The notes under the pieces were generated by a model that was not told the DNA's origin, made no database searches, and saw only the letters and a program-made list of their open reading frames with translations. Made by a program: the position numbers and the translations under genes. A stretch of 59,546 nt of DNA, the filler included, from Circinaria calcarea (lineage: Eukaryota), in the NCBI GenBank assembly GCA_051942165.1. It is 3 parts of 3 records of this genome, joined end to end, with 100 filler letters (N's around TTAATTAATTAA, not from the genome) between each part and the next. Parts side by side here need not be neighbours in the genome. Positions count along the whole stretch, not along the records: positions 19,892 to 39,680 come from JAVECS010000191.1; 2 more parts are not named here. The stretch is one strand, 5' to 3'. Shown in pieces: positions 1 through 59,546 of this stretch (positions are counted from its first letter, which is position 1; each line of letters starts with the position of its first letter).

Positions 1-1
1 A

Positions 2-538
2 CGCAATCTATGGCGATTCATGGGTGGTGGCCTTTTACCGAGAGTGGTAGAAAACATGCTCGATGCAAAGGTAGAGCTAGATGGGAGACTGCGAACCGTG
101 ATCAACGACTTCACCACCAACTTTGCAAGCCGCATCACCGCCTCCATCAGCGGTTCTGCCGCAACCAAGCGCGACTTCACCGCCTCCACCGCCGTCCAGC
201 AGATCCACCAAACCGCTGAACGCGAGGTCCCTCTTCTCCGGCGCAAACTGGACGAGTACCTCGACGACCCGCGCACCAAGGAGACTCTTGTCGGTGCCGT
301 ACAGGACCAGGTGATACAGAATTACGAAACCTTTTACGAGCGGGTTTCGGCCGCGAAACAGCCGGACGGCCGGACGGTGAGTAGGAAGGGCAAGGGACGG
401 GAGGATGAGGTGTGGGATGTCGATACTTTTGCCGAGTGGGTCAGTGGGGTGTTTGAGGTCGGGAGGATGGGTTTCGGGGGTAAGCGGGACGATGGGAGAA
501 GTCGGAGTCGGAGTTTGAGTCGGAATGGGAGTGTGTAA
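2..538 (+). CDS. COG3: Conserved oligomeric Golgi complex subunit 3 (Sec34), C-terminal part; 5' end outside window
   Basis: Frame open from the window edge; LLPRVVENMLDAKVELDGRLRTVINDFT...LRRKLDEYLDDPRTKETLVGAVQDQV resembles the fungal COG3 C-terminus as I recall it. Confidence 0.7.
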   Translation, partial: RNLWRFMGGGLLPRVVENMLDAKVELDGRLRTVINDFTTNFASRITASISGSAATKRDFTASTAVQQIHQTAEREVPLLRRKLDEYLDDPRTKETLVGAVQDQVIQNYETFYERVSAAKQPDGRTVSRKGKGREDEVWDVDTFAEWVSGVFEVGRMGFGGKRDDGRSRSRSLSRNGSV

Positions 539-1080
539 TGGGATTGCGCTGGGTGACTGGACAGCTCCGGCGAGGAGTGTGTGTGGATGTGATGGTATAC
601 CAAACGGAGCTTTTTAAGACCAAATCATCAAATCAGTTTTCCTTTACGAGGCCATCTATAACCCGTACAAGAAATCAAGGTTGCACTCCTGTCCTACCCG
701 TGCAACTTTTATTTGTCTATATATGATGCTACTTAGGAGGAACTCCGCGGTAGGCACAAGCTAACGTTTAGTTGGCATAAACTATACTTTGAAGATTTAT
801 TCTCCAGTCTTCGAAAACGAGCAAGGTTATAACCGACAATAGGAAAGACATATATTCTCAGCCAAACTATGGCTTTTGGTATGCTCACAAACCTAAAAGA
901 TCATCCGGTTTTACAAGACAGCTAATGCCATCGATCGAATCATAATGGAATCTTTTTTTGGTATTTGGTCCAGGCTTCGCCCTAGTTCTTACTTCGTCCC
1001 CTTCACCGTGATGTCGAGTTCATCTCTCCTTCATCTCCCTTTCTTTTTTACATTCTTTTATTCTATTAACGAGCACTCTG

Positions 1081-3136
1081 TTAATAGAGCATAATCGGAC
1101 AAATTAATAGATATACGAAAGAAAACTTCTACCTTAGAGTTTTTTTATTAACAAACGAGGCAAAACGATTGCTAGGTTATTTTCCGTGGATGCCGTTCTC
1201 GCGGAACAAGCCATAGAGATTCAACAGCTTCGGTCAGAGCTCAATGCATCTAAAGACGCAATTAAAAAGCAACACGACCAGCTGCAAATATGCAAAGATG
1301 AGTTGTCGTCAGGCACAGAAGAGTTACAAAATATCTGCAGTCAACATGCCATTGATAACCAACAGCTTCGATCAGAGCTCAACCAACACGTCAGTGAGAA
1401 ACAACAGCTCCACTCAGAACTCAACGAGCTACGTTTAGCTAAAGATACAACCCAAGCGGACTTTCACCAGCTCCAAACATGCAAAGATGCGTTGTTATTA
1501 GATAAAGAAGAGTTACAAAGTGCCTGCAACCAACATACCATTGATGACCAACAGCTCCGAGTAGAGCTTGATGCGTTACACCAGTCAAAGCAATCAATCG
1601 AGGAGGACTTTCGCCAGCTCCGAATATGCAAAGATGCATTGTCGTCAGGTAAAGAAGAGTTGCAAGATACTTACACCCAACAAACCACAGAGATCCAATA
1701 ACTCCGATCAGAACTGGATTCGCTACAACAATCAAAAAAGGCTACTGAGAAACAACTTTGTTAGGTTTATCTATCTAAAAAGGAGCAACTGGCCTCAAGC
1801 CAAAAGAAGCTGCAAGATATGATCGGTCAACATACCATTAATAACCAACGGCTCCGATCAGAACTGGATGCGCTAGATCAATCGAAACAGTCGATCGAGG
1901 AACAACTTCGCCAGATCCATCTAAAGAAGAGTAACTGGCATTAAGTCGGTACAAGTTACAAGATACAATCAATGAACATACCAATGAGAAACAACAGCTT
2001 GAGAAAGAGGCACAGAAAAAGGCGGGAGCGGTGGAAGCGAAATGGATGAGAGATTGCAATGACCATGCAATTAGGCTGTTGATCGAGCGGGGGAAAAAGC
2101 TAGATGCTGATTTTTTTGACAAAGTTAATGCTACGGTACAGATAAGAATGGGCAAGTGGATGGACAGTCTCATGAAAGACAATAGAGAAGCAGCAGATAA
2201 GTGGCGCGCCCAATACGATAACCTTTAGAGAAATATGTCAAACGGGAGGATGCCTCCACTCAGGTTAGCGGCCTCAAATTTGATATCTCGAACTTGACAA
2301 GGCAACGCGATAAGCTTGAAGCCACTGCTAGTAGAGTTCCACTTCTTGAGGAGAAAGTGGCTAAACTGTCAGGTACATGTCGCGAGCTAGGCCATTCAGC
2401 GGATATGGTTCCTACGCTCCAGGACCAGATTATAAAGCCTGAAAGACAATCCACTAATCTCCGCAACCGAGCTTGACATGGCAAGAAGCAGCAATGACAC
2501 GGTAGGAAATGGAATCGGAGAGAGTCGACAAGCATTAGCAGGGCTTCAGGCAAAGTTACAAGAGAGCTGAACAAGAGAAGTTACGGCTAAGCAATCAACT
2601 TCAAATAGCAACTAAATGTACTGGATACCTCTGCCGAGTATTTATCAGTGCGTCAGAGTCTTGACGATGTACAGAATCAGGTGGAATTGTTGCAACGAAA
2701 GAATACCAGATCGCAATCCTTCCGCCCGGAACCGCAGAATGAAAACCAGCATCGAACCGGGATCAAGTAAGTGAACGGTCATCCCAGTCAACGCAAAAAC
2801 AAACCGCGATCCCGTATCAACTACAGGTTCCTCCGTGACCAGCCAGCACAATTCCCTGAAACTGACGTCGAAAGAGCCACCTTTCCGAGGATATATGCTA
2901 CGAGTACTTTGACAAATCAAGTCGAAAGTTTCATGGAAGATGTAAAGGAAAGAAAGGAATCTCTTCTTACTAAACCGTCTAGGAAGCCGAATTCGTCGTG
3001 TTTACGACCACGCACGGTATATCAGACGAGAAGGGATCAGCTTGGGTATTGGGGGCGAGGGACCTTGGTGGATTTTGTAGGGAATTTTTTATCATTCAAG
3101 ATAGGATGGGATGGACGCATGATAGGGTTAGAATAA
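1081..3136 (+). pseudogene. Decayed coiled-coil repeat protein gene (boundaries approximate)
   Basis: Heptad-rich Q/E/L/K fragments 1186-1701, 2031-2228, 2294-2476 broken by stops (TAA 1699, TAG 1762, TAA 1932) and frameshifts (4-nt ATCT loss near 1920; shifts near 2226 and 2470); AT-richer than the flanking genes. Confidence 0.7.
1222..1990 (+). repeat. Degenerate ~147-bp (49-codon) coding tandem repeat, about 5 units
   Basis: CAA-CAG-CTC-CGA-TCA-GAA (QQLRSE)-like motif at 1402, 1549, 1696 and 1846 (spacings 147, 147, 150), with further copies near 1222 and 1360. Confidence 0.85.
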
Positions 3137-3625
3137 GATGGTAGAGACGTGGCAACGTGACCGCAGTTGTGGTGATGGACGCAGAGAGAAAAGGGACTAC
3201 CTTGGGCAATGTTTGAGGCTTTTTTCAATACCCCATTCCCCCTCCCTCCCCCAGCCTAGCCTAGATCAAACTCAAGACCTATATACCCGGGTGTCCTCTA
3301 CTCACCCCCGGCTTGAAAATATTCCAAACAGAGGAAAAGGTAAAGGAGGTAATCCATACCAGTATGAATACAACTTTTTTTGCCAATCGTGAATCAAGAA
3401 GGGGAAGAATGATTTTCAGAGCCGAGCTCGAAAGCCCCTGGAAACGCCCCGAAGCCCGCTCCCATGCAGAAAATCCGTGACCCCGCCCAAACGGGAGACG
3501 GTGACATTGATCGTTCCCTCGTGTTTCCGTCCTATTGTGCCGTTCATGCCACCAATCCTTCTTAAGAGAGCGCAGAGGCTCAATTGCATTTCCACCTCTT
3601 TTTATCCCATAGTCGTCTAGATAGG

Positions 3626-5014
3626 TTATCCCCCGGCCCGATTCCATAGCCCCCTTGTGGTTTCTTGCACCCTCCTTTCTTGCTCTCGAATCATCTCCTC
3701 CGTTTGTCCTCGTCCATGCCCTCGGCTGTCAATCTCCATCCTATCGCCCCCATCACCCACGACTTTCTCCTCCTCGTGTTGCTTGACCCCATTTTTCGGA
3801 TCCTTGCTCAAAGCCCCGTTCATCATTCCCGCGGCGCCTCCCTCCCTCAGTTTGTTGATCGCTCTAATCGTATCAATTGCCGCATGCAGCGTCCTCCTCG
3901 CGTTGAAATTCTTCTTCACAACCGGTAGTAGATCCTCGTGCGTGCCATTGTCCTCGCCGGAGCCAGTTTCGGCGACAAAGGGGTGTGCGAGAGCTTGGTG
4001 GGCCGTCATGCGTGATGTTGGGTCAATAGTCAGGCAACGCTTTATAAATTCACGGGCGGAGAGGGAGACCCCGCGCCAGTACTCGAGGGGTGTGAAAGAG
4101 AAGTCGGCGACGAGGATGGCTTGCATTTCTTCAAGATTGGAGTCACGGTCAAAGGGCGTGTAGCCGCAGAGCAGAAAGTAGGTTATAACGCCGATGGCCC
4201 ACACGTCGCTATAGTGGAGCATGTGTCAGGATTCACCCAGCGACTGACGAGAAGGTGGGCAAGATACATACACGGGCTTGCCATGGCCTGTCTTCTTGAA
4301 TATTTCCGGAGCCATGTAACCAGGCGTACCACATGTGGTGGTAAGGACATGGAAAGCTTCCTCGTCCATTATTCGTGATAGTCCAAAGTCGGCTATTAGA
4401 AGATCTGCATTGTCTTCGGGCGTTCTGAATAGCAGATTCTCGGGCTTCAAATCGCGGTGGACTATACCATGGTCATGAAGGTATGCGACGGCCGAGAGTG
4501 TTGCGCGGATAAGGTCTGCTGCGTCTGATTCATAGTAGCTTCCCTTCCGACATATCCGATCAAAGAGTTCTCCACCTAGGGCGAGATCCGTCACTAGGTA
4601 TACTAACCATTGGGCATCATATCAGCGATTGGGCCCGAGGTCTGAAACGACGGAGATCTCGTACGGTTGTTCATGGTCTCGAAGTAGTCCACCAACGTTA
4701 GGATATTCTGATGACCCATTGATACCCGCTTGAGAACTGCGATCTCATTCCGTACCTGCACGCTGTCGTGTCAGCCTCACCGTTTAGAAGCTGAACCAGA
4801 TGATTTTTTAGGAGGGACTACTGCTAACCATATGCTCCCGCCCCGCCATCATTCTCTTATTAATGACCTTGGCGGCATAGTACCTGCCGGTATCTATATG
4901 TACGCACTCCTTGACCACTGAGTACGACCCTGCGCCAAGGGTTTTGCCGGTCTTGTAACGACATGGCTGAATCTGAGGTCGCGCTGGCTGACCATTGTGC
5001 GCCGGTGCGGCCAT
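3626..5014 (-). CDS. cmkB: Calcium/calmodulin-dependent protein kinase (CaMK I type, CmkB-like), multi-exon
   Basis: Spliced ORF pieces give QPCRYKTGKTLGAGSYSVVKECVHIDTG, HRDLKPEN, DFG, TTCGTPGYMAPE and FNARRTLHAAIDTIRAINKLR; ATG at 5014. Confidence 0.92.
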
Positions 5015-5602
5015 TGTCCCGTGAAGTGGTGAGCGACCGTCTTGGAGGCTTTTATGGAGTGGTGAAGTGATGTTGGTGCCCCAATGGCTAGGGCTGCCTA
5101 AAGTACCGATAAGGTTGATATAGATCGGATGACACCTGCCTAAGGATAGCGGATTTTGGAGGATTGTCGGGAACAGAAAGCCACAAGAAAGAGCTTGGGC
5201 GAGAGCGAGTTGCACAGTTTATCTAAATAGTTCGGCCGTACTGCTCCTATCTGTGGGGTGGATCGAAGCTGCCCTCAGTTGTCGGTGGGATAGAGGTGTG
5301 TAAGCGCAAATTGCGGGAGCCACGTACGTGCTAGTAGATAGAGGAGAGAGGGCGGAGGGTTTCAGGCACCGAAACTAGTCCGCGTATTGAATAAGCTTAT
5401 AAAGAAGCCAAGACCCATAGGATCAATCATGGAGGGCAACGAGCGAGAGAGGACAATCCCGTCAGCCAGTCCATTTACGACGAATGCGAGAGGACTGGAC
5501 TCTGAACTGCGCGATGATACCCCAATTGACAAACGCGTTGTACTAAAAAAGATTCTCTCTATAGGTATCGCTCCCATCACCATCTATAGTTTATACCCGA
5601 GT

Positions 5603-6650
<1,048 letters not shown>

Positions 6651-7476
6651 TCAAGTTACTATATATTAAGCTCCTTCAGCCCAGCTTTGAGGAGTATCTT
6701 CAATGGAGGTTGGTGTAGAGGGGTTTCCTGAAGTTAGGCGGAAGGGTAACGCTGAATGGTACAGCAAGCAAGATGCAAAAATCTGATCTAGGAATCAATC
6801 GCCTGGAGACCCATGAGGACTGCGAAACGGCGGTGTTCTAGGTCTCCCAGCCTCGTTGATTAGGGTTCGTAGGGAGGAAGGTTCGGGGCTCGGAAACAGT
6901 TGGATTTGATAATGACCTTTACATCCGGCCGTTGTACTGCATAACTTTATGCATATCGACTCTTGTGCAACTGACTGCACTTCTCCATCAATATAAACTG
7001 TGGACTGGCGAAAGAGTGAATAGCAAAGATTCCTAATGTCTCTACAACTGTACCAATTTGGGTTTGTAAGACACCTACTAGAGCAGTAGCATTCATAGAG
7101 ACCAAACAATCAATGAAACATGGTACTTGGAAGATGCAAAACTAAATCCAACTTTGCAAAGCACGTCCTTAAACAATGCTAGACGTCCACTCCTTTTCAA
7201 ACCATACCCACCCACCTCCATCCAGACCCATGGCTGCCATCTTACCTACCTGCTCTCCCACACACCTTCAGTCCCCTTCTCTTTTCCCCCGGTAAATCCA
7301 CTATACCCCAAGACACTTCATTGTCCAAAACCTCACCAGGACCTCTCCTGTAAAGGTTAGCAGCGAAGCTATGGCATGCCCCTGAGTGCGGAGGGTCCTT
7401 TATAGGAGGGAAACGTAGACGACGACGATGACGAGCTCGTCGCCACCACGCCTTTCTTATTCAAGCTCATGGATCT

Positions 7477-7504
7477 TTACAGCTTACAGCTTACAGCTTA
7501 CAGC
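7477..7504 (+). repeat. (TTACAGC)4 perfect tandem repeat
   Basis: Read directly from the sequence. Confidence 0.9.
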
Positions 7505-8272
7505 CTACCGGGTAGGGAAGTAAGGTATGCATCAAAGGATTACAGAGTGGCCAGAAACACATAATGTGCATATCTTAGTCACACTACGAGTAGCAGCTAA
7601 GAGACCAGAATTTAGGGTTTTAAGGCTTTTTTTGGTGATTGTTTTCTAATTTTAGGCAAAAGCAACGCAATTTATCCATCTGTCCATCCCTTCATCAAGG
7701 TTCGTATCCTCTCCCATTCGTGGCTGAACGGTATCTTTCCCATCATCTCGTCATCTCGTCGTCAAGCCATTGAATGGGAGGAAAAGGAAAAAGCCAAAGC
7801 AGAAAACATCACAACCAGAGGCCCTCCACCCTCTCTCCCCTCCATCATCGAACCCTCGCCTTCCAATCTTAACTGAAGTCTAAATAGGACCAACTCACAA
7901 TCCGCAAGCCCCGTCCATCGACCAGTGTTCGGGGAATGAAAGGTAAAAGATGGATTCTAGGCGGAAGAAAGAGTACACAAAGAAAGAGCCAAAGGTGTGG
8001 TGTAGAGACGACAGCATGTGCAACCACGTCTGATCTAGATAAGTCTCTTTGTGTAAGACGAATGCAGATCAGGAAGTTATGCGAGTGGTACATGCGTGAA
8101 AGAGCAATTTTGGTGACATGTAAAAGAGGAAAGCACCTGCCAGTGCTCGTTGTAACTTTTGTAAGAAGGGAGAGAATGTGACAGGATAAAAGTCACGCAG
8201 CACCAGAAACACCCGAGTGGCGTTGTAACTAGCCTCCACATCCATGGTGGCTGTTCGAATTGAGTAGGTGAC

Positions 8273-11200
8273 TTAAATGTACCACATTCCCCAGCAAATC
8301 CCGTTGGAATTCTCCATTGGGAGCAGTGGCTTTGTTTCCGTAGGGGGCTTCTCGGCTGAGCTCGAAGACATCATCAAACCTCCTATTGCCTCCGCAGCGC
8401 GTATTGCTTCTGCATGCTCAAGGGCCTTTCTATCTTCGGTAGCCTTGTGTGGACCTTGGCTAGCGGAGATGTCCTCATGGGACTTGGCACGGTTCGATGC
8501 CAAGTGAGCATAATACACAGCGGGGTCTATTACAATATCAGCCAGTCATCATATCCAAGCAGTATTACACGATAACTTACGTAGCGATACTGGCGTGGTG
8601 GATCGCATGTACTGATAGCACTGCTCATAAATCATGTTTTGCAGGTCGCTAGCGGACATGTCCATTTCGTCCATCAACACGTGGTAGTGCGTCGGACGTG
8701 CTGTGCCCTGTATGGCCGAATGTGAGTTGAGGTAGAAGTCGTACTCGAAAGGATGCGTGACGTCCTTCTCGACTAGTGTACCCGGTTGAGGATTTCCATT
8801 ATTGTCACCCTTTTGCGGGAAGAAGCGAATGTGGTGACGCTTGGATGCAACGATGACAGTGAATTTGATGTCCTTGAGCACTCTATTGTCGTTGCCAAAC
8901 AAGGCAGTCCAGACACGCTTTAGATCACGAACCTCTTGCTGCATGACGTGTTGATATTGGCCCTCTGAAACGCCATCGCGGAAATAGATGACGTGTGCTG
9001 GCTTACGACCCTGACCCACGGTCTCCATCCAATTCCTAAAGAGTGGCATCAACATCTGTTCCATATTAGACGTCGTGATCATTTCGACACGGTGACCGTT
9101 GGTCTCGCAAGCAGCGGCATATCGGAGACAAAGGGCATCCATTGAGACAGTCAGCGCTGCCATGGATGGCTGCATGCTACCGGGAGATGCATGAGACACA
9201 TCGGCTCCCACAATGATCGTTGGGACTTTGAAATGTCCGTATGGAGATTTCTATCGTACGTGTCAGTATACCGCAACAACAAAGCCGAGGATAGATAGGT
9301 TGCTCACGCCTGGCACTCTAGAGGTAGCTCCTCCAAGCTTGGCATTGAACTTCATCAATACATTGGAGATGTATTGAGGTTGCCGCTTCTTGATGTGGGC
9401 GTTCTGCATACATTGGGAGACAACACCCCATCGACAGTCACAAGACTTCTTGATACGCGTGTATTGAAACGCATCTTTGCTTGACAGCATAAAGACCATC
9501 ATCTGTGGTCTCTTATTGTCTATAGAGATCAGGAGGTCAGTCTCAATTCTTTTAATTAGGGTGGCAGCAGTGTGACGAACAGGCGTTGCCTATCTGCGAG
9601 AAAAAGTTCAAAATCGTGGCCCCAATATCCGAACCACCTTGGGTAATGAGCGGAGTTGGGTTCGAAACGACACCACCGTGCTCCTTGTAAATCCGGACAA
9701 AATCTGCGATGAATGCACGCGCTTCTGTCGGGTCGACTATGTCACGCCTGGTGAAATGTCAGCTTCTCCATGTTCGCAATATTGCCGTAGAAGGCAAAAC
9801 GACATACCCATTCCCATTGACGACGCAGACGCCCCAGGATATCAACGGCTGCGAGTTAGGTCTAAAAAACTTCTTCTGATCTATGCGCCAGCGGCCTGAA
9901 TACATAGGCTTTAACTGGAACTTGCCCCCAAACTCGACGGCGGGAGGAGCCAAGAGCCGGGCCTGGGTTGCCAACATCGATGATTCGATGTTCATATTGT
10001 AGCCCTTGAGGAAGGGGTCTTCACTCCAATTGAGGAGGTTTAGTCCACCTTGAATGTCAGCTTTACGCTGGCTCGGCCTCGTCACGGCAAACTTGATCAT
10101 CGACTTGGTCTGTGATGCAAGTCAGTCTATGGTGAGCAGTAAAGAATACATCGGAACCTTACCTGCTCCTCATCCAGCTTGAACGGGTAACGCTGCCCTT
10201 CTTCCACAACACAGACCTCCATGGGGAATGCGACACCTTTCTTCATAGTCTCCACAACTGGAAGATGAGGGAATTCCAAGTGAATGTCATACTTCAACTT
10301 GAAGTACTCATTGAGCGAGACGTTGGGTCGTACGGTACCGGTTGACCGATCGTTCAGGTCAAACTTCCACGTATGGCTGCTGAGGTAGGAGAAGCATTTG
10401 ATGGTCCAAATCTTCTTTTTTAGATTCTCTGGGTAGTTGCGACAAATCACGTGGAACTTCGCCTTGTTGAGTTTTCTCAATTTCATCATGAAAATGTGAT
10501 CAGTCTTCGCTGCACCTTGCGTCTTCTCCGTTTTCTGGGTAGCGCGTGACAGGTCTCCAATGCCATTGCTACCACAGGCTGCAGCGGCGAGCACAGTCAA
10601 TTTCCATGGGCCCCAGAAGGTTGAATTCGACACATCGACGTTCACAATGAGTTTGCCGCCCTGAATATGTCAGTACTCTAAGGTCAAGTCCGAACATGAT
10701 TCTAGGATGAAGACAGACCTGAGCAGCACGGATCGATTGGTAAACCCCCTTCATCGCTTCGACGCCACCGCCAATCGAAGCCCTCGCAGTAATCTTGGAA
10801 TGGAAGAATGATCGTTTGATCGCAATCATACGTTTGGAAGGATCCTCACGGAGAAGATGATCGAGAAAGCCTAAATGCATCAGTACCATATTTGGTGAAA
10901 TCCTGGACATGAATACTCACTGATCGCCTCGAGGACAGAGTTGTCAAACGCCATCGTTCCATTCAAATAGGCTTGAAGCGCCACCAGGTTGACATAGCCT
11001 GTCCTACGTATAGAAATCTTGTGGGTGTTGGAGCGCCCTTCTCTCGGGGGAATGTTCTTGTCTTTATCGAGGTCAATCATCATCTTCATCTCACCCGGTT
11101 TATCTACCGCCGACCTACACAGACCATAAGCAACGAGGATAATCATCGGCGTGGATTGCCTACCAGGCAATCTTGTTTCCATCGAAAATCCAGGATGTTG

Positions 11201-12640
11201 ATCCATTGGGATTTCTAAGCTTCTTCTGCAGCTGGGGACTCTCCCAGACCATACGGATGAGGCCCCGTTTCTCATTACCGTTTCCGATGTTGACCTTTTG
11301 TCTTGTTAGCGACAATCAGTTCAACTGCGAAGAAACGAGATGTCTGCATTCGCTAGTGACTTTTCAACAATCAAGTCGTGCTAGAATACGAACAGAAGGG
11401 CATGTTCACTGCATCAACAGGTAGGGATAACTCACATCATATTGGATGACTTTTGTAGTCGGAAAATTCTTTACAAGGTACGAGTTGATATTGACAATGG
11501 TTTGTTGCCCCGTCGCGTTGCCCGTCTTGGGACGACGCATAAGTTCGGTCGGGACGTCATACTGTTTTGCATCAGGCCCAACGTCAGCAAATCGCAATCG
11601 ATACTCATCCTTCTCCTTCTTGTCAGAGTCCTTTTTAGAAGGCTCCGATTTTTGCGACCCGGACTTGGAAGGATCCATTCCGACTTAATACAAAGTAGGC
11701 GAACAGATATGCTGAATGGAAATGGAGGAAGACGTGGCAGAGAAATGGGGGGGTTGGAGAAGTGGAAGAGGGATGGGATGATCTGGGATGGATGTACTTT
11801 ACAATGACCCAGCGCCCAATGAATGCCAGATGGCTGATGGAAGTGGTAGAGGTGTATGTGTTTGATAGCAGTGAGTTGTTGCTTATTATGCCAAAGGAAG
11901 AAGGAGTAGATGATACGAGGTGAGGTAGGGTAAGGCGAAGTGTGCGACTGTGTGGTGGTGGGAGGATGTGGGAGGGAGAGTTTGGGCGGGAAGGAAGGGT
12001 GTGTTTTGTACCCCTCGATGACCGGCAGTGAATTCTAGGTAGCTGTGAAAAAACCGTGAAGGCAGTGCGTGAAGATGCTGTGTGAATTCTCGAGCCGTAA
12101 AAACTGCAATTCACTTGCGTATGTAGGTGACGGAGCTGGAGAAAGTACACAGATACATGGAGGGAATCAGGTTATTTATCGACGAAAAAGCAGATTGACA
12201 AAGGACGGACATTCTCCCAAGTCAAGGTCACGAGCATCCCTGAGCAAACATTCCGGACTCACCTGACTCCACATGTTGTACGCATTGCCGGGCAAATCAA
12301 CGTTTCGGTTGAACGCTGGTGGCGGGGCCGGACCTCGAGGTGCTGGACCTGCACCTGGCGAAGGAGCGGAACCACCATGACTCGATGGAGCTGGCGCATT
12401 AGACATTTGTCGGCCATGCACGGATGCTGGGGGCCCTGACAGAGAGGCCGGTCTCGGATCATTGGGACCATCGTATGATTCGGGCAAGGAGGGTGTGGGC
12501 TCGAGAGCGGGAGCTCGTGTGCCCTCGCCTGAATTACCCTGAGTCCCGGAAAGGTTGCCGCCACTAACGTTACCGTTGTTGGGTCCGCTATGATTGTCTC
12601 CACGCGCCTTCTGCGCACGCTTCTTCCCAGCTCCCGCCAT
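8273..12640 (-). CDS. Argonaute (QDE-2/Ago1-like), multi-exon
   Basis: PAZ (VSLNEYFKLKY...HLPVV...PMEVC), MID (SQC...PQYISNVLMKFNAKLGG), PIWI (GADVSH, FRDGVSEGQ, ASKRHHIRFFP, SHSAIQGTARPTHY, YYAHLA) and C-terminal MWYI. Catalytic D-D-H positions present; ATG 12640; first intron 12262-11562. Confidence 0.96.
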
Positions 12641-13555
12641 TATGGAGGCGTTTGACGGACTTGAAGAATGAGGAAGGTTAGCTACCAACTCGGATGGAAG
12701 TGGTGGTAGGTGTGGATGAGAAGGATGAACGTGAGATGTGACAGGCAGGTGTTGATTGTGTGTTGCAAAACGTGGGCTTTAGGAGGAGTGTTGAAGATGG
12801 TAGATGAGTGAGGGAGCCAGTAATGAGGATGTATGTGATGATGGATGAGGGAGTAACTGATGTGCAATTTGGGTGATGAGGATCAGAGTTGCTGTAAGAT
12901 GGCAAAGTGCAGATGTGAGGAATGAGAATGATCGGTAGACTGCCAGACGGCTTCTAGGGCGTTACTTACGAACGTGGTGTGCAAGAGGTGTGGAGGATGT
13001 GATGAAGAAGAGTGGTGATGACAAGGTAAGTAGAGTTTGAAGCTGTAAGTCCAAGCTGTACGTGGTGCAGAGGATGGGTTGAGTGGGATGTGTAGGAAGA
13101 GGATGAAGGTGAAGAATGCAAGATGGATGAGGTGCAAGTTCTTAAGAGGTGCAGGACGAGCGAGCCAATCTCGCGAAGGTCAGTTTAGTTCAGTGCTTCG
13201 TACCTGTGAATGAGTGATGCAGCGAGACTGACGAACACTGATGGAGGTGTTGAGGTGGTGTTGTTGAAGGAAGAAGGGTGATTGGCTTGGGGTTGAAGGT
13301 GAAGTTGAGCGGTGATGAAGATGGAAGGGGAGCTTGTGATGTAAACACAAGCTGCAGTCGAGGCTACGCGAAGAGTGAAGGGAGATGAGCACTTTCGAGG
13401 ATACGAAAGCCTCTGGCACCAGACGCGAGACCTCCTGCGAGATCGAAAGTAGATGGAGGGATGAAGTTCCACCAGACGGTAGAGGTGGGTGTTACGAAGG
13501 TAGAGGGAAGGAAAGGAGCAGGGAGTGGAAGAGGAGAAGGAAAAGGAAGAGGGCG
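12641..13555 (-). promoter_or_regulatory. Probable long 5' leader and CT-rich promoter box of the Argonaute gene
   Basis: No ATG on the sense strand from 13579 to 12641; sense-strand polypyrimidine tract ~13500-13553; possible leader intron (GTAAGT 12969, GCTAAC 12682, AAG ~12660). Confidence 0.55.
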
Positions 13556-14505
13556 TTGTTAAGGGTAGCTGGACTCAAGCATGGGCTTCACGGTTCCAAG
13601 CTGGTGAGATATGATTGGCTCCCGACTGTGTAGCGAGAGAGATATGCGAGAGATAACACTCAGACACGCAGACACACAGAAAAATGAGATTTTTGCCACG
13701 GGAAGCAGCATCATCTCCCTCGTTTCCCCGGCTCCTTTCTTTGTCCATCAATCCGCTTGATCGCTCTCCCTTCTCCGGATGTCTACAGTCCAAACCCTAT
13801 GCCGTTCGTCTGCATGTCGTCAAACTCAAGACGACGCTAGAATGGCGTTGCAGTAGCGGCCAGGCTATGCCCGAAGCTGATTGGTTGCTTCATCCTCTCT
13901 CCTCGACTCGCTCTCCTCACGCTCCTCGTCCGTAGAATATATCAGACTTTATCCCAGACATCGCATTGCTGCTGCGACCACACAGTGTCCAAGCAGCTGA
14001 GCCTGAGGTTGGTGCGGTCAAGAGTTCAGAAGGCAGCGTAGGGGCTATAAGAGACCAAGCGTCTTCTCAGCAACGGCTACATTCAGACGGGTTGTCTCTG
14101 TATCTACGGTAACAGGGGGATGATTGCACGGAGATCAGAGGCCAGAACCTCGGACGAGCCAACGTGAACGCTGCTGACGGAATCGGTTCTTGAGTTCGAT
14201 TGGGTGAATGGAATTTGGTCCGACTACATATTCTACATCCTGCCCATGCCGGCCCTTATCAGAGCTGGCCGCTCGAGTAATCCCCCCCTACTTCCGTAGC
14301 GGGCCACATGTAACGAACACAGATGCCTGGCACAAATCCTGCCTTCCACGTAAAGCGAGCTCTCCCACCCCGGTGAAGGGCCGTTTGCCTCGGGTGCACA
14401 CGGCCGCCGGTGGTCCAAATCCAGAGCTTAAATTCAGAAGCATCCAAGCACAGCACTTCATGCTTGTCCTCCCCCATCCTGCTTGCCGAGGTACATGCGG
14501 ATTCG

Positions 14506-17500
14506 TCATCGAACGTAGGGGTATTGACCTGGAGCGAGATTAACATGTGCCGTATTGGTAGAGAAAACTTGCGTGCTGGTGAGCTGCCACTTCCTTCTCC
14601 TCACGCCTTGCAGCCCAGGCGTTGAGATCATCGGGTGAGACGGTCGACAGGAGGTTGACGTTCTGCAGAGCACTGGGGATTGGGGACAGGAACTTCCCCG
14701 GTCTGTCGTCATGGCAATGGCGAAGACCGAGGATTTCAGGGTCCTTGTGCGGGGAGTAAAGTGAATCACGCTTAGATCGACGCTTTCTGCGCCTGATGGT
14801 CATGGACGGACCATCACGATTTTCACGGCGTCTCAGGGTATCACGAGAAGAATCTCGGTGGGGAGAAGAAAATTCAATAGAGGTTGAAAATAAATGACGA
14901 TGCTCACCATTGTACTGGGTTGGCGCCATCTGCACCCCGTGCGGCATAGCAACTCCATTGCTTACCGGGGCCGGCTGGGCTCGAGGTTGATTCACTGAAT
15001 TCGGGATATGTGTATCTCGGATGAGCTTCACCATTTCCTCGGGCTTGAATCTCGTTGCATGATACGTGGACGCTTTCGGGATTATACTGAGAAGAAAGAG
15101 AACCTCCCGAGGAAGGGCCGGAGGCGGAAGCATGTAACTGTTATTCTGACCTTCGTGTTGCGATATCTCGTTTGGCAGTCGGCTGCGCTTTTGCTGATCC
15201 AGTCGACGCCCGGCTGCACCTTTAAGTGGCGACTCACCACGAACAAACTTCCGGGGGCGGAGGGCTTCGGTGTCAACTTCCTCGAACGGTAGTGGTCGCT
15301 TCGGTGAATTCGTAGGTTGAGCATGTTGATATGGCGGGGAATTCTGCGCCGAGGCCGTCTCGATAGTAGGCATCATTCTCGGGCGAGCTTGCGAGCTGGG
15401 CGAGATGATCAGGCGGATTGCGGTTGGATCGAAGCCTTCGTGGGTGAAGCGCTGGGAAAAGGACGAAAGTCTTGGATCTTCGGGAAACAGATCGCTCATG
15501 CGCTTCTCCAACTTCAGGATCTGATTAAGCTCTCCGTGTTGAGATTCGAAGGCGTGAAAGAAGGCGTACAGCGGCTTCGCTTTCTGAAGCGTCTCCGGTT
15601 TCTGAGACAATCGGCCCACTGTAGTTTCAAAGACCACTCTGGCATCTATCGAGTATATCAGACAACACCCATGTACGAACAAAGAGTTGCACTTACTGGT
15701 ATGGTCGTTGTTTGCAATTAGATGCCTGATGTACTCCAATGCAAAAGCCTCGTCCTCTGGATATAGTTTCGCTCCCCGCTCAAAGATTCTCTTCGCAGCT
15801 TCACCCTCATACATATGAAATTCCAACAGTGCAGCAGCAACCCAGACATCGCTTGTGATGCGGCCTCTCTTCCGAGCGTCGGTCAGAATCTGTCGAGAGC
15901 CACCTATGGGCGCTCCTACTTTGCCTTTACCCTGAATCCGTCGTATTGCACGCATCAACGCAATCCACGCGTGAGAGAGGGTTTTTTGGATTAGACGTAT
16001 CTGTAGGGCGTTCATATTTTTCACAACGTCGGTCTGCACCTTTTTCCTCTGCTCTGCCTTGTTAGTGTCGTCGTCCTCGGCGTCTCGATCGTTATCCTCG
16101 CCCTTCATTCCGTTCACGGGGTTGCTAGTAGCCTCAAGGAACTGAGATTCAATGCGAGCAAGATCCCGAGCTTCTCGGGCAGTAGTTTTGGCGATCAGCT
16201 CGTAGAGCGCATCAAGCACCTTATCGTATGGCTCTCGTACCGCCGCTCCTCTCCGTTTCACACCTTCATCGCCATCCTCGTTAGACGTGCAAAGCTCAAT
16301 TCGATCTGCACGCTTGAAAGCTAGCAAGCAGCTTTCTGGGTTGGCTGAGATGCCTTGATTGAGAAAATCAATGCCTTCAGATTCTAGATCATTATGAAAA
16401 CAAAATTCAGCGGCCTCGAACCACATTTCAGGCCAGAACCTCAGAGCCATCAATGCTTGTTTGTACACAAAAATAACCCTAGCTTTGTACGCGGCCAGAT
16501 CATCCTGCTTCAAGACAAGTGGGTCATCCTTCTCCCACTGTATCCAGCGCTTCCAAATCTCCACTTGCTTTGTGTATTCAACGTCACCATCAAACCCAAG
16601 CGCTGGGGGCAGAGTTGGGAGAGTAGTCCGTTTTAAATCCCGGGTGATATTCTGCAATTCTGTGTACGAGCTTCGAGCAGACATGTATGCGGGTGAGTGG
16701 TCCTGTAGGTATTTTCGACCCTTGAAGGGTGCATCAGCAGGGGAGGTGCTCGTCTAGAATGTGCGTACGTACCGTCACCTTGTTCAAGCCCATCTCGAAT
16801 TGGTTGAACTCCCTCCAGAGGGACTCGACCGATTGGGTAGGGACACATATTGCGGAATGATAAGCCTTTCGAAGAGAATCCATCTTCTGCGAGTCCTGCC
16901 AGTTACTACCTCCGACATTTCCCGGGCCTGATTTCACAAATTGCACGTAATCTTGCCAGATTCTCCCAGACTCCTTGTCATTGCCGATGTTCTGCAGTGC
17001 GAGCTCGTATGCTTTGTAGATCACTCCACGTGCAGTGCCAGACGTATCGGTTGTGATGTTGTAGTGGCGTCTGATGTGGTCGAGGTATGCAGACCAAAGC
17101 TGGACATTTGGTATTTGCATTAGGGTATTATTGAAAATAGTATCTACTGCATTCCGATTCTGAGCGTCATTTTCCATTTGGATATATGCCACCCATTGCT
17201 CTGCCTAGAACCATAATCAGTAAGGTTGGCGCTTTATAAACGGATAAGGACTTACTGCGGATGGAAAGATTCCGAAGAACCTTTCGTAGACTTTCCGAGC
17301 TTCGTCAAGCTTTCCGCGACGTTTATGTTCGTCAATCAGGGTAAGCCAAGCATCAAGATCTCCGCGTTCGTCTTCCTTGATCCTATCTTCCAAAAGACCT
17401 ATCTTATCGTGAGGTAGGCGTGCTTTAGGGGCGGCGGAGCTTGGTGATGGTGATTGTGATTGGTTAGCAACAGAACTTCGTCGTATTTGCTCCAACTTTA

Positions 17501-18137
17501 GAGTAGGAGGCGCATCTAGAGCCTTTGCGACGCCATCGCCACGGCTCGAAATCTCGCCAGGAGCTGATTCAGTGGCTATACTCGTAGCGATATCATTAGT
17601 TGATTTAGTCACATAATTTGGAGCAGTATTGCCTTGAGCAGCAGTGTGTACGGGCAGGTCCTGTGCAGCCATCTGTACAAGAGGATCGTATGAAGTCGGT
17701 GATTGAGGTGAGACAGCCCCGTTCTCATTTCTTAAGTGGAGCGCGCCGTTTGTCCCTTGGGGTGCGGCTGGTGGTGCTTCGGAGGAGCGGTCCTTTGTAA
17801 AGGATGCCATCATATCCTTCGAGTATGCAGGAGAGGATCTATCGTACTCAGACGCCGCGTTCACCCCGTTCACAGCAGGGCCCAAAGACCCCGGCTGCGC
17901 GGAAACAGGAGGAAAAACATCATTCTTGCTAACATCAACAGACGAGATAGGATTGGACGTTTGAGGGCCAGAAAGCAGAGTGATATCTTGCACATCTTGC
18001 GCAGGATCATATTCATCTGATGAGGAAGAATCTATCTGCTGTTCACTACCACCACCAGTAACATTGTAGCTCCCAGTATTCTCATTCATAGCCTGCATCG
18101 AACTAAGAAAAGCTGCCTCAGCCTCCGCTTCCGCCAT
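14506..18137 (-). CDS. RNA14: mRNA 3'-end processing factor Rna14 (CstF-77/Su(f) family, HAT repeats), multi-exon
   Basis: KARLPHDKIGLLEDRI, PNVQLWSAYLDHIRR, SGRIWQDYVQF, WIQWEKDDPL, YKQALMALRFWPEMW and SPLKGAAGRRL. Spliced stop at 14506; unspliced stop at 14540. Confidence 0.92.
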
Positions 18138-18679
18138 AATCACGGTACAAGGCCTCTGCTTATGCCTGTTGCAGACCCGCGTAGCCGTTAGCCGTCAGCT
18201 TGGAGATGAAAGAAATTACCTTGCGGCAGCTTGTCTGATGTACGGAAGATGCGGAATCGGGAATAGATTGGCTGAGTTGGTGTCTGACAGATTGAGGAAA
18301 TGTCGTGATGAGGGTAAGCTGTCGATGTACGGAAAATGGATCACTGCTGTGGTTGATGTTGTTGGAAGGTTTACAAGAGAGTAGGAAAGGTAAGGTTGAA
18401 CAATCAAAGGTGAAGCTTTGAGTGAGGAGTGTTCAGGCAAACCGGCATGACGCTAAGGCCGGGTCGGATCGGCATCAGTACGGAACAGTCGCGACTTCAG
18501 AAACCACTTAACGCGACTAAAGGGGTATTGTTATTGTGGGCGTTATTATTGTCTTGCCAAAGTGTTACGAAACCTGCCATCGGAGTGGATTTTCGATATT
18601 ATCTGCACGCCTTTCTCCTATCATCCGTGGTCGCCACATACCCAACGATATCACACTCGCAAAGCCGTCTCCTCTCACA

Positions 18680-19717
18680 ATGAGTATCATCTCCCTTCTC
18701 GGGGTAAAGGTCTTGAACAACCCAGCAAACTTCAGTGATCCGTACGAGTTTGAGATCACATTCGAGTGCTTGGAGCAGCTGCACAAAGGTATACTACCTC
18801 CTCATTCCCAGGTTAGACTCCAACGCTCATTTCCTAATTTCAGATCTCGAATGGAAACTCACCTACGTTGGATCGGCGACTTCGTGAGCTGCTCCCTTCT
18901 GACGGACCACTCTTGCATTCTAACTCTACATCACAGGTCCGAACATGATCAAGAACTCGACTCTCTCTTAGTGGGCCCGATTCCGGTGGGCGTCAATAAA
19001 TTCATCTTCGAAGCAGACGCTCCGGACCTGAAGCGAATCCCCGCATCTGAGATTCTTGGTGTCACCGTCATACTCCTCACCTGCAGTTACGATTCCAGAG
19101 AGTTCGTGCGTGTAGGCTACTATGTCAACAATGAGTACGACAGCGAAGAACTCAATGCTGAACCGCCCGCAAAGCCAGTTATGGAGCACGTCCGAAGGAA
19201 CATTCTAGCCGAGAAACCACGAGTGACTCGTTTTGCCATTAAATGGCAAGTTTACAGCTTTATGTTTTTATACACTTGGATTTCTCGCTAACAGGATTCA
19301 AGGGACTCTGCTGATTCTGCCCCAGCCGAATATCCTCCTGAGCAACCAGAAGCTGACGTAGTAGAAGACGATGGTACAGCATATGGCGCAGAGGAAGTCG
19401 AGCTTGAAGAGGCACTCATCAAGGAGGAAGCCGCCCTCACAGCTCAAGGGGAGGATGAAGAAATGGCTGGCGCAGATGACACCGCGGGACAAGCAGCTAA
19501 AGCGGAGGATGACGAGTCTGATGCCGGTAGCGAAGACTTAGAAGCTGAGAGCAGCGGCAGTGAGGACGACGAGGTAGAAGAGGAAGAGGGCGAAGGTGAC
19601 GGGGATGAAGACATGGAGATGGCTGAAGACGGCGACGGAAAGCCAACAGAAGCAGCATCACACAATGGTCAGCCCATAGGCCAACAACAGCAGCATGGCG
19701 AGGTGATGGTTCACTGA
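18680..19717 (+). CDS. ASF1: Histone H3-H4 chaperone Asf1 with acidic tail, 4 exons
   Basis: [16 protein letters not shown]...[55 protein letters not shown], then a D/E-rich tail. Confidence 0.96.
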
Positions 19718-19791
19718 GCATCCTTGTTCGTCGAGTGTTACCTCACGTTTCTCTCAACCATATTATGATGGGGCGTTGGGTTATCAAGAAA

Positions 19792-19891
19792 NNNNNNNNN
19801 NNNNNNNNNNNNNNNNNNNNNNNNNNNNNNNNNNNTTAATTAATTAANNNNNNNNNNNNNNNNNNNNNNNNNNNNNNNNNNNNNNNNNNNN
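19792..19891. other. Artificial contig linker (N44-TTAATTAATTAA-N44)
   Basis: 100-nt block with a 12-mer giving stops in all six frames; the same block occurs at 39681. Confidence 0.97.
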
Positions 19892-21289
19892 GTTTTGTTG
19901 ATGGATTTTACAAACGTTTTCGGCAACGAGCCATAGAATGTATACAACACTAGAGCAAACAGTCCTATCGGCGCAAATATCTGGAGAAATTCATACCAAT
20001 GAAATGCTTTGACTTCGGTTTCAATATGACCAGCTCCTCGTCTAGTTGTCCCGTCAGGCGCTTTTTCGACGCCCACATCAGCAGGAAAGCGTCCCGTTCG
20101 ATAATATAATTCTATAAGCTTATCCTTTTCTATCCAGCGTTGTCTGAGCCAATACTCAAAGGCCTCGGGATCGTCAATTGGAATAGCAGAGATTGCAAAG
20201 CGCCGCCAATACATATTGACTGATTTGGGAGGACGGCCTTCAAGGTACGATGCCTTGACGGTAAAGATGTCCTGGGCATATTCTCCGCGACTAATAAACA
20301 TTAGAAACATAGTACTGTAGATGAGATGGAGGGTGCGCCAGAATTAATAAGAGAAGGTACGTACGGTACGCCCTCGTAGGCAATAGTACAATCATATATG
20401 TAGTCTACTGTCTTGCGAAGTTCCTGGAGACAGAACTGTAGTCCAGTGCTTCGCGGTATCAGTTGATGGCGCATATCAGGAATCCCTTTTTTGGCAGCCC
20501 ATTTTCTTGACGAGTCACGTGTACTCGGAGCAAGATTGGTCCCTTCTGGAAACATCAACAACCACATTGGGTCGGAGGCTTTGTTGAGTGATTGCAGGTG
20601 GGCTGCCAAGTGCGGTTTGTCCTTTTCCCAGTTCCGTTTTAATAGAATGAACTGGGAGAACTGAATGCCCCAGCCAATGACGGGGATCCGTTTCAAGGAC
20701 TCCTTGAGGACAATGTAGATGCGGCCATGCATCCCGTTGGTATATGCTATCCACCATAGGTACAACCAGTCGGTATAGATCTGTGGTATATCAGTATGTT
20801 TTCCCCAAGGCCATGAGCGAAGAGTTACTTGATGGTTTGCGATCAGAATTGCTCTTTCTGAGAAATTGCATATAAGCCTTCCGTCCACTGTCTTCAGTAA
20901 CTGACCCCGGACGGTTTTGTCTCCGCTGATCCTCATGACCGTGGGCGCCCACCACTGGGTCATGGTCATGGTCAGGAGGCCAAACGATTGTTTGGTAAAG
21001 GCTATCCATGCATTGTACCAGTCCCTATTCACGAGATATAATGGAACACCGAGGAATTGCGACGCGTTGATGCTGCCAGCGTAAAGATGCCAGTCAGCAT
21101 ACTATACTACTACCCCAAAGTAGATAGGGGGTGGCCTCACGCCATGACACCAGATATAAAATAAGAACCCAAGGCGAGAAACGAAGAGATTTGCGAAGTT
21201 GGGCCATGCTGAACTGGTCTTGCGACAGGATACGGCTGTTTGGCGGTCAGGGACAGTCCAGCGCCCAGATCTGCCTTGGATTTGGTCAT
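19892..21289 (-). CDS. PlsC-family lysophospholipid acyltransferase (Cst26/LCLAT-like), 3' end lost in gap
   Basis: Spliced NHQIYTDWLYLW (HX4D motif), VLKESLKRIP, FPEGT, PRSTGL and YDCTIAYEG; probable ATG at 21289. Confidence 0.88.
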
Positions 21290-21944
21290 GGAGTGTGATT
21301 CTGATATCCAAAGAATAGAAAAGAAATTTCTCAATTACACATTATCATTGCAGAACTAGGTAGATTGGAGAGAAAAATGGATTTTACTGTATTCTATAAT
21401 CATGCCGGAGTAAACACCGAAAAGCCTTCGACTTAGGGAGTGTGCAAATGCAAGTAAGTGATATGCGCGACGTGAATGACGTCAGCCAATCGAATCACAC
21501 GCCTCCCCTACCGAATGCCGGGGATCAAACGGCCCAGACGTGGCTCAATGTCATACCAAAAGGCCGATCTGTGGCGTCAAGTCGATGTGATTCCTTGCTT
21601 CCGGCCGAAAGAGACCCTGCCCATCGTCATTGTGCCTCGAGGACAGAATCTTCTAGGCCTTTCACCTCCCTCTTCCCACACACGCGAGCGAATGACCAGT
21701 TGTCCACACAGGTTACGCAGTATTTCCTGACCTACGGAAGTACTGTTGATGGTGAGTTGTGACGAGCGGAAAAGAAAGAGCAGACGAATACAAAAATATT
21801 ACCATGGTCCATCGCGTTATAGCCTGCATCTGCATCGGATTTACTCCGAACCAGAACATCAATTGGTTCCTTTGTATGTATCGTGATCGCGCTCCTTAAT
21901 TGGCTATGATCTGCAGCGGCTCCAATGCTCAGATCAAGGTCTTG

Positions 21945-21966
21945 CCCCTATGACGTCAAAGCCCCT
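21945..21966 (+). promoter_or_regulatory. STRE-CRE-STRE cluster (CCCCT / TGACGTCA / CCCCT)
   Basis: CCCCT 21945-21949, palindromic TGACGTCA 21951-21958, CCCCT 21962-21966; ~150 bp upstream of ORF 22109. Confidence 0.55.
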
Positions 21967-22108
21967 ATCCCCAGATGCCCAGCCACTGACAGCACATATA
22001 TGCTTTCCGTCGGACAGTCCCTCGAATTTTTTATTCCATCACCGTTCGACTTTGAATAACAGAACCATCCATCAAACTTAATGTCATCGAGTCCCCAACA
22101 CCTTTCAA

Positions 22109-22456
22109 ATGCCTAACTATCTCTCCTTTGACTTCTTCTTCGACCAAGACAAATTCAACTTCACCGCTTCCCGATCCCAGGGTGCACCACCCATCAAGCC
22201 AGCGTGGAAAGTCAGGACCGCACCTAAGCTTCCCCCCAAGGAACTTTCCCAATCCGACTCCACCTCCAGTCCCCGTATCACCGAAATCCCATCCGACAAG
22301 AAGGTTCCCAAGCTCGCTCCCAAATCAAAAGCTACTCCCAAACCCAAGGAGACCGCTAAACCCAAGGAGACTCCCAAACCCAAGGAGACTGCCAAACCTA
22401 AAGAAGCATCCAAGCCAGACGCGTCCACAACTACCAAAGCCGCACCAAAAGCCTAA
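22109..22456 (+). CDS. Hypothetical 115-aa protein: Phe-rich head and PKET(A/P)K repeats
   Basis: Intact ATG-TAA ORF with C-ending codon bias and an in-frame 18-nt repeat. Confidence 0.55.
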   Translation: MPNYLSFDFFFDQDKFNFTASRSQGAPPIKPAWKVRTAPKLPPKELSQSDSTSSPRITEIPSDKKVPKLAPKSKATPKPKETAKPKETPKPKETAKPKEASKPDASTTTKAAPKA

Positions 22457-22471
22457 ATCAAAACCTCCACG

Positions 22472-23191
22472 ATGGCTTCGAGTTGGATCGCCAGCACAAT
22501 TGGCAACACCGTTTCCAGCGCCGTCGCACCCACCATCTCCAGCTACGTCGCCACCGCGGGCTCCTTTGCCGGTGATACCGTCGCCAGCGTCGGTGACGCC
22601 ATCAACGGTGTTGGCCAAAGTGTCGGCGGCACAATATCCCGATATGGCAATGGTGCCAAAGACTACGCCAACGCAATCAAGGATTACACCAAGGCACCCG
22701 GAACTCGAACCACAAGCGCCAAGAATCCTTTGGGGCTAAGCGATACCTACACCGGAGGCAAACACTCCCTCAACTCCAGTGCCTTCTCCAACCCCCTAGC
22801 CGGCATGAAAGCTGCCCCCAAAGCAATCGAAGCTCCCAAGCCCGCAGCTAAGAAACCTGCCCCTGCACATGCAAAGTCCCCGGCTCCTTCGCGTGCTAAA
22901 TCCCCAGCTCCTGCCGTCAAGCCCAAAACCCCAGCCGCCTCCGGTAGACGAAGTGCCACACCCGCCAACATTGCCAAACCACTTTCACCTACAGCGTCCA
23001 AGCCAAAAGATGTCGGTGCGGCAGCGAAAGGCGGAACACAGAAAGCCGCGGATCCGAATCATCTGAGGGCTATTGCTGCAAAAGCGAGAGAAAGGTCCGC
23101 GGGTGCATATGGCGGCGCGCCGAAGCCAAAACCGGTGGCAAAGACTCCTACTAATGCTACTGCCAAAAATCCTTTGGGATTGTCATTTTGA
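22472..23191 (+). CDS. Hypothetical 239-aa Ala/Pro/Lys-rich protein with duplicated AKNPLGLS motif
   Basis: Intact ORF with strong start context (acgATGg); G/A/V/S-rich N-terminal half; motif present mid-protein and at the C-terminus. Confidence 0.75.
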   Translation: MASSWIASTIGNTVSSAVAPTISSYVATAGSFAGDTVASVGDAINGVGQSVGGTISRYGNGAKDYANAIKDYTKAPGTRTTSAKNPLGLSDTYTGGKHSLNSSAFSNPLAGMKAAPKAIEAPKPAAKKPAPAHAKSPAPSRAKSPAPAVKPKTPAASGRRSATPANIAKPLSPTASKPKDVGAAAKGGTQKAADPNHLRAIAAKARERSAGAYGGAPKPKPVAKTPTNATAKNPLGLSF

Positions 23192-23883
23192 ATTTATTGT
23201 GTCTGCAGGCTGAAGAATGTGGTACGAGGAAGGCATTGATGCGTCAACTTGTGTTTTTGGTTCCAACCTATTCTTTTATGTACAACGTACAGTCGACCGA
23301 TTAGCCTGCCTATGTTTTAGTCACGAAGAGTCATCTGCATTTTCTCCTCGAAAAGTTTATCCGTACGTTAGTTTCAGATATTTACATTGAATTCAAACCT
23401 TCGATGAGCCTTTAAAGTAGAGCATCCACGTCACTATTAACAAAATTTCATCTCCGTCTAAATCTCCTCAAATATCTTTTATCTCCCACAAAGCAACTTA
23501 CTTCCACGCCCCCTTACATCCCTTTTAAAAATTCACATGATGATGCTTGATACTTATTCTAACCATGACCATGACCAACCTACGATATCCTTCCCATACC
23601 CATTCCAATTTCCCATTTTCCCACCATCACTCGAGTCCTCGAGTCCTCGAAGGGGATGCACGTACGATCTAGAAAGCAATGTTGACAATCTAACTTAACG
23701 TACCCCAAATTACCCTTACATTACTAAAAGTGAAAAAGGTGCATGTAGAGAGTGTCACTGTACCGCACCCCCAAGTGCCACACCCCAAGAAACTTGAACA
23801 CCCACTCTAAACCGACCTCCCCCTCCCCGAATTTCCACGCATTCCGCCCCAAATCTCCCTCCCCCACAAACGAGCCTACAGCA

Positions 23884-24016
23884 TCAGCGTCAGCGTCAGC
23901 GTCAGCACTCAGCGTCAGCATCCCTATCCCTATTGTTATTGTTATTTCTAACCTCCTCCTCCAGCTCAATCCTAGTTCACACACCCAGCTCACACACCAG
24001 CTCACACCAGCTCACC
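23884..24016 (+). repeat. Low-complexity short tandem repeats (TCAGCG)n and (CACACCAGCT)n between convergent genes
   Basis: Read directly at 23884-23919 and ~23978-24016. Confidence 0.75.
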
Positions 24017-24286
24017 ACAACAGTTCACCTCGCCGCGGAGTGCGGTACGGAGTGCGGACGAGTGCTCTTGCCAATCCTTCAAAATACACCATCCTTCACA
24101 AGTCCCTCGAACCCAGCTCTTCCGGATTTTTCTTAGCGGGGTTTTTTATAGCCTGTTTTCTTAGTTGTATCCGGGATATAACGAAATAGACGGACGGGGG
24201 TTTAGAAAGACTCCAAGGAAAGGAGTTTTTTTTTTCAAGAAGTTGGAGCTGAAAGTTTTTTTTTTAAAAATTTTTGGTTCAAACAG

Positions 24287-25849
24287 CTATCTGACTCCGG
24301 CCCCAAACTGCTTGTTAAACGCCCTCCCGATTACAATCCGCCTCACCTCGCTTGTACCCGCCCCAATCTCGTACAACTTCGCATCCCTGAGTAACCTCCC
24401 CGCCGGCACCTCGTTCACGTAGCCCATGCCTCCCATCAACTGGATCGCGTCCAGGGCGCACTCGGTGGCTCTTTCCGCCGCGTACAGGATACAGCCGGCG
24501 CAGTCTTCGGTTTGGATGGCACCGGCCTCGTCGACGGATTGGGCGGTGCGGTACGTGTACGAGCGAGACGCTTGCATCTTGGTGTACATGTCGGCGAGTT
24601 TGGCTTGGATGAGCTGGGTGTGAGCGATAGGGGTGGAGAATTGGGTGCGGGTGTGGGTGTAAGGGAGAACGAGGTCGAGGGCGGCTTGCATTATTCTGCA
24701 GGGAGGAACAGGGGTTTTAGATATTTCGGAAATGAGGAACATAGGGGGGGTTCTTACCCCAGTGGTCCGGCGCTGAGGACTAATCTTTCGATATCGAGTC
24801 CTTCCATCAGAACCCGGACCCCGCGATTGAGTTCCCCGAGGAGATTCTCGCGAGGGACGAAAACGTTGTCGAAGATTAGTTCTCCGGTATTGGAGCCGCG
24901 CATGCCGAGTTTGTCTAGCTTTCGGGCAACTGAGAATCCGGAGGCTGAGCTGTCCACGACAAACGCTGTGATACCCTTTGATGCTTTCTCTGGCTCCGTC
25001 TTTGCATAGACGATGATGTGATGAGCGTCGGGTCCCTGGTATTGATCAATCCTACCGTTGACATGAATGCGAGATCACAAGTAATCCTACATTGGTAATC
25101 CACATCTTTGTACCATTCAGCACCCAGCCACCGTCCACGGCTTTGGCAGTAGTCTTCATACTCACGACATCCGAACCCGCAGAATGTTCAGACATGGCGA
25201 GTGCACCAATCTTTTCTCCCGAAATCAGCCCCGGGAGGAAGCGCTCTTTCTGTTCCCGGGTCCCGTTCAGAGAGAGCTGATTGATGCAGAGCTGCGAATG
25301 GGCGGCGTAAGATAGACCAATGCTACCTGAATATATCAGCCCGTCTTCACCATATGTTAGAACTCGAGTTTTCAGCACACATACCTGACGATCTACTGAT
25401 TTCCTCCATAACAATGCAATGGGCTTGATATCCCATGGCCAAGCCACCGTAATCCTCCTCGGCTGTGATACCAAGGAACCTCCAACCTAGTCAGAGGAGG
25501 TTGTACATTTTATGCACAGAGGGGACTAACCCAGCTTCCCCAAGCTTTCTCCACATATCTGAAGGAAACTCATTCTCGCGGTCTGTTTTGGCAGCAACAT
25601 GTTCGGGGATCTCACGCCCTATTTTGTCTATTAGTGGTGAATCCTCGCTGATCCTAACATTTCCTGCCTACTTGTAAACTCTTGTACCCGTTCCCTCAGC
25701 TCCAACAGGTCCTCGCTTGACGGGGCTACGAAGCCCTTGGGATGCTTCGTGGACGCTGCGCACTTGGCAACCAATGGATATCTTGGCCTGGACCGTCCGA
25801 TCTGACGGATTGCGTTGCTGAACGCTCTATGTACAATGGAGGCTGACAT
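24287..25849 (-). CDS. ivdA: Mitochondrial isovaleryl-CoA dehydrogenase, multi-exon
   Basis: Arg-rich presequence; [60 protein letters not shown] and [17 protein letters not shown]. Confidence 0.92.
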
Positions 25850-28800
25850 CTTATAAGCTTGCAACGTTGACGAGATGGTGGTCTTTGGAGTAGGAAGCAG
25901 CAGTCATTTCTCTGGGATAGAATTGAATATGCCTTCGGCTAGCATCGGCTATCTTCCCAAACGGAGTCCCCTCGATAGAATACCATAATGGAAATGTCCT
26001 TCTCCTGAACCCATTTTACTAACCATGAGCTTATCATTAGTAGTCATCCACAGCCTCTTATTCATCGTCTCCAACATGTCTGGAGATTGAGAAGGACAGC
26101 CTTCCCTTGGAACATTCAAAAATGAGCCATCTAGGTTCCCTAATGCTAACACACATCAGAACTTCACTTTACGATATTACTGTGAGTCTCCAGCAATGCT
26201 CTCTTTGTCAGCCTTCTGTCATTTCAACTATGACTTTATGAATTCTCTTTTATCTTGTGGGAATCTGCAACACAACTTCATATTTGAATGCCCTTCACAG
26301 GGGCTATTACCAAAGTATACATCACCCATATCTTTAGTATTGTACAACCACGCAAGGTCGGGAAGACGATATTTAAGTCGATCTTGACTGTCCTAAGTTT
26401 CAACTTACCCCATATGGAAAAGCAAGGGATACCATAATGTTGTCAGTTTCGGTAGGTTTGTGGTATCGAGGGCGAGATGAGCCGTAGGTTCTTCATTCAA
26501 TTTGCATCCTGTATAGCTCAATTCCCTACGTCAGTCCTTAAATCAAGGACGAAGCCTGTTGTGAAAATGTGGAGGAAGAAACAAAGCATAGAAATTGATG
26601 GCTATTGCGTTGGTCTGGGGTCCTCTTACGATCTAACACCCGTGATATCGGCTATGCCGCTTACATCTATTCCTGAAGTCGCCATGGTGAAAACATCGAC
26701 GGCTGGAACGCTATATACAACCATGAAATGAGTTTTCAAGGAATCAAGAGGTCGCCTCGCCAGCCCTTTTCTCCCGCAGCCTCGTACTACACCATTGGTT
26801 CAGACAAAGAGCGAGATCGCTTTCACTCACATTCTGATGCTTGACCATCGATAGCATCTATTCATATGGAATTCTCTGCCGGTAAAGCTCATCTCCATTT
26901 TCATCATCTCAGGCTACTATTTTCGTGATTTTCATTGTTGGCCCGCCCCGGTAAATTTGTTTGATCTGCTGTTTGATAGCCTGCCTTGGTCAAAAGCCAT
27001 ACCAGCACCGCCGAAGCCTTTTGCACGGTTTTTTCGCATTTCCAGTGTATCTTTCAGCTCATAGGATGATACCTCTTGCCTACGACTAGTTGAAACGTAA
27101 CCCCTTCAGACCCCGGCGGTGACGAGGCGGATAGAGATGGGGTGAAACTCCCTGCGTTTGCATCAAACTAACAAAGATTCAACAGACTTTTCCTGGTGAT
27201 GGGGGTTATAGGATACGTGAGACGGGCCTAAATTACAGCAGCTTAACACCTGTGCCTAATTGGAAAGCGAGCAGGCATGAGAGGCTACGGAACCGCGGAA
27301 GGCGACAAGAATAGCCAAGCTACGGAGTTTGCAGAGGACCTTCGGGCTTTCAACGCCCATCGGCAGTCTAGGTTATCATCAATAGTATTCCCTAGCTACT
27401 CTATAAGAGGCATCCTAGGGGAAATCCTACAGGGGCCGTTGCCAACGCTGTTCTCTTGTGGCTTTCTTCGTTATACTCTTTCATCTGGTTCGCCCTTGAC
27501 CGGCAACCCAGTCTTTGGAGTTAAAGGAACTCAGGACCTATACATGTGGTATCGCCGGTTGCTATTCGCATCTTTAGCTCGCCCAAGTGAGATGATTTGG
27601 CCTTGCGTTAGACTCGCATTGACGGGTGGCTTCGCTGTTCTCGCGATGCCAACACTATCCAGATAGGACAGCTCTGTATCTCGATTAACTTAGCCTCCCG
27701 ATTCATACGGAAGGTTGCAGTACGAGAAAATTAATTCGAAACTGCATTGCTGATCATCGGCAAGGAATCACCGGCAAGGAACAGCTAGGGGCGTCTTCTA
27801 CCACTCATTGACCAACATCTAATCGTTTTCAGTAATCACATCAAGCCAAAACCCGGTTATGGAAGAAACTGGAAAGCTGGAATGTACGGAGTAGGTACCT
27901 TCAAATCGTCAGAGTCCCGATGGTGCAAGGCGGTGGTGATCAGGACATTGCTCCTGCCCATTCCTGCGGCTAGGTATGCTCACTTGTCTAGAGCGATGGC
28001 CCATTCGCTCAGGTTTGAGATAACAACAATGTGCACAGCTCAAGAAGGAGCACGATTGACCAGGAAACACCTCTCCAAATACCTTGCGGCTGCACGAGTT
28101 ACGGAAGAAGTCGTATCTCGTTCGAAATGATGGCCAACCGCGAAGGGGAAAACAGCTGGTCCTGAGGAGTCTGCTCCACAAGGCCGTATTTGTTTGCAGT
28201 GATTACTGTAATGCTCCACATACGTGCAGCTGAAGGCAAACAGAATGCTGTATCTTTCACTCCCTCTTGGAGCCGGTGAGGGCCGGACAAGTCGCCGACC
28301 AAGGACGGTGGCCGCCTAGCGTTTGGGGTTTATAGGATATTAGCAATCCCGCGGCGCTGTGGGCCTAGAATATATATTTGGAGATCGTATTGAACCAGCT
28401 GGTATTGCGGCAGATTTTGAAATGCAATCAGTGACAGGTAGCACGTAAGGTACACGTCGATCTTGCGCTCAGGCAGCAGCCGCGCCCTTTCAGCTGCACT
28501 CGTCACCGCAGCCTACCTTAGGCTCGGCTGCTTTTAGGGGAAAGAAAAAGTGCGACGAGAAATGCATTGCTGCCCGATCCTCCTGCACAGACGAGAAAAG
28601 GATTGGGATGTGATTGATGAGGGAGGACGTGACTGGTCTTCGGTGGTTCCTTGGTCTCAACCGATCGATTATCCTCCGCCCAATGCGATACTGTTTTATG
28701 ACCAACTCGAGATGGATACAATGGGGGCCGTGTTGGATGAGTGACTGAATCCCAGGCAAAGGCCCAAGGGGAGGCCTCGGACAAAGCAGCGCCCCACCGA

Positions 28801-29258
28801 GTCCCAATCCACTTACCGCCGACGCCTGACCCATTAAGAACTGCCCTCGCCCCACCCTTTTCTCTTCCCACTCTTCCCACCATTCCCACCATTCATCGCA
28901 ACCCACGTCAGGCGGAGGACTAGAACGCTCATCACACAAGCGATCCTTTATTTGCGCACATCCGGCCAGTTCGGTTGGATAAGAAGGGGGAAGCCTGGTG
29001 AACGATCAACAGCTGAGGGCTCGTACGGCAAAGCCCACCCTTTTAGTCTCCAGGCAACCCCGCGGGCGTCGAGGAAACGACACCTGGACCGACTTCTCCT
29101 TATTTGCGCAACCGTTTTTCCCACCCTTTTGGATCAGGACCGTGGACTCTGGAATTGACCGTGTGATATCTCTCTGTTACCTGTGTCTGCTCTCTGAACA
29201 TCGCTCGTCTGAAGATTCCTTGGATCCATCGTGTTTTCTGTCCTCTGTCCCTATTGCC

Positions 29259-30361
29259 ATGGCTCATCGTGAGCGCACCCGCCAGGCTGACCGGGTGGAG
29301 CGTGAACAACGGGAAGACCCTCGAAGATCTCCAAGGGAAGCAACCACCAGCCGGAGATTACCGTTGAATGACTACTGGATAGACGGCGAAGGCATTAATC
29401 GAGAAGTTTTGCAAATTGAAATCTGCAAATATCTAGGCGCCGAGGCCACCTCCCGGCCAGGAGATTACAATGTTGGGATCACTTGGTTTGATGGCTTCTA
29501 CTTTGCGCTGACAAGATCCAGGGACGACGAGGCTATAGAATCAAAGCGTTGCGTCCGTTCACCCCGGTATGATTTTCCATCATGAGGCTTTCTGGAGCCA
29601 CTGCTCATTGATATCACCAGGAAATGTTAGACGACCTGAAATTAGCATCGCAAGCTTACATGTCGGAGAACCGCACTGCCCGTGCTCGTGGATACCAAGG
29701 TAGTCCATTGCGTTTTACACATGTGAACGAGGAGCCTAACCATGTTACAGAAACTCCCTATGCACATTCCGATACTCGTCGACGAGCAGATGATCACGGA
29801 TTTGCCCCTCCCTCCGAGGATCGCTTCCAGCCTCCTAGTTCTATCTATCCAGATAACGGCTTGTACCAGGCAGGCCCGGGCTATCCTCAAGGTCCCGTCT
29901 ACTCATCCGAGCCAGGATATGTGCCTGGATCTGGATATATCACTTCAGGGCCTGGACAACCGTCCAACTTTCCAGCAATGGCCGATCCTAGGGGCTATCC
30001 AAATCCGAATTACGGTATATATGCGCAACCTAGTGCGGGTAACTATCCAGAACAATCATACCCATATTCCACAGGTCCTGTGTATGGAGAACCGGTCCAA
30101 CCTAGAAGCAACGGGATCCCTGCTGAATTTCTATACTCAACAACCGCTTCGAATGTAGCAAGCCGTCCAGCTCCTGTGGATGAACGGTATGGTAGAGAAT
30201 ATTATGAGTCCCAAGGACCCATGCAGCCTCCAGTAGGTGGCAGAGGTGGTGGTGGGTATGGTGTTTCGCAACGTGGACAACCATCTCCATATGAATCAGC
30301 ACCCTCATATGACCGGCAAGACCCATCCAGGGATCAATACAGCAGCCGTCGACGCCAATGA
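29259..30361 (+). CDS. RfeG-like fungal protein with Tyr/Gly/Pro/Gln-rich low-complexity tail, 4 exons
   Basis: Spliced YWIDGEGINREVLQIEICKYLGAEATSRPGDYNGRRGYRIKALRPFTPEMLDDLK resembles the RfeG domain (GIDREVITADICRYLG...) as I recall it; introns start at 29472, ~29567 and ~29700. Confidence 0.65.
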
Positions 30362-32398
30362 TCCGTACTATGATCCTTGGGCTTACCATGCTTTGCATTT
30401 TTGTGATCTGTTGGAAATCTTGCCAACTTAGAGAGCTTCACAGCTTCTGGATATGGGTCCATTGTTTTTGTGATTGCTCTGAATCATACAAAACCCACCA
30501 AATAGGCTTCGGTTGGCGCTGTGCTCTACACAGGACTTCCACGGAAGCTAGGGGCTTTGAAAAAGGCGGGAGCCACCTCAGGTACCTCTGTACAATTGCT
30601 GGATAATGTGCGGTTGACCGCATCCTCCGAGGCCTACCTACTTCCGTATTTACCCTTGCCGGCCTTTGGATCAGACCAATTGCGCGCTTACCTGATCGTG
30701 GAGCATTGTTTGTGGAGTACTAATATGTTCAAGTTGACCCCTCGATCAAAACCAGGGGGGGCCATCTGCATCGCAAATTCGCGCCCGCGCCACATTTCTT
30801 TCTATCTACTTTCGTTTCGGATGGATTTCCTGGGAATATCTATTGAGCCCTCGTCATCTTTATATCACAGTGGTACAGGACGGTGGCAAATGTCAAGAGG
30901 TCGAGTACCGTACTCCATTTTTAGCCTTGTATAAATTAGTTTGCCAGTTTACGAGGGAACCAGTGTTTCTGTTGCATCTTTAGGCGTGGATTGGAGGCTT
31001 CATGGCAGCCGCCATCATGCATTTGGTTTCGGGTACCACATCAGCAAATAACATGCTTGACATGATCCAACATGCATCTACATCAGTGAAATTAACGGGG
31101 CAACCCACTCACACCTATACGCAGACTTGATTAATTCGAGTGTCCGGCGCGTCGAGCACATGAACGCAATGGTTCGCGTTTATACTCTTGCGGCATTTTC
31201 TCCAGGTTGGGGGATCTCTTCGATACCATGGCTGTACTTCAACTGGGTAATGGAGCAACCTCTCTAGTTTCATCATCTTGCCCCAAGTGGGTAGTCTACT
31301 TATGGATCGAGCGACCTGGCTGCCCCTTATTATGGACCCATATCCTGTGACTTCTCAAGGGAGCGTCGCTTTGGAACACGGAACATAACTGATCAACCGT
31401 CCTGCTTCTCGACCGTATTCTTAACTCGGGATATGGCGACCTCGAATCTTAGGCCCCATAGTTCTGGCGAGAGCCGCCAACACATTGTTATCCCCATCCG
31501 TTGTCCTTTCGTCCTTGCGCTTTACAAGATAGATACACTGCTTCCCAATAGGGGCATCATAACTAGCTTCGAGGGTATGACATTGAAAGGGTGACCTGAC
31601 CTGCGCCATTCACCACGTACGCATGACCGACAGGCTAGCCATATGTGGTCACCCTGCTATCACAGACGTCACTACCAATAGACCGGTAGTATCATGGCTG
31701 CCTAGAAGCGGCACTGAGTACATACATTATACGCCGGCATATCATATTGTAGATTTAGCCTCCCAGCCTGGCGTGTAAAGCGAGCGGAATATCCAAGTGA
31801 CACGTGCAAGACTTTGTAAACCATCTCGTGCAAGTGAAGAACAGCCTAGGCAGATACCGGAAAATCATCCTCAGTGGCAATGGGCGCTATTTTAATTGCC
31901 ATCTCTGTCCGTGGTACTACGGTATAAATGGAAAGGGTGAACACTTCAAATTAACAGCATCCCATTTGCAGACATCCCCGGAGAGCCTTGAAGAATGGGG
32001 GATGATTGATGAGTTTATTGGTCACTAGTCCCTCATGCAGTTACATTTGCCATTATTGCGTCAGGTGCAGACTCTCCAAGATCAGGCTACAGGCCCCGGT
32101 TGCAACCACCAATCTCGTCCTGACGAACAGCCAGCCCCACCAATTAACAAAATCAACTACCTCATTTTACAAAAATCCAACTCAGCATCATTGAGGCGCA
32201 CCTGGAAACGCAACCGTTTCGACCCCTTCTTACTCCGTACGTTTCACTACATACCAGATCAGCATTCTCGTTCCATTTGCGCACCCTTTCCTCGTCTACT
32301 TTGGTCTCGAGATTCTGGGTGTGACATTCCAAACTGATTGGCCTCGTGCCACATTGCAGATTGGAACAAACCGACGGAAGTAAATAATCGTCTCCAAT

Positions 32399-34709
32399 AT
32401 GCCTCGCCATGGTGGAAGCGATTACTACGAGAGAGACCGTGATTACTATGCTCCATCCTCTGCTGGGCGTGGGGCGAGAGTGGCCGAATATGAAGAAATC
32501 GATATTCGAGAACGACGTCGAGGTGCCGCTCGTGAGGCAGACTTTCTTCGTGAAGATTATGCTCGATCAGAGGCGGGGCCGCTGGTGGTTCGCGAAGAGA
32601 GGATCGAGGAGAAAGAACTGTCGAGAGGGCCGAAGAGAGATAGGCGTAGAGAGAGAGAAGTGGAGCGGGATGAGATAGTCATTGCTAGAGGGGTAGGCGA
32701 ACGGCCCAGAGAGCGGGAACGAGAAGTTGAAAGAGAGGAATTGATTTACAGAGCAAAGGAGAGGGACCGAAAACCAATCGAGAGGGAAATTGAGAGGGAG
32801 GAAATCATCTACAGGCCAAGGGAGAGGTCGCCGCCCGCGATCATGAGGGAGAGGGAGGAGTTTGTCTTTCGTCCACGGGAGAGGTCTCCGCCCCGTATCG
32901 TCAAGGAGAGAGAGGAGTGGGCTTTTAATCCACGAAGAAGCGACCCGAAATTCGAGAGCGAAGAGATCACCATCAGAGACAGAAGGGTCGAAAGGGAGCC
33001 AGAGCGGCCGAAATATGAAAGTGAAGAGATTACAATCAGAGATAGGAGGGTAGAGCGAGAGCCGGAAAGGCCGAAGTCGAGGGCATACGATCGGGAGGAG
33101 ATTTCAATTAGAGACAGAAGAGTGGAGCGAGAGCCGGAAAGACCGCGGTCGAGTGCGTATGACAGAGAAGAGATCACTATTCGGAGAGACGAAAGGGAGG
33201 CTCCCAGGCAAAGAGACCGTGAATACGAGCGAGATGAGATTACCATCCGAAGAAAAGAGAGATCAAGATCCAGGGACCGGCCCAGACCGAGTGAAGCCAA
33301 CTTCGAGCGAGAAGATATTATCATTCGGAGGGATGAGCGCGAGAGACCTCGGGAGAGAGACTACAAAGAAGAGGAGCTTATCATTCGTAGGGATGAGAGG
33401 GAACGACCAAGGGAGAGAGAATATCGAGAAGAAGAGCTTCTTATCCGGAGGGAGGAGCGAGATAGACCTAAAGAGGGCAACAGGGAGGAAATCATCATAA
33501 GGAGAGAAAGAGAACCTGAACCTGAACCCGAGCCAGAACCAATAATCATAGCAGAGCCACCAGTGATTCGAGCTCCACCAATACATCAGGAGATCATCAC
33601 CCATCATCGGCACATAGATCATGGTAGGCTCGATTTCAGCAATCCTGGTCGTCAAAGGATGTAGCTAACTTTTGAAGGTTTCGAGACCAGAGTACCTATG
33701 ACTGCCCCTGCGCCGCCTCGTCCACGAACTCCGCCACGTCCTCGATCTCCTTCACCAGCCAAGACCACTTTTGAAGAAATAGAGATTCGTCGCCGGTAAG
33801 TACTTCTTTTCGATCAAACCCCATATGCTGATTTTATCCGTAAGGGCCGAACGCAACGGCAAAACCTATGACGACGATATTATCATTGACACCCGCCGAA
33901 GGGCGAGTGAAAGTCGACCCGCTCCCTCACGGCGCCGTTCATTGAGCGTTGGCAACCAATCTCGCGCCTACGATCTCGATATTGAAGACGAAGCCGAGTA
34001 TTACCGTCGTAAGACCGCCGAGCGTGCATTTATTGGCGAAGCCTATAATGGTGCGACGAAAGACTGGGCAATCATCGACGTTCCGCCTGGCACTAGCCGG
34101 GTGAGACTGGACGGCGTAGGGGGAGCGTCACAAGAAGTAACTTGGCAGCGGTATAATGGCGTACGGCGTAGTAAGTTTATTCAGGATGAGGAGGTTTATG
34201 GTGGTGAAATAGAGGAGCCATCGCCAAGGGGACTGGATCGAGGGAGGAGGTTTGTGGCCCAGAAGCCGAAGACGGAGGTTATGTGGACGGAAATCACCAA
34301 GGACCTGGTCGTCAAGGAAGCGATTGAAGGGATGGGTTATGACTTCGAGGAGACGGAGTTCTTCTATTACGTTATGGAGTATCTGCGCTATGTATGTGGC
34401 TTTCTTACTTTCCTCTTACCTGGTCTGGCTCCCCGGTACGATTGATACTGACTTCTCTCCAAGGAGGACGTGCTCCGACTTGTATCTATCTCCGACGATC
34501 TCCGCCATGAACGTCGCGATCGTATCCGACAGATTGAGTATGAGCGCAGTCATCCTCCCGAACGTGAGCGACCTCAGAGACAGATTGCCGCTACGCCGTG
34601 GGACGAGGAGAGAATATTCGAGAGAGAGATTATCTATGATCGACCGCCGCCGCCGCCACCGCCACCGGCGAGGAGGGAGGTTCGGGAGAGGACATATGTC
34701 TTGCGGTGA
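32399..34709 (+). CDS. Arg/Glu-rich mixed-charge repeat protein with conserved fungal C-terminal domain (DUF8035-like, unverified), 4 exons
   Basis: Many (R/E)EEI(I/T)IRR units; HQEIITHHRHIDHG, KDWAIIDVPPGT...WQRYNGVRRSKF and MWTEITKDLVVKEAI...YYVMEYLRY; GT-AG introns near 33624, 33796 and 34392. Confidence 0.8.
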
Positions 34710-36018
34710 GCTGGACGGATGGACGGTGACGTAGACCAGGGAAGGATGATGGATAAACCGAGGGTCGAGGATCTGGGTTCCCGCAGGCATGGCAATTTGA
34801 GTACAGAGAGGCATGACTTACGACTTTACGACATGTGTTTTGACGGGTAGTTGAATATGCACGGTACCTAGTAATACATGGACAACGGTTCTCCGTCGGT
34901 TTCAGCTGCAAGTCTTCTATTAAGCTGGGGTGGCGTGGGGTTCCGCGTAGACGGTTGAATATATTTTTATTGAATCGACTGCACATTAAAGGCAGTTCTG
35001 GGAGCTAACCCGAGGGAGTGAAGTCAGTGGCTTACCGGTGTTTAGATAATTCCAAGTCGGGTTGCTTTGCGAAGTAACGTCGGTGTTGGATGTGGAGTAC
35101 ACGGATAGCAAGAGACACGGAGCCATCAGGGTCAATGGGGATATCTAAATAACTGCCAAGAATTACTGCCTCTTCTCCGACCAGTCGTCAACATAAAGCA
35201 GCAGCATTTGGTCCGAATCTTACCTACTCCGATAGAATACTGCTGTGGAACACTGGCTGCAAAGCCTCTACTCCGTATTTGATGTCCGGTCCTATCCGCC
35301 CTCACACAAGGGATTCGGTCCCTTGCGCAAAATTGGTCGAGCAGACAAGCCAAGCAAATCCCTACGGTACGGGGTAAGACCCTGCTGTACGACATGTCTT
35401 CAGCCACGCGGTTTCCCTCTCACAGATGACCGGATCCTGTGTATACCTCCTTCCTACTATTGTAAGAGGCCGGTAGCGTGGATGAATACAAGGAGATGGA
35501 CGCTCTAACGGCCATACCCGCGCTGGCGGTAGATCTCCCCCGCAGTGGCTTTGATCGACAGGACCGCTGGTATTCGGATAATTCCCTTGGTGATCAGGTG
35601 TCCAACACAAGTACCTCATGCACGCTGACTACGGAGTACTATTTATATGTAAGGTATAGTCCATCTGCACGCTGGCGGGGTTACGCAAGGGGACAAACAA
35701 ACATCGATGCAGCAAAGCTCGGCATCTTTGCTGATTTAACCGTCGATATTACCATGGCGGACCCGAGGACCTTCCTAATGACTCGAGGGCCCCCCCCCTA
35801 GTACCTTGTTTAGGCCTGCAACAGCTCTTGTCATCTGCGAGGTCGGATCACAAGGACCAGCAACTACGGTGCCGGTACTTTGGCTGGAATGGGACCGTTA
35901 TACAAGGGGATTTGACGGACTCGGGCGAGGATACGAGCTGGATGTCGTACTTTCCTGCTGACGAGAGAGAGCAAGAGGTATTTCATCTCCTACTACTCTG
36001 GACGCCTCAGAACCTATG

Positions 36019-36026
36019 TATAAATA
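36019..36026 (+). promoter_or_regulatory. TATA box
   Basis: TATAAATA followed by a CT-rich tract, ~135 bp upstream of ATG 36157. Confidence 0.6.
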
Positions 36027-36156
36027 TCTCCTACCATGTCCTTTCTTTCCTCTCTCTCCCATCCCCATCTCCATCCCCATCTCCATCAACAATTAACTTC
36101 CAATTGCCTTTGTTTCCCCAAACCCTCGCGAACAATACCCATCCTTTCTATCCAAC

Positions 36157-36643
36157 ATGCACTTCTCCACTCTCCTCTTCGCGGCTCTGGCCAGCGTCAG
36201 TCTCGCAGCCCCTCTCGAGCCCCGTGCTTCCTCGTGGACCCTGCAAGCCTTCACCCGGACTTGCACCGACACCCCCAACCAGTGCCACTATGCCTACAAC
36301 ATCAACACCAACGACAATACCCAGCCCACAGCCTGTAGTTACGACATCGTCGGTACAGCCAGTACGATCGCTGCCCAACAGTCGTATACCGTCAACTGCG
36401 GCGCGTTCGTCGTCAGCTCCAGCTGGAGCGGGCAGTTTGGGCCGAACAATGGCTTTCAAACACTTGCCCTCAATAGGAGCGGGTAAGCCTAAGCTTTCTT
36501 TTTTCATTGTTGTTGGAGATTCTCGGAAAAAAGACTGATTTTCCCCGGGGGGGTGTGATAGGCAAATTATGTATGTTGGATACAGTGACGCGGAGCTCAG
36601 GAATGGAGTTGCGGTTAGCCCAGACCATACCACTAACGCATAA
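36157..36643 (+). CDS. Small secreted 4-Cys protein (~135 aa), 2 exons
   Basis: Signal peptide MHFSTLLFAALASVSLA-AP, four Cys, SWSGQFGPNNGF motif. Intron 36483-36561 (GTAAGC...CTGAT...TAG) leads to exon 2 QIMYVGYSDAELRNGVAVSPDHTTNA*. Confidence 0.85.
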
Positions 36644-37536
36644 GCTATCCGCAACGAAAACTGCATAAATGGACACAGAGCGGCGAAGACGGGAAAGCTG
36701 GAAAGAGTGATTTTAGGAGAAACAATGGGGCAAATTGATGATAGTTGGAATTAGCACTGATTGTGATTTTGTGATTGAGTTTGAGATTGGGCGTTTGTAT
36801 CAGAAAGGGGACAACTGCATATTTGGAATTCTTGCATCAGCATACACACTCTTTTAGTTTCAACAAAAAGGCTTTACATGATGCCATCAATCCCGCCTGT
36901 TGACAAAGCACACCCTCCAAACCTATCCATCTCCATGTATCATCCCCTACTAGACATTGATTCTCTTAGCATCACTCATCCACAGACCATGCCCGAAAGT
37001 CTAGCACCGCGCTTTTAAAACATATCGTTCAGCTCTAATTTGGGGCAAAGAAAGAGAAAGAGAACAACAGAAAAGATACCGCGTCCGGTTTAAGTATATT
37101 GCAGATTCGAATCTTCGGGGTTCTTCTACAAGCTCCTGTTGTTCAAAATGCTGAATTGAGTTTCGCGGTTGGTCGGAACGGATACAAGCAGTCTGGCACA
37201 GCATGCCTTTTAAACTGGAAAACTGGAAGCGTTTCGATTCATGAGATAGATTGGAGAGTCGAAGGGATAATTGTTCATAGCGTACAGAGTTACACAGTGC
37301 GGCGTTCCGGGCGTATCGCTTTGCCCGAATTTGAAACAAAGAATCGCATGTGAAGTGAAAGGCCAAAAGGAGGCGCCTAAATTAGATACAAGGCAAGTCA
37401 CGTTTCAGCTTACGTCAACCTTCCACTGAGTACAGCCCACGTCGTCCTTATCACACCTCTCCTCCATCCTCCAGTCACATCAACCTCAACAACCCTTCAT
37501 CAATACGAAGTAATACTGCAATCCAACACAGTCACG

Positions 37537-38770
37537 ATGCTCATACCGACGCTTCTATCAAGCAGCGTGTTGGCGTTGACCGTCAACGCGGTCCTTATTC
37601 CCCTTGAAGTCGCTGACAAGGCTGTGGCCGGCAAAGCCAATGACTTGACCACGCTCATCAATCCTACCTCCCAATCTATCAAAGTCGACTGCTCCACCTG
37701 TCCGTATGCTATCGCCAGTACTAGAAACGGCCAGCATGAATGGACTTCGGGGGTTAAGAGCGACCTCCTCATGGACTTTACCATTGAGAAGAACCAACTC
37801 CTTCTCAATGGCCGTCCCCTTTTCCAACCGCAAATGTCCAGGTTCCAACCGTTGAAAATCAAACAGGTCGCCAAAGAAGGAGAACTTGAAGCCCATGATA
37901 AGAAATGGGACGCCTTCAAGGGTGATCTCGGGATGAGCTATAGTGTCGAGCTCTCTCAGGAGAATGGTGTCAATTCGATGGAGATACAAGTCCTTGGCCT
38001 CGATGGAGAAATGGTCAATACCGATGCTGTGAGCGTCAGATATGTTAAGAAAGCCGATGGAGATGTAAGCCCTTGAAAATATACCTAGTCCAACCTTTAC
38101 TCATGAAGAACCTTTACTGACATACATGTGCCTTATTCAGCTCCTTATCCAATCAATCACCACCCATCCCAACATTCTCTCCCCAGCCGGCAAACAATGC
38201 AAGAACATGATGTGTCGTGTCATGTCCATTCTCAAGGCCAAGATGCGTGCCGCTGCTCTCAAGGCGATGAAAGCCGCTCAAGCCGTTAAAGGTGGCTGCA
38301 TGCGTAAATTCGGTTTCCGTCCCACACCACCTCACTCCGCCCTTCCACCATTCCGCCATCCCAAGGTTCACGGCGGGGTTGGCAAATTCGCCGGTAAATT
38401 CCACCACGGTGGCAAGGATTCCCTCCCCAAAGGTGATATGCCTCCTCATGCCGGCCATGGCAAAATTCACAATCATCACCACCAAGGTACTCTCCATATG
38501 GTCCTCCACGCCATGACCCGCATTTTCAGGCACGTCATCCTTCCCATTCTCATCGGTGTCGCAGCCGGTATGGCAGCTAGTGCCGTCGGTATGCTAGTCG
38601 GTCAGATTATTGTCCTGATCTGGATGCGGTACAGACGTAGTGGAAAGGGTGCGTATGAAAAGGTCGAGCAGGTTGAAGAGGCGAGAGTGAGCGAGGATGG
38701 GCTGCCCAAGTACGAGGAACTTGAAGGGACGGAGATTGAGGTTGTGGATGAGAAGAAGGAGGTTGAGTGA
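37537..38770 (+). CDS. Uncharacterised fungal type I membrane protein (signal peptide, His-rich segment, C-terminal TM, LPKY motif), 2 exons
   Basis: Signal peptide, CSTCP motif, intron ~38065-38140, TM segment ILPILIGVAAGMAASAVGMLVGQIIVLIW, cytosolic LPKYE. Confidence 0.8.
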
Positions 38771-39393
38771 TTGGGAATCAACTGGCACGCATGCTGCAAA
38801 GATGGTGAGGAGGCGGAGATGGGGGTATTGACAAGTCTAGGTTATTCGTAAAGAAGCTGTAGTTGTAGCTGTAGCTGTGGCGTATGGGATTAGGTCATGC
38901 TATTGCCTTGTTTGTCTTGCATGCAGTGAAAAAAAGGGTCGACTTAAAATGTGCTTTCTTTTATGTAATTGCTATGTCTAGTGCCATCCGGACAGAGATG
39001 GCATTTTACGATCATGCTACCAAAGTATACTTTTATACTTCCCCTATTTTTTGCTCCAAAAATTTCAAGAATGTGATTCCTTTCTTTTCCCCCCATCCAA
39101 AAACTAGAACAATCCCCGATTTTGATTTTCCCCCTTCCCCTTCCCATCAAATGAATGAATGAATGAATAAATGAAGAAATACTCACAAAACTCTACCCTT
39201 TTTTACTTTCCAGATTTTCCCCAAGATTGTCTGACTGACTTGACCTGACCCCCTTTTTCATCCCAAAAAAAAAACTATGCCTATTTTTCCCTCTATCCCT
39301 ATATCCTCCCTAATCGATTTCGTTGCGCGTTGCGCGTTTCTCTACCATAGCCTGGTTGGTGGGGCCGGTGGGGGCCGGTGGCTAGATATACCA

Positions 39394-39445
39394 CACACCT
39401 ACACCCACACCTACACCCACACCTACACCCACACCTACACCCACA
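39394..39445 (+). repeat. (CACACCTACACC)4 minisatellite
   Basis: Four perfect 12-nt units plus a partial unit. Confidence 0.9.
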
Positions 39446-39630
39446 GTTCCGTTTCTCTATGTGTCCCAGGCTCCCTGATTTTGATTGAACCTTTGACTTT
39501 TTTGCTGACTCCCCCCTCCCCCCCCCAACTCCCGGCGGGGGAAGTGAGTGAGAGTGTGTGAACGGGTGGGTAGGTAGGTAAAAAGCGAAGGTGCGAGCGC
39601 CCAGGCTTTGTTAATGTTGGTGATGTGCAG

Positions 39631-39680
39631 AGGACAATAATCTGACCGACTAGCATACCGACGGCACTAGCTGCCATACC
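39631..39680 (-). repeat. Exact 50-bp inverted copy of 38567-38616 at the contig end
   Basis: Reverse complement reads GGTATGGCAGCTAGTGCCGTCGGTATGCTAGTCGGTCAGATTATTGTCCT, identical to 38567-38616. Confidence 0.92.
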
Positions 39681-39780
39681 NNNNNNNNNNNNNNNNNNNN
39701 NNNNNNNNNNNNNNNNNNNNNNNNTTAATTAATTAANNNNNNNNNNNNNNNNNNNNNNNNNNNNNNNNNNNNNNNNNNNN
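39681..39780. other. Artificial contig linker (N44-TTAATTAATTAA-N44)
   Basis: Same structure as 19792-19891. Confidence 0.97.
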
Positions 39781-42700
39781 TCAGATGCTACGCTCACGAG
39801 CCTTCTTCTGACCTTAACCCGCTTACTGCAGTTTGATAACTCTTCTTTTGCTTCCGCCGTCTCTCCTGCTCTGATGCAATTGTTGTTGAGTCACCCACAG
39901 CTATCTATCAGATATCTTGCCATAAGGTTGCTGTGTTCATATCTACATGCTAATGACGTTATGTTCGTTGAGATGGTCGAAAGGTACATCGGCCAGGATG
40001 AAGTATCTGGGGCATGGGAAGATAGAACAATCGATTATACATTCTACAGTTTGTGGGAAGAAAAGCGTCTTGCTAATTTCCACACCGTACTGTCCAGATG
40101 TCGAGACACTAGACGGTCTGCGCAGCAAGAGACTGTCTCACATAGAGCTTTAACCCCGGATGATCTATCAACCTCAACTGCATATGTTGCTGGCGTTCTG
40201 TTACCTAGACTAGGTGGAAAACCTCGGACGCCATCCGCTGTCGTCATGACCGATTCGACAACTGATAACATGCGCCAAGTCGCTGAGGCTATTAATGCTT
40301 CTCGATCCATCCTGGTTACTGGACTTTTGGGAGGCGGGAAAAGCTTAATCATAGGAGAGATTGCTCGAACTCTAGGCAAAGAAGATTCTATGCTCACACT
40401 ACATCTCAATGAGCAGACAGATGCCAAGCTGTTACTCGGTCTGTACACGTCAGCTGGAACACCTGGGACCTTCACCTGGCAGCCCGGGGTCTTAACGACT
40501 GCCGTGAGAGAGGGTCGGTGGGTGTTGATAAAAGATTTCGATAGAGCCCCCACAGAAGTAATCAGTACCCTGACACCTCTACTTGAAAGAGGCGAATTAC
40601 ATGTCCCTAATCTAGGGGGCAGTATTCGTGCCAAGAGTGGCTTCAAACTGATCGCGACTGTTCGGTCAACTCTCAGTTCTAGACAAGAAATGGTAGTTCC
40701 CACCATGACTTCGCTTGGCTCTAGGAACTGGTGCCAGGTCCCTCTAAAGACGCTTTCCGATAAAGATGTCAGAGAAATCATTTTGAAAAAGTTTCCAATT
40801 CTACAGACATACGAACCTATGCTCATGAATGTATATCGCAGAATCAGCTCCAGAAATGAATACAGGCATGGTAGCAAGAAACCCGTCCAACATACTACAC
40901 GCTGTGCTACACTGCATGAGCTCGTAAGATGCTGCCATCGGTTACAGGCCCTCCTATCGAGTGCTGGCATAACAGGTATGAATGAGCCTATCACGGAAAC
41001 GGTTATCGATGACATGTTTATGGAGGTCGGCGACTGCTTTGCGGCTTCCGTACAATCCAGAGAGATTAGAGCCGTTATTATAGAAAACATTGCGCAAGAG
41101 ATGCATGTTTCCGCTGAGCGAGCAAAGTATTGCATGTATGCACGTACTCCACTCTATGAGAACAGTAGCATGATGATACGAATTGGCCGCGCTACCTTGC
41201 CAAAGGCCCGCAAGTCTCGCATTGCGCAGCTGCAAAGACGTCAAAACAGGAAACGACCATTCGCAATGACAAAGCACGCTCTTGCTGTTAGTGAATCTAT
41301 CAGCGTCGCAGTCAAGGAAAAGGAGCCATGCTTGTTGGTCGGCGAGACAGGTACCGGCAAGACTACCATAATTCAAGAGCTTGCAGAGTCCCTGGGTCAT
41401 AACTTGGTAGTAGTGAACTTATCGCAGCAGTCGGAAGCTGGAGATCTACTGGGAGGCTACAAGCCAGTCAACATGAGAGCCCTTGCCATGCCAATGAAGG
41501 AAGAGTTTGATGATCTGTTTGAAGAAACCAAATTCTCTTCAAGCAAAAACCAACGTTACCTCAAATCAGTCAGTCGTACAATCGCTAAAGGCGAATGGGG
41601 ACGTACAATCGTTCTCTGGAGAGAGGCAATTAAGATGGTCGAAACGGCATTCCTGGCCTTGAAGTCGCCCATTCCCGGTAAAGATGAGACCCAACCCAAA
41701 AAACGTCGAAAAGTTGAGACGCCTCGGTTTCAGGAGCTCAAAATGAGATGGGATGCTTTTGCTGGTCAGGTTGATGTTTTTCAGAAGCGTCTGAGCGGTG
41801 GGTCGAAGGGCTTTGCTTTCTCATTTGTCGAAGGCAACATCGTTAAGGCGGTTCGAAATGGAGATTGGGTGCTTCTAGACGAGATAAACCTGGCCTCGCC
41901 GGATACTCTCGAAAGTCTAGCAGGTCTGTTATCCAACGGAGTTGCCAGGGCTCCCTCTCTTCTGCTCTCCGAGACAGGAAGCGTTGCTGAGGTTGTCGCT
42001 CACCCTGACTTCCGAATATTCGGTGCGATGAACCCTGCTACTGATATAGGGAAGAAAGATCTCCCTATTAGCCTTCGCTCGCGATTTACGGAATACTACA
42101 TTGACTCTCCAGACAATGACTTTGAAAGCTTGGTAGTAATACTCAATGCATATCTTGGCAACTACAATCACAATGATGTCCAAGCAGCACATGATATTGC
42201 GGAGCTGTATCTACGTATCCGAAGTTTCGATGAAGGCAATCGACTGGTCGATGGTGCTGGCCAGAAACCGCTTTTCAGCCTTCGGACATTGACTAGGTGC
42301 ATGACTTATGTCACAGATATTGCTCCTACCTACGGGCTACGCCGGGCACTGTTTGAGGGATTTGCGATGAGTTTCCTAACAATGTTGAATGAAGAATCCA
42401 AGTCTATCATTCTCCCATATATAGAGAAACATCTCTTAGGAAGCCTGAAGAATCGTCGATCGTTGTTGAATCAAATGCCACGATGCCCGGATGATGGGAA
42501 AAGGTACATTCAGTTTAGACACTACTGGGTGGCTCAAGGGTTGGATCCTATTCAGGAACAACCGCATTATATCATTACACCATTCGTTGAGCAAAATCTG
42601 CTGAATCTAGTTCGAGCAACATCTACACGTCGATTTCCAGTCTTACTTCAGGGGCCGACATCATCTGGTAAGACAAGTATGGTCGAGTATCTTGCGAAGC

Positions 42701-45700
42701 TATCGGGTAACAAATTTGTGAGGATAAATAACCATGAGCATACTGATTTGCAAGAATACCTTGGTTCGTATGTCTCAGGTCCAGGAGGGGAGCTGCAGTA
42801 TCAGGAGGGTATACTTGTGCGTGCATTACGCGAAGGCCACTGGATAGTACTGGATGAGCTTAATCTCGCGCCCTCTGATATTCTAGAGGCTCTTAACCGT
42901 TTGCTTGACGACAATCGTGAGCTATTTCTCCCAGAGACTCAAGAAGTGGTGCGCCCGCATGAAAATTTTATGCTGTTTGCAACTCAGAACCCTCCCGGAT
43001 TGTATGGTGGAAGGAAGGTACTTTCGCGCGCTTTTCGAAACCGCTTTCTCGAATTGCATTTTGACAATATTCCCGAGGATGAACTAGAGACAATCCTTCG
43101 CGAGAGGAGTCAGATAGCACCCTCGTTCTGTACTCGGATTGTTACTGTCTATCGGAGACTCACTATGCTCCGACAGCCTGGCCGTTTGTTCGAGCAGAGT
43201 CAGAGTTATGCAACTTTACGAGATCTATTTCGATGGGCTTTACGGAATGCCCATGATCGTGAGCAATTAGCTATCAACGGATTCATGCTGCTGGGTGAAC
43301 GGGTTCGCAAACCAGACGACCGCTTGGAGGTGAAAAGAATCATCGAAGAAGTCATGAAAATCAAGATCGATGAGGCATTGCTATATGGGACTACGAGTTT
43401 GCGGGCGGTTGAGGCTCCACTATTTAAAGGGTCATCTGCACAGCTCGTTTGGACGAAAAGCATGCGACGTCTCTACCTTCTGATTGTCAAAGCGCTTGAG
43501 AACAATGAACCGGTGCTACTGGTTGGTAATACTGGATGCGGCAAGACAACCATGTGTCAGGTCATAGCTGAATCAATGCATAAACAACTCCATATGGTCA
43601 ACGCACACCAGAATACGGAAACGGGAGATCTCATTGGGGCTCAGCGACCTGTGCGCAACAGATCTGGCATCGAATCTCAGCTTTTACAGGATCTATCCAC
43701 CCTCATGAGTGGCCATATTGTAAGCGACCCATTGCTTCAGGATGATATATCATCCTTGCTCCTTGCTTATGAGGGGTTATCACTCGAAGACCTAGATAGT
43801 CGTCCGTTAGAGCTGCGGCAGCGGATTGACCGAGCCATAACCCGAATGAAGTCGCTCTTCGAGTGGTCTGACGGTAGCCTTGTGCAGGCTATGAAAACGG
43901 GTCAGCACTTTTTACTTGACGAGATCTCCCTTGCAGACGATTCCGTGCTGGAACGACTCAACAGCGTGCTGGAATCAAGTCGTATGCTGTTCCTAGCAGA
44001 GAAAGGAAGCGATGATGCAATGGTAGTTGCTTCAGATGGATTCCAGTTCTTGGCCACGATGAATCCTGGTGGCGATTACGGAAAAAGGGAGCTGTCCCCT
44101 GCGTTACGAAATCGATTCACTGAAATATGGGTCCCTCCTCTTTCCGATGAGGACGATATTCTACAGATTGTCCAAGCAAAGCTCTCACCTTCAATGGCCG
44201 CTTTCGCAAAAGCCATGGTGGACTTCTCGATCTGGTACAATGCAACGTACAACAAGTCAGCATCTTCAGTTTCGGTCCGGGAGATATTAACTTGGGTGGA
44301 TTTCGTAAATCTGTCCCGATTGTCTGACCCCTATGTAGCACTTTTACATGGCGCAGCGATGGTGTATATTGACGGACTCGGTGCCAATCCAGCAGCGAAG
44401 CTATCCACCTCGTCAAAGGCTAACTTCCAAGGGCGTCGTGATTGTCTCGAGAAGCTAAGTCAGTTGTTTCAACACGACATGATAAGTATCTACGATAGAA
44501 AATCGATTCTTTCCACTAGTAATGTGCAATTGGAAGTTGGGCCGTTTAAGGTAGAAAAGTTATGTGATTCTGGGCTAGCCCCGGATTTCAGTCTTGCAGC
44601 TGCTACAACCGCGGATAACGCCATGAGAATAGTTCGTGCACTGCAACTCAACAAGCCAGTACTTCTTGAGGGTAGCCCTGGTGTAGGCAAAACGTCGCTT
44701 GTCACCGCTCTGGCTCATGCTATCGGGATGCCTCTAACGAGGATTAACCTATCAGAGCAGACAGATATCATGGACCTTTTCGGATCAGATGTACCTGTAG
44801 AAGGTGGGGCTGCTGGTCAATTTGAGTGGCGTGACGCTCCCTTCCTTCGAGCCATGCAAACAGGAGAATGGGTTTTGCTGGATGAGATGAATCTAGCTTC
44901 ACAATCTGTTCTGGAGGGATTGAATGCTTGTCTGGATCATCGGGGCGAAGTATACATTCCGGAGCTTGATCAGAGCTTCTCGCGTCATCCGGGATTCTTT
45001 GTTTTTGCTGCTCAGAATCCTCACCACCAAGGAGGGGGCCGGAAGGGGTTACCGACTTCATTTGTTAACCGATTTACAGTTGTCTACGCAGAGCCTTTTA
45101 CAGCCGAAGACCTACTTGTTATCTGTAGACAGCTCTATCCCAAGTACTCGGTCACTGAGACCAAGGAACTAATCCGTGTGGTAACAAAACTCGATGCTAT
45201 GGCTCACCAAGCCCAAGGTATCAATTTACATGGTGGTCCGTGGGAATTCAACCTACGTGACCTCCTCAGGTGGCTTCAATTGCTAAGCTCTCAGGAGTTG
45301 TTGATGCCTGCTGGATGTCCCCATGATTATTACAATATTTTATTCCTTCAAAGATTTCGTACTTCTCAAGATGTTGCCGCCATTTCCACAGAACTTACTG
45401 TACCTTGCCCGCCTCCCAATCTACCGCCCAGCTTCTTTCATAATCTAAGTGCTTGCTCATATCAGGTAGGCCTTGGACTAATTGAAAGGCAAGAAACGTC
45501 TTTAGTCCTTACACAGAACTACGACCACTTGAGTACGGGGTCTGAGCTACCCCTACTTGAATCGATGCTGCTTTGCGTGCAACACAGCTGGCCCTGTCTA
45601 CTCGTGGGACCATCTGGCTCTGGAAAGTCACGTTTGATACGTCACCTGGCAGCAAACATTGGAGCCGACCTCGTGAAATTTTCCTTGAATTCCGACATGG

Positions 45701-48700
45701 ACACGATGGATCTTGTCGGCGGATATGAGCAAGTCGATGTTAACCGCAAGACCTTAGAACTTGTCCAAGAGTTGCGAAATTTCCTAGAGAAGGGAATTGT
45801 GCGGGCCTTGATATCTCCATTCATCCCAGAAGACGCCATGTCCATAATAGAACAGATCAATATGTCAAACCTTCAAGACCCTCGCGCGCTGCTTGTTTTA
45901 CTCTATAAGCTGAATGGTGCTTCTGTCCTACCAGAAGGAAATTCATTAATTGAGAATTGCAAGGCTCTTGTTGAATGTGTGGACCAAGGCAATAGAGTCC
46001 ATTTTAAATGGGTTGATGGTATTCTAGTAAAGGCATTAAAGCATGGAAATTGGCTAGTTCTTGATAACGCCAATCTTTGTGGGTTGTCCGTACTCGACAG
46101 GCTAAACTCCTTGCTGGAACCCAATGGCGTGCTGGCCATTAACGAGCATCGATCTCAAGACGGATCTGCGGAACTTATCAAACCCCATCCGAACTTCCGA
46201 CTCTTCCTGACTATGGATCCTCGTCACGGAGAGCTCTCTAGAGCAATGAGAAATCGATGCGTCGAGTTATTCGTGCCAATGAGCGTTGACGTGGCGCGGC
46301 CGAGAATTACTCCATCTTCCTACCATTCCTCTGTATTTCGCTATCAGCCACTTCAGACTATTCCTTGGAACTTCCTTGATGAAGCTAGTATTGGTATACT
46401 AGCCGCGATATGTTTCGATCATCTTGCATATTCTGATTTCCATCTGTATCAGCGATGGTACAAACAGGCTGTAACTGGGTTGATAGATATCGATCCATCC
46501 AAATTACGTGTCTTCACTTCCGTATACGAAGCATACTTCCGTCTAACCAGCCAGGAAAATAACATCATGACATCTATATTGGGAGTGTATCAAGGTCTGA
46601 TATCGAGGCGGTCGTTACCTAAAGATTTTTGGAATGTGCAGGTTAGTGCTAGAAGTTGCTGCAGTCCAGAGTCATTCTAATGGTGGATGATATGATGTAG
46701 CCAATTCATCCCTTGAACAATCAGGTTCTGCTACCCTTGATTGACGAGAGCTGGTCTCCACTTCATGCTACTTGGCTCGCAAGTTTGTTGGAGACCATGG
46801 CGGAGCTGGAGCTACTTGGACGCAACCTAGACACCATTCGCCTGTCTCTGAGACATAAACCAGCGTCGCAATATTCTAGACTAGAGAGATCCCTAGTGTC
46901 TATCGGCTCCCTAGCTTTTTCCAAAGACTCGACACAACCGTTGGCGGTATTTCTGGAGTCGATGCGCTGTGAATTATCCAAATGGATCCAGCAGCAGGCT
47001 CAAGGGACGCCAAGAGATCAGGTATGATTCTTGAGGATTGGATACGGATGTCCCTATGTACTAACTTTTCAGAATGAGTCGATTTCAATCCAGAAGATTG
47101 CGCTCTATATTCGTGACATATTTGCGCTTACCCAAAAGCCCAACTTTGATGAGGGTATCTTTCAGATCTACCTGGCTTTAGGAAGATCTCTAGCGACTAG
47201 ATGTTACCTATCCGACGAACTGCGTGATATAGGAAGGTTTCTAGATTTGCAATCAAGTGCTTTCACTGCCTCTTGGTCACTATCTACTGGTACAAGCTTG
47301 GAGGTTCTCTGGAAAACCTTCAAACCAATCACAGCGAAAAGTCTATGCCATCTAGACTCCATTATGCAAATCGAAAAGCTAATGGACCGTTTTGACTCGT
47401 TGTTATGGCGTTCCGGAGCGTCTGTCGAGTCACTTGTAAGTCTACGTGAGTCTATAGTAGCGGTATACATGCAATTGGAGCCGATGGGTGACCAAGCAAG
47501 TGGGATCATTGAGGTGAGTTAGTAGAGCCAATTATTACAAGGACCCATCACTTACTGTCCTTAGAATATAACGAACACCCTCGACGAGGTTGAAGTACAA
47601 ATAACAACTGTCCCCCAAGAAATGTACCCGTACTTCAAAGATGAATTTGAAGGACTTAGCCAATACCTGTGTGCTACTCCCAGCGGTATTCAAGTGTCAT
47701 TACCGCTGGACCTCCTGGCAGGACGACCATCAAAGCAGTTATTGAGTCTTGACCGCACTCCGACTCCTTATGGCCTTCTTACTCATGTCACCCGTTTCAC
47801 TGGTGTCGACCAGGTGGGTAATACGCTTGTAACTATTAGGGGCGTTCTTCCTATTCTAAGTTTGCAAAAGATGTATGTCATAAGACGTGCTTATAGTCTC
47901 ACCTTGAAACTGGCAACTGACAATTGCAGGGCAAAAATTGCCAGTGTTCCCTTGAGATCTCTTGATCTGCTGTGCCAGGAAGTTCACCTCCTGGCGAAAG
48001 GCACTGTGCAAGCAAGTGGTTTGTTGTCTGAGAATCAGTACCTCACTCTTAATGCCTACCTATCAGATCTCTATGCAGCCGTAGGTCCTTTTTCTACAGT
48101 AAGTAGAATGAGATTTAACCGTGTCACAGGTCATCAGCGCTCACCAGACATTTTTCCAACCTCGGTCACTCGAAGCCTGCCTGAAATATCTAGATAAGCA
48201 CCCACACAACGTGACCCGAGATCATGCTGAAGTGCCTACGCTTTCATTCATAGATCCGGTATCTGCAAGCCAGTTTCAGGAAATTATGCACAATCACCTT
48301 GAACCTAGTCTACGTCAATTACACGAAGCGGCTATGATGAAGAGTGGCCACAATGTGTTATCTGCCACAGCTTGGATCACGTTCTCCACCGGCTGTTTAT
48401 TATTATACCTCCCCGACCGACAGTACGATCCAGCTTTGCGGTCTACGGTAGAGTGCAACCGTTATGACCAAAGAAAAGAAGAACTTGAATTGAAGCTGAA
48501 ATGCCTTAAGAGCTATGAAGAGATGTTCACTGGTCAACATACAAATTTTCGGTGTGTTCTCATAGAGAGAGAACTTCAAGAGCTGGGAGACCGACCTCAG
48601 AGCGCGATGGTTGCGCGGCCCAAAATATCTGAGCTTGATCATCTACAGGGCGAGTTTATCAACATTCTCAATTCCATCGTTGCCCGTTCTCCAACCAGAG

Positions 48701-51700
48701 CAAGTATCGATCTACTTGTGCGCGGGGATGCAACTGTAACGCAGGAAGTGAAACTCATCCGGCAGAATATCAAACAGGTGGTCCATCGCCTTTCAAACAG
48801 TTACAGGGCGTACGATGATATTACTAAACCTGTGATTGGGTTTTTACACTGTCTTGACGTCGGTTTGGGGCTTGCTCTTGTGGCATATTCCGCTACCGAC
48901 GAGAAAAGTTCTGTAAAATTTATCCACAAAATGACACCACTTTTAGGACTGGAACCGAGAGTTTTATCCCAAGTGGTCTCGGAAAAAGCTGAAGTGACTG
49001 CTGAGCTTAGTCACGACCATTGTCTTGCATATTTAAGACTAGCCACTCTTACACGCAGTCTTGACTCAGGTTTCAGTCCAGAAGTAAGAAGCAGCACACT
49101 CGAGATCTTTCATTCCTTTTATGTGGAATGGAAGCGGCGGTTAGCGGCAGACCAAACGAGCCACGCAGTAAAGTCTTCTCTATACAGATACAGAGGTGAT
49201 CAGGCCCAGGATGACGAGGCTGCTGAGACTGACTTTCTCGAAATTTTTCCAAACTACGAGGTAATCCAAGAACCTGATCGGATGGCGCAGGAACCTGTCA
49301 ATATGAACCCACAAAGGCTGGCTTTGGTTTTGGCTGATAACCATTATGACCTCTTCAGAGGTGCTAAGACTCTGTTACAGCAGCTTGTCGTCGTAGTCAA
49401 AGAGGCTACGAACCGTATTTCTGAGCGTTGGAAACACACTTCCGACCTTTCATCCTATCAAATACCCCCTGAAGATTTGCTGCCGGGTGTTATTCTGGCA
49501 TTAGACTCTACCTGCAAAGGTCTTCTATCTCCATTGGTCCCCACTCGCACTTACAATTTCTACGCCGATCCTAATCTTATTGAAGCTCGAAAACTAGTAA
49601 AACTCTTGAAAAGGATCCAAGCAAGGTTCAGAAACCTCAAAGAAGTTTGGCCGGAGCATGCAACCTTAGACAACATTCTTCGCGTTTCGGATGAGCTCTT
49701 AGCTTTTCGACACATTGAACCTCTTGCAAAGCTCCTAACCAAGACAGAGAAGTTACATGGCTATATATACGAATGGCAGATAGTCGCAAGCCGGGAATAC
49801 TCCGCAGTCAACATATACGAGGAAATTACAAAAACGATCGTGGAATGGCGCCGGATTGAATTGTCGACATGGGCCCGACTCTTAGATATGGAAGACGAGA
49901 AATGCAAGAAGGATGCCAAATCATGGTGGTTTGTGGCATACGAAGTCATCATCGCTGCACCCCTTTCGATCGTAACGTCAAGAGAAGACCTTACCAACCA
50001 TGTAACGGGCCTTTTTACAACCCTAAGTGAATTCCTTCACACGACGTCAGTAGGTCAGTATTCCGAGCGTCTACTTCTGATCGAGCAATTCGAGTACCAC
50101 TTGGAACTCTTAATGGATGAGGTCCCCGAGATGCAAATCGTACATATGGCTCTGGTCAACTTTTTAAGATTCTATACAAGGTTTGAGCCAGATATCCAAG
50201 AAACCCTCCTAACGGGCCGGCATGCCCTGGAAAGAGATATGAAGGAGATCTTACTCTTAGCGAGCTGGAAGGACACAAACATCAACGCACTCAGAGAAAG
50301 TGCAAAGCGATCACACCACAAGCTCTTCAAGATTATTCGAAAGTATAGAGCTTTACTTGCAGAGCCGTCTGAGAAATTCATTAAGCTGGGATCATCGCAA
50401 TGGCTGAAGAAAACAATCCCCTTCCTTCCAGCCGAGAGACCAATAGCGATTACGGTAGATTCAAAGGCTCTACAGACTTGTGAAAAATATGTTCCAGGCT
50501 GGAATCATAAGCCAATTCGATTTACTGATCCAGAGTCGATAACAGCGACTATGGTGCGCATTAGCAGGCTACCTGACAACGCCATTGACTGCACTTTGTA
50601 CATCGAGTCGTTTACTGCAAACCTTACTGAAACCATCCGGATTCTCCAAAAGGAGACTCCCTCGACACTTACTAAAGAGAACAGCGAGGCAGTCAAGCAC
50701 CTTAAGTCCCGGAAACGAAAGGTGTTCGCGGACACCTTAAAAGAGTTACGCATGATGGGTTTCAAGTCGAATCTAGGTGCAGACATGCTGAAAAAGCAGG
50801 CCTCTCTATCTATAGTCTTTGCTACTATGCCAATCCTCGCCAGAGGCGGCGCCGATTTCCGTGACAGTGTCGATTTGGCGGAGTTCTACCTTGATCAGAC
50901 TCTAGATGATCTAACCGTCGTCCGTGAGTTAGTACGACAGCCTTCCAACGATCTCTCCAATGGTGAGGTGAGCCGTAGTCTTGGCTACCTCGAGAGTATC
51001 CTTTCTGTTACTCTTAGACAGCGGACCCTACTTTCGACATTTCTTGCTGACCTTGATGGTTTCGAAGTCCCATTACAAACTATGCATGCTCTATGGGCTC
51101 CCGACAAATATGTAATTCAAAAGTCAAAACAACAGGATATTGCAATAGCCAAAGCAGCTTATCAAAACCTGCAATGGCTTCCAAGCATTCTGGAAGTTTC
51201 GTGCAAGATTATCAAGATTCACAGGGAGATTGGAGACATTGATTCTACAGTTGTGCTCGATGAATTATATTCTTGGAAAGATAAGTTTTTTACGCTAAAT
51301 GAAGCTTCTAAGAGTCTTCCTACGTTACCACTTGGACTCTGTACCTCCTCCCACCTAGAAATCACAGAAAAAGTCAAGGAATGCCTCCAGCAATTTGCCG
51401 CAGATTTGCAGCAAAATATAACACGTAATTCTGCGGTTTGCTTCATATTGAAGAAGCTCAGCCTCTGGGCCGCCCCTGATCAACTCTCCCCTCAAAATGA
51501 GACAAATGGCGTGCATCCGATTGATTTATCCCAGTTCGATCAGGAGCTAACAAGTACAGTCGACTCTATGCTAGTAGGTGTGCAACATATGAGGGATGCT
51601 CTAACAGGTATACCATCATCGAATGATGAAATAGCTTGGTTGCTACACGCCGAGACTTCGATCGCAAGGAGTATCAAGGCCCTTCAGATACAAGGTCTTT

Positions 51701-54441
51701 CCGAATCGCTCGAGAGGCTACTTGCGCAGCTTCAATGGTTAGCTCTCACAGACGGTCATGATGAGCTCATGACTGCAGTAGCTCTTTGTCGCAGCGTCTT
51801 ACCGATTGTGCAACAATACGGAAATACCCTTCGAGACGCTGTCGGCCGATACGCTGAGCTACATCAGTCTTTCTGCAACATGGCGTCTAAACTCACAGCT
51901 TCTTTCAAAGAGGTTCTTACGCATGGCTTCTGTAGTCCCTTGGAGAAATCAACTACGGAGGATGGCAGAACCGAGAAATTAGAAGGCGGTACGGGCCTTG
52001 GTGAGGGTGAAGGAGCAGAGGATATCAGTAAAGATATTCAAGAAGACGAGGACCTATCCGAACTTGCGCAAGAAGGCACTAAAGAAAAGAACCAAGAGGA
52101 TCTTGAGGAACAAGATGACGCTATTGACATGCAGCAAGATGAGTTGGAGGGAGAAAGCGGGAGCGGTTCGGAGAAGGGAGAAGATAACGACGGTGATTCG
52201 CTTAGAAGTGATGCTGAGAATGAAATAGACGAGGAAGTAGGTGCAGTAGATGATCTTGATCCTTCGGCGGTGGACGAAAGTATATGGGACACCATCGGAG
52301 AGAACGTTGAAAAAGAAAAGGAAGGTGATAAGTCAAAGGGCAAGAAGCAGGAAGAGATGACTGCGCAAGATGGATCAAAGGACGACATAGAAAAGGAAAC
52401 CAGGGAAGAAGACGACGAAGTAGACGAAATGGGGGCTGAAGAAGGGGAAGAAATAGCGCAGAAAGAGGAAGAGAAAATTTCTCACCACCTACCGGAAGGG
52501 CAGAATCTCGAATTACCCGAAGAGATGGAGCTGGACGGAGACAATAAGTCTGCCTCAGGCTCTGATAACGATGGTTTAGAAGATATGTCCGATGTTGATG
52601 AGGATAACTCTGGTAACGATGACCCAGAAGCTTTTGACAGCGAGTGTGAAGACGACAGAGCTCCAGGTGAAACGCCAGAGACGCTATCGCAAGAACTGGG
52701 GGATAAGGATGAAGAGGAGACTAGGAGAACCAAAGATGCTGGTTCCCCGGTTGATCCTGAGCCCGAAACCCAGGACCAAACTGACGATCAGGGAGTTCTG
52801 AGAGATCGTACGGATGACGCAGCTTATGATGCAGATAACACGGTACAAAGTGAAGTTCAGGGAACTGGTGAAGGTACCAGACGAGAGCACGAAATCCAAG
52901 AAACCGGAGAAAATGGTACACAAGGGGATCAAGGCCAAGACACCAAGTCTACAGAAAATAACTTCGCTCACTCCGCAACCGAAGATGGCGAATCAGGGCA
53001 GGCAGCAGATCTGTCACGAGGGGTGGAAGGTCCCGATGATCGAATGCAAGACAGCTGTGATAGTCAAGCTTTCAAGAAGCTCGGAGACGCGTTGGAAAGC
53101 TGGCACCGTCAGCGCCAACGAATTCGTGATGCCGATATTGAGAAACCTGATCAAGAACACCCTATTAAGACTGATGCATCCAATCAGGAGTTTGAGCACG
53201 TTCCAGACGAAGACGCGACAGCTGATACACAGGCCCTTGGAGCTGCGACGGAAGACCAAGCCCATACACTGGATAACCGAGCTCTTGATTCAGAAATGTC
53301 GCATCAACCTCAACATTTCCTTCCAGATGATGAGTTTCAGTCCGAAGTTGATGACTCCGAGCATGACATGGAAGGCATAGAGTTTAGGGCAGCAGAACAA
53401 AGCAATCCCCCCAAGCCGCTTCAGCTTGGCGCAGTAATTGGGAATGGTTTACAGAATCCTAAGCCGCATCAGTTAAACGGTCTACAGACTATGGATGATA
53501 ATGACATCGAGGATTTAGACAACGATCTCTCGACGGTACACCTAGAGAACAATGATCAGGATTTTCCCAGACTCGCAGAAGAAGCTCGTCGCCTCTGGGC
53601 CCACTACGAGACCATCACAAGAGACTTGTCCCTATCGCTCACTGAGCAACTCCGACTCATCCTCGCTCCCACACTTGCCACGAAAATGCGCGGTGACTTT
53701 CGAACCGGAAAACGCCTAAATATCAAACGCGTCATTCCTTACATTGCCTCCCAGTACAAACGCGACAAGATTTGGATGCGACGTTCGGTTCCATCCAAGC
53801 GAAACTATCAGATTATGCTCGCCGTCGACGACAGCAAGTCCATGGGCGAGAGTGGAAGTGGCCAGCTAGCCTTCGAAACACTCGCGCTGATCAGCAAAAG
53901 TCTGAGCATGCTTGAAGTCGGCCAGATCTGCATCGTCGGCTTTGGCGACGAGGTCCGAATCGCGCATCCGTTCGACCAGCCCTTTTCGTCCGAAGCGGGC
54001 GTGAAGGTTTTCCAGCACTTTGGCTTCCAGCAGAAACAGACCAACGTCCAGAAGCTCGTCGCCGAGTCCATTAATCTCTTCCGCGAGGCAAAGAGCACAA
54101 TGCTCAATACCGCAGTGGATCTGTGGCAATTGGAGCTAATCATCAGCGACGGAGTGTGCGAGGATCACGAGTCCATTCGGCGTTTGGTGAGACAGGCCCA
54201 GGAGGAGCGCATCATGATTGTGTTTGTGATTGTGGATGCGTTGAGGGGAGAGTCGATTATGGATATGACGCAGGCGACCTTTGAACCCGATGCCAGCGGG
54301 GAGACCAAGTTGCAGATCAAGAGGTACCTCGATAGGTTTCCGTTTGGGTATTATCTGATTGTGGGAGATGTGAAGGGGCTTCCGGGGGTGCTAGCTGCGG
54401 CTTTGAGGCAGTGGTTCGCGGAGGTGGTGGAGTCTGGTTAA
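39781..54441 (+). CDS. MDN1: Midasin (Rea1) dynein-related AAA ATPase for 60S biogenesis; 5' end lost in gap; introns cluster at 46642-48130
   Basis: Six tandem AAA modules (GETGTGKT, GPTSSGKT, GNTGCGKT, GSPGVGKT, GPSGSGKS; LLDEINLA etc.), long linker, D/E-rich tail, and MIDAS domain (RGDFRTGKRLNIKRVIPYIAS, AVDDSKSM, IISDG). Confidence 0.98.
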
Positions 54442-55892
54442 GTAAAAGCGAAGGAAGGTGCGGGTTTACTGTACTTGTGCTTTTAAAGGCGATTGCTAGT
54501 TTTTGTAAATAGACGGAATGGAAGTTAATATATTGCAAGTCCTTGGTGAATTCCACCCAGTCCTCGTATTTACAACTATTTGAACATCATTTCAACCTCT
54601 TCATACACTTCCACCAGCATCCGTCTACCACTATACTCCTAGTAAGAAATCCCCAAAGTCCCCAAAGGGCCCCATTCTACAACACCCACAGCTTACTCCA
54701 ATCCGTCATCAGACTCTCCCTCAACGAACCTCCTCCCAAACGAAGCACACCCACGGCAGAAAGACCAGCTTCCCGAAAGCGAGAGCTGAGTTCTAATAAC
54801 AAAGAGTCAGATACCAGAAGACGAGCGCCGCCGCCAGTTCCATCTGAGCCTGAAGTATCAGGCTACCATCTCGTGAACTGGCAGTATTTGAGGATAGGCT
54901 ATCATTGGCCCGCAACGCCTAGGAGGTAAGTTGGGGAGACGAGGATGCCTGATTCCCAGTGTTCCTTTCTCGTGTAAAAGCAATTACCTTCGGGTGCTGA
55001 TGTTCAGGGTGGTACAAACGAAGCGATGATCCCGTTGCTACCGTCTGCACCGGGTGATGGAAGCACAGCCGGGGCTGGAGGGCCTTCTCGTCCTTCGACT
55101 CCCTTGCGCATGCCGGCATCCTTTGGCGAGGCCCAACAGTCAACTAGTTCGCCATCCTCCTGGAGCTCTCTCTCTCTCTCTTCGGCCTTGCCCGTCTTCA
55201 TAACGTCACCCTCCCTTCGCCCCCCCCCCCTCTTATCGTACTTCACGTTTTCGCAATCCCTTCGGAATGGCGCTCCCAGTACCAGAGACCGGCGGGCAAA
55301 TACCGGGGGCCTTGAGCCTGAAAGAAGCCATCGAGGAGGCGGCACGGGTTCGAAAAGGGTTATGGTGGCTAGAGGCCTATACTGAGCATCGAAGAAGGAG
55401 TTTAGAGCCCGACGTATTATAGTACTTCCAGCGGATTACTTTCTCGGTACGTTCCCCATTCCGGAGAGCGATCATATACTCAGGTATCTGCCCGTTTTCG
55501 GTCACTTGCCTCCTCCGCTTGACGACGACGACGACGAAGCACGGTTTCTGAAGCGGGATATGAGAGGCAAGACTAGGACTTCGGTGTTTTCGAAGTCGGG
55601 TATATTGAGAGAACAATAGAATATTATTGGTGTTTCTTACGCATCGGAATTGGGCTTTATATGAATCATCGACTTATGGACTGAGATAAACAGAGAGCAT
55701 GCCAGAGACACTTGGATCATGTTACGTTCTGCTTAAGCAACACCCCCATAGAGACTTGAGATGTTACTGTAGCTGAGCGTGTGATACCACTGCTGGTGTA
55801 CCTATGCCTATGGAAAGAAATTTCGACCTTGTAAAGGCACGAATGATGTGGCAGACGGCCACCGTTGGCCGTATATACCGAAGGAAACTTGT

Positions 55893-57113
55893 CTACCACC
55901 CATATTTACTTCCAGCTTCTTTCTTGTTCCTCCGACCACTTGCAAATTGCTCCTCCAGTGCATCTTTCTGGGTGTTTGCAGCATTGACCAGTTGCTTGAG
56001 ACTGTGCTTGCCCGAAGCTAGTGCTCTGACAGGATTATGCTGTACCTGCTCACCAGCTTGCCGGAGAAGCTCATTCGATGCATATTCCTGGTCGGTATTG
56101 AAATTCACAATGTTGATAGATGAAGTATCATTTTTGCCACTTCTTTGACGGCCTAGCAGCTGCCGTTTTGCAGAAGCAGAGAGATTGAGGTCCGCGGCTA
56201 TCGAGTCGAGAGATTGAGAGGTATTGTCGAGATTGCCAGGAGGTTGGTGATAGCCACCAGAACTGGCATTGTCGACGACTTCAAGTTCCGTTTCCCCAAA
56301 AGTGTCGAGACCAGGTCGCTCAGCGTTGCCATCCGACTTTTCGTACAATAAGGTTCGGTATTCCCCTGTAGATCTAGTAATGCTAGGATGGTCGTCGTCG
56401 GTACTTCCTATGGAAAATAATGAAACTTTGGAAACGGGCGTAGTCTGCTCTACCGTGTCATTGCGTGCATCAAGCGGTGTATTTGGCAAGTTTTCCGTGC
56501 CTTTCTTCTTTTTCTGAGGCTTTCTGGCTACTGACAGTGGCTTGAACATCATTGGATTTCCCTGCTTTTTAGGTTCCGCTTCTTGGGTATCTACACCATT
56601 CAAGGGACCAAGTAGTAGAGCTGTAGTACTGGCCGAATTGGAATTTGGCAGTTGTATTTCTGAATCCCTGCCTGCAAGTTCGGTGGTCCTATCACCATTT
56701 CCAACGTCGACGTCGCGATCTGGCATGGGTTCTCGACTAAAACCTGGTGCACTCCCTGTCTTCAAGCTGACACCACTCCCCAGTGCACCTTTGCGAATAC
56801 CACTGCTGGTCGACGCTCCATTGCTTACTACAGCTCGCTTCGGCGAGGGTAGTATGGAGTTGAAATCGCTGAAAGCTCCAGGTCCGATTTTCGTTCTCTT
56901 TGCAGGAGGTTCATTGCCATCCGCGTCAAGATCTTGATCCACCTTCGAGGTTTCGGGCAAGCTGACCTTGATTTTATGTGGATTTGAGCTATCGATGACT
57001 TTCTTAAAGATGGGTTTCGAAATTTTTGGAGCAGAATTATTCGGGGGTACTCCCCTGAGAGGAGCCTCCTCACCTCCTGAGTCCTCTGAATCTGAGTAAC
57101 CAACAAGAGTCAT
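55893..57113 (-). CDS. PRCC-family (mitotic checkpoint regulator, MAD2B-interacting) protein
   Basis: N-terminal MTLVGYSDSE and C-terminal GKHSLKQLV...LEEQFASGRRNKKEAGSKYGW; single exon. Confidence 0.85.
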   Translation of the reverse strand: MTLVGYSDSEDSGGEEAPLRGVPPNNSAPKISKPIFKKVIDSSNPHKIKVSLPETSKVDQDLDADGNEPPAKRTKIGPGAFSDFNSILPSPKRAVVSNGASTSSGIRKGALGSGVSLKTGSAPGFSREPMPDRDVDVGNGDRTTELAGRDSEIQLPNSNSASTTALLLGPLNGVDTQEAEPKKQGNPMMFKPLSVARKPQKKKKGTENLPNTPLDARNDTVEQTTPVSKVSLFSIGSTDDDHPSITRSTGEYRTLLYEKSDGNAERPGLDTFGETELEVVDNASSGGYHQPPGNLDNTSQSLDSIAADLNLSASAKRQLLGRQRSGKNDTSSINIVNFNTDQEYASNELLRQAGEQVQHNPVRALASGKHSLKQLVNAANTQKDALEEQFASGRRNKKEAGSKYGW

Positions 57114-57384
57114 GTCTGCAAGCTTGAAATCCGGTCTCTTGAAGAGAGCTCTATGAAGTGGATTATCGATTTTAGACTTCCACATGGCCTATGGCGCTTA
57201 ATTGCCGCCACGGCCCGTCCTTAAGCCCGAGAAGCCTAACAGCGTTGAAGGACAAGTGGACTAACCAGAACAAGTCAGGCATCAAGCTCCTGCAATATGT
57301 GTATGCTTGTGAGTAAGTTACTATCTCGATTTCAGTAACGCGCTTTAGCATTCAAGTTCTTGCGCACTTTGATAATGGTTTAGA

Positions 57385-59546
57385 ATGGCTTTACTACAAA
57401 ACGAAGAGTAAGTCAAATTTCATTATGTAACACAGCGTGATATATCTCCTTTTCAACGCATTTTATTTATGCATATTAGGGGTCGTTTATAGAGAAGCAT
57501 GCTGAGGTGGAGCTAATTGACTTGTAGTTTTCTCATTTGGCAACTGCGGACGTCCTATTTGACACATATCAAAGATGGTGTTGGCGAACGTCTCATTAAT
57601 GTTGATTCTGGAATCCTCAATGACCCAAGCTTTCGTGCCGCAGGATGGTCGGCAGACATTGCCGACATGTCGAGGACTTACTCTCCCCCAATTCCCACTG
57701 CGGTAACCTCTGATTATTTCTCTGCTCCAATCCGCTCCGCGGGTTTTGCACCAGTAGGCTTTGGGGAAGAGGAGGAGGAAGGGGGAATAATTACGGGAGG
57801 GGGAAGTAATGAGACAGTTGGCCCAGGGCTAATGGCCAGAAGAAGACGACGAAGAGAGCAGCACGAAGAGGATGATAGTAGCGATTTGAGCGACGAGAGC
57901 GATGAGGACACTGAAAACACCCAGCGGTATGCATTTCTACTGATCCGTTCTTCTAACCGTTCTGACTAGGCACTCATTTCCTCTAGTGCTGCTCAGCAAA
58001 TAAAATTTGCCAAAATGCCGGTACGAACAAGATCTGGATCATCGCCTATCCGTAGCCTGAGTATTCGAGATGGGCCTGAAGTTCTCATCACTTCGCCATC
58101 ACGACGCTCAGCCGAAGGGAGGTTCCGCAGGGGTTCCTTAGGTACCGTTGAAGCAGTAAAACAGCGAGCTAGGCGAGACACGACGACGAGCAGCGATATG
58201 TCCTCGGAGAATGAGCTTGACCCTTCAGTATTCAAGCGTAGACAGGTTAACCCAGTTCGAACCGCAAGGAACAGTAACTTCCTCATGGAGAAGCATGAAG
58301 AAGAGCAGGAGCAGCAACGAGAAATGACTAACACTGGTGACGAAGAATCTGGTGAAGAATCTGATGAAACCAGTTTGTCGTCAGAGTTTGCAGAAGACGC
58401 TGATTCAGAATCACTGCTTGACGATGTCAATGAGACGCTTGCAACTTCTGCGTTAACGAACCTACCGCCAGGCATGACAATGAATCCGCCATCGCCTAAA
58501 AAGACCAGAAACGTAGCGTCCAATGTTCTTCAGGCCTTGCCTCCGCCGCGGCCTATTAGTACCATCCTACCAGCTAGTGCTTTAGGTCAAGCTATTCGGG
58601 CTCGAAAGTCAAAACCTAAGAATCCAGTGGAGTCTTTTGCAAGGCTTTCAGGGAAGGGGGTGCCAGATCCCTTGAACATTAAGATTTATGCTCCATTCTC
58701 TGAGACGCCTAGCAAACCCTTCGACATGCCTCTACAACGCACGGTGCAAGAGGGCAATAGTGCCGACAAGTCAAAGGTAACTGTTGCAGACGCCATTGGT
58801 CTGAGCTTATGGCGATACCACGAAGAAGGCTTGAAGCCACCTCTTCCCAAGGCTAAGCTAGATGTTAACCGATGGACGCTGAGGATGATTGATGACGGGG
58901 AGGTTGATTACGATTTTCCCGCACTAACCCGTACGAGTGCAATGGCTGAGTTTACCTCGAACAATAACCGAGCTACTGCTACTCGTGGAAGGTCTAGGGG
59001 TAAGGACTATGATGAATTTGCGCTTGTTGAAGCTACGGAAGCGCAGTTCGCGGAAAATCAGAAATTAACACCCAAGTACACACAACAAGTTGAAGGTCTT
59101 GACGAGGAACCGATAAGTAACGAATCCGGATCAGCCGCCTCAGAGGCGGTCAATGCGAATGCTACTTCATTCAGCAATACCGTAGTCGATATGCCATTTG
59201 CAAAAAGAAAGCAATCCGAGACTCTAGCCGACAAACCAGCCTTCTCTGTAACGCATTCAACACCCCGAATGGGTCCTCCAAAGATGTTAAAAGTCCACTT
59301 TACAAGTTTAGAAGCCTTTAGTCAAACCAACACCATTGAGGTCACCACCGATACCTATATTGCCGAGGTCCTGGACAACGTCTGTAAGAAATGGAACCTG
59401 GATAAAGCCCATCACTTCCTCCGTGTTACAGGTACCAGCACCGTCGCGCCTCTTGATCGCACTGTAGAGTCTATCGGTGCTCGGACCGAACTCGACCTGG
59501 TTCGCCGCCGTTTCGCCCACGATGGCGGTCTGGGCTTGATGGGCTC
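57385..59546 (+). CDS. SIN1: TORC2 subunit Sin1/Avo1; 3' end outside window
   Basis: Exon 1 MALLQNE, intron 57408-57527, FLIWQLRTSYLTHIKDGVGERLI, second intron near 57927-57986, CRIM-like VADAIGLSLW...RWTLRMIDDGEVDYDFPAL, then an RBD-like segment. Confidence 0.88.

What the first reader, a model, noticed from the sequence alone, without database searches (positions are those of the whole stretch)
22081..23191. Candidate bicistronic fungal mRNA: two in-frame ORFs 15 nt apart with a leaky-scanning signature
Seen: ORF1 (22109-22456) and ORF2 (22472-23191) share a frame, separated only by TAA and five sense codons, with no room for a terminator or promoter and no consensus splice donor near the stop. 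ORF1's ATG has a weak context (C at -3), ORF2's is strong (A at -3, G at +4), and no ATG occurs in any frame in the 360 nt between them. A weak-context 11-codon uORF (22081-22116) overlaps ORF1's start. Both products have P/K/A-rich disordered parts. Known: weak first AUG plus an AUG-free spacer plus a strong second AUG is the leaky-scanning architecture, and bicistronic mRNAs are uncommon in fungi. Inference: one transcript makes two partner proteins, or a fusion by readthrough or A-to-I editing.
Basis: partly seen in the sequence, partly recalled or inferred. Interest (0 to 1): 0.72.

Follow-up and report, generated by a model that had tools for sequence, protein, structure and literature searches.

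The report
Conserved two-protein mRNA in lichen fungi
Two small unknown genes sit back to back in lichen-forming and black fungi, and the first has a weak start signal and has lost every internal start codon, which suggests that one messenger RNA makes both proteins because some ribosomes slide past the first gene, an arrangement rarely seen in fungi.

Summary
ORF1 (115 aa) and ORF2 (239 aa) are separately conserved proteins of no Pfam family. ORF2 follows ORF1 in 16 of 16 informative related loci. The spacer runs from -1 (TAATG overlap) to 77 nt, and 9 of 16 are out of frame, so readthrough, A-to-I editing and a strain-specific stop are rejected. ORF1's start keeps C at -3 in 16 of 17 loci; ORF2's has a purine at -3 and G at +4 in 17 of 17. 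ORF1 is purged of AUG: no internal Met in 8,390 residues of 71 homologues, and xAT|G codon joints in 0 of 21 chances against 42 of 75 in ORF2 (one locus per lineage, p=7e-7). The purge starts at codon 3. ORF1's head has dN/dS 0-0.28. One CRE-type site (TGACGT) lies upstream of ORF1 in 10 of 11 loci. Best reading: one probably stress-regulated mRNA translated by leaky scanning (0.65). Rivals: a second transcription start near ATG1, or reinitiation. No RNA or ribosome data were available. The uORF and the shared frame are not conserved.

The parts
21477..21484 (.). Distal CRE palindrome TGACGTCA, 632 nt upstream of ATG1
   Evidence: similar distal TGACGT sites at -603 (L011) and -586 (L014)
21951..21958 (.). 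Proximal CRE palindrome TGACGTCA (in ATGACGTCA), candidate Atf1/AtfA-type site of the single shared promoter
   Evidence: TGACGT at -142 to -226 in 10 of 11 loci with at least 200 nt upstream; the only 6-mer shared by 5 lineage representatives, null 15 of 5000; A. nidulans AtfA motif ATGACGTCA (PMC12731236 passages). Binding here is inferred.
21995..22000 (+). TATA-like CATATA, 114 nt upstream of ATG1
   Evidence: pattern match only
22081..22116 (+). 11-codon weak-context uORF ending at the TAA inside ATG-CCT-AAC; not conserved
22109..22456 (+). ORF1, 115 aa: weak start, no internal AUG in any frame; conserved 45-residue head, then basic P/K/A-rich tail
22109..22246 (+). ORF1 head: predicted beta-hairpin (residues 5-12, 15-22) followed by the PxWKVRxAPKLPPK motif; under purifying selection
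   Evidence: alignment; AlphaFold2 model, mean pLDDT 66.5, pTM 0.19; dN/dS 0-0.28 in 14 pairs
22457..22471 (+). 15-nt spacer; -1 to 77 nt in relatives, frame not kept
22472..23191 (+). ORF2, 239 aa: strong start; long amphipathic helix (about residues 3-73), NPLGL motif at 85-89 repeated at the C-terminus, basic disordered tail
   Evidence: mean pLDDT 56.9; best helical angle 97-99 degrees in 16 of 16
23277..23282 (+). TATGTA, candidate 3'-end element after ORF2; no such element between ORF1's stop and 150 nt into ORF2
   Evidence: pattern match only

Best explanation
One promoter upstream of ORF1, with a CRE site of the Atf1/AtfA stress-response type, makes one mRNA of about 1.2-1.4 kb that carries both ORFs. 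Some scanning ribosomes start at the weak ATG1 and make protein 1. The rest slide past it, cross about 310-410 nt kept free of AUG in all three frames, and start at the strong ATG2 to make protein 2. The weakness of ATG1 would set the ratio of the two proteins. Shown: linkage, start contexts, AUG loss, coding selection on both ORFs, the upstream motif. Inferred: a single transcript, leaky scanning, stress regulation, and a role of the two basic, largely disordered proteins in stress or desiccation protection (protein 2 possibly at a membrane or lipid surface through its amphipathic helix).
For: ORF2 follows ORF1 in 16 of 16 informative loci (15 by HMM, L003 by eye), spanning 7 lineages counting the window. 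The divergent upstream neighbour is shared in 6 of 9 longer loci tested. ATG1 has C at -3 in 16 of 17; ATG2 a purine at -3 and G at +4 in 17 of 17; a purine at -3 marks efficient fungal starts (PMC7049704 passages). One ATG lies between the two starts in 16 loci, against 4-12 per ORF2. Internal Met: 0 of 8,390 residues in 71 ORF1 homologues against 34 of 3,161 in ORF2's similar tails. xAT|G joints: 1 of 66 in ORF1, 91 of 155 in ORF2; per lineage 0 of 21 against 42 of 75, p=7e-7; genome background 869 of 1,532. The purge covers the whole ORF: 0 of 44 more than 150 nt from the stop, and codon 3 is AAC in 12 of 12. No TURBS core UGGGA in 16 of 16. No conserved RNA fold at the ORF1 start. A TATA-like word inside ORF1 in 1 of 16; a poly(A)-like word between stop 1 and ATG2+150 in 1 of 16.
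Against: No transcript, transcription-start or ribosome data. ATG1 is not weak everywhere: L015 has G at -3, and 4 of 13 N-terminally extended gene models imply a purine at -3 (Ile or Ala codon before Met). The spacer is very short in most lineages and a TAATG stop-start overlap occurs in 4 of 16 loci (one clade), which leaky scanning does not require. L006 has one internal ATG. L002 lacks the proximal CRE. An ORF1 stop followed by about 0.9 kb would be expected to invite nonsense-mediated decay (general knowledge). The scan was seeded with ORF1 only, so ORF2 copies without ORF1 could not be seen. One Thelotrema gene model (P0072) joins ORF1 to a complete ORF2 and its DNA could not be inspected.
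Confidence: 0.65

Rival explanations
1. Two transcript classes from one locus: a long mRNA makes protein 1, and a shorter mRNA that starts just downstream of ATG1 carries ORF1's sequence as an AUG-free leader and makes protein 2.
For: It explains the AUG purge without leakiness, and the lineages with a purine at -3 of ATG1. Synonymous divergence in ORF1's head is lower than in ORF2's core (for example dS 0.38 against 1.97), which could hide promoter elements. TGACGT falls inside the head at +17 or +46 in 7 of 16 loci.
Against: The purge reaches codon 3, so the second start would have to lie within a few bases of ATG1. It does not explain C at -3 in 16 of 17. The low dS is partly explained by AUG avoidance itself (AAC, GAC and TAC before G). 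The internal TGACGT words arise from Phe-Asp-Val or Asp-Val codons and are absent from the window. Six short contigs begin 52-114 nt upstream of ATG1 and run past ORF2's stop, though they are not known to be RNA.
Confidence: 0.15
2. Termination-reinitiation: ribosomes finish ORF1, and the small subunit restarts at the nearby ATG2.
For: Spacer of 29 nt or less in 15 of 16 related loci, with TAATG overlap in 4 and 2-3 nt in 3. UAAUG is the classic stop-restart arrangement (PMC5972666 passages).
Against: No UGGGA in the last 120 nt of ORF1 in 16 of 16. It would favour a strong ATG1, not a weak one, and would purge AUGs only near the stop (argument in PMC11892635 passages), whereas the purge covers the whole ORF. 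Reinitiation after long ORFs is presumed very rare. L015 has a 77-nt spacer.
Confidence: 0.12
3. ORF1 works mainly as a long conserved-peptide uORF that regulates ORF2 in cis (stalling ribosomes block scanning), like the yeast CPA1 leader peptide, and not as a free protein.
For: Weak start plus leaky scanning is the layout of YOR302W-CPA1 (PMC8573964 passage). The head contains Pro-Pro and basic motifs.
Against: Conservation is at the N-terminus, followed by a tail of variable length and sequence (93-122 aa in loci, up to about 180 aa in proteins). A predicted beta-hairpin suggests a binding surface. Stalling peptides are usually short and conserved near their stop (recalled).
Confidence: 0.05
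4. One fusion protein made by readthrough, A-to-I editing or splicing, or a strain-specific stop or sequencing error.
For: In frame in the window and 7 of 16 loci. Four NCBI gene models join both domains (P0024, P0072, P0073, P0076).
Against: 9 of 16 loci are out of frame, and close relatives L012 and L014 differ in frame. Every informative locus has the stop. The four fused models enter ORF2 at four different points (profile positions 3, 18, 24, 42), and three delete conserved ORF2 residues, as expected from predicted introns. No conserved donor or branch-acceptor set in 16 loci. 71 standalone ORF1 products against 4 fused.
Confidence: 0.03

Closest known systems
Green-algal bicistronic loci translated by leaky scanning (REX1S-REX1B, TOM22 and OST4 loci; PMC11892635 passages; PMC7896298 listing only)
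   Same: Conserved tandem ORFs, short spacer, frame not kept, weak ORF1 context, AUG-poor ORF1.
   Different: Those have long-read and reporter proof; this has sequence evidence only. Different kingdom. Both proteins here are of no known family, and the AUG purge is nearly complete.
Glarea lozoyensis glpks3-glnrps7 dicistron (PMC4471562 passages)
   Same: Pezizomycotina; two proteins from one mRNA; 26-bp spacer without poly(A) signal.
   Different: Its ORF1 is 9 kb, so whole-ORF leaky scanning is implausible (my inference); the words 'leaky' and 'reinitiation' do not occur in that paper. A secondary-metabolism locus.
Read-through polycistronic transcripts of Fusarium graminearum, agarics and yeast (bioRxiv 2021.11.08.467853 passages; PMC8573964 passages; PMC4503453 listing only)
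   Same: One transcript spans two same-strand ORFs.
   Different: Those are described as spanning independently transcribed genes and, in yeast, tend to be young. Here there is no room for separate gene ends and the sequence is shaped for translation of ORF2 across two fungal classes.
Leaky AUGs in Cryptococcus and Neurospora (PMC7049704 passages) and the CPA1 leader peptide
   Same: Weak first AUG bypassed in favour of a strong second AUG.
   Different: Those give N-terminal isoforms or short regulatory peptides, not two separate conserved proteins of over 90 aa.
UAAUG stop-restart systems (hypovirus CHV1, influenza B, caliciviruses, SART1; PMC5972666 passages)
   Same: TAATG overlap in one clade of loci.
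   Different: No TURBS core; overlap not conserved; weak first start.
LEA-, dehydrin- or perilipin-like stress proteins (resemblance recalled)
   Same: Low-complexity disordered chain; ORF2 has an amphipathic helix with a period near 98 degrees; CRE site upstream.
   Different: No Pfam match at E up to 1; no solved-structure match for ORF1; both chains are strongly basic.

Membership tests
Leaky-scanning bicistronic mRNA (algal type) | Both ORFs encode conserved proteins | tested here: met
   dN/dS of ORF1 head 0-0.28 and ORF2 core 0-0.23
Leaky-scanning bicistronic mRNA (algal type) | Order and close spacing conserved, frame free | tested here: met
   16 of 16 loci; spacer -1 to 77 nt; 7 in frame, 9 out
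Leaky-scanning bicistronic mRNA (algal type) | Weak ORF1 start, strong ORF2 start | tested here: met
   C at -3 in 16 of 17; purine and G at ATG2 in 17 of 17; exceptions: L015 and 4 of 13 extended models. The in-genome background could not be measured.
Leaky-scanning bicistronic mRNA (algal type) | AUG depletion along the whole of ORF1 | tested here: met
Leaky-scanning bicistronic mRNA (algal type) | A single capped mRNA spans both ORFs and no ORF2-only mRNA dominates | not testable with these tools
   no RNA run could be laid on the locus
Leaky-scanning bicistronic mRNA (algal type) | ORF2 output falls when ATG1 context is strengthened | not testable with these tools
   needs a reporter assay
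TURBS-type termination-reinitiation | UGGGA core upstream of the stop-restart site | tested here: not met
   0 of 16
TURBS-type termination-reinitiation | Stop and restart overlapping or adjacent | tested here: inconclusive
   overlap in 4 of 16, 2-3 nt in 3, 12-77 nt in 9
Stop-codon readthrough or A-to-I-corrected stop | Conserved frame across the stop | tested here: not met
   9 of 16 out of frame
Stop-codon readthrough or A-to-I-corrected stop | Conserved leaky or editable stop (TGA or TAG) | tested here: not met
   TAA in 13, TAG in 3 of 16; window TAA
LEA / dehydrin / perilipin proteins | Family profile match | tested here: not met
   no Pfam family at E up to 1
Atf1/AtfA regulon | CRE motif in the promoter | tested here: met
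Atf1/AtfA regulon | Binding and AtfA-dependent expression | not testable with these tools
   needs ChIP or expression data

The most novel reading that the evidence does not exclude
This is an ancient, obligate fungal bicistron, kept since Lecanoromycetes and Chaetothyriales diverged, in which start-codon stringency fixes or tunes the ratio of two new stress proteins of lichen-forming and rock-dwelling fungi. Gene finders hide it by fusing the ORFs with invented introns or dropping ORF1, so it may be the first of a wider class of fungal bicistrons that can be found by looking for Met-free conserved ORFs directly upstream of genes.
Probability: 0.3. Interest if true: 0.82.

Novelty: new member of a known kind. 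Interest (0 to 1): 0.68.

Why it matters
Leaky-scanning bicistrons are established in green algae. The fungal polycistronic mRNAs in the papers I read are either read-through transcripts or secondary-metabolism loci with no stated scanning mechanism. This locus carries the full sequence signature across two fungal classes, with an almost complete loss of AUG. It is intronless, about 1.1 kb, and present in culturable black yeasts (Exophiala), so the mechanism can be tested directly. It adds two uncharacterised protein families tied to a stress-type promoter motif, shows a recurring annotation error, and offers a compact natural cassette for co-expressing two genes in filamentous fungi.

Tried and rejected
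RNA evidence: no RNA holder listed. The one DNA run laid (X1) gave a 1,553-nt contig of a relative over 21901-23361 with no joints, but the difference table stopped at 22430, so the stop codon could not be read. Complex prediction of ORF1 head with ORF2 helix: no answer, alignments not used, controls not folded; not evidence either way. In-genome Kozak background from first ATGs of long frames: 21 starts, many probably internal exons, uninformative. Pfam, Rfam, Foldseek against PDB for ORF1: nothing. Atlas: no usable hit for ORF1; unnamed Ascomycota clusters scoring under 0.9 for ORF2. Conserved RNA structure around ATG1: consensus energy -1.48 kcal/mol, rejected. Conserved uORF or upstream peptide ending at the TAA in ATG-CCT-AAC: translations not alike, rejected. 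An intron removing ATG1 or joining the ORFs: no conserved donor or branch-acceptor. Sigma-70 promoter scan: not relevant to a fungus. L018 dropped as a false match (no ATG, 17 bits), L017 dropped for linkage (ends inside ORF1), L016 dropped for ATG1 context (start off contig). Paralogues in the own genome: one match each. Naming more homologues: mostly unnamed. Look-ups of earlier findings by place and sequence: nothing.

Full report
Observation. In the window alone the ATG gap is weak evidence: 70% of synonymous shuffles are also ATG-free, and 30% when ORF2's codon usage is used. In 260 kb of the same genome, 2 of 241 coding-sized windows in long open frames are ATG-free. Each ORF has one match in the genome.

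Both ORFs are separately conserved. ORF2 found 25 homologues and ORF1 45. A search for longer forms of the ORF1 head gave 7, and a profile search gave 144 representatives, 22 of them new ORF1 sequences. Named ORF1 carriers are lichen fungi (Xylographa, Lignoscripta, Ptychographa, Loxospora, Lambiella, Thelotrema) and black fungi (Exophiala, Lithohypha). Taxonomy look-ups place Xylographa and Thelotrema in Lecanoromycetes and Lithohypha in Chaetothyriales, Eurotiomycetes. Distant relatives of ORF2's helix domain occur in Diplodia, Zasmidium and Penicillium; whether they have an ORF1 was not seen. The ORF1 head has dN/dS 0-0.28 in 14 pairs. Neither protein matches Pfam.

The pair is conserved and its frame is not. 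I dropped L018 (false match) and, for linkage, L017 (ends inside ORF1). In the other 16, ORF2 follows at once: 15 by HMM and L003 by its visible start at the contig end. Spacers are -1 (TAATG; 4 loci), 2, 2, 3, 12 (6 loci), 23, 29 and 77 nt; 7 are in frame and 9 are not. With the window these form 7 lineages by ORF2 identity. Six of 9 longer loci tested share the window's divergent upstream neighbour, so they are orthologous sites. Five more ORF1/ORF2 protein pairs list contigs of equal length (1,679, 5,308, 8,917, 20,527 and 63,681 nt), which is indirect support.

Fusion is rejected as the rule. Four NCBI models join the domains, but they enter ORF2 at four different points and three lose conserved residues. 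No donor or branch-acceptor set is conserved.

Start contexts. ATG1 has C at -3 in 16 of 17 loci and C at +4 in all; ATG2 has a purine at -3 and G at +4 in 17 of 17. A purine at -3 marks efficient starts in Cryptococcus, and Neurospora shows leaky scanning of weak AUGs (PMC7049704, passages). Against this: L015 has G at -3, and of 13 gene models that extend upstream in frame, 9 imply C and 4 imply a purine.

AUG purge. There is no internal Met in 8,390 residues of 71 ORF1 homologues (5,707; 2,683). ORF2's equally low-complexity tails have 34 in 3,161, which predicts about 41 in the ORF1 tails. At the DNA level, Asp, Asn, His or Tyr codons before a G end in T in 1 of 66 cases in ORF1 and 91 of 155 in ORF2. 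With one locus per lineage the counts are 0 of 21 and 42 of 75 (p=7e-7). Other T-ending codons are not avoided before G in ORF1 (98 of 182), so this is specific to AUG. The purge holds more than 150 nt from the stop (0 of 44) and from codon 3 (AAC in 12 of 12). The algal study argues that reinitiation would select only against AUGs near the stop and would favour a strong first start (PMC11892635, passages). There is no TURBS core in 16 loci.

One promoter. TGACGT lies 142-226 nt upstream of ATG1 in 10 of 11 loci with enough sequence, against 90 of 1,277 background windows. I noticed it after the fact; as a control, any shared 6-mer appeared in 15 of 5,000 draws of five random windows. The window has the full ATGACGTCA, the A. 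nidulans AtfA motif (PMC12731236, passages). Six short contigs start 52-114 nt before ATG1 and end 100-619 nt after ORF2's stop. That is the shape a two-ORF transcript would have, but they are not known to be RNA, so I count it as a hint only.

The proteins. ORF1 is modelled as a beta-hairpin plus an unstructured tail; ORF2 as a long helix plus an unstructured tail; both models are of low confidence. ORF2's helix has its best hydrophobic moment at 97-99 degrees in 16 of 16 loci, and both chains are strongly basic. A role in stress or drying, with protein 2 on a lipid surface, is my inference from these features, the CRE site and the hosts' way of life. The likeness to LEA or perilipin helices is recalled, not tested.

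Mechanism and odds. Leaky scanning on one mRNA 0.65; a second transcription start right after ATG1 0.15; reinitiation 0.12; ORF1 as a cis-acting regulatory peptide 0.05; fusion 0.03.

Novelty. Nine literature searches showed no description of this locus and no conserved leaky-scanning bicistron of two full proteins in filamentous ascomycetes. I saw passages of PMC11892635, PMC8573964, PMC7049704, PMC12731236, PMC4471562, PMC5972666 and bioRxiv 2021.11.08.467853, and only listings of PMC7896298 and PMC4503453. It works like the algal bicistrons and meets their sequence criteria; the transcript and reporter criteria remain untested. Verdict: a real, deeply conserved feature; new member of a known kind; interest 0.68.

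Noticed in passing
window 22112-22117; same site in L002-L014, L017: Codons 2-3 of ORF1 are CCT AAC in 15 of 17 loci, which puts a TAA at +5 in another frame and would end any upstream-initiated frame just past ATG1; it also reads as a branch-point word. Unexplained.
   Followed up: partly
ORF1 head, window 22109-22246: Synonymous divergence is lower than in ORF2's core in most pairs; codon 6 is TTT in 11 of 12 although other Phe codons favour TTC. AUG avoidance explains only part.
   Followed up: partly
L002, L004, L006, L010, L017, about 135-90 nt upstream of ATG1: A short inverted repeat (ATATGGCGAA ... TTCGCCATAT in L002 and L004, less perfect in the others) is kept in this clade.
   Followed up: no
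P0129, P0142, P0152, P0160, P0165, P0179, P0189: Distant members of the ORF2 family carry a P/K/A-rich N-terminal extension fused in frame to the helix domain, without the ORF1 head; a possible ancestral or parallel one-chain form.
   Followed up: no
L001-L016 junctions: ORF2 is in frame 0 or +2 relative to ORF1, never +1; may be chance with 7 lineages.
   Followed up: no
L002 936-950: ORF2 has lost its first six residues and starts at the clade's second Met, still 12 nt after the stop and in strong context.
   Followed up: no
window 17217-18137 (-), 18680-19717 (+), 19840-20969 (-), 24287-25849 (-): Neighbours look like RNA14, ASF1, an acyltransferase and isovaleryl-CoA dehydrogenase (names recalled from the translations, not tested); the acyltransferase-like gene is syntenic in 6 loci.
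   Followed up: partly
window 23743-24426: Longest ATG-free stretch on the + strand (683 nt), C/A-rich with short tandem repeats and T-tracts, downstream of ORF2.
   Followed up: no
window 19792-19835, 19848-19891, 39681-39724, 39737-39780: Paired 44-base N runs with 12 bases between them: scaffold joins. The finding lies clear of them.
   Followed up: no
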